A stretch of DNA of 63,361 nt, filler included, from Anaerolineae bacterium (GCA_029262755.1; 5 parts of 5 records of this genome joined end to end with filler, not necessarily neighbours in it), one strand, 5' to 3'. Numbered from the whole stretch's first letter, positions 1 through 63,361 are shown. The notes: generated by a model from the letters alone, not told the origin. Program-made: numbers and translations.

Positions 1-1023
1 GCGCAGCCGTGGCAGGGGATCGCGGGAGCGTTCCAACGCGATCAGCTCATCATCCTTGTAGGACTGGTTGTCTTGGATGGAATGCCCCGACAGGCGGGGT
101 ACGACCAGGCGCAGCAAGACCGGGCCGTTGCCTTCACGCGCATGTCGGACGGCGCGGTCGATCATCGCGGCGGCGAGGGCGGGATCGGTGCCGTCTCCGT
201 CGAGGATTAGCAGACCGGTGAAGCCGGCCAGGTTGGCGGCGATGTTGGCGCCGGCCATCTGTTTGTGGCTGGGCACGGAGATCGCGTAGCCGTTGTCCTC
301 GATGAAAAAGACCATCGGCAGTCGCTCCGTCGCCGCGATGTTCAGCGCCGACCAGAATCCCGGTGTGGACGTCGAGCCCTCACCGCCCAGTGCGACCGCG
401 ATTGCGCCTTCCCACTCGGACTCGCCGAGCACCTCGCTGCGATAGCGAATGCCATGGGCCCAGCCGAGTGCAGGTGTGTATTGGGCGCCGACATCGCCGG
501 ACATCGGGAGGATCGTCTGGCGCCCTTGCGACGGCAGGGAGAACACGACGCCGATGTCGCGGCCACCATTCGGACCACCGGCTCGTGCCATCGAGGCTGC
601 GATGGCCTCCTCCGCAGAGAGACCCGCAGTGAGGACGAAGGGGCGCGAGCGATAGTAGACGCCGGCTGCATCCTTTGGATGATCCAAGGCCTGCCCCAAC
701 AAGACTTGGGCCAGATCATGCCCGCGCGCCGAGAACTGGTAGCGCACGAGACCGGCGGGAACGAGCTCCTGCTCTTCGATGTCGTCGATCGCGCGCGATA
801 GCAACATCGTGCTTGCCACCGCGGTCCAATCGACCTCGGGAACCGTGTCGTCGGACGTGGTGTCCTCGGGCGGGGCGTCGATGTCGGCTGGGAGCGCGTT
901 GTCGTTGCTGGCCGGGGCCGACTCGTTGCCGAGCGGGGCCGCGTGTTCGTCGGCCGTTTCGGCGGAAACGGGCGCGGAAGGTGCGTCGGAAGGCGAAGCC
1001 TGGGCGGAGGCGGGGCCGCTCAT
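1..1023 (-). CDS. TPP-dependent 2-oxoacid (branched-chain/pyruvate) dehydrogenase E1, alpha region of a probable alpha/beta fusion; 3' end runs off the window
   Basis: Not in the ORF track because there is no in-window stop. Manual minus-strand translation from ATG 1023 (AAGGAG RBS upstream) gives ...MLLSRAIDDIEE...YQFSARGHDLAQV...YYRSRP...GDVGAQY...LGGEGSTSTPGFWSALNIAATERLPMVFFIEDNGYAISVP...RLSGHSIQDNQSYK. This has the GEG...DN TPP-binding motif and the R-x-x-GHS loop of E1-alpha. Confidence 0.88.
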   Translation of the reverse strand, partial: MSGPASAQASPSDAPSAPVSAETADEHAAPLGNESAPASNDNALPADIDAPPEDTTSDDTVPEVDWTAVASTMLLSRAIDDIEEQELVPAGLVRYQFSARGHDLAQVLLGQALDHPKDAAGVYYRSRPFVLTAGLSAEEAIAASMARAGGPNGGRDIGVVFSLPSQGRQTILPMSGDVGAQYTPALGWAHGIRYRSEVLGESEWEGAIAVALGGEGSTSTPGFWSALNIAATERLPMVFFIEDNGYAISVPSHKQMAGANIAANLAGFTGLLILDGDGTDPALAAAMIDRAVRHAREGNGPVLLRLVVPRLSGHSIQDNQSYKDDELIALERSRDPLPRLR

Positions 1024-1311
1024 GCGGTGGCTCCTTCGAGAGACGAGAGGAAGATCGAGGTGCGACGTGCAGGTTGGCATGTTGCCGGACGGTACATACG
1101 TTGGCGACATTCCATCAGTACGGGTGTGGCCAGCGCTACTGTCTGTATCAAGCGCAAGGCAGGCGTCAGAGTGTATGCCACAGTGACAAGGATACGAAAG
1201 TGACGGGACGCCCGCGGGCACAGGCTTGATCGGGACCGGACAGCGCACGTGTTGGAGTTGCCTACGGGCGGCGGATTAGGGGCTGGGGCGCAGATGGCGG
1301 GGCGGGGCAAC

Positions 1312-1343
1312 GACAGAGACGGCCCCGCAGGGCCGTCTCTGTC
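1312..1343 (-). terminator. Stem-loop downstream of clpC (probable terminator)
   Basis: Perfect 14-bp inverted repeat GACAGAGACGGCCC-cgca-GGGCCGTCTCTGTC about 75 bp after the clpC stop; weak U-tract. Confidence 0.6.
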
Positions 1344-1419
1344 AACGTATGTCGTAGGCTAATTGGATGCACGGACGCGGAGTCCATATTGTCGTCACGG
1401 CGTCCCACCGGCCGATAGC

Positions 1420-4026
1420 CTAGCCCTCTGCGTTATCACCTGCAGAGGTTTCGGTTTCGGACTGCGAACGGCCACGCGGTAGCACGTCTTCCAGCGGAAT
1501 CGGCTCGGCCTCACGTCGATCGAAGCTCAGACGCTCGGCTGGGCGCGCGGATTCGCCCGCGCCTTCCTTGGCGGTGACAAGCACGCCGTCCAACTCGGAC
1601 TCCGGAATCGGCTCCACGTCCACGATGATCGTGTCGCCCAGCTCGTACTCGCCGGCGATGATGCGCTTGGAGAGCGGTGCTTCTACGTTCCGTTGGATGA
1701 CGCGCCGCAACGGGCGCGCTCCATAGGTCGGATGGTAACCCTCCAAGGCCAGCCAGGCGCGAGCCGCGTCCGTGATCTCGATCTGCAAACCCTTTTCCGC
1801 GATTCGACTGGAAAGCTCCGCAGCCTGGATCTGCACGATCTGCTCGATGTGCGCTGGCCGAAGTTGGTGGAAAACGATCACTTCGTCGATGCGGTTGAGG
1901 AACTCGGGTCGGAACGCGCGCTTCAATGCCTCGTTGACGTCCGTCGCGAAGCGCTCATCTGCTTCGTCGAGCATCGCGCCGCCGAAGCCGATGCTGCCGC
2001 CGCGGCCGGCCAACTGCGTACCGATGTTGGAGGTCATGATGATCACGGTATTGCGGAAGTCCACGACATGGCCCTGGCCGTCGGTCAGCCGGCCGTCGTC
2101 GAGTACCTGAAGCAACACGTTCCAGACCTCGGGGTGTGCCTTTTCAATCTCGTCGAACAGGATGACGCGGTACGGCCTTCGGCGAACGGCCTCGGTGAGC
2201 TGACCACCGTCCTCGAATCCCACGTATCCGGGCGGGGCGCCGACCAGGCGGCTCACCGTATGTCGCTCGCGGTACTCGCTCATGTCGATGCGCAGGAGCG
2301 CATCCTCGCTGTCGAACATAAAGGCCGCGAGGGCCTTGGCCAACTCCGTCTTGCCGACGCCTGTCGAGCCGAGGAAGATGAAGCTTCCGATCGGACGACG
2401 AGGATCCTTCAGACCGCTGCGCGAACGTCGAATCGCGTCGCCGACAGCGTTGATGGCGGCGTCCTGCCCGATGACACGCTCGTGCAAGTGTTCCTCGAGG
2501 TGCAACAGGCGATCTGCCTCCTGTTCGAGCATGCGGCTGACCGGAATGCCGGTCCAGCTGTGCACGACCTCCGCGATGTCCTCGTCATCGACGACCTCAT
2601 CAAGGTCGTTTTCCTCGCGCCAGGTTGCGACCGCGGCCTCGTGCTCGGTTTCGAGCTGAATACGCTGGCTCTTCACGCGCGCAGCACGCTCATAGTCGCG
2701 TGCTTGCCACGCTTCGTCCTCTTCGGATTTGAGTTGTTGGATCTCGACCGCCGCCCGACGGAGATCGGAAGGCATGGAGAACATGTCGATGCGCAGCTTG
2801 GCGGCCGCCTCGTCCATCAGATCGATGGCCTTATCGGGCAGCGACCGGCTCGTGACATAACGATGTGAGAGCTCGGCCGCGGCTTCGAGCGCCTCGTCCG
2901 TGATCTGTACCTGGTGGTGGTTCTCGTAGCGCTCGCGCAAGCCGCGCAGCATCTGAACCGCCTCGATGACGTTGGGTTGCTCCACCCAGATGGGGGCGAA
3001 ACGTCGCTCCAGCGCCCGATCTTTCTCGATATGTTGTCGGTACTCGTCGCTGGTCGTGGCGCCAATACATTGCACCTCGCCGCGGGCGAGAGCCGGCTTC
3101 ATGAGGTTGCTTGCGTCCATGGCGCCCTGCGCCGCGCCGGCGCCGACGACGTTGTGCAGCTCGTCGATGAAGACCACGACCCGCCCTTCGGCGTTGCGGA
3201 TCTCCTCCAGCACGGCCTTGAGGCGCTCCTCAAACTCGCCGCGGAACTTGCTGCCGGCCACCATCGCGCCCAGATCGAGCTCGATCAGGCGACGGTCGAG
3301 CATGAGCTCGGGCACGTCACCTTCGACAATCATGCGGGCGAGGCCCTCGACGACGGCCGTCTTGCCGACGCCTGGGTCGCCGATGAGCACGGGATTGTTC
3401 TTGGTGCGACGCATGAGGACGCGCATCAAGCGCATCGTCTCTTCCGTGCGGCCGATCACGGGGTCGAGCTTACCCTCCCGCGCCAACGCGGTGAGATCGC
3501 GGCCGTACTTCTCAAGGACGCGGAAACGAGACTCGGCGCGCGGATCCGTGACCTTCTGCCCGGCGCGCAACTCGTCAATGGCCATCCGGATGTCGTCTTT
3601 GTCAACGCCCGCTTCCGAGAGCAGCCGAGCCGCATGACCGCGCTGTTCGCTGGCGATGGCCAACAGGATGTGTTCGGTTGAGATGTATTGGTCGCCCAAG
3701 CTCTCCGCTTCACCGAGGGCTACCTGGCCCAGTCGCTGGATGCGCGGCGTCACGTAGATCTGACCTGGGTTTCCGGATCGACCCGGTACGTGGAGCTTTC
3801 GGTTGTTCGCAAGGTGCTCGTCGAGTTGCATGGCAAGGAGATCGGTCTTGACGCCGAGCATCTCTTCAAAGATCTCGGTGGCCAAGCCGTCCGGTTGCTC
3901 GAGCAGCGCGAGAAACACGTGCTCGGTATCCATCTGGTTGTGCCCGTAGCGCATTAGGATTTCTTGCGATCGGGCGATCACGTCTTGCGCACGCTCGGTG
4001 AATCGGTCGAACGGCATCATGTGCAT
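1420..4026 (-). CDS. clpC: ATP-dependent Clp protease ATP-binding subunit ClpC
   Basis: Clp_N repeats (FDRFTERAQ..., DTEH), two AAA+ modules ([18 protein letters not shown]), a short UVR-type middle domain ([18 protein letters not shown]) and an IGF ClpP-docking loop (GSIGFGG). Start placed at MHMMPF after a GAGGAG RBS. Confidence 0.93.
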
Positions 4027-4231
4027 TCTCTCCTCTCGCGTGAAGCGAGCATGCGCTGAGTATAGGTCCCGGTCCGAGGCGCAACAATCAAGTTTCGGGC
4101 CCGATCCGTAGGACGTTTGATAGAGCGGGCGGGCAACGATCAAATCCAACGGTCCGGGCCGATGCCTCTCTACCGTGTGTCTCGCGTCCGACCGTAACGT
4201 CGCGCGGCCTCGCTACGTCTTTCATCGCGAC

Positions 4232-7033
4232 ATGCAACCCCCCACCCCCCCTTGGCTGATCGCCCGAGCGTCCACGTCTGGAAGCCGGCCGAGAGGTCCG
4301 CTCGGTTTGGCGGTCCTCTGCGCGCTGGTCTTGGCGGCGTTGGCGATACCGCGCGGGCCGGCATCGCCCCCCGTCGGCGCCCAGGCTTGTCCCCCCTACT
4401 GCGACACGCCCGTGATTACGCCGGCCTGGCACGTCCACATGTGTGACGAGCCGTATCAGGCGCAGTTGGACGACAATCACTGCATGATCGGCAAGGGCGT
4501 CACGGAGTTTCCCGCCGGCACGGATCGCGTCTACATCATCTACTGCCATCAACGCAACGACACGGTCCAGGTCTTTATCCGAGACGCAGGCGGTGGTTTG
4601 CAGTACACGAACCATCCCGACGGCCTGACCTACGCCGGCAGCGCCTGCGAGACGATGGTCTACAGTGAGCGCAACGGGATCGCTCCCGGCGGCAGCCCCT
4701 ACTACACGTCGATGTATTGGCCGGAAGGGCCATTCTCCGGCGTTGGTGCGGGGATTGAATGGTACGTGGGCCTGTTTATCGCCTGGGACGCCGATTTCTA
4801 CTACGGGCCCGAGGCATTGGGACGAATCACGGCGCGCGATCCGGCGGCCAACCTCGACTCTTCGGTGCGCGAGACCATCACGGTCAAGATCACAAGCGAT
4901 AGTGATCCCGTCGGATTCCTCGTCGACCTGCGCGAGGATGTGGCCAGCCTGCCCTTGTTCAGCTCCATAGAGCCCATCCGATTCTCCGAAACCGAGACCG
5001 ACGCGGCGGCGCAGCGCATCTTCGTGGCGCCGCACGATGAGATCCACGTCGCCTACTGCCCGCGGGATTGCCAGACCGCCTATGAGGACTCCGCCGTTTG
5101 GCTGTCGATCAACGCCACGGTCACCCCGACCGCGCTCCCCACGTATTCCGGGCCTCCGCCGACCCCGACCGCGACCCCGCCCCCGGAGCTGCGTGTCGAG
5201 TACGTGACGCTACGTCCCGCACCTGCAGATGTGGGCTATGTCCCGGAGAAGTCGGCCAACAAGAGCCGCGTCAACCACCTGGGCTATCCGTCGATGTACG
5301 TAGGGATGTGGACGCGCGGCGACAACCAGCATTTTGGGATGGTCCAGTTTGATCTGGAGACGATTCCGGGCGACGCCAATATCATCGATGCGCGTCTCGA
5401 ACTGGATGGGCAGAGCTCGGACTTTACGGACGCGGGCCGTTGGCGCGTCCAGCTGCTCGATGCATCGATGGACGTCGGGTGGCGCGAGGCGACGTTCGAG
5501 GATGTGCGTGGCGCGCCGGTGTTGGGCCGGATCGGCGCGGAGCTGACCGAAGCCGCGCTTGTAGCGGGGCGCACGAACTCCTTCGGTTTCGATCTTGGAC
5601 AGCTGCCCTGGCTTGATGCGCGCCTACGCGGAACGCGGCGCGCGTCGTTCCGCGTCGACGGCCCATCCGGCGAGGACAACAACCTGTTCGCGTGGCACAC
5701 GGGTGTCGATGTGTACGGTCGCGAGAGCGAGCCGCCGGACCCCGCACGTGGGCCGCGCCTCGTGCTCGGCTACACCCGTGCGTTGCCGACACCCACGCCG
5801 GGTGGCCCGCCCAGCCCCACGTTGCCGCCGCCCGCGAGCGCCACACCGCGGCCGACGTTGGCGCCGAGCGCCACGCTACCGGCGTCCGGCGCAACGCCCA
5901 CCGGCGGCGTCGCGACGGCCACGGTCCGGCCGAGCGCTACGAGCGGGCCGGGCACGCCTTCGTCCACGCCGGATCGACCGTTGACCGCGACGTCCACGTC
6001 GATCGCAACGGCGGCAGCAACGGCGACAGCGCTCGGCGGTGGCTCCGGGAGCCCGACTGCAGGCGCGGGTACGCCGAGCGCGACGGCGCCGTCCGGCACG
6101 GCCTCGCAGACGCCCGTCTCAACCTCGGTCCCTGTCGGAACGGCGACGGATGCGAGTCCCATCACCGCAACGCCCGATACGCCCGGTCAAACGGCGGTGC
6201 CTTCCGCGTCGCCGGTTGGGACGTCCGAGGCAACCATCACGCCCGTGCCCGGTGGCACAGGAGGGCGGCAGGTCTGCGTCATTGCATTCGAGGACGCAGA
6301 TGGCGACACCGTCCGCAACGAGGGCGAACGATTCCTTGCCGGCGTGACGGTCCGGTTGCGGCACGAGGACAGCGGCGCCTTCGTCACGTGGACGACGGAT
6401 GGCGCCAACGATCCCGACTTCTGTTGGGCCGGCCTCGCGGACGGAACCTACAGCTTGCGCCTGATGGAGTTGCCTCGAGACTTCGCCGCATCCGGCGCAG
6501 CGGAATTCCGCGTCGAGGTGCCGCTGACCGTCGGCAGCGTGACCTACGCGTTTGGGGCGCGACCGGCCGGCGTGCCCACGGCGACGCCGACAGCGCGTGT
6601 GACGAGCACACCGCGAAGCACGGAGACGCCGACCCGAAGGCCCACGCCGCGGGCTACATCGACCCCAACCGCGCAGCCGACGGTGGTCGGTCCGAGCGGC
6701 GAAGTTTGCGTGACCGTGTGGCACGACCGTGACGGCAGTGGCTTTCATGATCCCGGAGAGCGACTCGTGGCTGACCTGCGGGTCGAGATTGCGAGCCAAC
6801 CGGATGGCGAGGCCAAGCGCGCGGTGCTCACGCGGGCCGACGAGGCCGTATGCAGTCGTCTTCCGACGGGGGTTTGGCACGTACGACTCGAAGATCCGAC
6901 CCCGTGGCGGATTCGTGGCGACGCGGCCAGCGCCGTCCTATTGCCGGAGGGTGCACGCGCTGATGTTTCGTTTGCCGTGGAACCATCTGATCACCGAATC
7001 GCGCTCCCGTTCGCACTGAGTAGCGGGCGTTGA
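4232..7033 (+). CDS. Large secreted protein: N-terminal Ig-like domain, DNRLRE/CBM96-like domain, Pro/Thr linkers, two SdrD-B/prealbumin-like domains, C-terminal IALP motif
   Basis: Hydrophobic signal peptide; 'VQFDLETIPGDANIIDARLEL' typical of DNRLRE-like domains; 'AFEDADGDTVRNEGERFLAGVTVRL' and 'VWHDRDGSGFHDPGE' typical of SdrD-B-like domains; ends HRIALPFALSSGR. Start uncertain (4175 or 4232). Confidence 0.75.
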   Translation: MQPPTPPWLIARASTSGSRPRGPLGLAVLCALVLAALAIPRGPASPPVGAQACPPYCDTPVITPAWHVHMCDEPYQAQLDDNHCMIGKGVTEFPAGTDRVYIIYCHQRNDTVQVFIRDAGGGLQYTNHPDGLTYAGSACETMVYSERNGIAPGGSPYYTSMYWPEGPFSGVGAGIEWYVGLFIAWDADFYYGPEALGRITARDPAANLDSSVRETITVKITSDSDPVGFLVDLREDVASLPLFSSIEPIRFSETETDAAAQRIFVAPHDEIHVAYCPRDCQTAYEDSAVWLSINATVTPTALPTYSGPPPTPTATPPPELRVEYVTLRPAPADVGYVPEKSANKSRVNHLGYPSMYVGMWTRGDNQHFGMVQFDLETIPGDANIIDARLELDGQSSDFTDAGRWRVQLLDASMDVGWREATFEDVRGAPVLGRIGAELTEAALVAGRTNSFGFDLGQLPWLDARLRGTRRASFRVDGPSGEDNNLFAWHTGVDVYGRESEPPDPARGPRLVLGYTRALPTPTPGGPPSPTLPPPASATPRPTLAPSATLPASGATPTGGVATATVRPSATSGPGTPSSTPDRPLTATSTSIATAAATATALGGGSGSPTAGAGTPSATAPSGTASQTPVSTSVPVGTATDASPITATPDTPGQTAVPSASPVGTSEATITPVPGGTGGRQVCVIAFEDADGDTVRNEGERFLAGVTVRLRHEDSGAFVTWTTDGANDPDFCWAGLADGTYSLRLMELPRDFAASGAAEFRVEVPLTVGSVTYAFGARPAGVPTATPTARVTSTPRSTETPTRRPTPRATSTPTAQPTVVGPSGEVCVTVWHDRDGSGFHDPGERLVADLRVEIASQPDGEAKRAVLTRADEAVCSRLPTGVWHVRLEDPTPWRIRGDAASAVLLPEGARADVSFAVEPSDHRIALPFALSSGR

Positions 7034-7219
7034 GCAGCCGTGGTGCGGTGCCGAATCCGGCGAGTATGCAGCACATGTTGGAGTCCGGCGCTTGTTCCGG
7101 TCGCGACCTGCGCTAGACTTTCGCGCCGTATGTCCCCCGCTACCCCTAAGCGCCGTTGCCCCGCGGCGACTGATCCCGATAGCCGCACGCGGTCGGGAAT
7201 GAAAGCCCGGAGGAATGCC

Positions 7220-8086
7220 GTGATCGCTTCGACCCACGTTCGCAATGCGCCCTATGCGCTCAGCGTGCTCACGCTTGCCTTGACGCTCGGGATCGCTCAT
7301 CACCGAGCGCCCGCGGCTACGGCCGATCTGTCCGATCTCAACTCGGCCGGCGTGACGGACCTTGCGCTCAGCCCGATCGGCGGGGGCGGCGGTCCGCGCG
7401 ACACGTTTGCGCCCGGGACGGAAGAAGTCGTCGCGTCGTTCCGCTACGAAGAAACGGAGCGCACACGCATCGCGGTGGTGGTGAAGTCGCGCGGCGGCAT
7501 CGTCTGCTTTCGGTCCGAAGACCGATATAGCGGTGCCGGGGTTGCGCAAATCACGTTGAGCGGTTCGGCGATGGCACCCGCGCTGATCGGCGCGATCGAC
7601 GGCGCCGCTCGCGAAGCGCGGCGGAATGCGGATCGAGCCGCCGACCCGGCGCGACAGGCTGGAACCCATGAGTACTTACTCTCCGTGCAGGCTGGATTGT
7701 TACGGGTGGGCTTCGCCGCGGAGACGTTGGTCGGCAGCAACCTTCCGGATGAGACCAGGACTCGGTTGGACGATCTGGATCGATTGCGCGAAGAAGCAAC
7801 GCGCCTCATTGAGCGCGCGGTCGGCCTACCTGCCGTGGAGCTCGATCAAAAGAAGAGCTTGGCGGGGCAGGCCGCGGATCGCTTGGGTAGCGTGGTCCTG
7901 ATCGCGGGCGAGTTGATCACGGTGATCGCGCAGATCGATAACCTCGCGATCCCAACCACGGGCTCGGGTGAGCAGGACGGATACGTCGTGCAGTTGGAGG
8001 TGGAGGGCGATGTAGCCGCGAGCATCGACCTCTGGGTCGCAGGCAATGATGCGATCTACTTGCCCTTTGGTGAGCTCGGTCGCTGA
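7220..8086 (+). CDS. Secreted protein, Ig-like domain with helical insert, C-terminal IYLP motif
   Basis: GTG start after GGAGG; signal peptide; ends AIYLPFGELGR; paralogous to neighbouring genes. Confidence 0.75.
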   Translation: MIASTHVRNAPYALSVLTLALTLGIAHHRAPAATADLSDLNSAGVTDLALSPIGGGGGPRDTFAPGTEEVVASFRYEETERTRIAVVVKSRGGIVCFRSEDRYSGAGVAQITLSGSAMAPALIGAIDGAAREARRNADRAADPARQAGTHEYLLSVQAGLLRVGFAAETLVGSNLPDETRTRLDDLDRLREEATRLIERAVGLPAVELDQKKSLAGQAADRLGSVVLIAGELITVIAQIDNLAIPTTGSGEQDGYVVQLEVEGDVAASIDLWVAGNDAIYLPFGELGR

Positions 8087-8142
8087 TCAGCCGCTGCAGC
8101 CCGTACATTGGCCCGTGAATCCTGGCGGCCACGCCTCGCTCC

Positions 8143-8193
8143 TGGTATACTGAACGTTGGTCTCGCCGTAGGGGCTCGCCCCGAGCGAGACCA
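8143..8193 (+). promoter_or_regulatory. Putative extended -10 promoter followed by a 5' hairpin
   Basis: TGgTATACT at 8143-8151, then the inverted repeat TGGTCTCGC...GCGAGACCA at 8158-8193, upstream of the 8333-12580 gene run. Confidence 0.45.
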
Positions 8194-8332
8194 TCGCTTT
8201 GCCTCTTACACGGGGCTCAGAAACGCCTCAGACCGCCATCACCGCCGGACCCGAGACTGCCGCAGTACTCGCGGCGCCGCACGCTGAGCGTGCGGACGTC
8301 TCCGCCGTCGATTGAGCCAGGAGATTCAGCAA

Positions 8333-9031
8333 ATGCGCCTCACCCACGTTCCCCGCACCGCCCGATGGACAATTCGTTTGGCCGTCCTCGCGTTGGCGGC
8401 GATCGTTTGTTTCGATGCCGTATCCGTGTCGGCGCAACCGGCCAAGGTGGTTGGTGGCCTACGAATCGGCGATGATGCCGGCACGCCGATCGGTGTCGTG
8501 CCCGACGCCGGCCCGGGAGAGAAGGTGTTCCGGCTCGAGTCCGGTCTCACCGAGTTCTCCGCCTGGCTCGACTATGAAGGTACGAGCCTGACTCCGGTAA
8601 GCGTTCGCCTGATGGCGCCTCAGGGCGTCATCCTCGATCAGCAACAACGCGATCTCGAGGTCAAGGGAGCGGAGCGGTTCGATTTCGAGTTCGATCCGCC
8701 CTTGAATGATGACGAGTACGTCGTCAACGTGTACGTCGGCGATCAGAGTTATCTCGCGGACAGCTTGCAGCTGCTCGTGGGAGAAGCGCAGTTGATTCCC
8801 GCGGATAACGAGAGAATTGCTGAGGTTCAGATCGATCCGGATGCAGCGCCCGGCTCGGTGGAGGCCGGTAACACGGGTTCATTGGAAGCCGGGGTGCCTC
8901 CGTCCGCGTCCGTGGGTGCTGACTCTCCGCTAGGCCCATCGCCCCTGCTGTTGGTCTTGGCGGGACTCGGTGTTCTTGGGCTCTTGGGTGTCGTCGTATG
9001 GGCAGGCATGTCCGCCATGAGCGCGCGCTAA
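8333..9031 (+). CDS. Secreted Ig-like domain protein with C-terminal TM anchor
   Basis: AGGAG RBS; signal peptide (VSVSA|Q); C-terminal hydrophobic helix GPSPLLLVLAGLGVLGLLGVVVW. Confidence 0.8.
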   Translation: MRLTHVPRTARWTIRLAVLALAAIVCFDAVSVSAQPAKVVGGLRIGDDAGTPIGVVPDAGPGEKVFRLESGLTEFSAWLDYEGTSLTPVSVRLMAPQGVILDQQQRDLEVKGAERFDFEFDPPLNDDEYVVNVYVGDQSYLADSLQLLVGEAQLIPADNERIAEVQIDPDAAPGSVEAGNTGSLEAGVPPSASVGADSPLGPSPLLLVLAGLGVLGLLGVVVWAGMSAMSAR

Positions 9032-9045
9032 CGTTGGAGAAGATC

Positions 9046-10497
9046 ATGAGTCACATTCACCTCGCGATTAACCGCAGCCTCCAACGTCCCTGGCGCGCAT
9101 GTTTGGCGATGGGACTCGGCCTCGCGCTGACCCTGGCTGTCGCCGCTCCCTCTGTGGTGTCGGCCATCACCAAGATCAGCGAAGTACGGGTGGCCGCCGA
9201 CGAAGATGGTACGAGAGCCGGAGAGACCTACTTCGCGAATGCAGGCGATCGCGCCGTCCACGTGCTCTTCGAGTACACCGGTGCGTCGAGAAACACGCGG
9301 ATCGCGGTACAGATCATCGGTTCGAGCATCGAGCTGTTCCGTGACGAGCAACGCTTTGAAGGTGATGGCACCGCTACCGTGGAGATTTCGGGCGACGCCA
9401 TGTATTCCTCCATCGCCGACTCGCTGACGGAACGGGCCGCTGTAATCCGTGCGGCGAGCAACCAGATTCAAAGAGCTACGGTAAGCGCCGGCCAGCTGGA
9501 CAACGATCTCAGCACGATGATCGGCAGCGCGAACCAAAGCACCATCATGGTGCCGCTGTTGGAGACGATCGACGATCAGTCGATGCGCGAGGAGATCGGC
9601 CAACTCGACAAGATCTTGGGTAGGCTGAGCGCGGTGCTGGAAGATACCCGCGACGTTCCCTTTGACGATGTCCAGCAGCGCCAGGCGGAACTCGCTAACG
9701 CGAGCGCGGATGTAGAGGAACTCGAGCAACGCGCCGAAGCGGTCAGCGATGCCGTCGCCCAGCTAAGCGATCTGCCGCTGCCCATGATGGGGCCGCAGTG
9801 GAGCTACGACGTGTCGGTACGGGTGTCGGAAGGCAGCCAGCAGGACATTGGCGCCGGCGATGCGTTCTTCTACGTCGTGGAGGGTAACGAAACTCGAACC
9901 GGCTCCGGAGATGCCGGCAGCGATGCCGGCGGCAAGCCGACCGCTACGCGACGCCCGATTATCGGCGAGGGTAGCACGGCACGATCAACGCGTACTCCGG
10001 TGCCTACCTCCGCCGCGTCCGGGAGCGGCTCCGGGACCGAAACGTCCGGCAGCCAAGAATCCGGAGATGGCGGCACGGAGGACGAGACCGAGAAGGCAAC
10101 TCCGCTCAGCCTCGCCGCGCGCGCGACCGCGACCGCGGCCGCCCGCTCGAAGGTGAGCGCGGGGCGTGAAGAGGGGGCGACGGCAGCGCCCGATGAGCCG
10201 GACACCGCGGCGCCGACGCCGAGGCAGGCGTCGGAAGACTCCACGGAGCCGACCGATGCAGCCCCGACGCCTGTTCGCGTGTCGGAATCGGCCGGCGCCT
10301 CGGAATCGCTCGGCGGTGAAGAGGCAGGCGAGAGCGCGCCGCCGACATGGACCCCCGCCTCGGATGGCTCCGGTCCATCCGGCTCGGGACAGGACGTTGT
10401 CGCGGAGGAAACCAACAAGGGTCCAAACAGGCTTGCCCTGTTGCTCGGCGTTCTGGTGTTGGCCGGGGCTGGAGTTTGGTTCCGCCGCCGAATGTAG
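9046..10497 (+). CDS. Secreted protein: Ig-like domain with helical-bundle insert, Ser/Thr/Glu-rich linker, C-terminal TM anchor with basic tail
   Basis: GGAG RBS; signal peptide; ends GPNRLALLLGVLVLAGAGVWFRRRM. Confidence 0.8.
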   Translation: MSHIHLAINRSLQRPWRACLAMGLGLALTLAVAAPSVVSAITKISEVRVAADEDGTRAGETYFANAGDRAVHVLFEYTGASRNTRIAVQIIGSSIELFRDEQRFEGDGTATVEISGDAMYSSIADSLTERAAVIRAASNQIQRATVSAGQLDNDLSTMIGSANQSTIMVPLLETIDDQSMREEIGQLDKILGRLSAVLEDTRDVPFDDVQQRQAELANASADVEELEQRAEAVSDAVAQLSDLPLPMMGPQWSYDVSVRVSEGSQQDIGAGDAFFYVVEGNETRTGSGDAGSDAGGKPTATRRPIIGEGSTARSTRTPVPTSAASGSGSGTETSGSQESGDGGTEDETEKATPLSLAARATATAAARSKVSAGREEGATAAPDEPDTAAPTPRQASEDSTEPTDAAPTPVRVSESAGASESLGGEEAGESAPPTWTPASDGSGPSGSGQDVVAEETNKGPNRLALLLGVLVLAGAGVWFRRRM

Positions 10498-10600
10498 GCT
10501 TCGACCTACTGTGGTGACGCGCTGCGATGGGATGCGCGCGTCATGAACCTATATGCAGTATCGATTGCCCTTCCCCCCCAAACGTACCAAGGAGAACTCT

Positions 10601-12580
10601 ATGAACCGCCTCCGATCCGCCTTGTGCGGTGGGCTCGTGCTCACGGTTGTCGCCGTAGGCGCCCTCATCCCGATGCGCGGTGAAATCTCGGCTGCTCCGG
10701 CGCAACAGCGCGGTGTGCGTGCCGACATCTACATGAGCGCAGTGACCGACGGCATGCGCGCGCGCAACTTTGTTGGCGCCACGAACCAGTTGCACGCCGT
10801 AGTCGAGTACGAAAATGCAGCCGGCGAACAATTTGACGTGCAGTTGCGCGATCTTTCCGGCATCGTCGTCAAGCGATCACGAACCGCGCCCTTGCGTGGT
10901 GACGGCAAGACTTCGGTAGCGATCGTCGTGCAGGACTTCGTCGATAGCTACGCGGCCGGCCTCGATTCCCTCGTGCATGCGCCCGCGAGTAGCGGCGTCG
11001 GCAGCGGTGGGCTTGATGAGACCATCGCTTCCACAGTTTTCAATTGTGAGAACCGCCCTGATGTACCCGTGCCGTGGCCGCCTGCCGTGCCGACGCCTAA
11101 TCCGGGCTCACCGCCGCCGACGCAGTCGCCGCCAGACCCCTACACCTTGTGGCTCAAGTCGACGTTGACGCTGGTGGATAGCGGTCGGTTGACGATGGCC
11201 GAAATCACCCGGACGAGCCAGGCGCTGCTCGGCTTGCCGGACATGCAGGGGGCCGGCGCTGCTGCCGCGGCCGATTTGGCTGCAGCCAACGCTCTGTATA
11301 GCCAGGTGTCCAAGCAGTTGGCTCGCGTCCCCGCGTTGCTGCAGCCGCCGGACGGCGCCGTACAGCCGGATCCCGATGCAGGTTGTGCGTTGGTGACCAT
11401 GGCTTCGCAGCAGGCGCAGCAGGCGTCGACCCGCATCGATGCGGCGCTGGCTGCTCTGCCTGACGACGTCTCCAATTGGACCTTGCCCGACACCTCCGCC
11501 CGCTATGACGGGCAGCGATTCGTCGCGTGCGAGCAGTACAGCACGGAGCTGTACTTGGTGGTCAACAATCAGCCCTCCGACACGCCCGCGGACTCCGCCC
11601 TCTGGACGCTTGGCGATCCCGGCGAGCCGGCCCTGATCTTTGCCGGTCCCGAGCAGACCGACTCGACATCAATCGGCACCTTGGCGCTGAGCTATCCCGA
11701 CGGCGCAACCCAGATCTTTGCGCGCTCGGTACTTGTTGAGGGCGTCAATCATTCGGCGCGTGTCGGTGCGTTTGTCACCGATCGCAACTGTCGGCCTGTG
11801 AGCGGCGGACGTATCAACTTCCGAATGGACCCGGATGGATTCGGAACGTTGAGTAGCGCGAGCGAGCCGATCGTGGACGGCATCGCACAGGTGACGTTCA
11901 TGGCCGGCGATGACGTGCCCGAGCAGACCAACCTACCTGCGCCCCAGCGTGGGCGCATTCAGGTGTTGGGTCAGGTTGGTGAAGGACCGAGCGAGGTCAA
12001 TGCCGGCACGGAGTTCAACGTGACGGGACCGGCCGCGACGTTCCGGATCATCGTGAGCCCCAAGGTCATCAATCCTTTGGAAGGCGATCGGGGCGGCATC
12101 ACGGTGGAGGTCAGGGACCGCAACGGCAACAAGGTGGCCGACGGCACCCAGGTCATGCTGCGCGTGAAGGAAGGCAGCCGCGGCCAACTGGCTTATGAGC
12201 AGCGACGCGGCGCAGGTCCGTGGGAGCTGGTCGTGGCGGGTACGGAGATCGAATTGATCGCCCGCAGCGGCAACACGGTGCTGCCCGTCGATCCGGATCC
12301 GGGCGTGACACGCCGACAGGCGGTGTACCTCATCCCGTTTGGTGGCGACGGCCCCGTGACGCTCATCGCGGAAGCGGACGGCGCAACCGGCGATTCCGAC
12401 GCGTTGGAGGGCGGGCAGACCCGTCCGACGCTCTTCATCCAAAGCTACGCCGAGATCTACTTGCCTGGCGTTCTGAAGGACGCGAAGAGCCTTCCGCGGC
12501 CTTCGCCCAACCAGCCGCATCCCACGCCTTCGCCGCGTCCGACGCAAACGCCGTATCCGACCCTGACGCCCCGCCCGTAG
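10601..12580 (+). CDS. Secreted protein: Ig-like domain with helical insert, two invasin/Big_1-like Ig domains, near-C-terminal IYLP motif
   Basis: AAGGAG RBS; signal peptide; 'VTDRNCRPVSGGRINF...DGIAQVTF' and 'ITVEVRDRNGNKVADGTQV' resemble Big_1 domains; EIYLPGVLK followed by a Pro/Thr tail. Confidence 0.8.
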   Translation: MNRLRSALCGGLVLTVVAVGALIPMRGEISAAPAQQRGVRADIYMSAVTDGMRARNFVGATNQLHAVVEYENAAGEQFDVQLRDLSGIVVKRSRTAPLRGDGKTSVAIVVQDFVDSYAAGLDSLVHAPASSGVGSGGLDETIASTVFNCENRPDVPVPWPPAVPTPNPGSPPPTQSPPDPYTLWLKSTLTLVDSGRLTMAEITRTSQALLGLPDMQGAGAAAAADLAAANALYSQVSKQLARVPALLQPPDGAVQPDPDAGCALVTMASQQAQQASTRIDAALAALPDDVSNWTLPDTSARYDGQRFVACEQYSTELYLVVNNQPSDTPADSALWTLGDPGEPALIFAGPEQTDSTSIGTLALSYPDGATQIFARSVLVEGVNHSARVGAFVTDRNCRPVSGGRINFRMDPDGFGTLSSASEPIVDGIAQVTFMAGDDVPEQTNLPAPQRGRIQVLGQVGEGPSEVNAGTEFNVTGPAATFRIIVSPKVINPLEGDRGGITVEVRDRNGNKVADGTQVMLRVKEGSRGQLAYEQRRGAGPWELVVAGTEIELIARSGNTVLPVDPDPGVTRRQAVYLIPFGGDGPVTLIAEADGATGDSDALEGGQTRPTLFIQSYAEIYLPGVLKDAKSLPRPSPNQPHPTPSPRPTQTPYPTLTPRP

Positions 12581-12639
12581 CGGGCTAGCGCTTCGGACCC
12601 GTGATGCGGGGCCGGGCGCGAGGCGTTGTCGGAGCAATC

Positions 12640-12674
12640 AAGTGCCCCCCGGTCCAACGGACCGGGGGGCACTT
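12640..12674 (+). terminator. Terminator hairpin after the secreted-protein cluster
   Basis: Perfect 16-bp stem AAGTGCCCCCCGGTCC-aac-GGACCGGGGGGCACTT. Confidence 0.7.
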
Positions 12675-12963
12675 CGCTTGTAGGCTTACACGAGGCGTAG
12701 CGGCTACACAGTGGAGGAGTAGAGGCGAGGGGAGCCCTCGGAGCGCATGGAGCGCGTGGAGCCCCTGCAGCCCTCGGAGCGTCGACTAAGAGGCGTGAAG
12801 CCTCGCAGCAACAAGCGGGGCAGCCAGCGGGGATCGAGCAAGCGCGTTCGCGCGAGGGCGCCGCGAACGACCATGGGCGCGGTGCGACCGCAAAAGGAGT
12901 CGCGCGACGGGGCTAGCTTGTTGGAAATCGCGCGCAGAATGGACGCAGATCGCGATCGCACAA

Positions 12964-13001
12964 GAGCAAGGCCCGGGATTCGAAAATCCCGGGCCTTGCT
13001 C
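12964..13001 (-). terminator. Terminator hairpin after the S8 protease gene
   Basis: Perfect 17-bp stem GAGCAAGGCCCGGGATT-cgaa-AATCCCGGGCCTTGCTC. Confidence 0.7.
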
Positions 13002-13064
13002 GCTCATTCGATTGCGTCGATCGTCGACGATGCTGTTGGGGCCGTGGAGCGTGGCCCCCGAGGG

Positions 13065-16000
13065 CTAGGGTCGATTGGCACGCGCCAACTTCACCGTCCA
13101 ATAGTGCTGGTACGGCGAGCCCGTGCTGAACAAGTAGTGAGCGCCGATGTGCGTCAGGTCCGGATTGAGCAGCACGTCTCGTTGGCCTTGGTTCATCCAT
13201 GCCTCCACAACGGTGCTCGGATCGCCGTTCGCGGCTGCCAGCATCTCTTCGACCATGATGGCATCGAAGCCGGCACGGGTGACGCGCATCATGGGATCCG
13301 AGCCATCACTGCCGGTATGGCTGAAGAAGCGGTTGCGCACCATGTCCTCATTGTGCAGAGCCGAAGCCTGCGATAGGCGCGTGCTCACCTCAAGCGGCAG
13401 GCCGCCGTTTTCCAGACGAGTGCGGTTGATATCGTTGATCAGCTCCGTGATGCGTGCCTGATCCTCGGGTGACTTGGTCGGCACGGGTTCTGCGCTTCCC
13501 GGCGGTCCGACGACGATCTCGAGCTTCGGCGGCGTCCGCCTTCCGGGCCCGTAGCCGCTGTCCCAGTCCATGATGTTGCTCACACCGCCCGATGGGCCGT
13601 CGATCCGGAACGAAACCCGGCCGGTAGTCGCGGCGCGGAACTCAAGCTCGCGCAGTTGCAGGCCCTGCAACACAAAGCTGTTCTCGCGGCCGATGCCGAA
13701 ATCCGCTTGACGCAGTTCCGGCACGAGCGACGAGCTGATGCGTGCGCTGTGCAGGCTCGCAAAGTTCGACGAGCGCCATCCAGCATCCTCGGCGGCGGTC
13801 AGCATCTTCACGTCCCATAGCCCGTTGCCGATGCTCGACAAGTAGCGGGTATTCTGGCCTGTGAGGGTCAGTCGGGCCCAGCGTATCTCCGTGCCCGTCG
13901 GGATCGCATCGAGCTGGAATTGCATGCCGCCGTGATAGCCCCGCGTCTGATAGTAGCCCGTGAAGGTGTTGTCGTCCCCGAAGTGGTTGAAGGCCTCGTA
14001 CTGGCGCACGTAGCCGACATCCTCGCGTAGGGGCACGATCTCGAAGGGCGTGTCGGAAGGCAGCTGCGTGGGTGGTGGCGGAGGAAGCGTGCGGGTCGGT
14101 ACGGGCGTTGGGGGCGGCGGAGGCGCGGTCGCGGTTGCCGTGGGCGGCAGCGATGTCGCCGTGGCCGGCGCGCTGGTCGCTGTTGGACCCGCGGTAGGCG
14201 GCGGTGGGGTGTCGGTGGCCACTGGCAACGGAGTCGCGGTCGCGCTTGGCGGCGGGGCGACGCCGAGTCGATAGAGCACGACGAGCCGCGGACCCGGATA
14301 TAGGGTGTCGTCTCCGTGCCCGGTGTCCCAGGTAAACAGGTTGGAGAACGAGCCGCTCGTCGGACCATCGGTCCGCACACTCAACCGGGCGGAGCCGAGG
14401 CGCCGTGCGGCCAAGAGATCGACCTGCGAGGAATCGAAGACAAAGGTGTTGACCATGCCCTCATCCAGGTCGTTCGTGCCGAGCAGCGGCAGCAATGTGG
14501 CGTCGATGGCCGCGTTGTGAATGCCGCTGTAGCCCTCGTTCGCGAAGTTGCCGTCGATCTCGGTGCGAAGCATGTTCACCGACCAGGTGCCTACGCTGCC
14601 GAGAAACTCGCGAGAACGCCCCGTCAATTCCAGGCGCGCAGCCGCGATCGTCGCTTCGCGAGGGATCAGGTCCAGGTCGAATTGCGCGGCGCCGTGATAG
14701 GTGCGGCCATTCCACGTGCCGGTGTAGGTGTCTTCGTCGTCGAAGTGATTGAGGCTCGGCTGGCTGCTGACCACCCAGCCCACGCGATTGTTCTCCGGCA
14801 TCAGCACGACCTCGATCATGTCGGGGGGCGTGACCGGAGTCGGCGTGGGCGGAGCGTTGGTTGCGGTCGGGCCGACCGTCGGGCCTGGAACGGCCGTCGC
14901 GGGTAGCGCCGGCGTCGGAGCGGGGCCCGTGGTCGGGCGCGTGCCGAAGGTGACCGTCCAGTAGTTGCGGGCACTGAAGGGGCTGCCGTTGAGGAAGTGG
15001 CCGGCGCCCAACTCCGTGCAAACATTGCACAGGATGATGGCGCGGTGCGCAGGACTATTCATCCACGCCGAAACGACGGTGGTTGGAGAGTCCTGGCCAC
15101 AGCCGATGATCTCGCTAAACGGATCGGTATAGCCGGCGTCCCGCATTCGCTCGTACGCCGTGCTGCCGTCGCTGCCGTCGTGCGTGCAGAAGGTATTGGT
15201 GGCCATGTCGGTAGCGTGGCGTAGTGACGCCTGGCGTAGGGCGGGGCTCGTGTGCAACAGGTGCAAGCCGACGAGCGATCGCTCGATGTTGATGAGCTCC
15301 TCCACCTGCAATGTGAAGTCGCTTGACGGCGTCGGGGATGCGGCCGGAACCGGCGTCGCGCCACCGTCGGGCGCAGGCGTTGGCGGCGTGGTCGTACCGG
15401 GCGCTTGCTGGACGGCGCGTCCGGCGTGGATACGTCCCCAGCCGAAGAGGGGATCCCACCCGCGGTCGCCGAGATCCTCGGCGGACTGCTCCATGATTGT
15501 TTCGATCTGCGCCGGCGTCCGATTCGGATTCTGGGCGACGAGCAAGGCTGCGACGCCGGCCGCGACCGGGCACGCCATGCTCGTTCCGCTCCAAGCCTGG
15601 TAGCTGCCCGAGCTCACGGTCGAGAGAATGCCGACCCCGGGTGCGGCAACATCGACATACGTGCCGAAGTTAGAGAAGCTTGCCCGCTGATCGGATTGGG
15701 TCGTCGCGGCAACACCGATGACGCCGTCGTACGCAGCCGGATAGCTCGGGTTGGACGTATTCTCGTTGCCGGCAGCGGCGAGCACCACGACGCCTTCACC
15801 GATCGCATACTCCACGGCGCGCCGCAGTGTCGACGATGTGAAGAAGCCGCCGAGGCTCATGTTTACCACGTCCGCGCCGCGGTCCACGGCCCAGGTGATG
15901 GAATTGGCGATCGAAGAGTGGCTGCCGTTGCCCGTGCGGTTGAGCGCCTTCATGGGCATGATGCGGGCGTCGAAACCCGTGGCGGCGATACCGATGCCGT

Positions 16001-16769
16001 TGTTGGTCGCGGCGGCGGCAATACCGGCCACGTGCGTGCCATGCCCGTTGTCGTCCGCCGGGTTTGCATCGTCGTTGACGAAGTCGTAGCCGGCGACGCA
16101 GCGGCCGTTCAGGTCTTGGTGTGAGCAATTGACGCCCGTGTCGATGATCGCAATGGTAACGCCGACACCACGCGAAACATCCCACGCTTGTGCGCTACCG
16201 ATCTTGGCATGGTGCCATTGACGGCTGTAATAGGGATCGTTGGGGGTCAGCATGAGATCGAGGAGGCCGAAGGAATCGTCCGGCGGCTGTGGTCGATCGG
16301 CGCCGTTGCCGAGCGGTGGGCTGATCGGGTCGGGCCAGCCTTGAATCATGGCTAGATAGTCGGGTTCCGCGAACGCTACACCCTGCTGCGATTGGTATGC
16401 GGTCACCAACGCGAGCGTGTCCGCCCCGGTGTTGAAGCGCAGGACTTGGACGTCCAGCTCCGGCAGCTGCCGGATGACCTGGGCACCGAATCGCGCATGC
16501 AGCGCTGCCTTTTCCTCGTCCGGCGTGTCACCGCGGAATCCGACCAACAGCCGGTCCTCGACGTAGCCGCCGTCGTCCTCGTCTTGCGTTCCGAACGAGG
16601 AGTCCGCGCGGAGAATCGGCGGTGGCCCGTCGTCGGGCTGCGCGGCGGACAGCGAGCGCGGCATGGGTGCCGTGCTCGCCGCGAGCGTTGCCAGTACGGT
16701 CAGGGCTGCCAGCCCCAATCCTCGAATGCTCCACGGTCCAGCCTGCGGCAATCGTGGTTGGTCGCTCAT
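13065..16769 (-). CDS. Secreted subtilisin-like (S8, thermitase-type) serine protease with pro-domain, two CAP/SCP domains and two DNRLRE-like domains
   Basis: Catalytic triad motifs IIDTG, HGTHVAG, GTSMACP; oxyanion AAGN; CAP motifs 'LINIER...HATDMA...H.GSDGS...WMNSPAHR...YWTVTF' twice; start MSDQ after GGAGG. Confidence 0.9.
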   Translation of the reverse strand: MSDQPRLPQAGPWSIRGLGLAALTVLATLAASTAPMPRSLSAAQPDDGPPPILRADSSFGTQDEDDGGYVEDRLLVGFRGDTPDEEKAALHARFGAQVIRQLPELDVQVLRFNTGADTLALVTAYQSQQGVAFAEPDYLAMIQGWPDPISPPLGNGADRPQPPDDSFGLLDLMLTPNDPYYSRQWHHAKIGSAQAWDVSRGVGVTIAIIDTGVNCSHQDLNGRCVAGYDFVNDDANPADDNGHGTHVAGIAAAATNNGIGIAATGFDARIMPMKALNRTGNGSHSSIANSITWAVDRGADVVNMSLGGFFTSSTLRRAVEYAIGEGVVVLAAAGNENTSNPSYPAAYDGVIGVAATTQSDQRASFSNFGTYVDVAAPGVGILSTVSSGSYQAWSGTSMACPVAAGVAALLVAQNPNRTPAQIETIMEQSAEDLGDRGWDPLFGWGRIHAGRAVQQAPGTTTPPTPAPDGGATPVPAASPTPSSDFTLQVEELINIERSLVGLHLLHTSPALRQASLRHATDMATNTFCTHDGSDGSTAYERMRDAGYTDPFSEIIGCGQDSPTTVVSAWMNSPAHRAIILCNVCTELGAGHFLNGSPFSARNYWTVTFGTRPTTGPAPTPALPATAVPGPTVGPTATNAPPTPTPVTPPDMIEVVLMPENNRVGWVVSSQPSLNHFDDEDTYTGTWNGRTYHGAAQFDLDLIPREATIAAARLELTGRSREFLGSVGTWSVNMLRTEIDGNFANEGYSGIHNAAIDATLLPLLGTNDLDEGMVNTFVFDSSQVDLLAARRLGSARLSVRTDGPTSGSFSNLFTWDTGHGDDTLYPGPRLVVLYRLGVAPPPSATATPLPVATDTPPPPTAGPTATSAPATATSLPPTATATAPPPPPTPVPTRTLPPPPPTQLPSDTPFEIVPLREDVGYVRQYEAFNHFGDDNTFTGYYQTRGYHGGMQFQLDAIPTGTEIRWARLTLTGQNTRYLSSIGNGLWDVKMLTAAEDAGWRSSNFASLHSARISSSLVPELRQADFGIGRENSFVLQGLQLRELEFRAATTGRVSFRIDGPSGGVSNIMDWDSGYGPGRRTPPKLEIVVGPPGSAEPVPTKSPEDQARITELINDINRTRLENGGLPLEVSTRLSQASALHNEDMVRNRFFSHTGSDGSDPMMRVTRAGFDAIMVEEMLAAANGDPSTVVEAWMNQGQRDVLLNPDLTHIGAHYLFSTGSPYQHYWTVKLARANRP

Positions 16770-17430
16770 CCTGCCTCCCTCCGAGCCATTGCGTCTCGGT
16801 GCCGTGTGCACGGCGCGTCGATTGACACGCTGTACGGGGGGAGCGAGCCTTCCCGTGAATCGGTGGCGCCCTGTCCCTGGCGCGCCGCCTTCCCCACTCA
16901 CTCCGAGCGCTGTCGTCCTACACCTGCGCGTAACGCACAGGGCAGGACCACGTTATGGTGGCGCGAGGGGCGACCGGAGCACGATCCCGTCTCAGCTCGG
17001 GCAGGGGCAGACCCAGGATCATGCTTCGGCGCCCCTCGCTTTTTCCGTTGTAAACCCGACGATCGCTCATTAACTGCGAAGCCTTCGACGGGCGTGCTGC
17101 CACAACCACCCGGGCTTGCCGGGTGACGAGTTTGCACGCGAATGTGTGGGGCACATGCGTGGCGGTCGGTGGGAGACCGTCCCACTTCGTGGCGGGGGCA
17201 CTGATCTTGGTTGCTGGACTATGGATACCATGATCCCCCCGAAGGGTCTATACGATCCAGCCCGTCCCTAGTTAATCTATCATTAAGATAGTCCGGCCGC
17301 GCCAGGCAAGAGTGTACGTGGAATGCTGCAACTCCGCCGGTCGCGGGACCCGCACCAAGGCAACGCGCACCCCACGACTCCCCGACGCTCCCATGGCCCA
17401 ACGCGTCGGCCATCCACTACACTTCGGCCC

Positions 17431-17807
17431 ATGAATAGCCTCCCGATCCCTCGGTGTTGCCGACGCCGGGGTGGCCTCGGAGTGCGTGCGGTCCGCCGGC
17501 CTCAACGTCCGGCCGCGGCCCATCGATGCTCCGTTGCCATCCTGCTCGCGTTGATGCTTGCGGCGGGCGGATCGGGCCGCGATCCGCTGCGGCGCGTGTC
17601 CGCGCAGCAGGACGTGCCTGCGCTCCTCGCGTCGTTGTCCGCGGAACGAAAAGTGGGCCAACTCTTCCTTGTTCCCTTCGAAGGAAACGACGTGAGCGAG
17701 GGGACCGCGATCGCTGCCTTGATTGCCGAGTATGGGGTCGGCGGGGTCGTGTTGTCGCCGGGGCAGTCCAACTTCGTCAACAGAGACGACGCGGCGGCGG
17801 ACGTGGC
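17431..17807 (+). CDS. Glycoside hydrolase family 3 (NagZ-like) N-terminus, truncated by contig end
   Basis: Signal peptide then 'LLASLSAERKVGQLFLVPFEG...LIAEYGVGGVVL...NF', the typical start of the GH3 TIM barrel; start codon uncertain. Confidence 0.75.
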
Positions 17808-17907
17808 NNNNNNNNNNNNNNNNNNNNNNNNNNNNNNNNNNNNNNNNNNNNTTAATTAATTAANNNNNNNNNNNNNNNNNNNNNNNNNNNNNNNNNNNNN
17901 NNNNNNN
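17808..17907. other. Artificial contig-joining spacer
   Basis: N-run/TTAATTAATTAA/N-run of 100 bp with stops in all frames. Confidence 0.98.
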
Positions 17908-18158
17908 GCACAAGCCGTCGAGCTCCGCAGCGAGCGGCGCGACGTGCGTGACGTGGTGCGTCCTGCGGCGGGCCGCTCGATCGTACGCACAACGCGTCAT
18001 CGGACCAGTCGCACGGGACGTTGTGGATCATTGCGGTTCGTGGCACTCGCGACGACCGACCGTAGAGGCCGAACGAACCGGATCCGCATGCTGCTCTCGA
18101 TACAGACACACGCTTGATCTACCCTGCATCCAACCGAGACGATCACGAGGCGAGGCGT

Positions 18159-19970
18159 ATGAACACGCAGCACGAACTCTCCCGTAGACCGACCATCGCC
18201 CTCCACCGCGTAGTGCTCTGCGCGCTCGTCGTCGCCGGCGTACTCGCCGTGCGCGCCGCGACGCCGCCGGTAGGCGCGCGGCCGCTGGAGCGATCGTCGG
18301 CGTTGGCGCAGTCGCCCGCCCTCCTGCTCGTGAGCCGCACGCCGGACGGCGGCTCGGGCGCCGGCTTCAGCGGCGACGCGTCCGTCTCCGGAGACGGACA
18401 GCGCGTCGCGTTCACGAGCGCAGCGACCGATCTCGTGGCCTCGGACACGAACGGTGCGACCGATGTCTTCCTGCGCGACGGCGCGACCGGCGCGCTCGCC
18501 CTGCTCAACGTTGACGCGAACGGCGCGCCTTCGCCGGCGCGCGCGCTCATGCCGGATCTGTCCGATGACGGCCGCTGGCTCGTGTTCCGCGCCGACGCGG
18601 ACCTCACGGCGACCGGCGCCACACGGGGCGGCATCTACCGCCGCGACGTCGATACCGGCGCGCTTCGCCTTGTCGCGGCCGCGGACGCCGACCCGCGCGG
18701 CGCGCATGACGATCCGGTCGTCTCCGCGGACGGGCGGCTCGTGGCCTTCGTGAGCACATCGACGCTCGCCGGCGTCGCGCCGGGTGGCACGGCGCGCGCG
18801 ATGGTTTGGGACGCGTCGACGGGCACCCTGCGTCGCGTGCCGACCGTGCTCGACCCAACCGAGCGCATCGAGCAGGTCGCGATCTCCGGCGACGGCCGCG
18901 TGCTCGCGTTGGTCGTACGCGTCGTGCCGGCCGGCGGCGCGCCCTCGGACGCAGCCGCCCAGGTGTTCGTGCTCGATCTGGCGCGCTTGGACGTCGATCC
19001 GGCGCCTACGGTGGAGTTGGTGAGCGTGGCCGTCGACGCCGGTCCGGGCAACGGAAACAGCATGGAGCCGACGCTCTCCTTCGACGGTGGCCGCGTGGCC
19101 TTCACGTCCGTGGCCACCGACCTCGTGGACGAGGACATCAACGGCGTCAGCGACGTCTTCCTCCGCGACCGCGCCACGGCCCGGACGACGGCCATCACGG
19201 AGGTCGTACCGGACGACAACGTCTACCACCCGGGCGATTCCGCCGAGCCCTCCCTCTCGGCCGACGGCGAGCGCCTCGCCTTCGCCTCGCTCATGCACAC
19301 CCTGACCGCCGGCGACCGCAACAGCGCGTGGGACATCTTCGTGCACGACATCGCGCCGCGCCGCACGATCCGCGTCAGCCTACGCGAGGACGGCGGCGAG
19401 AGCGTCGCCGGCAGCTGGGCGCCGTCGCTGTCGGGCGATGGCACACGCGTGGCCTTCACGAGCCTCGATCCCCTCGTGACCGAGGACGGCGACGAGGAGG
19501 CCGATGTCTACCTGCTCGACCTCGAAGGCGTCCACGAGCCGCGCCCCGCGGCCACGCATCCACCCCACCCGACGAGCCCCGCGACGGCCAGCCCGACGGC
19601 GTCGAGCGAACCACCGCCGGGAGCCGGCACCGCGACGGCGACCGCGACGCCGCACGGCCCACCTTCGGCGTCAGCGACGGCCATGGCGACGTCCCTTTCG
19701 ACGATAACGGCTCCCGCTCCACATCCGACCGCGAGCGGCGCGACCGCGACGCCGGCGCACCCGACGGCCGGACATCCGACCGCGACCGCCACGCCGCACG
19801 GCGCGCACCCGACGGTCACGCCGACCACGCCGCACGGTGCGCACCCGACCGCGACGACGGCGCCGGGGCACGCGAGCCCGACGTCCGATCCGCACGGTGC
19901 GCGGGGCAGCGAGGGGCCGCCGTGGCGTTTGTATCTACCGCGGCTGGTGCGCGGGCCGGCCTCGGGCTAA
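18159..19970 (+). CDS. Secreted TolB-like/PD40 (WD40-like) beta-propeller protein with His-rich Pro/Thr linker and C-terminal LYLP motif
   Basis: Repeated 'S.S.DG..VAF.S.AT.LV..D.NG..DVF.RD' blades; ends WRLYLPRLVRGPASG. Confidence 0.85.
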   Translation: MNTQHELSRRPTIALHRVVLCALVVAGVLAVRAATPPVGARPLERSSALAQSPALLLVSRTPDGGSGAGFSGDASVSGDGQRVAFTSAATDLVASDTNGATDVFLRDGATGALALLNVDANGAPSPARALMPDLSDDGRWLVFRADADLTATGATRGGIYRRDVDTGALRLVAAADADPRGAHDDPVVSADGRLVAFVSTSTLAGVAPGGTARAMVWDASTGTLRRVPTVLDPTERIEQVAISGDGRVLALVVRVVPAGGAPSDAAAQVFVLDLARLDVDPAPTVELVSVAVDAGPGNGNSMEPTLSFDGGRVAFTSVATDLVDEDINGVSDVFLRDRATARTTAITEVVPDDNVYHPGDSAEPSLSADGERLAFASLMHTLTAGDRNSAWDIFVHDIAPRRTIRVSLREDGGESVAGSWAPSLSGDGTRVAFTSLDPLVTEDGDEEADVYLLDLEGVHEPRPAATHPPHPTSPATASPTASSEPPPGAGTATATATPHGPPSASATAMATSLSTITAPAPHPTASGATATPAHPTAGHPTATATPHGAHPTVTPTTPHGAHPTATTAPGHASPTSDPHGARGSEGPPWRLYLPRLVRGPASG

Positions 19971-20066
19971 GCAGGTCTGTTGGTTTCGTGATGAGCGACA
20001 CAGGTCACGCTCCGCTCGCGGCCTCTCGCGGGCGACCGCCGCCCGGGTCACCGCCAAGGCCGTCGC

Positions 20067-22460
20067 CTAGGTCGCGGCTTCGGCCGTCGCGCGCAACCGG
20101 CGGGCCAGACCCGTGAGGCGCTCGGCCACCTTGTCGTTGCGCACCGCGATCGAGATCGCCTTGCGGTCGCCGACGAGGACGCACAGGCGGCGGGCGCGGG
20201 TGATGCCGGTGTAGAGCAGGTTGCGCTGCAGCATCATCCAGTGCTGGGGCAGGATGGCCATGACCACGCAGGGGTATTCCGCGCCCTGGCTCTTGTGGGT
20301 CGAGATCGCATAGGCCGGCACGAGCTCGTCCAGCTCGTGCACCTCGTAGGCCACCTCGCGGTCGTCGATGCGCAACGTGACCTGCTGTTCGACGGAATCC
20401 ACGACGGCCACGCGGCCAAGGTCGCCGTTGAAGACGTCCTTGTCGTAGTTGTTGCGAATCTGCATCACCTTGTCGCCCTCGCGGAAGGTGCGGCCGCCCC
20501 AGCGCACCTCGGCGCGGCCGGCGCCGGGCGGGTTGAGCGCGGCCTGCAGCTTCTCGTTCAGCGTGCCGACGCCCGCGGCGCCGCGGTGCATCGGCGACAG
20601 CACCTGGATATCGTCCACCGGGTCCAGGCCGAAGCGGCGGGGGATGCGCTGTGTGACGACCTCGACCACGCGCTCCGCGGCCGCCTCGGCATCGTCCACG
20701 CGGAAGAGGAAGAAGTCCTTGCTGTCGCGTTGGATCTCGGGCATCTGACCTTGGTTGATGCGGTGGGCGTTGACGGCGATCCAGCTGTGCTCGTCCTGCC
20801 GGAAGATCTGATCGAGGGCCACCGTAGGCACGACGCCGCTGCCGATGAGATCACGCAGCACATTGCCCGGCCCAACGGATGGCAGCTGGTCGATATCGCC
20901 AACCAGCAGCAGGTGGCTCGCGGGATCGATGGCCTTGATGAGGTGGTTCATGAGCTGCGTGTCGATCATCGACATCTCGTCGACCACCACCAGATCCGCG
21001 TCGAGGGGATGTTCCTCGTGCCGTTGGAACATCCGCATCCGGCCGTGCGTATCGACCCCCGCGCCGGGCTTGAACTCGAGCAGGCGGTGGATCGTCTTGG
21101 CCTCGACGCCCGTCGTCTCGGCCAGACGCTTGGCCGCCCGACCCGTCGGGGCCGCCAGCAAGATCCGCGGGTCCGGGTGCAGCCGGCGCAGCAACTGGAG
21201 CACGGAGCGCACCGTGGTCGTCTTGCCCGTGCCGGGGCCACCGGTGAGCACGGACACCTTGCGCGTGATGGCGGCGCGGACGGCATCCTGCTGCCGGGCG
21301 GCCAGCGGGTGCGGGTTCAGCGCGTCGAGCCACGTGAACTGGCTGTCCCAATCGACGTCGGCCGCGCCGGGCAGCCGGTCTTCCGCACCGGAGAGCAGGT
21401 CGCGCAAGCGGTTGGCGATGCCCACTTCGGCGTAGTAGAGCGGCGGCACGAACACGGCCTGTACGTGGTCGCCCGCGAAGCCGTCGGTCTGCTCGAGCGC
21501 GTTGCGCACGGGCTCGGGCAGCTCCGCGAGCGCCACCTGCTCGCCGATCAACGCCGCGTCCGGCGCTAGGGCGAGCAGACGCTCGATAGCCGACTCGACC
21601 TTCGCCGGATCGATCGGCTCGTCGTCGATCATCAGCGCTTCCGCTGCGCGTCCGACCAGGATCGGCCTCGGCGAGAAGGTGTGGCCCTCGCTCGAAAGCT
21701 CTCCCAGTACAAAGACAAGGCCGGCTTCGATGCGCCGCGGGCTGTCTGGCTCGATGCCCAGCTTGCGTGCGATCTGGTCGGCGATCTTGAAGCCCACCCC
21801 GAAGACACCGCCGCCGCCCACATCGCGTGCCAGCTGATACGGATCCTCGCGCAGGACCTTCAGTGCTTCGTCGCCGTAGGTCTTATAGATGCGCACCGAA
21901 AGGCCGGTCGTGATGTCGTGCGACTGCAGGAAGAGCATGATCTCCTTGATCTCGCGCTGCTCCTCCCACGCACGGATGATCTTCTTGACCCGCACGGGGC
22001 CCACGCCCGGCACCTCGTGGAGCCGCTCGGGCTCGGCCTCGATCACGTCGAGCGCGTCGAGCCCGAAGTGGTCCACGATGCGTTTGGCCGTGACGGGCCC
22101 GACGCCCTTGATCAGACCGGAGCCGAGGTATTTGCGCAGCCCCTCCGCGGTCGCGGGCAGCTTCTCTTCGTAGTCGAAAACCTCGAACTGACGCCCGAAC
22201 TTCGAGTGGGTCTTCCAACGGCCTCGCAGACGAAAAGAGGCTCCTACCGAGGCGCCGAGCATGTTGCCCACGATCGTCGTCTCGCCCGGCTTGCCTTCGC
22301 GTGACAGGCGCGCGACGGTCCAGCCGTTCTCCTCGTTCTGGAACGTGACGCGCTCGATCACACCCTCGATCGTGCGCGTAGCCTCGCCCTCCGCCGCATT
22401 CGGCGCGGCGCCGCGACCGTTCCCGTTGCCCTCGCCGTTGCCCCCACCTCTGCCGGCCAT
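20067..22460 (-). CDS. recD2: ATP-dependent RecD-like DNA helicase RecD2 (SF1B)
   Basis: N-terminal 'IERVTFQNEENGWTV', HhH motifs (IKGVGP, VPGVGP), Walker A GGPGTGKTT, VDEMSM, GDIDQLPSVGPG, YAISTHKSQGAEY. Confidence 0.95.
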   Translation of the reverse strand: MAGRGGGNGEGNGNGRGAAPNAAEGEATRTIEGVIERVTFQNEENGWTVARLSREGKPGETTIVGNMLGASVGASFRLRGRWKTHSKFGRQFEVFDYEEKLPATAEGLRKYLGSGLIKGVGPVTAKRIVDHFGLDALDVIEAEPERLHEVPGVGPVRVKKIIRAWEEQREIKEIMLFLQSHDITTGLSVRIYKTYGDEALKVLREDPYQLARDVGGGGVFGVGFKIADQIARKLGIEPDSPRRIEAGLVFVLGELSSEGHTFSPRPILVGRAAEALMIDDEPIDPAKVESAIERLLALAPDAALIGEQVALAELPEPVRNALEQTDGFAGDHVQAVFVPPLYYAEVGIANRLRDLLSGAEDRLPGAADVDWDSQFTWLDALNPHPLAARQQDAVRAAITRKVSVLTGGPGTGKTTTVRSVLQLLRRLHPDPRILLAAPTGRAAKRLAETTGVEAKTIHRLLEFKPGAGVDTHGRMRMFQRHEEHPLDADLVVVDEMSMIDTQLMNHLIKAIDPASHLLLVGDIDQLPSVGPGNVLRDLIGSGVVPTVALDQIFRQDEHSWIAVNAHRINQGQMPEIQRDSKDFFLFRVDDAEAAAERVVEVVTQRIPRRFGLDPVDDIQVLSPMHRGAAGVGTLNEKLQAALNPPGAGRAEVRWGGRTFREGDKVMQIRNNYDKDVFNGDLGRVAVVDSVEQQVTLRIDDREVAYEVHELDELVPAYAISTHKSQGAEYPCVVMAILPQHWMMLQRNLLYTGITRARRLCVLVGDRKAISIAVRNDKVAERLTGLARRLRATAEAAT

Positions 22461-22915
22461 CAGCCCTCCAGCAATGCCCGGAAGCGCGGATCGGCGGCCA
22501 GCGGCTGCATATCATCGTCGTGCGGTGCGTGCTCGCGGGTCTCCGGACAGTGCTTGAAGGTCAATGCGAGCTCGGCCAACGCTTCGTCCACGCGGCCGAG
22601 GCGGATCAGCGCGCAAGCCAGGTTGTAGCGGGCGATGTGGTACTCCGGGTCGTGCGCAACGGCCTTGCCGCTTGCATCGGCCGCCGCCTCGTTATCGCCC
22701 AGATAGAGGTTGGCCGCGCCGAGCATGTCCCACGCGCGCGGATCATCCGGCACGCCGCGCAAGTAGACCTTGACCATCGCACGCGCCATCGCAAACTTGC
22801 CCTTGCCGAGCGTCGCCTGAACGCGCTGCAACTCGGCACGCCGATCGCGCGGGTTCTCGGCCAAGGCATCGAGTGCCTCGCGCATCTTGACGTCCCAATC
22901 GATCCCGTCGCTCAT
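22460..22915 (-). CDS. Tetratricopeptide repeat protein
   Basis: TPR-like helices (AWDMLGAANLYLG; ARYNLACALIRLG) and a typical 'D.D...L..DPRF' end; TGATG overlap with recD2. Confidence 0.8.
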   Translation of the reverse strand: MSDGIDWDVKMREALDALAENPRDRRAELQRVQATLGKGKFAMARAMVKVYLRGVPDDPRAWDMLGAANLYLGDNEAAADASGKAVAHDPEYHIARYNLACALIRLGRVDEALAELALTFKHCPETREHAPHDDDMQPLAADPRFRALLEG

Positions 22916-23014
22916 CGTGGTCTCCCTTGCCGCCCTTGATGCGAAAAATGGTCTCTGCACCAACCAACCCGAGACCGCGGCATCGCGTTCGTTGTCGACC
23001 CGCTTCCGATTCCG

Positions 23015-24517
23015 CTACCGGCCGATGCCATTATGCTCTTCGAGCCGGCACTCGCAGGCCTCGCGCTCGCGGCCGTCTTCGTGGATCAGATGACCGTCGT
23101 AGGGGCGCGACGTGCCCTCCGCGCGCCAACCGTCCAACTCCATCGGCGCCGCGCCGCCGGCGGCCAACCACTCGCCGTCGTAGAGGCGCGCCAGGTGCAG
23201 GTGGGTCGCGTTGGAGAAGCCGCCTTCGCACGACGGATGCCCGACCGGGTCGCCCGCGGAAACCATGGTGCCCGGCTCCGCCCGTCCCTCGGCCGCAAGA
23301 TGCAAGTAGAGCACGACGGGACCCGTCTCGCGCAAGCCGTCCGCGTCGAGGTCCAGCCAAAGCTCGCCCTCGCCGCCCTCCAACACGAGACCGTCTGCCA
23401 CGGCGCGTGCGCTCGCGGGCGAAACGAAGCAGCCACGTTGCTCGCCCGGCGCGACGAAGTCCATCGCCGCCCAGGCGCTGCCGTCACCCCAGCCGCCGTG
23501 CGGCCCGCCGGTCATCCACCAGGTCTCGCGGCGCGACCAGGGAAGGCCGAGCGCGGGGAATGAAACCGCGGGGACGTTGACGGCGCGTGGCGCATCGGTC
23601 CACGGATCGCCGAAGAGCGCCACGTACGCCGCGGCGAAGTCTTCCAGGCGCGGGAGCAGCTCCACTTCCTTCGACTGGAGGCCGAGCGCTCGTTGGATCG
23701 CGAAGGACCCGGGACCCAAGGAAGGGTGGCCGGCCAGACGCACGCCATCGGCCAGGGTCAGGACTCGGTTGCCGCGGGTCTTCCAGTCGTAGTAGCCGCC
23801 GTTGAGCCGGTCGGCCAACCAGTTCAGTTGGTGCCAGAGGCTTTCCCGCGCCGGATCTTCCAGACCGGCCGCAAAGTCGGACGCGGGCATGTACCCGTCC
23901 CGGTCTACGACGACCCAGCCGCTGCGCGCCGCAACGAAGGCCAGCAGCACGCGCGCGTCCACGGAGAACTCGCGCGCGACACGGACGACGATATCCGGAC
24001 CGCGCATCGACTCGCCGTCGACGAGCTCGCGGTGCCGGGCGAGCCGGCCACGCCGTCCCGCGAACCAGGTCTGCGCATCGAACTCGAGGCTGGCCGGACC
24101 GCGCACGAAGGCGCCGTCGGGCAGTACGGCGCGATCCGGGCCGTCCCGCTGCGGCGGATCGTGGACGACCAACTCCTGGCCGACGTAGATCGCGTCCGCG
24201 TTGAACAGACCGTTCTGCTCCATCAAGGATTCGATGGTGGTTCCGAAGCGCACGGCCACGGTGGAGAGGGTATCGCCCGGCCGGATCGTGTAGCGCCGCT
24301 GCGCGGCCGGCGGCGGCGATGGCCGCGCGTCGCCCGCGGGTCCGTCGATCGAGCGCACGGACACGGGGTGGCGGCCTGGCTCGTTGGTCGGCGAATCGTC
24401 ACCGCCGCGCAGCAGGCGCGCGAACGCTAGCGTCGCGCCGAACACGAAGGCGACGGCTACGAGCAGGGGGAGGACGCCGACGCGGCGCTTGGCAAACACG
24501 GGCTCGGAGTATAGCAC
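23015..24517 (-). CDS. LysM domain and M23-like peptidase protein (membrane-anchored or secreted)
   Basis: LysM 'YTIRPGDTLSTVAVRFG...IYVGQEL'; M23-like motifs 'GGPH...AMDF', 'YLHL', 'THLH'. Start approximate. Confidence 0.8.
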   Translation of the reverse strand: MLYSEPVFAKRRVGVLPLLVAVAFVFGATLAFARLLRGGDDSPTNEPGRHPVSVRSIDGPAGDARPSPPPAAQRRYTIRPGDTLSTVAVRFGTTIESLMEQNGLFNADAIYVGQELVVHDPPQRDGPDRAVLPDGAFVRGPASLEFDAQTWFAGRRGRLARHRELVDGESMRGPDIVVRVAREFSVDARVLLAFVAARSGWVVVDRDGYMPASDFAAGLEDPARESLWHQLNWLADRLNGGYYDWKTRGNRVLTLADGVRLAGHPSLGPGSFAIQRALGLQSKEVELLPRLEDFAAAYVALFGDPWTDAPRAVNVPAVSFPALGLPWSRRETWWMTGGPHGGWGDGSAWAAMDFVAPGEQRGCFVSPASARAVADGLVLEGGEGELWLDLDADGLRETGPVVLYLHLAAEGRAEPGTMVSAGDPVGHPSCEGGFSNATHLHLARLYDGEWLAAGGAAPMELDGWRAEGTSRPYDGHLIHEDGREREACECRLEEHNGIGR

Positions 24518-24527
24518 GAGGCCGGAC

Positions 24528-24569
24528 TTATCCCCCGTTTATCCCAGCCCATCCACAGGGTTGTCCACA
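24528..24569 (+). promoter_or_regulatory. Cluster of DnaA-box-like 9-mers
   Basis: TTATCCCCC (24528), CCATCCACA (24549) and TTGTCCACA (24561), all in the same orientation, compared with consensus TTATCCACA. Confidence 0.4.
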
Positions 24570-24599
24570 ACGACGGGTCGTAGTGTCGATGCGGGCTCC

Positions 24600-24617
24600 A
24601 CCACTATATCTAGGTGT
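24600..24617 (+). promoter_or_regulatory. NrdR-box-like palindrome
   Basis: ACCACTATATCTAGGTGT resembles the NrdR-box consensus acaCwAtATaTwGtgt. Confidence 0.45.
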
Positions 24618-24727
24618 TCTGGTTCCTTAACGTGCGCGATTCCGCGTCCATTGGAAAAGGGGGGTTGAGATGCCCCCGACGCAGGTGGTAGAGTCGCCTG
24701 AATCGTCCCTCGGGAGCCCCATAGACC

Positions 24728-26104
24728 ATGACCTCCGAACCGCTGCCCATTACACCGATCGAGCCCGAGCGCAGCGCGCCCGGTCCTCGGTTGGTGGCGC
24801 CGGCAGTCGAGGCCCTCCAGGTGATGACCTCCCTGTTGCAAGACGACGTCGATCGGCAGGTCGCGCTCCTGCGTGAGGCCCGCCTTAGCGGTCCGCTGCA
24901 ACTGGCGGGCGCAGATCTGCGCCAGATCGATTTCCCGGCGCTCAAGGCCGCCGGCTTACCCGGCGATATCCTCGACGGCGCCGACCTGACGCGGGCCACG
25001 CTCAGCGGCGCTCGCCTGGCGGGCATCGGCCTGCGCGGCGCACGTCTCGACGGCGCGTTGCTGGTGGCCGTCGACCTGTCCTTCGCCGACCTGTCCTCGG
25101 CCAGCCTGCGCGGCGCGCACCTGACCGGTGCCAACCTGTCGCGCTCCGACCTGTCGTTCTGCGATCTGCGCGGTGCCTCGCTGCTGACCGCGGACCTGTC
25201 GCACGTGACCGCGACAGGCGTGGACCTACGCGAGACCCTGCTGCACTCCGTGCGCCTCAGCCACGCCATGCTGCGCGGCGCCGACCTGCGCTGGAGCCGG
25301 CTCGACGGCGCCAACCTGGTCCGCACCGACCTACGCGGCGCGCGCTTCGCGGGCGCTTCGCTCACCCTGGCCAACCTGAGCGGCGCGCGCCTATCGGCCT
25401 CCACCGATTTCGGCTACGCGTTCCTCCACCGCGCCCGCTTCGACCGCGTCGCCCTCCGCCGCGAGCACCTTGGCGAGGGCATCGGCGAGGCCTGCGCTCA
25501 CTTGGGTCAGGCCCGCGACACCTATCGCGCGTTGACGCGCCATTTCGAGAGCGAAGGCCGCGTACAGGACGCCCGCTGGGCGCACCGAATGGCGTGCCAC
25601 ATGGCCACCCGTGCCCACCGCCCGGACCGCGCGCGACGCTTCTTCGCCACGGACTGGCAGCCCCGCCGGCCGCGCACTACCACCGTACTTCACCCCCTCG
25701 GTGCCCCCGTTGGCGCCGCGGCCGCGTGGGCCGGCCGCCGCACGGCCGGCGCCCGCGCCACGATCCGGCACGGCTCGCTATGGGCCCTGGGCAACCTGAA
25801 CCGCGTCACCACGGACTTCGGCACCAGCTACCGACGCGTGTTGGCGACGCTGGTCACCGTCTGGCTCGCCTTCGGCCTCTTCTTCCAAGGCATGGGCGGT
25901 CTGCAACACGTCGAGCGCGCGGGCCTCGCCCGCTGGTACGACGGCCTCCTCTTCTCGGCCACCGCACTCACCCCGATCGACGCCTACCCGCTCGTAGCAG
26001 CCGCCTCGGCGGCCCGTGTCGGCGCGCTGGCCGAGGGCGTGACCGGCCTGGTGCTATTCGCGGCCCTAGGCTACGTGTCGGCCTGTCGGCTGCGGCAACG
26101 GTAG
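24728..26104 (+). CDS. Pentapeptide-repeat protein with C-terminal ion-channel-like (2 TM plus pore helix) domain
   Basis: Long A(D/N)Lxx repeat run; C-terminal 'TTDFGTSYRRVL...TM...WYDGLLFSATALTP...AEGVTG...TM'. Confidence 0.85.
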   Translation: MTSEPLPITPIEPERSAPGPRLVAPAVEALQVMTSLLQDDVDRQVALLREARLSGPLQLAGADLRQIDFPALKAAGLPGDILDGADLTRATLSGARLAGIGLRGARLDGALLVAVDLSFADLSSASLRGAHLTGANLSRSDLSFCDLRGASLLTADLSHVTATGVDLRETLLHSVRLSHAMLRGADLRWSRLDGANLVRTDLRGARFAGASLTLANLSGARLSASTDFGYAFLHRARFDRVALRREHLGEGIGEACAHLGQARDTYRALTRHFESEGRVQDARWAHRMACHMATRAHRPDRARRFFATDWQPRRPRTTTVLHPLGAPVGAAAAWAGRRTAGARATIRHGSLWALGNLNRVTTDFGTSYRRVLATLVTVWLAFGLFFQGMGGLQHVERAGLARWYDGLLFSATALTPIDAYPLVAAASAARVGALAEGVTGLVLFAALGYVSACRLRQR

Positions 26105-26337
26105 GACTGCGGCCAAGGGCGCAAAGAAGCGGCAAGAGGCGAAGGCGACGTCTTGATCCACGCAGCTGGATCCACGCCTGAACGCCAGGTACCGGTTGAG
26201 GCCCCGACCTCCTTCGCAACGATCTCAAACGAAAACGTGCGTCGCATTGCCGTTGCGGATGACCTACTCATCCGCAGGCGATTTCACGCTGCACCGGGCC
26301 TCGGGCAAATGCGCTTGTACAGCAAGAGCTGCTTGAT

Positions 26338-26368
26338 ATACTGCCGTCATGATGTATGACAGTATGAC
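26338..26368 (+). promoter_or_regulatory. Putative autoregulatory operator upstream of the AbrB-family gene
   Basis: Nested inverted repeats ATACTG...CAGTAT and GTCAT-N5-ATGAC, plus the direct repeat GTATGAC x2. Confidence 0.4.
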
Positions 26369-26390
26369 TTCAATGCCACAGGAGCGCACC

Positions 26391-26678
26391 ATGGCGCAGA
26401 TCAAACTCTCCGCCGTCCAAGCCAAGGGACAGGTGACGATCCCCGCCGAGATTCGACGACGTCTGGGTCTAAAGACGGGTGATCTGGTCGCCTTCATCGA
26501 GACCGAGCAGGGTGTGCTCATTAGCCCTCGTCAGATCGTGGCCACCGAGGCACTCGACGAGATCGGTGAGGCTCTTCGCGAGAAGGGGATTACGAAAGAG
26601 GATCTGATGGCCTCTGGTCGCCAGATCCGAGGCGATCTCCTCGAAGAACTCTATGGGTTGACGGATGACGTCGACTGA
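26391..26678 (+). CDS. AbrB/MazE/SpoVT-family DNA-binding protein (antitoxin-like)
   Basis: 'VQAKGQVTIPAEIRRRLGLKTGDLVAF' AbrB signature; AGGAG RBS before ATG 26391. Confidence 0.88.
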   Translation: MAQIKLSAVQAKGQVTIPAEIRRRLGLKTGDLVAFIETEQGVLISPRQIVATEALDEIGEALREKGITKEDLMASGRQIRGDLLEELYGLTDDVD

Positions 26679-26718
26679 AATCGGTGTATCGGTTGTCCAC
26701 CAACCGAAACAAGAACCA

Positions 26719-26755
26719 GGGGCGGGATCTCGATTGAGATCCCGCCCCCGTTTTT
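26719..26755 (+). terminator. Rho-independent terminator between convergent genes
   Basis: GGGGCGGGATCTC-gatt-GAGATCCCGCCCC followed by TTTTT. Confidence 0.8.
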
Positions 26756-26812
26756 CCACTACGTCCTGCCGCGCGGTCATCACCCTAGGGCGATGACCAC
26801 CGGTGCGTACCG

Positions 26813-28417
26813 CTAGCGCTCGCTGCTTCCGCCGTCGAGCCCGTGGGTCGAGCCGCCGTCGATCGTTGCGCTCGCAGGCACGACGTCCGGTCGGGGCGCG
26901 TTCGGGTCCCACGGCAGCGGTGCGTCCGCCGCGACGTCGTCGCGGAGCAGCATCGACGGGGCCGGGAGGCCCTGCGTGAATGCGCCCGGCAACGTGGCGC
27001 GGGCGGGATCGCCGCCGGCCGCGAAGGGGACGGGCGTCGGCGGGCCGGGCGGTGGCTGGTTGCCGCCGCCGCTGCCGCCGGAACCGGCCTCGTAGACCTC
27101 AAGCTCGTTGAGCGCGATGGAGCCCGCGGGTCCGGCTTCGGCAAAGAGCAGCACGTAGCGCGTGCTCACGGCCGGGAAGGTAGCCAGCTCGTCACCGCCT
27201 GTACCGCCGCGACGGCTGAAGATGCCGTACCAGTCGCGGCCATTCCAGGCGTAGAGCCCGTAGTCGGCGGCGTGCTTGCCGGCCGCCCAGCGGACGTTCG
27301 CGCGGTCGATACGGACCGACGCGCCGAGGTCCACGTAGAACCACTGCGGTAGGCCGGCCGATTCCCAGGGAGTCGCGATATCGCCGTCCACGGCGGCTGC
27401 CGCGGGGAAGCCGGGCGCTTCGCTCTCAGCGACGACCGTCTTGCCGAGCGCGACGTTGTTGCCGCCGAGCGCGCCGGCGCTCGCCCCGTTGATCGTCCAC
27501 GACTGGAGCTCGTAGTGCAGCCCCGAGAGGTAGGGGTTGACCAGCCACAGCATGAAGTAGCGGCCGCGTAGCGTTACGTCGCTGCGCACCTGCCAATCTT
27601 CGTCGCCGTCACCGCGCGAGGTCGAGCCGATCTGGACCCAGTCGCGCACGCCGTCGTGCCACACCATGACCGCGTAGCCGCGCGCGTGACGCTGCTGGCT
27701 CCAGATCATGCGCATGTTCGTCACTTGCTCTTCCGCGCCGAGGTCTACGTAGATCCACTGCTGGTTCTGCGCACGCAACACGGGATGGCGGCCGGGCTGG
27801 GAAGCCCACCACGTGCCCGGATTGCCGTCGACGGCGAACTCGGGCGGATAGCCGCCCTGCGATGTCGAGGCGAAGATCGACTTACCCTGCGCGAGATCGC
27901 CCGCCACGGGGCCGCCCTGGCCGGGAGCCGAGGGGGTCGGGCTCGCGATCGGTGTCGCGGTTGCCGGTGGCGGCGGGGGAGGCGGCGCCGTGTTGCCCGG
28001 CGTCGGAACCGGTGTAGCACCCTGGCCGGGGCAGGGGTTCGTACCCGGCTGGATGGTCAATACGCTGATATAGGTATCACCGGCAGGGCAGGTCTGCTCG
28101 GAGCCCGATGCCGTGACCCAACGCCCGAGGTAAGGCGCGAAGAATCCGGCGCCGCCCGGGCCGCGCAGCTGCGCGACAAGGTTGCCGTCACAGTCGACGA
28201 GGACCGCGTCCGGCGAGCAGGTGCCCGCCATGGTGGTCACGACGCCCGTGGCGCTGATGGCCTGCATGACGGGCGCCGCATGTGCGGCCCCCGGTGCGGG
28301 GAAAGAGAGGGTCAGGTGGTCGGCGCCGCCGTTGCTGCTCGGCAGGGCCGCGAGTCCGGCGATGAGGACGAAGGTCCCAAGCGCCAGGGCGAACACGCGT
28401 CGCCCGAAACGAAACAT
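26813..28417 (-). CDS. Secreted protein with two discoidin/F5-8 type C (CBM32-like) domains
   Basis: Signal peptide; twice 'N/DLA.GK...AS.....AVDG...T.W.S......QW.YVDLG'; small Cys-containing N-domain; AGAGGAG RBS. Confidence 0.85.
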   Translation of the reverse strand: MFRFGRRVFALALGTFVLIAGLAALPSSNGGADHLTLSFPAPGAAHAAPVMQAISATGVVTTMAGTCSPDAVLVDCDGNLVAQLRGPGGAGFFAPYLGRWVTASGSEQTCPAGDTYISVLTIQPGTNPCPGQGATPVPTPGNTAPPPPPPPATATPIASPTPSAPGQGGPVAGDLAQGKSIFASTSQGGYPPEFAVDGNPGTWWASQPGRHPVLRAQNQQWIYVDLGAEEQVTNMRMIWSQQRHARGYAVMVWHDGVRDWVQIGSTSRGDGDEDWQVRSDVTLRGRYFMLWLVNPYLSGLHYELQSWTINGASAGALGGNNVALGKTVVAESEAPGFPAAAAVDGDIATPWESAGLPQWFYVDLGASVRIDRANVRWAAGKHAADYGLYAWNGRDWYGIFSRRGGTGGDELATFPAVSTRYVLLFAEAGPAGSIALNELEVYEAGSGGSGGGNQPPPGPPTPVPFAAGGDPARATLPGAFTQGLPAPSMLLRDDVAADAPLPWDPNAPRPDVVPASATIDGGSTHGLDGGSSER

Positions 28418-28650
28418 TGTATGAGTCTCCTCTGTTCATGGCCGGATCCTGAGTGGGTCGATCCGACCGACTGCAACTCCTCCGGTCGAGTGGTTCAACG
28501 CGAACCGCCGGCCATCCGTTACGATGACCGGCGGTCCGGCGCTTCTTACGCAGTACCACTCCCTACCCGATGGCGATGACGACAGCAGCGACGCCTATGC
28601 GCCGTATTGCCGGCTCGATAGCCCGACATCACCACCGGCCCGCCCGTGCC

Positions 28651-28743
28651 CTACGGCTTCTGGGAGAAGGGGATGAAGATCGGCGGTTGCTCGGTCGGGG
28701 TGAGCGCGGAGACAGGGATCCGCACGATCCGGTCGGGGCGCAG
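28651..28743 (-). CDS. 3' end of a truncated gene ending in the IFIP motif
   Basis: Manual translation LRPDRIVRIPVSALTPTEQPPIFIPFSQKP*; same C-terminal motif as other secreted proteins here; 5' part lost at the contig end. Confidence 0.55.
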   Translation of the reverse strand: MRPDRIVRIPVSALTPTEQPPIFIPFSQKP

Positions 28744-28843
28744 NNNNNNNNNNNNNNNNNNNNNNNNNNNNNNNNNNNNNNNNNNNNTTAATTAATTAAN
28801 NNNNNNNNNNNNNNNNNNNNNNNNNNNNNNNNNNNNNNNNNNN
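28744..28843. other. Artificial contig-joining spacer
   Basis: N/TTAATTAATTAA/N, 100 bp. Confidence 0.98.
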
Positions 28844-29075
28844 AAGAGCCCGCCGGCCGCTTCGTTGTTAGGGCTCGTCCGTTAACAAGGTCGCCAACCG
28901 AGGGCGTTGCTGCGCCGCTGTGCTGGTTCGCTGAGACGAAGGAATAGCAGCAGCGCTATTGCTGAGGAACAGCGGGCCGGCACAGCGGATGCTGCGACGG
29001 CCGAATTGGTGAGATTGTTGAAGGACGAGGCCTTAAGGACGCATCGGGCTTCGGGGCGCGCGGATGGAGGCGACC

Positions 29076-29104
29076 AAAAAGAGCGCTCATCACGAGGCGC
29101 TCTC
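29076..29104 (-). terminator. Rho-independent terminator
   Basis: Minus strand GAGAGCGC-ctcgtgatga-GCGCTCTTTTT directly after the 29106 stop. Confidence 0.65.
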
Positions 29105-29105
29105 G

Positions 29106-29486
29106 TCAACCGTCTCTGGTCCGCGCCGCCAGGCCGCCGCCGATCGCGCCTGCGACGATGCGGCCCACCCACGAGGCAACGAAGAGCCACGTGATGGGCG
29201 TGTCGGCGGCGAGCACGATGCCCGCGTCGATTGCCGCGACGAGGGTTCCAAGCACGATGCCGTGACGCAACGGCGTGGGCGTGCCCTTGGCCAACCACCA
29301 CGCGATGAGCGCTGTGGCAACAGCACCTGCGATGGGGCCAACCCACATTCCAAGTTCTTCCGCGAACGCTGTATCCGCGATGGCCTCGCCGGGGCCGAGC
29401 AGGGCAACCAGGGCGACGAGGAGCAGTACCGGTAGCGCTTCCGCAACGAACGCGCCCAAGAGAATGCGAGGCCAACGGATGGCCAT
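29106..29486 (-). CDS. Small four-TM membrane protein of unknown function
   Basis: GGAGG RBS; four hydrophobic segments; own terminator. Confidence 0.75.
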   Translation of the reverse strand: MAIRWPRILLGAFVAEALPVLLLVALVALLGPGEAIADTAFAEELGMWVGPIAGAVATALIAWWLAKGTPTPLRHGIVLGTLVAAIDAGIVLAADTPITWLFVASWVGRIVAGAIGGGLAARTRDG

Positions 29487-29746
29487 GGTTCACCTCCACG
29501 AGTGTCGGGGCACGCTACACCAGGCGGCTGAACGGCGCGAGAGGTGAGGGAGCGGTCGGTGCGGGCGGTGCGGAATCGATCGCACGGAGCGGGGGGATCC
29601 TGGAGCGTCTATCTGCGGGACATGGTTCCGCGTCGATACGGAACCTGTGTCGGCCCCGGAACGGTATCGACCCCAGGCCCGACGAGACCGCGGGCTCCTC
29701 GGAGCCCACGGTCTCGCGAATCGTGCTCTTGTGCCGCTGTCGTGGT

Positions 29747-30514
29747 TTAGCGCGGCTCCACCGAAGACGCGCCCGACGTTCGGATGTCGTCGAGCTCGGG
29801 CTCGCCGCGGTAGCGAACGCTCGACGCGCCGCTCGCATCGGCGCTCAGGCGTTGCTCGACGTCCAGCTCGACTTCGCTTGCGCCGGAGGCGTCGATATCG
29901 GCCTCGCGCACACGCAGATCGGAGAGGTCGATGCTCGACGCACCGCTGCCGTCTACCGTGATTGCGTCTCCTTCGCCCTCGAGGGTGATCGAGCTGGCGC
30001 CCGCGGCGTCGATGGCGAGATCGCCCGAGCGGATTGTGCCGCGCAACTCGCTCGCGCCGCTGACGTCAATCTTCATGTCTTCGCCGTCGTCGAAGCCGGT
30101 CATCGTGGCATCGCTTGCGCCGCTGAGGCGCAACTCGCGCAGGCGCGGCATCGTGATCGTCGCTTCCAGGCGACCATCCGCATTGCCGAACGACCAAAGG
30201 CTCGAGTCTCCTTTGCGGCCGAGCTTCAACGTATCGCCATCCTGCTCGACGGTCACTTCGTCGGCTGCTCCTTCGCCTACGCGAAGCTCGAGTTTGTGCT
30301 CGTCGCCGCGGACGATTTCGACCTCGAAGCTGCTGCTGATCTGCAGCGCATCGAAGTCGGTGACTTCATCGAGATCGGTGATGGTTTGGAGTTCGCCGCC
30401 ATCGATCATCGTGGCGGCGCGGCATCCGCTGAGCGGCAAGGCGATGGCCGCGGCGACCGCCAAAGGAACTAGCTTCAAGACGAATGACTGGACGGTGGTG
30501 TTGCGGGTGGTCAT
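29747..30514 (-). CDS. DUF2807/GIN (putative adhesin head) domain lipoprotein
   Basis: Lipobox LPLSGC; repeated 'SGAS.....' beta-helix motif and terminal 'ASGASSVRYRGEP...TSGASSVE'; GAGGAGG RBS. Confidence 0.85.
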   Translation of the reverse strand: MTTRNTTVQSFVLKLVPLAVAAAIALPLSGCRAATMIDGGELQTITDLDEVTDFDALQISSSFEVEIVRGDEHKLELRVGEGAADEVTVEQDGDTLKLGRKGDSSLWSFGNADGRLEATITMPRLRELRLSGASDATMTGFDDGEDMKIDVSGASELRGTIRSGDLAIDAAGASSITLEGEGDAITVDGSGASSIDLSDLRVREADIDASGASEVELDVEQRLSADASGASSVRYRGEPELDDIRTSGASSVEPR

Positions 30515-30808
30515 GGGGGACTTCCTCCTCGTGTCTCGGCAGGCGTCGACACGCGGGGGCGCGGGTGACGACACGGGTAATACGGCACAAAGGGGGTTTC
30601 GGGTTTCATCTGATGCTTCGGACCGGCTAGCGAAAACTGCGATGCGCTGTGTCCGCCCCCTCGACGTCCATCGGATCGCGCAACGAGATCGCCGCACGCT
30701 TGACCGACGCAGAGAGGCGGGGGCCGTGCCGAAGCACGACCCCCGCACGCCGTCGGGAAAAGTCTTGATTGTGGGATGCTCTCCGCCGAGTAGACTGTTG
30801 GTCGCGTC

Positions 30809-32764
30809 CTAGAAATCCAGCACGTGCAGGACGATGTCACCCATGTCGCCGTCGCCGTTGAGATCGCGGCCGTGGGCGAACTCGTTGACCCCGAAGGCCA
30901 GCTCGATCGCATTCTGCGACCACACGGTGTACGGAGTGCCGGACACGCTGCGGGTCTGTACGTCCAGGCCCGTGTTGTAGACCGTGCCGCTGGGTATTGA
31001 GACGAAATGCAGGATGTCGTCGAAGAGGTCCGTGTCGGCGTTGAGGCTCGAGCCGTGCGCGTATTCGTCTACTACAACAAAGGCGAGGCCGGTCGAGAGG
31101 CGCATGGGATCGCTCGTGTCCAGCGCGAGATCCGTGCTCGTGACCAAGCCGGTGCCGAGGTCGACGAGCTGAGCGATGGAGTCGCTTGTGTCCCCGTCGC
31201 CGTTGAAGTCCGTCGCCGGCGCGAAGTTCTCGTTCCGGCAGCCGAACGCGGTGTCTGCATTGACCGGCAACACGCTCTCTTCTTGATAGCAGTAGTTCGA
31301 GCTCAGACCGTCCGTCACGAAGTCGGTGTTGTTCGCGGGATCGTAGGTGACGATCACGCGGTCACTCATGTCTCCGTCGCCGTTTAGATCCTGATCGGTC
31401 GGGCTTTCGTAGACCGTGGCCGTGACCTTACGGCCATGAAACCCGGTGGACCAATCGGTCTGCCAATACGGGATTGCGTACGAGCTGGCGACAAGGGCAT
31501 GTTCGGTATTCCACCGCAAGCCGTTGAAGGCATTTTGGAACACCAGGATGTGGTCGTTTGTGTCGCCGTCGGAGTTGAAGTCAGTCGCGCCTTGCGCGGA
31601 CTCATCGACGACGAGGGTTAGCCAGCGGCTGGAGGAACGGATCATGTCGCCGGCTAGGCCCTGCTTGAGGGATCCGAAACGCGTATCGAAGGCGAAGCCG
31701 ATGATGTCATCCTGGTCGCCGTCAGCGTTCAGGTCGGCGCTTTGGGCGGCCTCGTCGGCGCGGAAGGGCTGGAAGCGGCCGTAGGCCTTGACCAGGCTGA
31801 ATCGCTCGTCGTATTGCAGGGTTCCGGCGAGCCCGCTGTTGTAGGTAAGGCCGTTGCTGAAGCGGTACATCATGATGACCAAGTCGTCCTGGTCGCCGTC
31901 CTTGTTGTGGTCCTTGCCGTCCGTGTCTTCGTTGGCCTCAAACACGAACCCGAAGCCGTTCATGCGTGCCGTGGCTCGTATCACTGCAAACGAAGAGACT
32001 TCAAGGTTGTGGTTGTTTCCGTTGGAGAGACGGTAGACGTGCCACACGTCGTCGAGTTGATCGCCGTCGCCGTTCAGATCCTGATTCTGGTCCTTCTCGT
32101 CGACACGGTACCCGACGCGTCCGGCGCCGCACGCCACGCCCATGGCGGTCGCCTTCGGTCCAAACGTCACGTCGCCCGTGGTGAGGTCCCACAGGGCAAG
32201 CCCTCGGTCATCCTGATCGCCATCGCCGTTGATGTCCTGGTTGCCGTCCTCGAGCGCGATGAAGGCCACGACGTTGCCGACCAAGCAGGTCGAGTCGTTG
32301 TGGTTGCGGGACAAGACCTGGTGGCGGTCGGGCGAGATCACCTGCCGCGCGAGACCGTCGTAGGCATGAATCGCTGCGTCGTACAGGTCGCCGTCGCCGT
32401 TGTAGTCCACCCCTTGTTGGCTCTCGTTGACGCCGAAGACCGTGTAGTTCCCATCGCCGTGGAGTATCACGTCCTGGTCGATGGCAAGCTCGAGGTTGCG
32501 CGGCGACGGTGCCGCGAGGGTCGAAGGCGAGGCAGGCGGCAAGGAAAGGGACAGGATCGGCAGGACCACGAGCACGAGCGCGAGCAGCGCGGTGCGGGGC
32601 GCGCGTCGGATTCGCGGTCGCGCCGGAGGCTGGAGGGTTGCGCGCGGGGGGGAGGAAGAAAGATCGACGGACCGCGATTGCAATCGCGGGTGGGAGAGCG
32701 GTGTACGTGTGGCCCGCGACCGAGAGTCCTTGGATCGCGTCTTGACGTGTGTTGAGCGCAACAT
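30809..32764 (-). CDS. Secreted protein with about ten DxNGDGDxxD calcium-binding (Ca-blade-like) repeats
   Basis: GAGGAGG RBS; signal peptide; regularly spaced D[LFYIH]N[GAKS]DGDxxD motifs. Confidence 0.8.
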   Translation of the reverse strand: MLRSTHVKTRSKDSRSRATRTPLSHPRLQSRSVDLSSSPPRATLQPPARPRIRRAPRTALLALVLVVLPILSLSLPPASPSTLAAPSPRNLELAIDQDVILHGDGNYTVFGVNESQQGVDYNGDGDLYDAAIHAYDGLARQVISPDRHQVLSRNHNDSTCLVGNVVAFIALEDGNQDINGDGDQDDRGLALWDLTTGDVTFGPKATAMGVACGAGRVGYRVDEKDQNQDLNGDGDQLDDVWHVYRLSNGNNHNLEVSSFAVIRATARMNGFGFVFEANEDTDGKDHNKDGDQDDLVIMMYRFSNGLTYNSGLAGTLQYDERFSLVKAYGRFQPFRADEAAQSADLNADGDQDDIIGFAFDTRFGSLKQGLAGDMIRSSSRWLTLVVDESAQGATDFNSDGDTNDHILVFQNAFNGLRWNTEHALVASSYAIPYWQTDWSTGFHGRKVTATVYESPTDQDLNGDGDMSDRVIVTYDPANNTDFVTDGLSSNYCYQEESVLPVNADTAFGCRNENFAPATDFNGDGDTSDSIAQLVDLGTGLVTSTDLALDTSDPMRLSTGLAFVVVDEYAHGSSLNADTDLFDDILHFVSIPSGTVYNTGLDVQTRSVSGTPYTVWSQNAIELAFGVNEFAHGRDLNGDGDMGDIVLHVLDF

Positions 32765-32915
32765 GGGGTGCCTCCTCGTCTGGTCGCGGCGTTCGCGACG
32801 GCGTGTCTGCGAGCGTAGAGGGCGACCGTTACGGTATCGCTACGAGGGAGGCGATGGAGGGGGCACGCGCCGCGCATGGTTGCCGCCGCGCGCTCGATCC
32901 GGGACAATCGAGCTT

Positions 32916-33611
32916 GTGAGTGATTCGACGGAGCAACGAGCCGGCGCCGAAGCGCCGTCCGAGACGGCGGCCGGTCTGCGCCGGGGCGCGGACGGGCGGA
33001 CGCGTTGTTGGTGGTGCGGCGAGCACGAGGAGTACACCGTCTATCACGACACCGAATGGGGCTTCCCGGTGGACGACGACGTTCGGCTCTTCGAGAAGCT
33101 GGTGCTCGAAGGCTTTCAGTCCGGGCTCAGCTGGCTGACGATCCTGCGCAAGCGCGAGAACTTCCGCGCCGCCTTCGATGACTTCGACTTCGAGCGCATC
33201 GCGCGCTACGGCGATGCCGACATCGCCCGCTTGTTGGGCGATGCCGGCATCGTCCGGCACCGGGGCAAGATCGAGGCGACGATCAACAATGCGCAACGTG
33301 CCTGCGAGATGGTGGACGAGTGGGGCTCCTTGGCGGCCTTCGTCTGGCCGTATGAGCCGGCCGCGTCACAACGACCCGAGCGGATGGACTACGACGCGCT
33401 CATGCCGTTGTCGCAGACCGATGCCTCGCGTGCGTTGGCCAAGGACCTCAAGAAGCGTGGGTGGCGCTTCTTCGGCCCCACGACCGCCTACGCGTTCATG
33501 CAAGCGATGGGGCTGGTCAACGACCACCTCGAGGGCTGCGGGGTGCGACCGGAGGTGGAGGCCGCGCGCGCGGCGTTCACGCGTCCCGGACCTCAGGATC
33601 CACCCCGGTAG
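32916..33611 (+). CDS. tag: DNA-3-methyladenine glycosylase I
   Basis: 'RCWW...YHDTEWG.P..DD..LFEKLVLEGFQSGLSWLTILRKRENFRAAF...FFGPTTAYAFMQAMGLVNDH..GC'. Confidence 0.95.
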   Translation: MSDSTEQRAGAEAPSETAAGLRRGADGRTRCWWCGEHEEYTVYHDTEWGFPVDDDVRLFEKLVLEGFQSGLSWLTILRKRENFRAAFDDFDFERIARYGDADIARLLGDAGIVRHRGKIEATINNAQRACEMVDEWGSLAAFVWPYEPAASQRPERMDYDALMPLSQTDASRALAKDLKKRGWRFFGPTTAYAFMQAMGLVNDHLEGCGVRPEVEAARAAFTRPGPQDPPR

Positions 33612-35107
33612 GCCAGGGGCAGATGGATGGTGCGCGGGAACAATATGGGCGGGGGCGAAGGCGTTGTCGGGGCAAGGACGGTCGGCGTCGCCGGGAGCGC
33701 GGTGGGGTCGGGCAGGCCCGGGGTGTCCGTCGGTATCGACGTCGGCAGTGCGGTCGGCACTGCCGTCGGCTCGGTACTCGGAACCGCGGTCGGCTCGTTG
33801 GTCGGCGACGAGGTCGCGGTCGGCTCGGACGGGGGTGTGGCCGTTTGATCCGGTGGCGGGAAGCCGGCGCAGGGCGAGGTATCGTCCGGCTCGTGGATGC
33901 AGATGCTCGGGTTGGCGGCCGGGGCTTGGGCTTTGGTGCCGTCCAGGAAGTACAGGGACATTCCGGCCTGCTCCGATAGCTCCGTCACACCGACCTCCGC
34001 CTCCTCGTCCACGCGCAGCCGGTAGCGCAGCACACGTTCCGCGTGCTGGCCGCCGTCTTCCGCGTACCAGCCGAGCTCGCCGGCGAACGCGTAGTCCGGG
34101 TCGCGCGGCACGCCGCTGCCCGGTACGAAGTGAAGATCGAGGCGCGGCCGTTCGTGGTACTCGTCGGCCTCGACGCGCTTGCCTTGGGTCATCAGGGCGT
34201 CGGCTAGATCGAGGAACAGTTCCTTGAGATCGCTGCCGGACGCGGCCTGGGAGCGACGGAACCAGCCGGGGCTGGCACAGCCCGAACCGCGGCTGCCGGC
34301 GGTGTCCAACCCGACCACGACGAGCACGACGCCGGCCGTATGGGCGGCCCCGCAGGCGGTGGGATAGTCGATGAGCGGGCGTGTGATCACCGGTGCGCCA
34401 CCGTCCACGACGATGATGACGTTCGTCGCGTCTTCGTCGCCCGTGTGGGTGGGCAGGCGCTCCGTGGCGTCGCGGATGGCGGACGGGGCGCCGGCGGCGT
34501 TGCCGATGGGTTCGACGGAGATCGCGCGGATGCCTTGCAGCAACGCCACCTGTCCATCTCGTCCGCCGCGAAGCGCTACGCGGTGTGTGTAGTCCTTGGC
34601 GTACAGGGTCAGGCCGCCGGTGGAACCCTCTTCGTAGTCCATGCGGACCACGAAGTCGGTCAATGCTCCCTTCAGGTTGTCCAGCAGCTCGCGATGCGCC
34701 CCGTTGCCGCGCAGTACCTCGGTGTTTTCCACCAGCAAGAGAACGTTGATCCGGCGCTTCTTTTGCTGATGGCACCGGTAGCTCCACCGAACGGTCACCT
34801 CCACTGTTTCACCGCGCGCCAGGACCCGCCGATCCACCTCGCGCTGGATCTCGGGGTCGCAAGGGGCCACGACGGGCGTGCTGCCCTGCGCCGATGGCGC
34901 CGCGACGGTCGGCGGACCGGTGGGCGTGCCGGCGAGCGCCGCGGCGGCAACCAGGAGCGCGGAGGCCATGCGGAGGGCGCGTGGCTGCGTCGGCCGTGGC
35001 CGTGGCCGCGCTTGCAGTGCCGGGGGTCCACCACGTGGTCTCTTGGTTCGACCGCCTGTCGGATTCCGAGCGAAACGTTCGCCCCCGAGCAGTTCGTCTA
35101 CGTTCAT
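33593..35107 (-). CDS. Secreted vWA-like domain protein with Pro/Thr linker and C-terminal IHLP motif
   Basis: Signal peptide; vWA-like strand pattern with degenerate MIDAS (LLVENT, VVDGG); ends TIHLPLAYRGGS. Start may be downstream. Confidence 0.7.
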   Translation of the reverse strand: MNVDELLGGERFARNPTGGRTKRPRGGPPALQARPRPRPTQPRALRMASALLVAAAALAGTPTGPPTVAAPSAQGSTPVVAPCDPEIQREVDRRVLARGETVEVTVRWSYRCHQQKKRRINVLLLVENTEVLRGNGAHRELLDNLKGALTDFVVRMDYEEGSTGGLTLYAKDYTHRVALRGGRDGQVALLQGIRAISVEPIGNAAGAPSAIRDATERLPTHTGDEDATNVIIVVDGGAPVITRPLIDYPTACGAAHTAGVVLVVVGLDTAGSRGSGCASPGWFRRSQAASGSDLKELFLDLADALMTQGKRVEADEYHERPRLDLHFVPGSGVPRDPDYAFAGELGWYAEDGGQHAERVLRYRLRVDEEAEVGVTELSEQAGMSLYFLDGTKAQAPAANPSICIHEPDDTSPCAGFPPPDQTATPPSEPTATSSPTNEPTAVPSTEPTAVPTALPTSIPTDTPGLPDPTALPATPTVLAPTTPSPPPILFPRTIHLPLAYRGGS

Positions 35108-35376
35108 CCGTCGCCTCCCACGACCGCGCGATGGTCGGGCGGCTCCCGAATTGGTGCGGCGCGCGGTGTCGTAGGTTGGAGGCTAGGGGGTAGGCCGGTC
35201 GTAGCGCATGAGTCGAAGGGAGCAGCCGAGGGTCGTATCCGGGGGTCGCGTCCGGGGAGCTAAGGGGGGGCCGCCGGCGAGTGGCGTGCCGGAGAACGGC
35301 GTGCCGGTGGTTACGGGCTGGGTCCGTGGGGAGTGGGCCGAAGTCCTCGGCCTTCGATACAGGAACCGCGCGCGCC

Positions 35377-36189
35377 CTACTCCCCGAGACGGACGTGCGT
35401 CGCGATCTGATAGAGGTCGTTCGGGGTTGCCACGATGTCGGCCATGCACTCCGTGTCGGCGCGCGGGCCCACGGTGACGACGATCATGCGGATGCCGTTC
35501 GCTTTCACTGAGTGAGCCTCGTCGACGACGTCGTCGCATCGGCCGCGGTGCAGGCCGTCGGTGAGCAGGACGACCATCTCGGTCTCAGCGGCGGGGATGC
35601 CGGGGCTCTCACGTTGGATGACGAGTTCCTTCATGGCCTGGCGCAGGCCGGCGACGATGTTCGTGCCGAGACGGCTGCGCGACTGGTGGATGCAACCGAT
35701 GAGCCGGCGCTCATCGCGCATCAACCGGCAACCGGTGCGCGCGCGGTTGTCGAAGTGGACGACCCCGACCTCGACGTTCGCGTTGCGACGAATGTCGAGC
35801 AGCGCGAGCAGACGACGGGCCGCCTTCTTCGTCTCGAGGTTCAACCGGCCTTCCATCGAGTTTGAGCCGTCCATCACGAGCATGATCCGGGAGTCGAGCG
35901 GCAGGAAGGGTAGGCTGAGCAAGCGCCGGCCGAAGGGGCCCGGCGCTTGGATGACGTCCGGGGCGGATCCGTCTTCGGGGGCCCGTGCGACGTGGACGGG
36001 TTCGTCCAAAGCGCCGTCCGAGACGGCTACGGGTATGGGCATGGGCATGAGATCGACGTCGGCGATCCGGTCCGGACCCTTCGGTGCATCGGGGCCGGCG
36101 GCCGAGGCGGCGTGGCGATCGGCGCCGGCGAGCATGGCTAGCGCGACGAGCAGCGCGGGGACGAGGGCACAGCGGGTGGGGAGGCGCAT
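35377..36189 (-). CDS. Secreted vWA domain protein
   Basis: Signal peptide; MIDAS DGSNS, 'GTNI..GL', 'VLLTDG'; AGGAG RBS. Confidence 0.85.
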   Translation of the reverse strand: MRLPTRCALVPALLVALAMLAGADRHAASAAGPDAPKGPDRIADVDLMPMPIPVAVSDGALDEPVHVARAPEDGSAPDVIQAPGPFGRRLLSLPFLPLDSRIMLVMDGSNSMEGRLNLETKKAARRLLALLDIRRNANVEVGVVHFDNRARTGCRLMRDERRLIGCIHQSRSRLGTNIVAGLRQAMKELVIQRESPGIPAAETEMVVLLTDGLHRGRCDDVVDEAHSVKANGIRMIVVTVGPRADTECMADIVATPNDLYQIATHVRLGE

Positions 36190-36203
36190 GGCGGAACTCC
36201 TGA

Positions 36204-37256
36204 TTACGGTCGGCTGCTTCGAGAATGGTCGCGATCGGCGCGGGAGTCGAATGCGCAGACTTCTAAGGCGATATCGTCGACATCGAAGGTCGTCGCTTGG
36301 TCGTCGGCGTTGGTCAGCGCGACGAGGCTGAGTCGGGCGGTGGCGAAGTCTTCACGGGTTGTGAACGCAGCGGACACGTCAAAGGCGTGCGCGACCCACG
36401 GGGCCGGTCCGGAAGGCGGATCGGACTGCGGGCGGTCATCGTCGCCGAGGCTCGCGAAGAGCTCGACCGCTTCGGGGACATCGCCGACTACGGCGAAGAT
36501 GAGGCGGTCTTGGGCGCCGTCGCCGATCGGCTCCTCGCTTTCGACCCGCAGCCAAAGGCGCAGGGTGGCGCTGAAGGCTTCTGCCGCGAAGGTGGGAACG
36601 ACCGTATCGGAGAGCAACACGTCTTCGGACGCCGGGCGGCCACCGAGCCGTGCGCCGAACGCGCCGCGCCGCGCGGCCTCCGCGCGTACGAGCACCGAAC
36701 CGTCGCGCGTCTCCTCCTGCCAGCCTGTCGGGGCTTCCGGGCCGCCCTCAAAACCGCCTTCGACCAACACGTTTCGGCACGCGGCCGGCAAGGCGGTGGG
36801 GGACGGCAAGGCGATCGCGGTCGGGGTAGCGGTGGGCGCGGGAGATGGGGTAGGAGTCGCGGATGCGGCTGCGGAGGGCGGTGTGCCGGTGGAAGGACTT
36901 CGCGTGTGCGAAGGTGCGGCCGAGGTGGGGACGGCGGGCCCTTCGGTCCGGTGCGCTTCGCGGAGCGCCAAGGGCAGGTGGAGTCGCACGGTAGCCGCCT
37001 GAGTAGCTACCTCCGTGGCCACGGTCTGGGCCATGGACAGGGAGGCGGGTCTTGCGAAGAGCGCGCCTTCCGGCGCCGTTGCAGGCCAAACAAGGCGCGC
37101 GGCGAACAGGAGGACGAGCACCGGCAGCAGCACCAACGTCGAGCGCCCCGAGGCTCGCCGTTGGAGGCGGCGGGGGATCGGCGGGGCGTGTGGGGCGTGT
37201 GGGGCGGTCCGCGTGGGGAGCGAACCATGTGCGCGGCAACCATGGTTCATGAGCAT
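36204..37256 (-). CDS. Secreted or membrane protein with N-proximal LHLPLAL motif, Pro/Thr linker and CBM-like jelly-roll domain
   Basis: TM/signal segment, 'VRLHLPLALR', 'NVLVEGGFEG...W' and 'FDVDDIALEVC'; start approximate (37250 or 37256). Confidence 0.65.
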   Translation of the reverse strand: MLMNHGCRAHGSLPTRTAPHAPHAPPIPRRLQRRASGRSTLVLLPVLVLLFAARLVWPATAPEGALFARPASLSMAQTVATEVATQAATVRLHLPLALREAHRTEGPAVPTSAAPSHTRSPSTGTPPSAAASATPTPSPAPTATPTAIALPSPTALPAACRNVLVEGGFEGGPEAPTGWQEETRDGSVLVRAEAARRGAFGARLGGRPASEDVLLSDTVVPTFAAEAFSATLRLWLRVESEEPIGDGAQDRLIFAVVGDVPEAVELFASLGDDDRPQSDPPSGPAPWVAHAFDVSAAFTTREDFATARLSLVALTNADDQATTFDVDDIALEVCAFDSRADRDHSRSSRP

Positions 37257-37628
37257 TCCAACACGTGTGGCCGGGATTGCGGACAGGCACTCCGGGCCCG
37301 AGGAAAGGGCGCAAACGAATCGCCGATCACCCAGAACCGTTCGCCGATCACCGAACCGTGCGACGGCAACCGAACGATACACGTTGCGCGACCGGACTGG
37401 ACGCTGCGCAGCGCAGGATACGCTGCGCAGGATACGCAGCGCGATTCCCATTTGATTGTACGTGGGGCCGCCGGCAGCGGGGCCGGACGCCGGGGAGACA
37501 TCCGGCCCCGCCGGGCCTGGGTTTTCGATCGCTGGCTGCAGTGAACTCCTCACCACCGGGGGAGATGGAAGGGCAGCGACAATGGATGCGACCGAAGCAT
37601 CCCAGAGGGAGGGTGCAAGGCCTTGCAC

Positions 37629-37649
37629 TTTTCCCATTATAGTCCCATA
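37629..37649 (+). promoter_or_regulatory. Direct-repeat operator copy 1 (TCCCAT x2, 11-bp period), putative SARP-type site
   Basis: TTTTCCCATTATAGTCCCATA, 19/21 identical to the reverse complement of 40270-40290. Confidence 0.55.
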
Positions 37650-37929
37650 GTTGAGAAATGTGGAACGCCTCCTTCCCGTGTCATCCGAGGCCGTGTCTCG
37701 GGAAAGCCTTGTGGACCATGACCCCATACGCGTTGTTGACAACACTTCCCGGTGCGCTCACCCAAGCAGGCCGGCCTACCACGTTTCCTCCTCCCGTCCA
37801 TCCTCCCAGCGCGGGAATGCTCCCGCCAGGGAACAAGATGACGGGCGCCGGTCGCGCTCGCGGCCGGCGCCCGTATCATTCAGGCTCCATCGGGCTGATC
37901 CGCCCGATCCATGAACGGGGCCAGTCCGG

Positions 37930-39624
37930 ATGAGCAACCGCTACCAGCTGCGCACCTTCGGGTCGTTGCGCATCGAACACGAAGACCAGGTTATCGGCCG
38001 TTTCCTACATCATCGAATCCCGGACCGTCTCGTGGCTCTCGTCGCCGCGCATGATGGCTTGTTGTCGGTCGAGCGAGCGATCGAGCTCGTGTGGCCTGAC
38101 GAGCCGGCTCGTGATCCGCGCCTGCTGCTCAACGAAAACCTGTACCAACTACGCAAACGGCTCTCCGGATGGGGCGTCGATGCGGAGCTCGCCAAGTCGT
38201 TACTGCGCAACACGAACGCCGAGCTGGTGCTCGACACCGGTCTACGGACGGATCTGGACGCTTGGCGTCGTGTGGTGCGAGCGCCGATCGACGCGACCAC
38301 CGCGCCGACGGCTGCCCAAATCAAATGGGCGGAGCACCGGATGGCGGAAGGCTTCCTGACCGGGTTCGACGAACCATGGGCGCACGAAGCGCGGGCGCGA
38401 ATGGCCGCGCAATTGCGGCAGGTCACAGATGCCGTCGCCGGCGCACGCATGCGAACCGTGGTTTCCACGAACGCGCTACCGGGTGTGGCGTCGCTCGTTG
38501 CGAGGGTTGGCGCGCACACGGACCCACGCATCGGCGATGATCTGCCGGTCGACGACCTTCCGCGGGCCGCCGTCGAGCGGTCCGCGCGATACCTTTGCCA
38601 GGTCGCGCGTAGCCTGGAACCGGAGATGGTGGGTCCTCATCGCGACACGGCTCTCACGCTGCTCGATGGCTACGGTCCGCGCCTCGAGCGGGCCCACATG
38701 TGGGCGGTGGACGACGGCAAGCGGAGTTTGGCGGTCAGCTTCTGCGCCAGCCTTTGGCAATGGTGGCTCGATCGTCGGCAGTCCGGGGCCGCGCAGATCG
38801 TCGTGCGTTCGCTCTCCCTTCCCGGCCGCGGCGCCGAGCACGACGAAGCGCTTGCGCTACACGGCCTCGGCTGCCTGAACATGGCGTCGGGCGATCTGAA
38901 GATTGCCGAGCGCAACCTTTCTACAGCACTCGAAGCCTGGAAGCGGCTCAAGGATGACGGTCGGCTGGCACGGACGGTCGGGGCTATGGCCATGGTCCGC
39001 TACCGAAGCGGTGACTACGACCAGGCGCTGCGGTTGAACGAACAAGCGTTGGCCGTCCACCGTGCCGTTGGCGCCGAAGGACCGCTTGCGTACGCGCTCA
39101 ACGACCATGCGTTGATCGAGTGTGCGCTCAGCCGGACGACGGCGGCGCGCTTGTCGCTGCACGAGTCGATCTCCCTCTCGGAGTCCTTGGGGCTCGTTCG
39201 TGCCGCCGCGACTGCGCATGAACTCGCCGCGACGTTGGCGATCCAAGACGAGGACACGTTGAGCGCCGGAGCGCACTACGAGGAGGCCATCGCGGGCAAC
39301 GCCATCCTGGGCGATGCACGTCATCTGGCGAGCACCCTCCTCGGACGCGGTGCGATCGCGCATTGGCAACACGAGCACGGTCGCCGTGGAAACGAAGCGC
39401 TTGGAGAGGCCGAGGCCCTCTACCGTCGGGCGGAGGAAGTCTCGCGGGATAGCAGCGACCTCATCGGCGTGGGCGAGGCTCTACGCTTCCGCGCGTCCCT
39501 CGCCCTCGATCGGGGTGACCGCGAGGGTGCACGTCGTTTGGCGCAAACCTCGCTGGCCATCCTCGAGTCGGGTCGGCACGCGCACGCGGTCGATGCCTTG
39601 CGACGCATTCTCGATCAGGTATAG
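37930..39624 (+). CDS. SARP/AfsR-type regulator: wHTH, degenerate BTAD and TPR repeats
   Basis: 'LRTFGSLRI...LVWPDE......L...LYQLRKRL', 'GFLTGFDEPW...R'; C-terminal MalT-like TPRs. Confidence 0.75.
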   Translation: MSNRYQLRTFGSLRIEHEDQVIGRFLHHRIPDRLVALVAAHDGLLSVERAIELVWPDEPARDPRLLLNENLYQLRKRLSGWGVDAELAKSLLRNTNAELVLDTGLRTDLDAWRRVVRAPIDATTAPTAAQIKWAEHRMAEGFLTGFDEPWAHEARARMAAQLRQVTDAVAGARMRTVVSTNALPGVASLVARVGAHTDPRIGDDLPVDDLPRAAVERSARYLCQVARSLEPEMVGPHRDTALTLLDGYGPRLERAHMWAVDDGKRSLAVSFCASLWQWWLDRRQSGAAQIVVRSLSLPGRGAEHDEALALHGLGCLNMASGDLKIAERNLSTALEAWKRLKDDGRLARTVGAMAMVRYRSGDYDQALRLNEQALAVHRAVGAEGPLAYALNDHALIECALSRTTAARLSLHESISLSESLGLVRAAATAHELAATLAIQDEDTLSAGAHYEEAIAGNAILGDARHLASTLLGRGAIAHWQHEHGRRGNEALGEAEALYRRAEEVSRDSSDLIGVGEALRFRASLALDRGDREGARRLAQTSLAILESGRHAHAVDALRRILDQV

Positions 39625-39739
39625 GCGCAGGCAGGCGGGGCCGCAGATGCGTATGGGGCCATAACGGCCGAGTGGAGGCCATAGCAGCCGCGACGATTGC
39701 TTCGACGTCGGGACACAACGGACGCACCATGAAATGAAA

Positions 39740-39768
39740 GAGGGAGGCGGCTGTACGCCGCCTCCCTC
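39740..39768. terminator. Hairpin between convergent genes (probably bidirectional terminator)
   Basis: GAGGGAGGCGGC-tgtac-GCCGCCTCCCTC. Confidence 0.65.
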
Positions 39769-39793
39769 CCTCGTTCATTCGAGTGTTGAGCGC

Positions 39794-40222
39794 TTACTCG
39801 AAGCGCAGATCGACGTCGACCGAATCACCCAACCCTTCTGCGTCGGTCGGGTTCTGATACCCGGAGGCCACGGTCAAGCCGTTGAGAGGACCGCTCAGGT
39901 CGGCCTGGACGTAGTAGTACTCCCCACCGGCAATCGTGAAGCTGTAATCGCCGGAGCTATCGGTGGTCGTGTCGTCGACCTCGGTCGATGTGCCGGCATT
40001 GCAGCGATAGATTCGAATCGTCGCGCCGCTGACGCCCGTGTTGGTGTTATCGTTGTAGACGGTGCCCGTCCAGGTTGGCTCCGTGGGCGGCACGGGAGGA
40101 TCCGGGGCTCCGTTCACGTCATCACACGGTCCAGAAGCGACCATGAGATCGCCTTGCGGAGCTTGGGCAACGAACGCGATCAGTGTTGCGAACAGGATGA
40201 GGCCGATAATCTTGCGTGCCAT
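39794..40222 (-). CDS. Small secreted protein with carboxypeptidase-regulatory/SdrD-B-like domain
   Basis: AGGAG RBS; signal peptide; 'GTVYND....GVSGATI......TTTDSSGDYSF....GEYYV'. Confidence 0.8.
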   Translation of the reverse strand: MARKIIGLILFATLIAFVAQAPQGDLMVASGPCDDVNGAPDPPVPPTEPTWTGTVYNDNTNTGVSGATIRIYRCNAGTSTEVDDTTTDSSGDYSFTIAGGEYYYVQADLSGPLNGLTVASGYQNPTDAEGLGDSVDVDLRFE

Positions 40223-40269
40223 CGAAGACTCCTAAGAGCGGTCCACCGAAGGGGTAGGGGGTTGCTCAT

Positions 40270-40290
40270 TATGGGACAAGAATGGGAAAA
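40270..40290 (-). promoter_or_regulatory. Direct-repeat operator copy 2 abutting a -10-like CATAAT
   Basis: Minus strand TTTTCCCATTCTTGTCCCATAAT, about 48 bp upstream of ATG 40222. Confidence 0.55.
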
Positions 40291-40319
40291 ACCGAATTGC
40301 GCTTTTCGGAGGGATCCGT

Positions 40320-42503
40320 TTAGCGGTCTGCGAGTCGGTGATTCTTGGTCACGAGGGGCATGTGGATACGGACCGCAGGCTCCCATGGAAGAGGTGTCGT
40401 CACAGGCGTCGTGACGCGCCAAGACGTGACCGCGCCGTCGCTGGTTAGCAACACCTCGCCGTCCGCGGCCGATAGATCGAATGCCGGCGTGTTGCCTGCG
40501 ATGGGCGCAAATCCGAAGGCCGCTCGCATCCGCTCCTCCGGACGGGTGGGGTCTGTGACGTCGAGCAAGGCCAGGACTCCTTCCAAGGGTCGTCCGGCGA
40601 CCGTCCACGCCGCCCACAGGTCTTGGCCGTCCGTCGCAAGCGCAACACGACCATGTGGGCCGAGGTCGATATCGGATGCCGTGCGTGGATCGGCTGGGTC
40701 GCGCAGATCGAGCGTGGTCAGCATACCCGTTGCGTCGAGCACGTGTCCCCAGCCTTCGTCGACGGCCATCGCGGCGATCGCAGCCGCGATGTTCACCCGA
40801 TAGGGCGCGGCCAGCTGGATCGGCAGGGCGGGATCACGCATATCATAGGCCGCGACGCTCGCGCCGTCGGCGACCCATGCCCGCTCATTGTCCATGGCCA
40901 TCGCGACGGCCTCGATCGATAGCGCAAATGGTTCGGGTGGATCGGCGGGCCAAGGCGAGCGATCGTCGAAGAGCAGAGCCGCGCCTCGGCCACTGATCAG
41001 AATCCGAGCTAGGACATGACCCGGGCCGGCGTTCATCTCGCGGTAGTCGCGCGTCAGACCTGTTTCGACGTTCCGGGCGACATAGCGCTGCGTCCCGTCC
41101 GCAGGGTCGATCGCGATCACCCCGGCTTCGCCTGCTGCGTAGAGCACATCGCCGCCGAGAGCGAGGTCCTGGATCGTGCCGGGCACGGTCGCGAGATGGG
41201 TGAATGCGGGATCATCCGGCTCGCGATCGGTCGCGGCACCGTCCGCGTCTACTTGCACCGAAATCGCGAAGACCTCTCCCGTGCGATCCGCGGCCCATGC
41301 AAGGCCCGGCGCACGCACGGCCGCGGTGACCGCCCGGGCCGAAGGGGCGCGTCGGGCGGGCTGGGGCACCACCAGGTCGGCACCCTCCACGATCCAGGCC
41401 ACGCCGGGCTCGTCGCCCGTGCTGAGCGCCCACATACGGCTGCCGGTCGGCACGAGATCGGCAATGGGCGCCTCGAGCCCCGTTGCCTCGTGGCGATCGG
41501 GAGCCGATGCCGGTGACCGGGGGTCGGAGATGTCGAAGGCCCACGGACCTCCGGAGGTCGCCATCCAGAGCGTGTCTCCGGCCAAGCGCAGGCTGCCGAT
41601 ATCCGTTGGAAGTGTGCCGGGTCGAGCCGCTCCGATCGTGGGCACGGCGTCCTCGCTCGGAACGGGATTGCGGATATCCACCAGGAGCACGCCCGCCGAC
41701 CACGCTGCCACGGCCAAGGTAGAGCCACGGGCTGCAAGCGCAACGGCGTCGGGAGGCAGGTGGCCGAGCTGTATCGAGCGCGGCGGTCCCAATCCCGCGT
41801 GCGACGAGGTGTCGATCATCCACAGGGATGCCCGCCCTTGGGGGCTGAGCCCCGACAACGGTGCGGGGGCGCTGAGCACCAGGACGCCATATGCGGTCGG
41901 TTCGATCGCACGAACGATGCCCGGCATGGGAATTCGGTACAGGAGGCGCGGACGCTCGGGTTGCGAGAGATCGAGGATGTCCAACCCTGTGCCGCCCGTG
42001 CTCTGCCATCCATAGCCACCAGCCACCTCGATCTGCTCCGGTACGGAACGCAGCGGTAGCGCTCCGACGAGGCGGACGGCGTCCGGCGCGCGTACATCGA
42101 ACCCGAGCAGCGATCCGCGCGCACCGGGAGCGCCCGCGACGGCCCACACCACGCCGGCGCCCGGCTGCGCGGCGAGACGGGTGAGCGGTTGTCCTTGGAT
42201 CGCGCTCTCGCGAAGTGGGGTCTCCAACGTGGTCGCTGCGACATCGTGCACCTCGAGCCGACCGCCGCGCGCCACGTAGAGGTGGGCGGCATCCGCGGTC
42301 ATGGCGGTCACGATGCCACCGACGACAGCGACCGGCCGGAGCACTTCGGCCTGCGCGGCGGCCTGCGCGGCGGACACTGCTTCGACGCGCGAAGTCGTAC
42401 GCGCATCCGTCGGCCCGCGCACAGAGGCGGCCGATAGGGTCGCGCACACTAGGAGCAAAGCGGTCGCGGGGGGCGCGATGCGGGAACGATTCGGAGGGAT
42501 CAT
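40320..42503 (-). CDS. Secreted LVIVD-like beta-propeller protein with C-terminal IHMP motif
   Basis: Signal peptide; repeats 'GL.ILD(L/I)S.P..P', 'D(L/V)RDPA.P'; ends VRIHMPLVTKNHRLADR. Confidence 0.75.
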   Translation of the reverse strand: MIPPNRSRIAPPATALLLVCATLSAASVRGPTDARTTSRVEAVSAAQAAAQAEVLRPVAVVGGIVTAMTADAAHLYVARGGRLEVHDVAATTLETPLRESAIQGQPLTRLAAQPGAGVVWAVAGAPGARGSLLGFDVRAPDAVRLVGALPLRSVPEQIEVAGGYGWQSTGGTGLDILDLSQPERPRLLYRIPMPGIVRAIEPTAYGVLVLSAPAPLSGLSPQGRASLWMIDTSSHAGLGPPRSIQLGHLPPDAVALAARGSTLAVAAWSAGVLLVDIRNPVPSEDAVPTIGAARPGTLPTDIGSLRLAGDTLWMATSGGPWAFDISDPRSPASAPDRHEATGLEAPIADLVPTGSRMWALSTGDEPGVAWIVEGADLVVPQPARRAPSARAVTAAVRAPGLAWAADRTGEVFAISVQVDADGAATDREPDDPAFTHLATVPGTIQDLALGGDVLYAAGEAGVIAIDPADGTQRYVARNVETGLTRDYREMNAGPGHVLARILISGRGAALLFDDRSPWPADPPEPFALSIEAVAMAMDNERAWVADGASVAAYDMRDPALPIQLAAPYRVNIAAAIAAMAVDEGWGHVLDATGMLTTLDLRDPADPRTASDIDLGPHGRVALATDGQDLWAAWTVAGRPLEGVLALLDVTDPTRPEERMRAAFGFAPIAGNTPAFDLSAADGEVLLTSDGAVTSWRVTTPVTTPLPWEPAVRIHMPLVTKNHRLADR

Positions 42504-42657
42504 GGCCCCAGGATAGCGTGACGGCGTCGGGGGAAACGCGCCCGAGTTTAAGGCGTGTCCGCCCGATCCGATTCGAGCGAGCAGACGGCGCTGGGGACAT
42601 TTGGGACACGACCAAGTACTACTACTTTCGTCCAGCGTGCCGATGCCGGTTGGACTA

Positions 42658-45411
42658 CTACCCCGCGTGCGGTTTTTCGAGCGGACGCTCACGGTGTAGT
42701 ACGAGCCAATCGCCGCTTTCGGCCAGCGCTTCTTCGCCGAGGCGTTGCAGGACGGCGCGGGCGGCACCTGGCTCCGTGTCGGATCCTACCGCATCGGACT
42801 CGTTCCCGTCGGATCCTCCGGTCTCCGCGATGGTGGTCAGACGGTGGGAGGCGGTGGCGAAGAGTTGCGCCATGCGCCCGTAGCGCTTGGCGTGTTCGGC
42901 TCGCGCGAGCAGCTCGTCGTAGGTATGGACCAGGCCCGCCGTAATTGCGGTCGTCGTGATCGTCAGCAGGAAGGCGCCGTGCCAGAGCGGCGTCTCGACC
43001 GTGTGCCGCAGGTCGACCAGCCACGGCAAGGGGAGCAGCAACGGGACGACGAGGATCACCGCCAGCAAGACGGTCGCGACGAGGCTCACGCCGAGCAGCG
43101 CCTTCACTGTGCGCTCGACCCGTTCGTGCGCCGCGTGCTCGCGCTCCGCCCGCTTCGAGAAATAGTCGCGTTGATCGTCGACCCAGGCGCGCCGGACGAA
43201 CGCGAGCGCGCCGGGAGCGAGGGGGGCGGCGCGCATAGATCCGTGCGGCGTGGCATCGTTTGGCGAGGCAGCGGTCGACGCGGCATCGGCCGGCAACGAA
43301 TCGTTCGGCGAAGTTCGTTCTGCTTCGACGGCGGCCGCGGCGCCGGGGAGGTGAGTCCGCCCTTCGGTGACCGCGGCGCCGGTGGGGCGAAGGTCAAGAG
43401 CGCGCAGGGCCCGGCGGATCCAGGCGAGCTCACCGCGCTGCATGCCGCGGTAGTGGTCCGCGACGTCGTCGTCGATGCCGACGGTCCGCCAGTAGAGCTG
43501 CACGCGCAGGGCTTCCGCCAGCGCGCGTGCGTCCTGGTGGCGGTTCTGGTGGTCACCGCGCTGCGCACGACGTGCCACCCATGGCGCGATGATCGTGCTG
43601 AACGCGAGGGAGAGCAGCAGAAAGGCCCAGGGGTTGGCCAGGATCCATGCGAGCAGGGAGCCCGGGTTCGAAGGCTCCGCTGCGTGGTCGGAGGCGTCGG
43701 GAGCGTGATCGGTCGTGAGGATTGCGTGTTCGGGTCCATCGGCCGTTGCGTCGGTCGCGATGTTCGCGACGTTCGCGTGCTCGACATCGACGGTCGCGTG
43801 CCCGTCCGTGTCACTCGCGGCGACGTTCGCGTGCTCGTCGTCGTCGGCCGTTGCGTCGGTCGCGTGCTCGTCGTCATCGGCCGTCGAAGCGTGGTCGGCA
43901 TCGGCGCTCGTACCGGTATCGGAGGCGTGGTCCGCGTCTTGGTTCGCCGCGGGTTCTTGGTGGCTTTCGTCCTCCGAGGCATGGTCGTCAGCCGGCGCGC
44001 TCGCGTGCGTGTCGCCGGCGACCGACGCTTCGGGCGCGTGCCCGTCGTCCGCGCTCTCCGCCTCGCCGTGGCCGCCGGCGGCCGGGGGGTGGGCCGGTAG
44101 GACGTGGAAGACGGCGAAGGCCATCGCCGCGCCGAAGACCACGCGAAAGAGCAGTAGGCGCGCACGCGCCGTGGCACGTTGGCCGAGGATCGCGAGGGCG
44201 TCCGCGGTGCCGAAGGCGTCGAGCGCGCCATGTGCTTCCGGCGGCAACGTTGCGACGGCGTCCGGGAGGTCCGCGGGCGATGATCCGAGGGCGTAGGCCC
44301 GGCCTTGTTCGGCCATGGCAACCAGGGCCTCGCCGTTGGCGACCACATCGGCGTTGAAGCGTTCCAACGCGTCGAGGGCGGCGTTCGGGTCCGGCGTGCC
44401 CGCCGCGGGCAGGATGCGCAACGTGCCGGCAGGAGGAGGGGTTGTTGGGCGCGATATAGGGTCGCTTGTACTACGGGTTGCGCTTGTACTACGGGTTGCG
44501 CTTGTACCACGGGTTGCGGTCGCGGGCGCGTTGGTGCGTGCGGTCCCCGGTCCGTTGTCGGACGCGGTTTCGTCTGTGGACGATGGGGCTGCGTCTGCTG
44601 GACCTGCTGCTGTACCTGCTGCACCTGCTGTACCTGCCACGCCGTCGCTCGAAGCGCGCGGGGTCCAGATATGGTGGACGGGACCGGCGTCGGTCGGCTC
44701 CAGGAGGTGAGCGGCGCGTACGTGCGGCGGCAGCAAGCCGGACGGCACGCCCTCGAGGCGGAAGCGGACGACGTCGGCCGTGCCCCCGCTACGCGCCGGA
44801 ACGCCGGGCACGCCGTCCCACAGCGCCAGCAGGACATGGGCGTGGCGCGCGAGGTAGGCACCGAGGTAGGCGTATTGTCGATCCCGGTCAGGGCCCGGGT
44901 GCGCCAGTTGGTCGGGGTCGACGCCTGGACCCGGCGGCAGCGTCCAGGTGGCGTATGCCTGCTCCAGCAGAGCATCGAGCTCGGCGCGGGACGCGTCGTC
45001 CGCCATCGTGGTGGCGTAGATCGCGCGGGGAAGCGGGAGCGGCACGACGAGGCGCGCCCCGGCTTCCAGACCGGCGCGGGCGACAATCCGGTCGGCTCCG
45101 TCGGCGAGCGGCGAGAGCAGGACGAGCGGCGCGTGGGGCGCGCGATGGTGCAGATCGTCCATCACTGCGCGTACCGCGGCGCGCAGGGCGGGCACGTCCT
45201 CGGGGCGCGGATCGCGGTGGCCCGTGACCGCGACGACGAGCGGCAACGGGCCGGGGGTCGCGCCCGACTGTGCATCGCGGATTGGCGAAGCCGCCGAGCC
45301 TGCGTCGGCCGCGTGCGGCGTTGCGGTCGCGTCCGATCGCTTGGCCGGGGAGCGCCCGCCCCGCGCCGTGGGCTTGTGATGCACGGCGTCTTCGCTCTTC
45401 GAATCAGACAC
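42658..45411 (-). CDS. SLOG (YspA/DprA/LOG-like) domain plus two SLATT-like transmembrane domains, with His/Asp-rich insertion
   Basis: 'VAVTGHR...LLSPLADGADR...LP...Y...G..L...HVLLALWDG...GGTADVV' is a SLOG signature; two TM hairpins followed by 'ARALAEALR' and 'W..DQ..YF...Y.RM...L..E..AE..DW' are SLATT-like; GTG 45411 overlaps the upstream stop and has a GGAG RBS. Confidence 0.75.
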   Translation of the reverse strand: MSDSKSEDAVHHKPTARGGRSPAKRSDATATPHAADAGSAASPIRDAQSGATPGPLPLVVAVTGHRDPRPEDVPALRAAVRAVMDDLHHRAPHAPLVLLSPLADGADRIVARAGLEAGARLVVPLPLPRAIYATTMADDASRAELDALLEQAYATWTLPPGPGVDPDQLAHPGPDRDRQYAYLGAYLARHAHVLLALWDGVPGVPARSGGTADVVRFRLEGVPSGLLPPHVRAAHLLEPTDAGPVHHIWTPRASSDGVAGTAGAAGTAAGPADAAPSSTDETASDNGPGTARTNAPATATRGTSATRSTSATRSTSDPISRPTTPPPAGTLRILPAAGTPDPNAALDALERFNADVVANGEALVAMAEQGRAYALGSSPADLPDAVATLPPEAHGALDAFGTADALAILGQRATARARLLLFRVVFGAAMAFAVFHVLPAHPPAAGGHGEAESADDGHAPEASVAGDTHASAPADDHASEDESHQEPAANQDADHASDTGTSADADHASTADDDEHATDATADDDEHANVAASDTDGHATVDVEHANVANIATDATADGPEHAILTTDHAPDASDHAAEPSNPGSLLAWILANPWAFLLLSLAFSTIIAPWVARRAQRGDHQNRHQDARALAEALRVQLYWRTVGIDDDVADHYRGMQRGELAWIRRALRALDLRPTGAAVTEGRTHLPGAAAAVEAERTSPNDSLPADAASTAASPNDATPHGSMRAAPLAPGALAFVRRAWVDDQRDYFSKRAEREHAAHERVERTVKALLGVSLVATVLLAVILVVPLLLPLPWLVDLRHTVETPLWHGAFLLTITTTAITAGLVHTYDELLARAEHAKRYGRMAQLFATASHRLTTIAETGGSDGNESDAVGSDTEPGAARAVLQRLGEEALAESGDWLVLHRERPLEKPHAG
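44463..44516. repeat. 18-bp tandem repeat x3 within the SLOG-SLATT linker
   Basis: CGCTTGTACTACGGGTTG x2 plus CGCTTGTACCACGGGTTG; encodes ATR(S/G)TS repeats. Confidence 0.9.
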
Positions 45412-47401
45412 GATCGGTCTCCACGGGGGGCGGGGGCGTGCGCACGATCTGCAGTCCGGCGCGGAACAGGGCGCGCGGCAGATCGCGCACGGCCTGGCGG
45501 TTCGTCTCGCGCGCCGATTCGGGAAGCTGGTCCCACGGCACCAGATGCGGGTTTTGCTTGCGCTCGGTGTTTCGCGGTCCGACGCTCCATCCGGCCGCTC
45601 GGCGCGCGCTGAGCCAGCGCTCATGCTCCTGGCGGGCCATGGCATCCAAGTGCGCTTCGGGAAAGTGCAGATTGAGCGACGACCAATCGCCGAGCGGTCC
45701 GATCTCATAGCCCAACTCGGATAGCTTACGCACGGCATCGTCGGCCTGCACGCGGTTGGCCTCGCGCACTGTCTCGGGAAGATCGGGCCACGGGCGCATC
45801 GCCCGGTGCGCCTCGGCCTCGACGCCGAGCGCGCGCTGTTGGGCCACGTAGCCGGCGTGTGCCGCACGTGCCAGGAGCTCCGTCGCGCCGCCGAGGACCA
45901 GCTCCGGGCGACAGGCTTCGTCCAAGACGCCCACGGTCCGAAGGGGTGGCGGCTCTACACCGCCGGGCCGCGTGGTATCGGCCCGGGCGCTGTCATCCAG
46001 CTCGCGCACGAGCAGCCCGAGGCCGCGGTCCCGGTCGAGGCGCAGGATGATCGGGGCGCTCCGTCCGCGCGCGACGAACGCGGCGCGCACTTGGAGCGCG
46101 GCGGTCACCGCATCCGGCTCGTGCTCGAGGCAAATGAAGACGGCGTCCGCCGCGCCGCCGGGCGTGAAGGCACGGCCGGCCGCGGCGGAACGTGGGCCGG
46201 GTGTGGTGGACGAGGGGCCGGGGGTGGTGGGAGTGGGAAGCGGGGTGGAGGGGTCGAGGGTGGCGGGTGCGCCGGGTATCGTGGACGCGCTCGGTGTGGC
46301 GGGATCGGGATGATCCGGTCGCTTGAGGCCGGCGTCTTCCGCACCGTCCGCGGCGGTCGGAGGCGGGTTGATCGTGAATGCCGCGCCCATCTGTGAGAGA
46401 TCGGGTGCTTGCTCCATCGCCCGAATCTGCACTATGTCGTTCAAACCCGGATGCGTGCCGTGGAGACCCATCGTCGTCGCATCTGCGTCCTCGCCGAACA
46501 GCGTCACCTGCATCGGCTCCCTGCGGCCGGCGAGCCACCAATCACGCGCGGCATGGAGCACAAGGTGGCGCGCGAGACGCCCCGAGCCCACCACGAGCAG
46601 CCGGCGCGGGTCGCCTTGTTCGGGCGGCGGGAGGGCAGCGGCATCCAACATGGCGCGCGCCGCGATATCGGCGACGTGGAAGAAAGAGAGCCGCAGGCCG
46701 GAGTCGCCGGACAGCTCCCATTGGCGTAGCAGCGCCCACAGGTGCGCGTCGACGATGTGTACCGCACCGGTGAGCGGCGTCGAGCGGCCCTTCGCGAAGG
46801 GGCGCAAGCGCGCGGTCACCTCGGCGTTCACGCGGTCGTCGCCGCAGGTCACGATCACGTCGCGCGCCACGGCGACGCGTGCGCGGGTCAGGACGTCCGG
46901 CTCCGTCGCGTCGCCCACGACGACCACCGCGCCGAGGGCACGCGCCTCGCCGAGGGCCGGATGCGCCTCGTCGAGCTCGACGACCGCGACCCGGTCGCCG
47001 CGTTCCGCGAAACGATGCAAGAGCAAGTGTCCCTCTGCGCCGAGACCGCAGACCACGACATGGTCGCGCAGGCGGCGGGCGCGCAGGGGCTCGAAGGGGT
47101 CGAAGCGCACCAGATAGGCCGCCACGGTGGCTGTCGCGACGCTGACGATGCCGATGCCCACGGCCATCAACAACGTGGCGATCATGCGGCCACCGGCGGT
47201 GATGGGCGCGATATCGCCGTAGCCCACGGTCGTCAGCGTCACGACGGCCCACCAGAGGCTGTCCTGCCACGATCCGACGTCCGGGTTGGCGACCCGCTCG
47301 GTCGCGTGGAAGCCCGCGGCGCCGATCGCGATCGTGGCCGCGACAAGGGTGAGCAGAACGCGCAGCGTTGCGCGGAGCGAGCGGCCGCTTGTCGTACGCA
47401 T
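45404..47401 (-). CDS. Potassium channel (2TM, TVGYGD) with two TrkA-N/RCK domains and C-terminal RyR-repeat domain
   Basis: 'WWAVVTLTTVGYGDIAP' selectivity filter; Rossmann motifs 'VVCGLGAEG' and 'VVGSGRLA'; RyR-type 'LARAAH..Y...PWPDLPE..REAN' and 'MARQEHERW...R..GW..G.R...K.NP.LVPW.QL'. Confidence 0.88.
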   Translation of the reverse strand: MRTTSGRSLRATLRVLLTLVAATIAIGAAGFHATERVANPDVGSWQDSLWWAVVTLTTVGYGDIAPITAGGRMIATLLMAVGIGIVSVATATVAAYLVRFDPFEPLRARRLRDHVVVCGLGAEGHLLLHRFAERGDRVAVVELDEAHPALGEARALGAVVVVGDATEPDVLTRARVAVARDVIVTCGDDRVNAEVTARLRPFAKGRSTPLTGAVHIVDAHLWALLRQWELSGDSGLRLSFFHVADIAARAMLDAAALPPPEQGDPRRLLVVGSGRLARHLVLHAARDWWLAGRREPMQVTLFGEDADATTMGLHGTHPGLNDIVQIRAMEQAPDLSQMGAAFTINPPPTAADGAEDAGLKRPDHPDPATPSASTIPGAPATLDPSTPLPTPTTPGPSSTTPGPRSAAAGRAFTPGGAADAVFICLEHEPDAVTAALQVRAAFVARGRSAPIILRLDRDRGLGLLVRELDDSARADTTRPGGVEPPPLRTVGVLDEACRPELVLGGATELLARAAHAGYVAQQRALGVEAEAHRAMRPWPDLPETVREANRVQADDAVRKLSELGYEIGPLGDWSSLNLHFPEAHLDAMARQEHERWLSARRAAGWSVGPRNTERKQNPHLVPWDQLPESARETNRQAVRDLPRALFRAGLQIVRTPPPPVETDRV

Positions 47402-48513
47402 CAGGCTCCGTCGCCGGGCAGGTCGAGGAATCGCTCCAGATCCGCGAAGAGCGCGCGCACGGCCTCCGGTCGGACGGTGTGGCGCGCTTTGCGGCCCTCG
47501 CGCAGCGTCTCGATCAGCCCCGCCTCACGCAGCTGGCGGGCGTGGATGCTCACGGTCGGCCGCGCGAGCTCCAGATAAGCGGCGATCTGCGTATTGTCCA
47601 GGTCCAGGTGACGGATCAGGCGGAGGATCCGCAGGCGGGTGGGGTCAGCCACGGCCTTCAGCCGCACGGAGAGATCCTCGGCGAACGCGCCGAGCTGCCG
47701 GTAGAGGACGCCCGGTTGGGCGAAGGCGGTGATCGCCAGCCCGGGCAGCAGGATCAGCACGTCGTAGTGGCCGAGCGGCTCAACCAGGAAGAACACCCGC
47801 ATCCGGCCGGCGCTCACAGCCTCGTGCAAACCCGGCTTGTTCACCAAGGGGTTCTGCGGCGGCAGCCATTCGAGGGACGGCGGATTGGCCGCGTGTTCAC
47901 GAGCGCCGAGCTCCATGAGCCCGTGTCGCTCGAGCGCATCGGTCTCCGTGACTCGTTCGGCATGCCAATCGCGGTACGTGCTGTAGTAGAAGCGGTCGAG
48001 CAGGTGCCAGAACCGGCTGTGGAGATCGCCGCCTTGTAGCAGTCGGGGTAGCTGCGCAAGGTGGTGAACCTCGGGGTCGTGGCGCTCGGCGGACTTCACC
48101 ATGCCGACCGAGCCGTACACGGCCGCGGAGGTGTGTTCCCAGAGGTTCACGAGTTGCTCGCCCGGCGACAGATCGGGGTCCGGCTTGACGCCCGCCTCCG
48201 CGGCGCGGGCCGTCATGCGCGCCAGGGCCGTGGGCAGGTCGAGCTCGCGCATGGCGCGCGTCGCGGGGCCGTAGCGCTCCTCGAAGAGCACGTCGGACAG
48301 CCACGCCAGCACGATTGGGATCGGGACGGTGCTACGCAGCGGCCCGAACAGCTCCTCCCAAGCTTCGCGCCACTCCTCGGAGACGACCAAGGACAGCGAG
48401 GCCATTTCTCGTGGCAGCTCGGAAAGCGGCAGCCGGCCGCTCGCGCCGTAGAGGGCAAGGCCCAACTCCAGCGCGATCGACCGGCTGAGAATCCAGCCCG
48501 AATTGTCTGCCAT
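47401..48513 (-). CDS. ArsR/SmtB-family regulator with large N-terminal domain and C-terminal wHTH
   Basis: 'LKAVADPTRLRILRLI...IAAYLELARPTVSIHARQLREAGLI...REGR'; TGATG overlap with the channel gene. Confidence 0.85.
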   Translation of the reverse strand: MADNSGWILSRSIALELGLALYGASGRLPLSELPREMASLSLVVSEEWREAWEELFGPLRSTVPIPIVLAWLSDVLFEERYGPATRAMRELDLPTALARMTARAAEAGVKPDPDLSPGEQLVNLWEHTSAAVYGSVGMVKSAERHDPEVHHLAQLPRLLQGGDLHSRFWHLLDRFYYSTYRDWHAERVTETDALERHGLMELGAREHAANPPSLEWLPPQNPLVNKPGLHEAVSAGRMRVFFLVEPLGHYDVLILLPGLAITAFAQPGVLYRQLGAFAEDLSVRLKAVADPTRLRILRLIRHLDLDNTQIAAYLELARPTVSIHARQLREAGLIETLREGRKARHTVRPEAVRALFADLERFLDLPGDGA

Positions 48514-48604
48514 GGCGTCCCCTACCGGCGATCGTCGGTACGCCCCCAGCGGAGGACGTGGGGTGGACGATAGCCGGTAGGGAACGCGAACGGTAGCCCG
48601 GTGG

Positions 48605-48778
48605 CTACAGGATGCGCCCCAGATCGAACACCGCACAGTAGGCGCGCGGACTCATCGGCGGGGCGTCGAAAGCGTTGCTTTCGATCTTGGAATCATGCCG
48701 GCCACCGATAGCATATCGAGCACTGGGGCGCTCGCTGCGCGGGCGGCGAAGTCGACGGATCAAGGATCGTTCACTCAT
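48605..48778 (-). CDS. Putative 57-aa small protein upstream of the ArsR gene
   Basis: Below the ORF-track cutoff; GGAGG RBS then MSERSLIRRLRRPRSERPSARYAIGGRHDSKIESNAFDAPPMSPRAYCAVFDLGRIL*. Confidence 0.45.
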   Translation of the reverse strand: MSERSLIRRLRRPRSERPSARYAIGGRHDSKIESNAFDAPPMSPRAYCAVFDLGRIL

Positions 48779-48803
48779 CGTAGGTTTCCTCCAACGTGTT
48801 ACA

Positions 48804-48874
48804 AGTAGTCAAACGTCTACTAGACAAGAGTATACACCCGACTACGCGTAATGCAACCCGGTCAGTGTTAGAAT
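48804..48874. promoter_or_regulatory. Divergent promoter region with palindromic operator
   Basis: Minus strand TTGCAT-N16-TATACT (48856-48829); plus strand TGtTAGAAT (48866-48874); palindromes AGTAGTC-aaac-GTCTACT (48804-48821) and GTCTAcTAGAC (48815-48825). Confidence 0.45.
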
Positions 48875-48913
48875 GGCGTGAGCATCGGCGCGGTACCGGG
48901 GGGCGCCCACGCG

Positions 48914-49234
48914 ATGAGCCACGTCTTCATCTCCTATAGCCACAAGAACAAGGACTTCGCCTACCGGCTGGCCGACGCCCTCGCGGCGCTCGGCCTGCCC
49001 GCATGGATCGATCGCGAGGGCATCCGCGCCGGCGATCGGTGGAGCACGTCCATCCAAGAGGGCCTGGATGTCTGCCGGGTGCTCGTGGTCGTGCTTTCTC
49101 CGCCCGCCATGGAATCACCCAACGTCGAGGACGAGTGGCAGTACTTCCTCGACCAGGGCAAGCCGATCCTCCCCGTGCTCCACCAGCCGGCCAAGATCCA
49201 CTTCCAACTCAGCCGCAAGCAGTACATCGACTTC
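48914..49234 (+). CDS. TIR (TIR_2) domain protein, truncated by contig end
   Basis: 'VFISYSHKNKDFA..L...L...G..AWID...I..GD.W...I..GL..C......LSP....S.NV.DEW', with the catalytic-position Glu present. Confidence 0.9.
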
Positions 49235-49334
49235 NNNNNNNNNNNNNNNNNNNNNNNNNNNNNNNNNNNNNNNNNNNNTTAATTAATTAANNNNNNNNNN
49301 NNNNNNNNNNNNNNNNNNNNNNNNNNNNNNNNNN
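49235..49334. other. Artificial contig-joining spacer
   Basis: N/TTAATTAATTAA/N, 100 bp. Confidence 0.98.
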
Positions 49335-52300
49335 AGCTGCTCGGTCGTGAACTGGAACAAGATGCCGCTCTTGGAGCCGGTCGGCACTTGCGCGCCGAGC
49401 AGGTTCCACGTGCTGCCGGGCTTGAGCATGCCCGTGCACTCCACCTTCAGCGGGCCCGCGGCCTGCGGCGGGCAGAAGCCCGGCTCGCCCCACGTCACCA
49501 GCGCCGCTTTGGCAAAGTCGCAGCCCAGGTTCTGTACCTCGACCCAGGTCTCGCACACGTCGTCCTGACCCAGGAAGTTCAGGATCGGGATGTGCACCTG
49601 ACGGTCCAGCTGCGTGTTGGGATCGATGATCGGCTCGCAGTCGAGCACGATCTCTTCGGCGTCCGTGCGGCTGGCGCTGTTGACGCCCACGTTGAACTCA
49701 TCGTAGTTGACGCGCGCCTCGAGCGTGATCGTGGTGCCTGCCGGAATGCCGCCGGCAACACGCACCATGAACGTCACCTGCACGCTGTCGCCGACTGCGA
49801 TCTCGCCGTTCCACTCCACGCGCTGCGGCGAGGCCGAACACGTGCCGCCGCCCACGTCGACGCGGCAATCGCCCGAGCCCACCAGCTGCGGCGGGAACGC
49901 GACCTCGAACTCCGGACCCGGGTTGTCACGCTGGCGTGTGAAGGCCAGCGGCCCGGTGTTGCTGAAGACCGCGGTCACCATCAGGAAATCGCCGGCGGCC
50001 AGACAGCCCTCGTCCTGCAGCAACGCGAAGTCCGGCAGCGCGCCGCTCTTTTCGGCGCCGTCGGGCGACACTGCGTCAAAGGCCGGCGGACCGCCGCTGC
50101 CGGCACCGACGCGAATCGGCGCCTGCAGGTCGAGCAGAACATCGGCGCCCGCGCGCACGTCCGTCAACTCCGTGTCGCTGTCGTTGGCGCTGTTGGGATC
50201 CGTCGTGCACTCGTCGCCGTGCGACACCGTCGCGGTGTTCGAAAGCGGCGCCGCGCCGTAGGCCTCACTGCCCGGGCAGATCGCCGGGCTACAGGGCGCC
50301 AGCTCGCTGACGAGGACCTCAATGGTGACCGTGTAGCCGGTGGGCAACGGACCGCCCTCGTCCTCGAAGCACTCCTGGCCCGTGCCGATCGCGCCGAGAT
50401 CACATGTCACGACCCCGCCCGCATGGCTGCAGGTTGGTCCGGGCGGAGACACCGTCGCGGACACAAAGCTCACGAGCGGGTCGAGCGTGTCGACCATCAC
50501 CACGGACGCGGCCGTCGACGGACCCGCGTTCGCGACGTCGATGGTGTAGGTCAAGCTGTTGCCCGCGATCACCGGATCAGGGCTGTCGCTCTTGGAAACC
50601 GAGAGGTCGGCCGATGCCGTAACACGTGTATCGAGGCTGACCCGGTTGTTTGCGGGATTCGGGTCCACGAGCGCGCCGCCGCCAATGTCGAAGACGATGC
50701 CGTCCATGCGGTTGGCCGTGTCGCCGATGGTCGTAGACGTGCCGTCGCTCGTATCCAGAGTGATAAGCCGACGCGTGCCGTCGTTCCAAATGCCGTAGAG
50801 CTCACCGCTACTCGGATGGAAGTCGAGCGAGTTGACCCTGCGGGGAACGTTGCCTGCACTGCCCGGCACGTCCGCGCCCAGTCCGGTGCCTTTGTCGAAG
50901 GTCACAAGGCTACCGTTGTCAAAGGGCGTACCGAAAAGCGTGTCGGTAGCCGCTTCCCACGCCAGCCCGTTCCCGCCGCCGGTGTAGCCGCTGGCACCCA
51001 CGGACGTGGCGAGCCCCGTCGTCGTGTTGACCGTGAACAAACCCTCCGGGGCCCCGCTGCAGAAATCGCCGTACGCGAAGAGGGTGGCGGTCGAGGCGTC
51101 CCATGTTAGGTCCGGGAAACGACCGCAAGAAGTCGTAAAATCGCCCATTGGCCCGATCAACGTGCCAGCGCCCGTACCTCGATCGATCTCAATAAGATCG
51201 GAGGAAACGCCGGAAATGTCCCGATCCGTGGCGCTCGACCCGACGAGCCGGCCGTCGCCCAGCACCGCGAGCCCGCTCACGCGCGGGAAGCCAATGATCC
51301 CGACCGCGGTGGCGATACCGGTGGCGGGATCGATCGTGTAGAGCGTCTCGTCGCCTTGCTGCATCGGGGACGCTACTCGCTCGTCGCCACTCTCAAGAAG
51401 GCCATTGTTATTGGCCGTTGCGTCTCTGGAAAGCTCCGGCCCCCCCCCTTCGCCGCCGCCGCCGTCACCACCACTCGTCGCTCCATACAGGACGAGCGCA
51501 CCGCCGCCGCCTTCGCCGGGCCGCAGCGCGACGGTCGCGACGTTGGTCAAGGTGCCGCCACATGTCTCCTCCGGGCAGAGGCTCACGGTGATCGTGACCG
51601 AACGGGTCTCGCCGGCGGGGACGGAATCGGTCCACTCGCAGACGACCGTTCCGCCGAAGGACCCGACCGCGGGCGTTAAGGGACACGCGCCGCCGTTGTC
51701 CGGCACCGCGGAAACGAAGGCACCGGCGCTCGGCAGCATGTCCGTGATCTCGATGCCGTTCGAGGCGTCGGCGGGCCCGTTGTTCGTCGCCGTCACGGTG
51801 TACACAAGGTCTTGCCCGGCGACCGCCGGATCGGGCGACGCCGTCTTGTCGATGCTCAGGTCGGCGTTTCCAGCTGCAGGCGGGGGCGCGACCGATCCGC
51901 AGACGCTTGCAATCTCGTTCTCGATCAGCTCAACGATGTCGCGCTCGGTGTCCAGGTCCTTGTCGGCCGGGTTGTAATCGTCGAAGATAAAGCCGTTGAA
52001 GATCGTCGCACCGGCGTTGCCGATTACGATGGCCGACTGCATCGGCTGCGGGGCGGGCGTGAAACCTGCGGCTGAGACGCCGCCGCTCGCAGGCTCGATG
52101 TCGAGGAAGAAGCCGTTGGTGCCCCAAACATCGGCCCATACGTCGAAGACGTCCGGAACGCTGTTGGGCGCGGAAAAGAGCGGGTGCGCGTTCCAACGAT
52201 AGAAGTCGATCGTCTGGTGCGCACCCTCGTTGGTCACGTCAAAGGCCTGCTGTAACGCCGTAGTCAGCGAGCCCGAGTTCCAATGGCTGTGGATGGCGCG

Positions 52301-53131
52301 CCCGCCGGCGGCGATATGGCTCGCCAGAGCATCTTGCCACGCACCAAGTGGCTCCGTGCTCGGATTGTCCATGAGCACGATGTCCCAGCTCTGCCCGGTC
52401 AATAGGGTCGTGAAGTCGCCGGAGTTGGCGACCGTCGGCGTGAAGCCGGCGTTAGCCGCAGCGGCCTGCGCGGTCTGGAAGGTGGAGTTGTTGTCATAGA
52501 GCAGCATGCTCTCGCAGCCGGCGGCCATGGGAGCGGCGCCGATCGTCAGATTGTCGATCACGAAGCTGCCGGAGGTCGTCGAGCCACCACCGGCGAGGCC
52601 CATGTGGATGCTGGTGATCTGGTCGGGCGACGTGATGCCGAAGAAGCTGGCACCCGTTGGCAGCGGGAAGTTTTCTGTCGTGCCGTCGCCGTAGGTCACG
52701 AAGGCGTGATAGGGCACGCTGGCGGAATTCGTGCGGATATCCACGCCCACGCCGAACACGCCAACCCCCGGAACCGCGGGCGTCGTGTTCTGGAAGCTCA
52801 GCCGATAGCTGCCGTTGCACCCGGCGCAGTAGGTTTCGCTGCTCTGGATGATGTTCAGGTTGCTGAAGCCCGTGGTGAAGTACTCCGTCTCGCCGAAGAA
52901 TCCGCTCATCGTGGCGTTGTTGTAGATACCGAAGCCGGCCGGATAGCCGGACGCCGGATCGTAGCCGTCGATGAGCGTCGAGCCTCCGTCGAGCCCCGCC
53001 TCGAAGGTGGCACGGTCGGTGAAGGTCGTGCGCATCGCAGCGGCGACGGTGGCCGGATGCGGCAATGCGAACACGGCGAGCAACACCGTGGCACACAAGA
53101 CGGACATAAGGGGCGAGGCGAAACGGCGCAT
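49335..53131 (-). CDS. Very large secreted protein: N-terminal beta domains, DUF11-like Ig domains, beta-propeller, then the start of a Cys-rich core; 3' truncated
   Basis: GGAGG RBS; signal peptide; DUF11 'ADLSI.K..SPDP..AG..L.YT....N.GP..A' twice; propeller 'LYTIDPATG.AT.VG' repeats; ends HIPILNFLGQDDVCETWVEVQNLG... Confidence 0.85.
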
Positions 53132-53515
53132 GGGTCCTCCACGAGAACGGGGTCGGCTGCAGGCCGGGATTAGAGCCAGTTGGTTGCCCAAAGCGCACGC
53201 TGATAGAAATCAGTCGACGCATCGAACGCACAATTAGTCTTTCCCATTAACGGGATGGGCGGCGGCTGAGATACGGGTGAGCGCGGAACTCGTCGAGGGA
53301 GCTTCCGGCGCGCCGCCAATTTGATTGGGGCACGTCACCGAGACGACCTTCGACCGACCGGAGCAGGAACGCCTTGGCACCGCAACCAACCGGCCACCAC
53401 ATTGCAACGCGAGGGCCGGTCGTGGTCTACGTGTTCGTGGTCATCCTGACCGTGGGCGCCTCTCCGAACCGCCAAGCCGCCGCCCCTCAGGGGCACGACC
53501 GCCGGCCCGCTGCGC

Positions 53516-54896
53516 CTAGCGCGCCCGCAGCTCCACCGTAACCGTGAAGTCGTTCAACGTACCCTGGTCGCCGCCGGCGGTGTCGTTGATGTCCAGCAGC
53601 CACTCGCCGCCAACCAACTCGCCGTCGAAGATGTCCAGCCCAATGCCCGACTCCGTCGTGTAGCGCTGGAAGCCCATCGGCGGGCACACGCTGCCGATCG
53701 GTGCCGCCGCGTCGTCGTCCAGGATCGCGCGGATGTTGTCGCTGGCCCCGCAGATCCCGTCGAACATCCGGGATGCCGTGCCCTCCGGGCTCGTCAGGTC
53801 CACTTCCAGATCCGCGTTCCACGTGTGGTTCAGGTCCAACGTCACGTCGATGTCCACGATCTCGCACGCGCCGATCAAGCCCACGCTCGCGATCGCCGTG
53901 TCCATCATGCCCGCCGTCCCCGTCGCCGGAATCGGCAGCGGGCAGTTCGCGCAGCTGGCCGTCACGCTCGCCGGACAATCCGCCGGATCCGGACGCAGGT
54001 CCGGGAAGCCCGGGCACAGCGGTGCGCTGCCCATGAAGCAGAACGCGAAGACCGGCTCGCCCTCCTCGTCGAAGGTCGTCGCGAACGGAATGCCCCGCGA
54101 GCCCGCCGCCTCGTCGCCCGGGATGTCCTCCTCGTAGCCGCGGCGGCCCTTGCGCTCGATCGATACCGCGCCAAGGCCAACCAGGTTGCGCAGGAAGAAG
54201 CCCGTTCCGTCGAACACGTCGTGCTCCCAGAACGTCGCCGAGATCACCGCCGAGCCCTTGAAGCCCGGGTTCACGTAGCCCCACGTCGACAGGTCGATGT
54301 ACTCCACCTGCTTCTCGTTCAGCTTCTCGCAGATGTAGTCCAACAGACCGTTCTGGTCGTAGATGAAGATCGCGAAGTCCGTGAAGCCCGGCTTCGGCAC
54401 CACGTTCGCGATCGCCACCTCGCTGGTCAAGCCCGAGCCGCTCACGTCCCGCAACAAGCTCGGGATCGCGATCAGGCCGACCCCCGCCTCAAAGTCGCCG
54501 CCCGTGCCGCTCGCGATCTGCCAATCGTAGATCTTGTGCTCCGGCAACAGGTTGTAGGCAATGGCCTCGATCGTGTTGGTGCGCGCCGCGTCGTCGTACT
54601 TCAGCAACGTCGCGATACCCACGATGTTCGGCGAGCGAACCAGCGGGTTGCCCGGCGTGAACCACTCCTGGCTCTCCACCCGCACGCTGCCCGTCCAGTT
54701 GCCCGGAAGGTCGAAGATCACCGGCAGGAAGAAGGTCTGGCTGCCGCGCGGGCACACCCAGTCCACCAGCGTCGTGATGATGTCGCCGCTGCGGTCCAGG
54801 AAGTAGACCTTCACCTTCGCCGCCGTCACCGCGCTCAGGTTCTGCACCTGCACGCCCGAGTCCCAACCCTGGTACTCGCTGTAGATCAGCGGTCCG
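53516..54896 (-). CDS. 3' part of a large surface protein: Ig-like core repeats plus C-terminal proprotein-convertase P-domain; 5' truncated
   Basis: Open from the contig edge (GPLIYSEYQGWDSGVQVQNL...); P-domain 'IVDIDVTLDLNHTWNADLEVDLTSPEGT...GEWLLDINDTAGGDQGTLNDF'. Confidence 0.8.
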
Positions 54897-54996
54897 NNNN
54901 NNNNNNNNNNNNNNNNNNNNNNNNNNNNNNNNNNNNNNNNTTAATTAATTAANNNNNNNNNNNNNNNNNNNNNNNNNNNNNNNNNNNNNNNNNNNN
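54897..54996. other. Artificial contig-joining spacer
   Basis: N/TTAATTAATTAA/N, 100 bp. Confidence 0.98.
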
Positions 54997-55557
54997 TGGT
55001 CCCGTCCAGCCCAGGACGATGAAGACGATTGCCAACACGGTGATCGAGCCGCCCGGAACGACGTCTTTGGGGATCAGCACGAAGAGCACCATGAAGATCG
55101 GCAAGCTGGGCAGCGTGAACAGAAAGTCGACGATGCGCATCAGCAGGGTGTCGACCCAACCGCCGTAGTAGCCGCTGATGCCTCCGACAATCGTGCCGAA
55201 GATCTGCGTCACGATCACGACGACGAAGGCAAGGGCCAACGAGACGCGACCGCCCTCCAGCAAGCGCGTCAGGTAATCGCGCCCCATGCTGTCGGTGCCC
55301 ATGATGTGGAAGCCGTCCGATCCCTGGAAGAACGCCGGTTTATCACGCAGCGACAACAGCTCGGTCATGGGAATGTCGGTCGAGTTGAAGGGCGTGAGGT
55401 AGGGGCCCAGGAAGCAAGCAACGATCAGCAGACCTGCGATGGTCAAGCCGATCATCGCCAGCCGGTGCCGGCGGAAGCGCCGCCATACGGCCTGCGCCTG
55501 CGATTCTTCTTGGGGAGCGGCGAGCTCCTCCTCGAAGGCGAGTTCAGCAACGGTCAT
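54997..55557 (-). CDS. oppC: Peptide/nickel ABC transporter permease OppC/DppC, 3' truncated
   Basis: 'WRRFRRHRLA', 'HIMGTDSMGRD..TRLL.GGRVSL', 'GYYGGWVD..LMR'. Confidence 0.88.
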
Positions 55558-55581
55558 GGATAGGATCTCCTTCAGCCGGGC

Positions 55582-56652
55582 TTAGTTAAGCCGGATCCGC
55601 GGATCGACGACCGTATACAGGATGTCGCTCAGCAGCGTCGCGATGACGGTAAGCACCGCCGTGATCAAGAGATACGCTTGGGTCACGGGGAAGTCGAAGC
55701 TGTTGAGCGCGTCGATGTAGAGCAGGCCCATGCCGGGAATACCGAAGACCTGTTCGATCAAGATCGTGCCGCCAAAGATGAAGGGCAGCTCGTAGGTCAC
55801 GATCGTGACCAGGGGGATGAGCGCATTGCGCAGTGCGTGCTTGGCCACGACGAAGCGCTCCGCAAGCCCCTTGGCCCGCGCTGTGCGCACGTAGTCCTGC
55901 TGCAGCACCTCGAGCATGCTCGTACGCATGTAGCGCGCCCACCCGGCCATCTGGAGCAAGCTGAGCACCCCGATGGGCAATAGAAGGTGGATGGAGATAT
56001 CGAGGAAGGAGCCGGGCTCCGCACCGAGCACGCCGAGCAGCGTCCCTTCGCGGGGCGTGCGCAAGCTGGCCCAGCCGCCCGAGGGCAGGGAGGGTAAACC
56101 CCAACTTTGGAAGAGCTGGGCGAACACGATGATCGACATCAGCCCGAACCAAAACGAGGGGATTGCTACGCCCATGAACGTGAAGAAGGTCATCACGTAA
56201 TCGGTGCGTGAGTATTGCTTGACGGCGGAGTAGATGCCGATAGGGATCGCCACGACCATGGCCAGCAGCGCCGACAACGCCGTCAACGCGACGGTCTTGC
56301 CGATGCGGGCCTTCATCATATCGATCACGGGCCGCTTCTTCTGGAACGAGTCGCCGAAATCGCCGCGCAGCACGCCGCGGGTATCGCCCTCCCATTCCGG
56401 GTTGAGCGAGCCCATCCAGTCGTCGCCGATCAACCAGCCGATGTAGCGCATCTGTATGGGCTTGTTGAGGCCCAGGAGCGCTTCCATCCGGTCGATCTGC
56501 TGCTCGCTCACGCGCGACTTGCGGTCGCTCATGGTCCGCAGTGCGTCGAAGGGCCCACCGGGGGCGAAGTTCAGCAACGCATAAATCGTAATCGACGAGA
56601 GCACGAGCACGACGAGCATCTGCAGAACTCGTCGGATCAGGTACGCGGTCAT
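55582..56652 (-). CDS. oppB: Peptide/nickel ABC transporter permease OppB/DppB
   Basis: 'YLIRRVLQ', 'RYMRTSMLEVL.QDYVRTARAKGL', 'HALRNALIP', 'DPRIR'. Confidence 0.92.
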   Translation of the reverse strand: MTAYLIRRVLQMLVVLVLSSITIYALLNFAPGGPFDALRTMSDRKSRVSEQQIDRMEALLGLNKPIQMRYIGWLIGDDWMGSLNPEWEGDTRGVLRGDFGDSFQKKRPVIDMMKARIGKTVALTALSALLAMVVAIPIGIYSAVKQYSRTDYVMTFFTFMGVAIPSFWFGLMSIIVFAQLFQSWGLPSLPSGGWASLRTPREGTLLGVLGAEPGSFLDISIHLLLPIGVLSLLQMAGWARYMRTSMLEVLQQDYVRTARAKGLAERFVVAKHALRNALIPLVTIVTYELPFIFGGTILIEQVFGIPGMGLLYIDALNSFDFPVTQAYLLITAVLTVIATLLSDILYTVVDPRIRLN

Positions 56653-56868
56653 CGGCATCCTCCGGCCAGGCCGAGGCAGTCAAGGGATTCACCGCCGACG
56701 CCCGTTGCACGATGAGTGCGTGGGGCGGCGCGGCACAACACACAACCGGACGTGCCGGGTGGCTGGTTCACGATTCGTGCTTCGTTCAACAAATCGGCTG
56801 CGAAGGAATTACCAGCGTGGGCCGTTCTAGTCAAACCTCAGCGCGTCGTCCGCCGTCGCCGAAACGCG

Positions 56869-56905
56869 AAAACGGGCCGGCAACGGAACATCCGTTGCCG
56901 GCCCG
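56869..56905 (-). terminator. Terminator or stabilising hairpin between oppA and oppB
   Basis: Perfect 15-bp stem CGGGCCGGCAACGGA-N3-TCCGTTGCCGGCCCG followed by TTTT on the minus strand. Confidence 0.75.
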
Positions 56906-56945
56906 AAATGTGTTCGTTCGCGCGGCGAAACGCCCGCGCTGATGC

Positions 56946-58982
56946 CTACTCCTCGGGCGCGAAGCCCCAGGTCTCGACGTTCCAGGTCTCGCTGTTGACC
57001 GTCGGGTTCGGCATGAAGTTGACCACGTTGGAACGCGTGGCCATGACCTTCACACGTGCGAACAACGGCAGCACCGGCAGCTCGTCGCTAAAGATCTTCT
57101 GCGCCTCGTGGTACAAGGGCAGCGCGTCCGGGCGCTCCAGCGTGTTCTCGGCCTGCTTGGAAACAGCATCGTACTCCGGGTTGCAGTAGCCGGTCTCGTT
57201 CTGACCGCCCCAGCTGTTCTCCTCGGAGGGGACCTCGGTGCAGTAGTACAGACCCACCGGCGGCTGCACGCCCGTCAACCAGGCGAACTCGCCCAGGTCG
57301 AAGCGTCGTCCGAACAGCGGGCCGTCCGGACCGTCGCCGAAGTAGACGTTGGCCGGCAGGTACTCGAGGTTGATGCCGACACCGATGTTGTCCATGTTGG
57401 CCTGGAAGAGCAGCGTGGTCTCTTCGCGCATCACGTTGCCCTGCGTGGTGTTGAGCGTCAGCTCGAGCGGGGTGCCCGCCGGGATCACCTGGTCCTTGGT
57501 GTTGCCCTCCAGGTCCATCGTGATCGTGCAGGTGATGTCCTCGGCCGCCTCACGCGTGCCGTCGCCGTCGGCATCGGTGAAGCCGATGTCGTCGAGCATC
57601 TGCGACGCCAACTCGGGATCGTAGGGGTAGGTGGTGAGCATGTCCTCGGGCGGATAGGCCCAGTGCACGTCGGGGATGTAGGTGTTCTGAACCTTCGTCT
57701 TCCCCTTCTGGATGACCTCGACCATCGTGTCGCGGTCCGTGCCGTAGGCCAGCGCCTTGCGAACGTCCTTACAAGCGCCGATCGCCGGGCGGTCGTCCAC
57801 CGGGTTGAAGTTGAAGTCGATGTGTTCCCACACCGTGCCGACCACGTAGTAGGGCGTGATCTCGCCGGCATTCTTGCCGTCTTCGAGAGCGTCGAACTGG
57901 CTGATGTCCAGACCGTCCTGCGTCGCGACATCGACGTCGCCCGTGCGCAGCGCGGCGAGCAACGAGTTCGAGTCCTTGATGAACTTGTGGATGACCGAAT
58001 CCAGGATCGGCAGACCCTCGTCGGCGCGCCAGTAGTAGTCGTTGCGCACCAGCTTGATGAAGTCGCCATCCGACCACTCTTCGATCATGAAGGGGCCGTA
58101 GGACCAGGGGTTGCGCGTGAACTGCTCGTCCTCGGCGATGTCGACCGCCGACATGTTTTCCATCGGCGTGCCGTCCGCGCCCGGCTGGTGGCGGGGCAGC
58201 GGTGCGTAGAAGTTGGTGAAGTAGGTCTGATCCGTGTAGCCGGGCAGGCCGGTCCAGACCACCGTGTTGCTGCCGGTGGACGCGTAGCTGGACGTGCGCT
58301 CGCAGAGGTACTTGCTGGTCGCGGTGTCCGGATCACAGCTGATTTCGAACGCCCACACCGAGTCGTCGGCCGTCACCGCCGTGCCGTCCTGCCACGTCAG
58401 CCCGTCGACCATCTCGTACTCGACGGTGAGCTGCGGAAGATCGGAAACCGTCTCGGTGGCGGTCACGACTTCCTGCGTCTCCTGGTCGATGTACTGCTCG
58501 CCGGCCTCGACCGATACCATGTCCAACGAAGCGCCGGAGCCGTCATCTTCGAGCTTGGGCAGCTTCGTGAGGATGACCGGCTGGTAGTCGAAGGTCAGGC
58601 CCTCGATCGACTCGTACAACGAATTCTGGACGTGGGAGGCCGCGAGCATCGAACCGCCGTAGCGGTAGAGCGTCTCGGGCTCCTGGCCCTGACCGATGAC
58701 CAACGTGCCCGTGCCCTTCTGGGCCGTATCGTCGAAGGCGAAGACATCGACGTTGCCGTCCATCATGTCGTCGTCGGCCATGCCCTCTTCGGCCATACCC
58801 TCTTCGGCATCATCGCCCTCTTCGGCCATATCGTCCTCTGCGCCTTCACCTTCTGCGGCGTCGTCGCCTTCCATCTGCTCCGACTCACCGCTCGGGGCGG
58901 CGTCATCGGCAGGCGCGGTGCAAGCAACCGCGAAGGACAGCGGCAGCAGCACCGCCAGCATCAACATCAGTGTTCGCATCAT
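56946..58982 (-). CDS. oppA: Peptide ABC transporter substrate-binding lipoprotein (SBP family 5)
   Basis: Lipobox FAVAC; 'WQDGTAVTADD', 'GPF....W', 'DVRKAL...DR', 'YDPE.A...L'; AGGAGG RBS. Confidence 0.9.
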   Translation of the reverse strand: MMRTLMLMLAVLLPLSFAVACTAPADDAAPSGESEQMEGDDAAEGEGAEDDMAEEGDDAEEGMAEEGMADDDMMDGNVDVFAFDDTAQKGTGTLVIGQGQEPETLYRYGGSMLAASHVQNSLYESIEGLTFDYQPVILTKLPKLEDDGSGASLDMVSVEAGEQYIDQETQEVVTATETVSDLPQLTVEYEMVDGLTWQDGTAVTADDSVWAFEISCDPDTATSKYLCERTSSYASTGSNTVVWTGLPGYTDQTYFTNFYAPLPRHQPGADGTPMENMSAVDIAEDEQFTRNPWSYGPFMIEEWSDGDFIKLVRNDYYWRADEGLPILDSVIHKFIKDSNSLLAALRTGDVDVATQDGLDISQFDALEDGKNAGEITPYYVVGTVWEHIDFNFNPVDDRPAIGACKDVRKALAYGTDRDTMVEVIQKGKTKVQNTYIPDVHWAYPPEDMLTTYPYDPELASQMLDDIGFTDADGDGTREAAEDITCTITMDLEGNTKDQVIPAGTPLELTLNTTQGNVMREETTLLFQANMDNIGVGINLEYLPANVYFGDGPDGPLFGRRFDLGEFAWLTGVQPPVGLYYCTEVPSEENSWGGQNETGYCNPEYDAVSKQAENTLERPDALPLYHEAQKIFSDELPVLPLFARVKVMATRSNVVNFMPNPTVNSETWNVETWGFAPEE

Positions 58983-59274
58983 AATCGGGTTCTCCTCCTA
59001 GAAGAATCGACCGGTCGACAAGCGGGGGGAAGGTGTAGATGTGCTCATCGACCCGGGTTCCGGCAGGGTTGTTTAGCGCGTCTTCCCGCTGGAAAATCGC
59101 GCCATGCTATCGCAGGGCTCATATCCCTGTCAACCGCCCGCCACCGGCCGGGCATCATTCCTACGGAGCCGATTCGCGGACGGTTCATTCTCTACACGTC
59201 CACATGGTCGTGTCGGTAGAGACCTTAGGCGAAGGGAATGGACACGCGCTTAGGGCTCGTTGACGGACGAGGCC

Positions 59275-61125
59275 TTAGTCCTCAAGCCAGACGCCGGCGA
59301 GGCGGGGCACCACGATGGGTGGGACGAAGAAGCCGTGCACGCGCTCCTTGACCAACCACGTGTCCACGCCTGTGTACAGCGGCACCCAAGGCGCAGCATC
59401 GAGGATTCGTGTCTCGGCCTCGCCGTAGATCCGCAGCCGCTCCGTCTCTTCAAGCTGGATGCGCGCGGCTTCGAGTAACGCGTCCGTTTCCGGATCATCG
59501 AAACCCGTTGCGTTGAGCGGGCTGCGCGAATGGAAGAGCACGTCCAGGAAGTCCTGCGGATCGGGGTAGTCGGCCGACCAGCCGAGGAACCAGGCGTCGT
59601 AGACGCCGTCGCTCACCTCACGTTGGAAGAGCTCCCACGGCGCCTGCTCCACCGTGATGTCGATCTCCAACGACTCCTCGATCGTGTCGATGACGGCCTG
59701 TACGGAGGGGCTCGCACCCGCACCGCCGCTCGCGTGGATCACGATCGGCGGTAGCCCGTCCTTGCCGCCGTAGCGAGAGCGCGCCAAGGCGGCGCGCGCG
59801 GCGGCCGGATTGAAACCGTAGGGGTCACGCGCGGCGTCGTGTCCCGGCATGCCGGGCGGCAGGATCGTGCCCATGGGCTCGACGGCGCCGAGCAGGGCGA
59901 TATCGGTGACCCTGCGCTTGTCGACCGCGAGGTTGAAGGCCTGTCGTAGCGCTGGGTCGTCGAAAGGCGGGCGGGTCGTGTTGAACCCGATGTAGGTCAC
60001 ACCCAGGTCACCCGGGCCGACCATCACTTCGAAGGACAAGGGGTTGAGGGGATCGCTGACCCGCGAGAGATCGAAGGCGCCCACGGGCGTCGCATCCAGC
60101 TCGTCGTTCTCGTAGCGTGTCACGGCGTTGAACGGCCCCAGATCGTATTCGACGGCGTCCAGAAACGCGACGTCCCCGTGGTAGCGCTCGTGCCGCTCGA
60201 GGCGCAGGCGTTCCTCGGGCTCGTAGACATCCACGCGGAACGGGCCCGTCCCGTTGGGGCGCAGCGCCCATCGGGGATCGGACTCGACCTGCAGCCGGTC
60301 CACGACGAACGAGGTCGGGTAGGTCAGCTTGGCAAGGAAGTAGGCCTTTGGCGCGTCGATCGTCAGCTCGACCCGATCGACGCCGAGCGCGCGCACGCCC
60401 CGGACGGTGTCCGTGACGCCGGCCAGTTTGTCCGTGCATCCAACCACGTCGTCCAGGTAGGCGCCGGCAACGTCCGACGCCGTAGCAGGATCGCAGGCGC
60501 GCTCGATCGCGTAGCGCAGATCTTCGGCCACCACGGGCTCGCCGTCGTGGAATCGCGCGTCCGGACGCAACGTGAAGGTATAGACCCGACCGTCCTGCGA
60601 AACGTCCCACCGCGCGGCGAGGTCCGGCACGACCTCGAGCTCCGGCGACAGCGTGACGAGGCCGCTGTAGATCTCGTACATGTAGTCGGCCGAAACGATG
60701 TCCCGCACGCGCGCCGGATCGAGCGTGGTCGGGTTCCCGCCAGGCAGGCGCAGGGTTCCACCACGGCGCCCGCCTTCACGCGGCGCCTTGGCGACGCCAT
60801 CGGCCTGGTCGGAGCCCGCTGTGGTCGGGTCGCTTCCGCGAACGACGCCATCGTCGGAATCTGCCGCCTCCGGCTCTCCCCGATCGCGTGGCGCGTCGAC
60901 GACCTCCGGCCCTTCCGCATCTTCGACGGCCGAGAGGGCCAACCAGCGAACGGCGAGCCCACAGCCCGCGCAGAGACCGACGAAGAGCAGCGCGAAGCCG
61001 AGCCACATCAGGATCGACCGGCCGCGCCGTGGGGGAACGCGTCCGCCCGACCCGCCGTGGACCGCGTCCGAATCGGAGAGGAGGGGGGCCGGCACCGTGG
61101 ATTGAGGGGCCGCGCTCAGCGCCAC
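59275..61125 (-). CDS. Second family-5 ABC substrate-binding protein (TM-anchored)
   Basis: 'PTTLDP', 'YTFTLRPDARFHDG', 'GTGPF', 'PPFDD..LRQAF', 'WSADYPDP'. Confidence 0.88.
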   Translation of the reverse strand: MALSAAPQSTVPAPLLSDSDAVHGGSGGRVPPRRGRSILMWLGFALLFVGLCAGCGLAVRWLALSAVEDAEGPEVVDAPRDRGEPEAADSDDGVVRGSDPTTAGSDQADGVAKAPREGGRRGGTLRLPGGNPTTLDPARVRDIVSADYMYEIYSGLVTLSPELEVVPDLAARWDVSQDGRVYTFTLRPDARFHDGEPVVAEDLRYAIERACDPATASDVAGAYLDDVVGCTDKLAGVTDTVRGVRALGVDRVELTIDAPKAYFLAKLTYPTSFVVDRLQVESDPRWALRPNGTGPFRVDVYEPEERLRLERHERYHGDVAFLDAVEYDLGPFNAVTRYENDELDATPVGAFDLSRVSDPLNPLSFEVMVGPGDLGVTYIGFNTTRPPFDDPALRQAFNLAVDKRRVTDIALLGAVEPMGTILPPGMPGHDAARDPYGFNPAAARAALARSRYGGKDGLPPIVIHASGGAGASPSVQAVIDTIEESLEIDITVEQAPWELFQREVSDGVYDAWFLGWSADYPDPQDFLDVLFHSRSPLNATGFDDPETDALLEAARIQLEETERLRIYGEAETRILDAAPWVPLYTGVDTWLVKERVHGFFVPPIVVPRLAGVWLED

Positions 61126-61770
61126 CTAGAGCCGAACCTCGGACATCGGCTGACTTGTCGGCATACCCGGCAAGCTCGGACGCGGGCTTCGCTCGCCGCC
61201 GCACGCCGCTGCGCCGAGCAGCGGAACGGCGGAGCCCGCGGGACCGGCTGCCCCTTCGCGCACGTGGTAGATCTCGCACGCGGGCTCGAAGGGCCGCAGA
61301 TCGCCGGAAGAGCGCAACAAGCGCCACCAGGCGACGGCCGACGTTCCGGGCGGCAGCTTGCGATCCCATGCGTGTTCGCTAACGGTCGGCTGGAAGCGCG
61401 CCTCGCTCACCGGTAGGCCCGTCGCGTGCAACGGACGCAGGGATGGTCGATCCGAAAGTCCGGTTCCACCGGAGAGGATCACGCCGAAGCTCGTTGCGGA
61501 CACGGTGGTCAGCAACACGGCGACGGTTGCGGTGGCCGCAACCCGCATCAGCGATTCTGTAGACCGACCCAGACGGCCGGATAGAAACGCAACGAACGAC
61601 GCACCGAGCCGCGCGGATAACCGTGGTTCAGCGACCCCGGATTCACGTGCGATGCGCTCCCAGACGGCATCGGAGGGCCGAGCCGAGCGCAAGCCGTGTA
61701 GTCCCGCCCTGGTCGCCCGACCCAGGTTGTCGTCGTGCCATTGGTGGCGCGGACCGCGTCGCGTCGACAT
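61126..61770 (-). CDS. Putative anti-sigma factor (short cytoplasmic N-domain plus TM)
   Basis: TGATG-coupled to the ECF sigma; N-terminus HQWHDDNLGR...ARPSDAVWERI followed by a hydrophobic segment. Confidence 0.55.
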   Translation of the reverse strand: MSTRRGPRHQWHDDNLGRATRAGLHGLRSARPSDAVWERIARESGVAEPRLSARLGASFVAFLSGRLGRSTESLMRVAATATVAVLLTTVSATSFGVILSGGTGLSDRPSLRPLHATGLPVSEARFQPTVSEHAWDRKLPPGTSAVAWWRLLRSSGDLRPFEPACEIYHVREGAAGPAGSAVPLLGAAACGGERSPRPSLPGMPTSQPMSEVRL

Positions 61771-62393
61771 CAGCCGACCAACTCCCGGATGCCGACGCCG
61801 CCGGCAAGGCGCGGCTCCTGGGCCAATTGCGCGCGCAATCGCGCCCGACCGTAATACAGGCGCGATTTCACGGTTCCCGCCGGCACCTCGAGGGTGGCGG
61901 CGATCTCGTCCAGATCCATGTCATGCAGATAGAACAACACGATGACGATCCGTTGTTTGAAGGGCAGTGCGTCCACGGCGTTGTTGATCAGCCGTCCCAC
62001 CTCGCCCTGTTCGAAGCGCCGCTCCGGGCTGAGTGCTCGCAACGGAGGGCGCGCATTGTCTTCTCGCCCTTCGCGGGCATTGCGGCGCGCGGTCCAGTCG
62101 TAGACCAACCGAATCAAGATGCGATGCAGCCATGGACGCAGGCTGGCACCGGGTGCGAGCCGGAGACGTCCGATATGCCGGAACGCCCGCAAAAAGGCTT
62201 CTTGTAGGACGTCCTCGGCAACCGCGCGGCGCCGGGTCATGGCCAGAGCCGTCCGGAAGAGGGGGGCATGATACCGTTGATACAAGATCTCGAATGCCGC
62301 GCCGTCGCCTTGCGCGACGCGGGCGGCCAGGGTTGCATCATCGGGCGGTGGCCGGCCGTTCGATCGTTCGTCTCGTGTGGAATGGTTGATCAT
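61770..62393 (-). CDS. ECF-type RNA polymerase sigma factor
   Basis: Region 2 'AEDVLQEAFLRAF...LRPWLHRI'; region 4 'ALP..QR..IVLFY......EIA.TL.VP.GTVKSRL'; GGAG RBS before MINH. Confidence 0.92.
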   Translation of the reverse strand: MINHSTRDERSNGRPPPDDATLAARVAQGDGAAFEILYQRYHAPLFRTALAMTRRRAVAEDVLQEAFLRAFRHIGRLRLAPGASLRPWLHRILIRLVYDWTARRNAREGREDNARPPLRALSPERRFEQGEVGRLINNAVDALPFKQRIVIVLFYLHDMDLDEIAATLEVPAGTVKSRLYYGRARLRAQLAQEPRLAGGVGIRELVG

Positions 62394-62490
62394 GCGCGCT
62401 TCACGCTCCTCCGGGCAGAGGGCGGACAGTGTAGCCGAGGCCGCGTACGCACCGCAAGAGGTTTGGCGCCGAAATTTGACGCCCGAGTAT

Positions 62491-62748
62491 CTAGAGGGCG
62501 ACCCACCATAGGGCCAGCCGCCCGCGGCGCCAGGCGTGTTCGTCGGCGACACCGATGCTGACGACGGAGGGTGCGAACACGCGCGTCGCGATGTCGTTCG
62601 CCCGCAGCATCACGGGCGATCGGTCCTGTCGCACGGCCCCCATCACCCGCCGTCGAACGCTACGCGAAGGGCGCGCTTTGCGAACCCCCGACAGCGTCCA
62701 CCGCACCAGCCGTCCGAGTCGATCCTCGTGCCATTCATGACAAGGCAT
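62491..62748 (-). CDS. Small putative anti-sigma-like protein, paralogue of 61126-61770
   Basis: Overlaps the upstream sigma stop; HEWHEDRLGR...ARPSRSVRRRV aligns with HQWHDDNLGR...ARPSDAVWERI. Confidence 0.5.
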   Translation of the reverse strand: MPCHEWHEDRLGRLVRWTLSGVRKARPSRSVRRRVMGAVRQDRSPVMLRANDIATRVFAPSVVSIGVADEHAWRRGRLALWWVAL

Positions 62749-63361
62749 GTCGCACCACCTCCGCTACCGGGATTTCGGTCGTGATTCGCGAGTCGGCCCC
62801 GAGCGCCTCGCGCAGACGCGCCCGCGCATAGAACAAACGTGATTTGATCGTTCCAGCCGGCACGCCGAGGGTCTGCGCGATGGCCGATACGTCCATGTCA
62901 TGTAGGTAGAACAACACGACCACCGCGCGATGATTGTCGGGCAGCGCGGCGATCGACTCCGCGACGACGCGTGCTGCCTCGCGACGCTCCGCGTTGCGTT
63001 CGGGCGATGGCGCGCGGCAAGCGAGCCGGTCGATCACGGCCTCCAGCGGGCCGGAGACCGGACGTTTGCGGGCCGATCGATCGTAGACGAGGTTGATGAG
63101 GATGCGGTGCAACCAGGGGCGCAGGCTCGCCCCTTCGTCGAGCCGAACGCGCCCGATATGACGGTATGCGCGAAGGAAGGCTTCCTGCAGCAGTTCCTCC
63201 GCAACGGGACGCTTGCGGGTCATGGCCAACGCGGTTCGAAATAGCGGCCCATGGTGCCGATCGTAGAGGACCTCGAACGCGGCGCCATCGCCGGTGCGCA
63301 CACGCGCGACCAGGGTGGCGTCGTCGATGTCGGTGTCACGGGGCGCGCCTCGTTCGCCGCG
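62735..63361 (-). CDS. ECF-type RNA polymerase sigma factor, paralogue of 61770-62393; 5' end beyond the window
   Basis: The frame is open to the window edge (...DDATLVARVRTGDGAAFEVLY...); regions 2 and 4 are closely similar to the neighbouring sigma. Confidence 0.9.
   Translation of the reverse strand, partial: RGERGAPRDTDIDDATLVARVRTGDGAAFEVLYDRHHGPLFRTALAMTRKRPVAEELLQEAFLRAYRHIGRVRLDEGASLRPWLHRILINLVYDRSARKRPVSGPLEAVIDRLACRAPSPERNAERREAARVVAESIAALPDNHRAVVVLFYLHDMDVSAIAQTLGVPAGTIKSRLFYARARLREALGADSRITTEIPVAEVVRHALS

Follow-up and report, generated by a model that had tools for sequence, protein, structure and literature searches.

A candidate bacterial immune effector: a K+ channel with an R12 domain, paired with a SLOG-SLATT protein and found near TIR genes

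What does an RyR/R12 domain do on a bacterial K+ channel? Bacteria, plants and animals all use TIR-made nucleotides as immune signals, and a direct action of cADPR on ryanodine receptors is a matter of long dispute. In their available text, both 2026 R12 preprints close by asking what R12 domains mean on channels (PMC13232231, 10.64898/2026.06.04.730250). Here we describe a locus of an Anaerolineae bacterium (GCA_029262755.1) in which such a channel is encoded between an ArsR-type gene and a gene for a SLOG-SLATT protein, near a divergent TIR gene. On balance, we favor a reading of the locus as a Thoeris-like cassette of membrane effectors, in which R12 (carried by the K+ channel) and SLOG (carried by the SLATT protein) would be the two sensors.

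The window, i.e. the whole stretch of DNA that was analyzed (63,361 nucleotides, filler included), consists of contigs chained by N44-TTAATTAATTAA-N44 linkers. Contig 28844-49234 carries the operon and the TIR gene at its right end and is followed by a linker from 49235. Three minus-strand genes with overlapping stop and start codons had been described in the first-pass annotation, and this layout was confirmed by ORF scan (Table 1). The TGA and ATG at 47399-47403 have one base in common, and the P0001 GTG (45411-45409) lies 5 nt ahead of the channel TGA (45406-45404), giving an overlap of 8 nt; this GTG start agrees with the 'MSD' N-terminus of P0004, the closest homologue.

Table 1. Positions of the ORFs, domains and other features in the window
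Feature	Position	Strand	Basis
P0001 ORF, SLOG-2xSLATT	42658-45411	minus	ORF scan, GTG start
P0001, 917 aa: SLOG head, then two 2TM SLATT-like modules; three low-complexity inserts	42658..45411	minus	
SLOG-fold domain, residues 51-259; invariant GHR, AxGxD, ALWDG and GGT motifs	44635..45261	minus	model, alignment
First 2TM hairpin, TM 419-437 + 586-604	43600..44157	minus	hydrophobic segments
134-aa Ala/Asp/His-rich disordered loop inside first hairpin	43669-44070	minus	composition
Second 2TM hairpin, TM 775-793 + helix 808-835	42922..43089	minus	model, hydrophobicity
P0002 ORF, K+ channel	45404-47401	minus	ORF scan
P0002, 665 aa: 2TM K+ channel, RCK, second Rossmann-like region, Pro-rich insert, tandem RyR (R12) repeats	45404..47401	minus	Pfam + alignment of 9 channels
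K+ selectivity filter TVGYG, residues 58-62	47216..47230	minus	motif
RCK / TrkA_N domain, residues 115-201	46799..47059	minus	Pfam TrkA_N, E 1.6e-14
Two tandem RyR/R12 repeats, residues 508-569 + 587-654	45440..45880	minus	custom HMM
P0003 ORF, ArsR-type	47401-48636	minus	ORF scan
P0003: N-terminal domain of no Pfam family, then C-terminal ArsR/SmtB winged HTH (47509-47646)	47401..48513	minus	
Long hairpin in P0003 leader, 22-nt arms, 91% complementary; ends 2 nt before ATG 48513	48515..48587	minus	
N-terminal 107 aa of TIR-domain protein, divergent, cut by contig end	48914..49234	plus	TIR_2, E 1.9e-27

P0002 combines an intact T[VI]GYG filter with a TrkA_N domain, as expected of a K+ channel with RCK, and was matched by Pfam Ion_trans_2 (E 1.6e-17) and RyR (E 3.1e-17) in addition to TrkA_N. 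The T[VI]GYGD filter is invariant in all nine SLOG-SLATT-linked channels that were aligned, and the same alignment has a conserved GxGxxG-like 'VGxGRL'. The pore, RCK and RyR domains that had been proposed for this protein were therefore recovered by Pfam; the second RCK was not, as residues 255-420 gave no Pfam match at E<=0.1 and a single TrkA_N stretch was found. As in MthK/GsuK-type channels, a 2TM pore with this filter is followed by TrkA_N/RCK; unlike them, P0002 has a C-terminal R12 domain and is paired with a SLOG-SLATT gene. Two findings on the channel count against the effector-arm reading. PADLOC models gave no match to P0002, and two relatives (same family or order) have a 2TM-RCK-RyR gene without the GYG filter, in one of which the ORF downstream of that gene is not SLOG-SLATT.

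The RyR match (PF02026) scored 63 bits against a cut-off of 27.4 and comprises two repeats, and the R12 domains of RyR1-3 in the PDB were matched at E about 1e-17. Characterized relatives are known from phages. RyDEP (DyoEdafos gp78, PDB 35TM) binds and cleaves 2'/3'cADPR through its R12 domain, and six of eight phage homologues bind, according to the available text (PMC13232231); RyR Tad (Pectobacterium phage CB1 gp68) binds 3'cADPR at 43 nM, and 2'cADPR and cADPR below 1 uM (10.64898/2026.06.04.730250). In the adenine-stacking H..W motif, P0002 shares both the His and the aromatic residue with these PF02026 proteins. In alignment with RyDEP, H..Y and H..W motifs are retained in the P0002 repeats, and the His and aromatic residue are invariant in both repeats of 9/9 channels; the residues invariant across the nine are H515, Y518, N549, H593, W596 and N634. 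The phage proteins are soluble single-repeat homodimers that defeat defense; P0002, by contrast, is a host K+ channel whose single chain includes both repeats. The position of RyDEP Asp117 is also Asn in both repeats of all nine channels, and that of His100 is Asn in repeat B, as well as in repeat A of the eight relatives. The channel repeats are without two of RyDEP's four named ligand residues, so the ligand may differ, or binding may be lost; this counts against the effector-arm reading. A RyDEP-type cADPR glycosidase (dyad His75/Asp117) was considered for the R12 domain and rejected, since the His is kept and the Asp is replaced.

In the literature searched, no role was described for host-encoded RyR domains, and the available parts of two Aravind-group surveys do not mention RyR. 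Sensor domains are usually found fused to varied output modules. Among the related loci, RyR is fused to K+ pore-RCK, 2TM-RCK, AAA/STAND, TPR-S-cyclase and RelA_SpoT, which fits a sensor role. This variety of outputs suits a sensor better than a host-encoded buffer or off-switch that would sequester the TIR signal as phage sponges do, leaving RCK alone to gate the channel and SLOG-SLATT as the sole signal-activated killer. We consider such a buffer quite unlikely, although all characterized R12 proteins of the prokaryotic world are, in the available text of the two preprints, a sponge or a hydrolase (PMC13232231, 10.64898/2026.06.04.730250), and stand-alone RyR genes occur in such neighborhoods (7163-7498 of L073, with the RyDEP Asp retained; others in L109 and L114). 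The Asn at the Asp117 position in all nine channels argues against hydrolysis, and it would be an odd arrangement for a pore to have a sponge tethered to it four-fold.

For P0001, 112 homologues of about 600 aa each were found. Its structure model (pLDDT 72.5, pTM 0.73) has pLDDT >90 over residues 51-200 of the SLOG domain, and the predicted Rossmann-like alpha/beta fold with Gly-rich nucleotide loops is consistent with the SLOG superfamily. Foldseek gave no match to this domain at E<=1e-3; the top matches were YpsA 2nx2 (E 1.3e-3, TM 0.66 on target), ShosA, DprA and LOG. Three hydrophobic segments and one further helix make up the two predicted hairpins. Within the first hairpin region, residues 453-581 have pLDDT <50 in the model, and the gene carries a 33-bp repeat in 2.9 copies. 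The SLOG and SLATT assignments of the first-pass annotation, whose failure in profile searches had been named as refuting, held by fold and at the level of the family (NCBIfam: SLATT_3 in 14/27 and SLATT_1 in 11/27 members; Pfam: DUF4231 in 11/27, SLATT_3 in 9/27 and SLATT_1 in 8/27), but the window protein itself fell under the Pfam cut-offs (YAcAr 25.7 bits vs 28.2; SLATT_1 19.6 bits vs 26.3, residues 744-784). PADLOC gave no P0001 match at E<=0.01, and NCBIfam Thoeris effector models matched 0/27 members of the family; both results count against the effector-arm reading. In type I Thoeris, ThsA (SIR2-SLOG) is activated by 3'cADPR, and its SLOG domain binds cADPR isomers. Like ThsA, P0001 places a SLOG-fold sensor beside TIR genes; unlike ThsA, its output is a membrane module and not a SIR2 NADase. 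ThsA models of PADLOC and NCBIfam gave no match, and no ThsA chain is among the Foldseek matches listed for the SLOG domain.

The third gene of the operon does encode the ArsR regulator that had been claimed, with a winged HTH above the cut-offs of both Pfam (HTH_5, E 7.2e-11, 42.2 bits vs 22) and NCBIfam (HTH_metalloreg, 57.7 bits vs 55). The P0003 ORF is open back to GTG 48636, so that its length is 370-411 aa depending on the start, and we judge ATG 48513 the likelier start. The N-terminal domain is roughly 290 aa long; DUF5937 was suggested for P0003 by Atlas (score 0.89), as a lead only. The leader hairpin has a predicted stability of -56.1 kcal/mol (z -4.13) and was equaled in 0/200 shuffles. 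As a part of the system, the gene did not hold up. It was found in 0/79 related loci, and it is a lineage-specific regulator outside the conserved system.

The conserved part is the pair. In 8/79 related genome loci (L001, L002, L003, L004, L006, L007, L012 and L022), the gene directly upstream of SLOG-2xSLATT encodes, in the same orientation, a channel with pore, RCK and RyR. Of 80 metagenome loci, L119 alone has a full-length channel match, and there the arrangement is the same, with a 4-nt overlap. In a quick tree, a single clade of 13 rows (SH-aLRT 100) contains all nine channel-linked SLOG-SLATT proteins and spans rows labelled Abditibacteriota, Acidobacteriota and an Actinomycetota-labelled MAG. 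Enrichment of TIR neighbors, whose absence had been named beforehand as refuting, was found. A custom TIR HMM placed a TIR gene near SLOG-2xSLATT in 34/79 loci (28/42 of those with >=5 kb on both sides and 6/32 of the others; within 411 bp in 19 loci), compared with 0/80 K+-channel-centered metagenome loci, a control that spans 521,819 bases against 1,038,708 for the SLOG-SLATT loci. TIR_2 counts in six whole genomes of 3.5-8 Mb were 0, 2, 6, 7, 10 and 47. On the RyR side, 11 stretches yielded a TIR ORF in four (L106, L109, L111 and L112) and a SLOG-SLATT HMM match in four (L109, L113 and L114; L111 weakly).

These distributions bear on a second alternative, in which the locus would be a housekeeping or stress module that tunes K+ and membrane potential to adenine nucleotides or NAD+/ADPR through RCK and SLOG, under an ArsR/SmtB-type regulator and with neither TIR signal nor phage defense. 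ADP and NAD+ activate GsuK, a dual-RCK channel, in the available text of PMC3510474, the ArsR-type gene overlaps the channel start, and in six Abditibacteria-type loci a Tll0287-like+HAMP sensor protein occupies the ArsR position. Two further points favor this module and count against the effector-arm reading: a TIR match is absent from 14 of the 42 full-flank loci, including the channel-bearing L002 with 8 kb on both sides, and annotation of contig 28844-49234 revealed no known defense genes among its remaining genes (vWA proteins, a methyladenine glycosylase and a secreted repeat protein are the neighbors). We nevertheless judge the housekeeping module improbable, based upon the TIR enrichment over the control, the caspase, STAND and TIR-STAND genes that surround several SLOG-SLATT loci, a patchy distribution (the full-length channel in 2/40 relatives, RyR-part matches in 10/400 other genomes of the phylum) and a family clade that crosses phyla. 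SLATT and SLOG are, moreover, so far known from conflict systems in the available text of PMC9503650.

The divergent TIR gene with a Glu had been correctly noted, although it is a 107-aa fragment cut at 49234. In alignment with AbTIR, its Glu falls on that of 'NYELDG', which we take to be the catalytic residue. Matches to ThsB models were weak (PADLOC 1.8e-4; NCBIfam ThcB4 31 bits vs a cut-off of 220). The fragment is 55-64% identical to seven in-genome TIR paralogues, none with a SLOG or RyR gene beside it (the genome has one of each), but <=42% identical to the TIRs of other SLOG-SLATT loci, which counts against the effector-arm reading. So does the make-up of the four paralogues that were scanned: they are large multi-domain proteins with TIR, 1059-1356 aa long, with a cyclase domain in 3/4, NACHT or AAA in 3/4, and an FGE-sulfatase or TPR end in 4/4. 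To judge from these, the full-length window TIR is probably a large TIR-cyclase-STAND protein, and its role may thus be other than that of a ThsB-like protein dedicated to making the signal. It is accordingly a possibility to be taken seriously, if not the one we prefer, that the cassette is a nucleotide-signal effector with its signal source elsewhere and the window TIR a chance neighbor, one of eight Avs-like TIR-cyclase-STAND copies. The gene is transcribed divergently and outside the operon, and a Thoeris survey left aside Avs-type TIR proteins as probable NAD+-depleting effectors in its available text (10.64898/2025.12.03.692087). The TIR gene begins about 400 bp from the upstream end of the operon, however, and with 10 TIR ORFs in 5.06 Mb such closeness is unlikely by chance (roughly 1% for a span of a few kb), and TIR-STAND and TIR-WD40 proteins adjoin the SLOG-SLATT family in L001, L032, L073 and L109.

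Two validated Thoeris types, both TIR operons that defend against phage, are among the systems closest to the cassette. That no characterized system was known to combine an intact K+ pore with such parts, as stated in the first-pass annotation, is dated: type X Thoeris, a TIR with the ion-channel effector ThsK from Bacillus sp. BH32, has been validated in a December 2025 preprint, as has type VII, in which the ThsB TIR signals through canonical cADPR to the SLATT effector ThsH (10.64898/2025.12.03.692087, available text). Type X resembles our locus in using an ion channel as effector of a TIR operon and differs in that no SLOG-SLATT partner is described for ThsK in that text. Type VII likewise has a TIR gene adjoining a SLATT-type 2TM effector, whose presumed action, once a TIR-made nucleotide is bound, is to breach the membrane; P0001, in contrast, begins with a SLOG head, has two 2TM modules and is coupled to a K+ channel gene. 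ThsH is described as binding its ligand in pockets between SLATT protomers. Our locus has the Thoeris features of an adjacent TIR gene (a Glu-bearing, paralogue-like fragment) and effectors with a SLOG fold and R12. Curated models do not place it in a Thoeris class: PADLOC and NCBIfam effector models gave no match and the TIR fragment matched ThsB models only weakly. The proposal of a Thoeris-like or stress module is partly supported, by the TIR enrichment, the recurrence of the pair in nine other places and the link of R12 to cADPR isomers, and is corrected by removal of the ArsR gene.

The sequences show the domain composition, the overlapping genes, a conserved pair and an excess of TIR and RyR genes near the family; we infer that the R12 and SLOG domains of the window would bind the TIR-made signal, that binding would gate the pores, and that the outcome would be defense. 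The core is a translationally coupled two-gene membrane cassette, which would act as the effector arm of Thoeris-like TIR signaling. One protein is a K+ channel of the tetramer type, in which the TVGYGD filter is intact and the cytosolic tail consists of RCK and a complete two-repeat RyR/R12 domain. In the other, a nucleotide-sensor head of the SLOG type lies in the cytosol and is joined to two 2TM hairpins of the SLATT type. A trigger, e.g. phage infection, would activate the neighboring TIR protein (in the Anaerolineae genome, probably the large TIR-cyclase-STAND protein), which would convert NAD+ to a cyclic-ADP-ribose-type nucleotide. The SLOG head would read this nucleotide and the SLATT hairpins would open or oligomerize, while the R12 domain and/or RCK would read it and gate the K+ pore. 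The result would be a collapse of ion gradients and of membrane potential, with arrest or death of the cell.

More tentatively, and at a strength that we would call doubtful, the K+ channel may be gated by a cyclic-ADP-ribose-type nucleotide via R12, TIR-nucleotide sensing may be the ancestral job of R12, and the operon may be a bacterial prototype of ryanodine-receptor/TRPM sensor heads. TRPM channels have a SLOG head. Eukaryotic ryanodine receptors and TRPM are likewise cation channels bearing an R12 or SLOG domain; unlike in them, the two sensors here are split across two proteins, and pore and overall chain are non-homologous.

The channel-R12 and SLOG-SLATT pair, present in several bacterial phyla and usually beside TIR genes, looks like a bacterial immune effector candidate. 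With this locus and related ones, a complete R12 domain becomes available on a small and tractable cation channel of bacteria, in TIR neighborhoods, so that the question of what R12 does on a channel is directly testable with a bacterial protein. If our reading is true, the Thoeris family would gain an architecture with two effectors, a K+ channel and SLOG-SLATT, and host-encoded RyR domains would be assigned a role.

The window is an artificial join of five contigs through four N44-TTAATTAATTAA-N44 linkers (17808-17907, 28744-28843, 49235-49334 and 54897-54996), so genes on either side of a linker are not true neighbours. The cassette lies at the right end of the contig at 28844-49234 (20,391 bases; C184 of G000, an 84% complete draft genome with 5,056,438 bases spread over 428 contigs). 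Its three minus-strand ORFs lie as the first-pass annotation described them (Table). The TGA of the ArsR-type gene (P0003) and the ATG of the channel gene (P0002) have an A in common at 47399-47403, and the GTG start of the SLOG-2xSLATT gene (P0001), which agrees with the 'MSD' N-terminus of the nearest homologue, stands 5 nt ahead of the channel TGA. The divergent TIR gene is also present, but as a fragment, cut at the contig end so that 107 residues are known. A promoter scan returned 0 sites, no terminator-like site was found after P0001 (all 4 sites detected fall within genes), and a search of 42300-49234 against Rfam had no hits at E<=0.1. A hairpin and an Arg-rich ORF ahead of the ArsR-type gene may represent a leader or attenuator. 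Two ORFs with vWA domains and one resembling a TPR regulator (564 aa) are located upstream on the same contig (33593-36189 and 37930-39624), and P0001 is followed by a secreted repeat protein of 790-815 aa with a weak LVIVD match.

When one genome per species was scanned with the SLOG-SLATT family alignment, at least 581 out of 601 candidate stretches were confirmed; the best 79 loci were taken. P0003 has a C-terminal ArsR/SmtB winged HTH (HTH_5, E 7.2e-11; NCBIfam HTH_metalloreg, 57.7 bits, cut-off 55); the ~290 residues N-terminal to it matched no Pfam family, and the protein atlas linked P0003 to DUF5937-ArsR clusters (0.89), as a lead only. Neither half of P0003 had a match in any of the best 79 loci. 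On this count of 0 of 79, ArsR was ruled out as a component of the system, and it is a local decoration.

The full channel (pore, RCK, middle region and RyR) lies directly upstream of the SLOG-SLATT gene, on the same strand, in 8 of the best 79 loci. The channel alignment was also run against metagenomes; that scan relied on pore motifs, and 79 of its 80 loci are consequently generic K+ channels; the sole full-length relative, L119, has a SLOG-SLATT gene overlapping the channel end by 4 nt. T[VI]GYGD is kept in all nine aligned channels. A quick maximum-likelihood tree was built from 73 rows, those <450 aa having been excluded beforehand; in it the nine channel-linked SLOG-SLATT proteins fell within a single clade of 13 rows (SH-aLRT 100), whose remaining four rows are Acidobacteriota that lack a channel and have TIR immediately upstream. 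The window was placed, on a long branch, with Abditibacteriota rows (support values 93 and 86). Full channels are uncommon in the lineage of the window: 2 of 40 relatives have one, both without the GYG filter and one of them with an unrelated downstream ORF. G000 has a single RyR gene and a single SLOG-SLATT gene. These comparisons indicate that the conserved unit is the pair of channel-R12 and SLOG-2xSLATT genes within TIR neighbourhoods. A SLOG-SLATT family gene was also seen beside a generic channel without RyR in 2 of 79 metagenome loci (L172 3177-4928; L141 2469-2903).

P0001 has 917 aa in a family of ~600 aa (112 homologues; 8000 candidates scored). Its earlier assignment to SLOG stands by Foldseek ranking and that to SLATT is probable by family profiles, although its own Pfam scores are below cut-off (YAcAr, 25.7 bits vs 28.2; SLATT_1, 19.6 vs 26.3). 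Across 27 aligned members, NCBIfam SLATT_3 and SLATT_1 matched 14 and 11, and Pfam DUF4231, SLATT_3, SLATT_1 and YAcAr matched 11, 9, 8 and 5, respectively. In the AlphaFold2 model (pLDDT 72.5, pTM 0.73), residues 51-259 are confidently predicted as an alpha/beta domain, for which the top Foldseek matches were YpsA, ShosA, DprA, LOG and Moco-carrier proteins, none at E<=1e-3; we take these to be SLOG superfamily members, and the SLOG call follows from this ranking, not from E-values. The whole model matched nothing at E<=1e-3. Both SLOG and SLATT were reportedly defined by Burroughs et al. in 2015. The long helices of P0001 are predicted, from the model and the hydrophobic segments, to make two 2TM hairpins. 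Three disordered, lineage-specific inserts occur, two with short DNA tandem repeats. The loop within the first hairpin carries a 33-bp x2.9 DNA repeat; a shorter His/Asp loop takes its place in the nearest homologue, and the remaining 25 aligned members lack one. The P0001 loop may be a metal-binding outer loop.

P0002 comprises a 2TM pore (TVGYG, residue 58), one TrkA_N/RCK domain, a conserved Rossmann-like stretch after the RCK and a Pro/Ala/Thr-rich insert. Two RCK domains had been claimed; one is present as TrkA_N, but the Rossmann-like stretch is matched by no Pfam family and the second RCK is therefore unconfirmed. Tandem RyR repeats at residues 508-569 (A) and 587-654 (B) match the R12 domains of RyR1-3 with E about 1e-17. 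In a May 2026 preprint (PMC13232231), the phage protein RyDEP (DyoEdafos gp78) is an R12-domain homodimer that cleaves 2'/3'cADPR via His75 and Asp117, with Trp78 stacking on adenine and His100 touching the phosphates, and 6 of 8 phage homologues bind the signals. Another phage R12 protein, RyR Tad, is given an affinity of 43 nM for 3'cADPR and <1 uM for 2'cADPR and cADPR in a June 2026 preprint (10.64898/2026.06.04.730250). The RyDEP sequence, under the accession in its paper, served as the reference for aligning the channel repeats. Within the channel family, repeat B keeps the His and Trp (HERW) and repeat A the His and a Tyr. The Asp117 position is Asn in both repeats of 9/9 channels; at the position of His100, repeat B has Asn, and repeat A has His in the window channel and Asn in 8 relatives. 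A RyDEP-like hydrolase was ruled out by the Asn at the Asp117 position, and given this and the other ligand-residue changes the channel R12 seems unlikely to be a hydrolase. A tblastn search with the window R12 against 50,697 phage records matched 5, DyoEdafos not among them. A complex prediction for the SLOG domain and helices of P0001 (residues 51-445) with the R12 tail of P0002 (residues 495-665) scored 0.00, a result that speaks neither for nor against an interaction.

Of the best 79 SLOG-SLATT loci, 14 contain RyR-domain ORFs, as K+ channel-RCK-RyR, 2TM-RCK-RyR without the GYG filter, AAA-ATPase-RyR and stand-alone RyR. When the RyR half of the channel was searched at E<=1e-8 in 400 other genomes from the same phylum, 10 had a match. 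Among 11 stretches obtained from the RyR side, 4 had a TIR ORF and 4 a SLOG-SLATT HMM match (one weak); neither TIR nor SLOG was seen in L104, L105 or L107. An apparent minus-strand operon in L109 (4592-13207) encodes AAA-RyR (893 aa), SLOG-only (183 aa), RCK-RyR (579 aa), TIR-WD40 (1081 aa) and stand-alone RyR (101 aa) proteins. In the GYG-less proteins a pore-like region, 'LQL..L.SG', replaces T[VI]GYG (L069, L073, L104-L107, L109, L082, L083); they are a filter-less or non-K+ sister form, the form also present in two relatives of the window genome. RyR is elsewhere fused to RelA_SpoT (PF04607) plus PF18171, which we take to be a prokaryotic TRPM-type SLOG, or to TPR-S plus adenylate/guanylate cyclase.

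A TIR HMM made from Pfam-verified neighbours identified a TIR ORF in 34 of the best 79 SLOG-SLATT loci vs 0 of the 80 K+-channel-centred loci from the metagenome scan, which served as control (521,819 control bases vs 1,038,708); TIR genes are thus enriched next to homologous operons, as the initial proposal would have it. The SLOG-SLATT ORF was complete in 74 loci; TIR was present in 28 of the 42 of these with >=5 kb on both sides and in 6 of the 32 others, and the TIR gene was <=411 bp away in 19 loci. Partners took the form of TIR with a short uncharacterised tail, TIR-kinase, TIR-FGE-sulfatase, TIR-SH3, TIR-TPR, TIR-nSTAND1 and TIR-NACHT-WD40. Whole-genome TIR_2 counts in six genomes were 10 (own), 6, 47, 2, 7 and 0. 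TIR accompanied 6 of 10 channel-bearing pairs (window, L001, L004, L006, L007, L012); it was not seen near the pair in L002, which has full flanks, or in L003, L022 and L119, where flanks are short. A non-immune ion-homeostasis module is, beside this recurrent TIR linkage, an improbable account of the cassette. PADLOC matched no system to the channel or the SLOG-SLATT protein.

The window TIR fragment matches TIR_2 (E 1.9e-27) and retains the Glu noted at first reading, which aligns with that of NYELDG in AbTIR. Its identity to seven in-genome paralogues is 55-64%, vs <=42% to TIRs of other SLOG-SLATT loci. Four paralogues that were scanned are multi-domain TIR proteins of 1059-1356 aa, with a cyclase in 3/4, NACHT or AAA in 3/4, and an FGE-sulfatase or TPR region at the end of 4/4. 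Since the fragment is closer to these large proteins than to the TIRs of related loci, we consider it the probable head of a large STAND-type protein. TIRs of Avs proteins were set aside as probable NADase effectors in a December 2025 preprint (10.64898/2025.12.03.692087). That the window's TIR is not the cognate partner would suit its paralogue-like sequence; we regard non-partnership as rather doubtful, and the window TIR as a plausible candidate signal maker for the cassette.

Six Abditibacteria-type loci conserve beside the channel a Tll0287-like+HAMP protein of ~295 aa with no output domain, encoded directly upstream of the channel in five and further upstream in L006. The flanks of L001, L007, L012 and L073 hold caspase (Peptidase_C14)-PEGA-TPR, caspase-WD40 and TIR-STAND-TPR/WD40 proteins. 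In L001 and L012 a Bestrophin-like gene comes just before the TIR gene, and L001, L012, L002 and L004 have GlcNAc-2-epimerase-like genes, some of them with STAS.

Table. Positions of the cassette genes and associated features
Feature	Sequence	Coordinates	Strand	Remarks
P0003, ArsR-type gene	window	47401-48636	minus	
P0002, channel gene	window	45404-47401	minus	
P0001, SLOG-2xSLATT gene	window	from GTG 45411	minus	
TIR gene fragment	window	ATG 48914 to contig end 49234		divergent
Hairpin	window	48515-48587	minus	22-nt arms; -56 kcal/mol, z -4.1; its end lies 2 nt ahead of ATG 48513 (ArsR-type gene)
Arg-rich ORF, 57 aa	window	48605-48778	minus	precedes hairpin; GGAGGA 8 nt ahead of ATG
Disordered loop, 134 aa, Ala/Asp/His/Glu-rich	window	43669-44070		P0001 residues 448-581, between TM helices of first hairpin
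Full channel upstream of SLOG-SLATT gene	L001, L002, L003, L004, L006, L007, L012, L022			
Tll0287-like+HAMP gene	L001	5108-5995		
Tll0287-like+HAMP gene	L003	678-1568		
Tll0287-like+HAMP gene	L006	83-955		
Tll0287-like+HAMP gene	L007	5200-6072		
Tll0287-like+HAMP gene	L012	4960-5886		
Tll0287-like+HAMP gene	L022	35-922		
RyR fusions to RelA_SpoT/PF18171 or TPR-S/cyclase	L111; L112	9588-11669; 2838-5687		P0124, P0126, P0122
Seven large TIR paralogues, 948-1356 aa	G000 contigs C277, C223, C255, C315, C218, C30, C8			expanded family; TIR near N-terminus

The preprint 10.64898/2025.12.03.692087 reports validation of Thoeris types V-XI, including type VII, which pairs TIR with SLATT and signals through canonical cADPR, and type X, which pairs TIR with an ion channel and has no assigned signal; one of its 29 putative types may already have the cassette architecture. 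A search of the literature on RyR with SLATT/SLOG, a TIR domain, a potassium channel or Thoeris found no such host system. Host RyR-domain genes receive no treatment in the available portions of the Thoeris-type, RyDEP and RyR Tad preprints, and RyR goes without mention in those of two Aravind-group surveys. The original idea, in which a TIR-derived nucleotide would open a putative SLATT/K+ channel complex, largely stands by comparative evidence and newer literature. We lean towards the cassette being a TIR-signal-responsive dual membrane effector, a reading we hold to be somewhat probable. It would belong with Thoeris-like signalling with membrane effectors, as a variant of it, and its chief interest is a bacterial K+ channel bearing a complete R12 domain.
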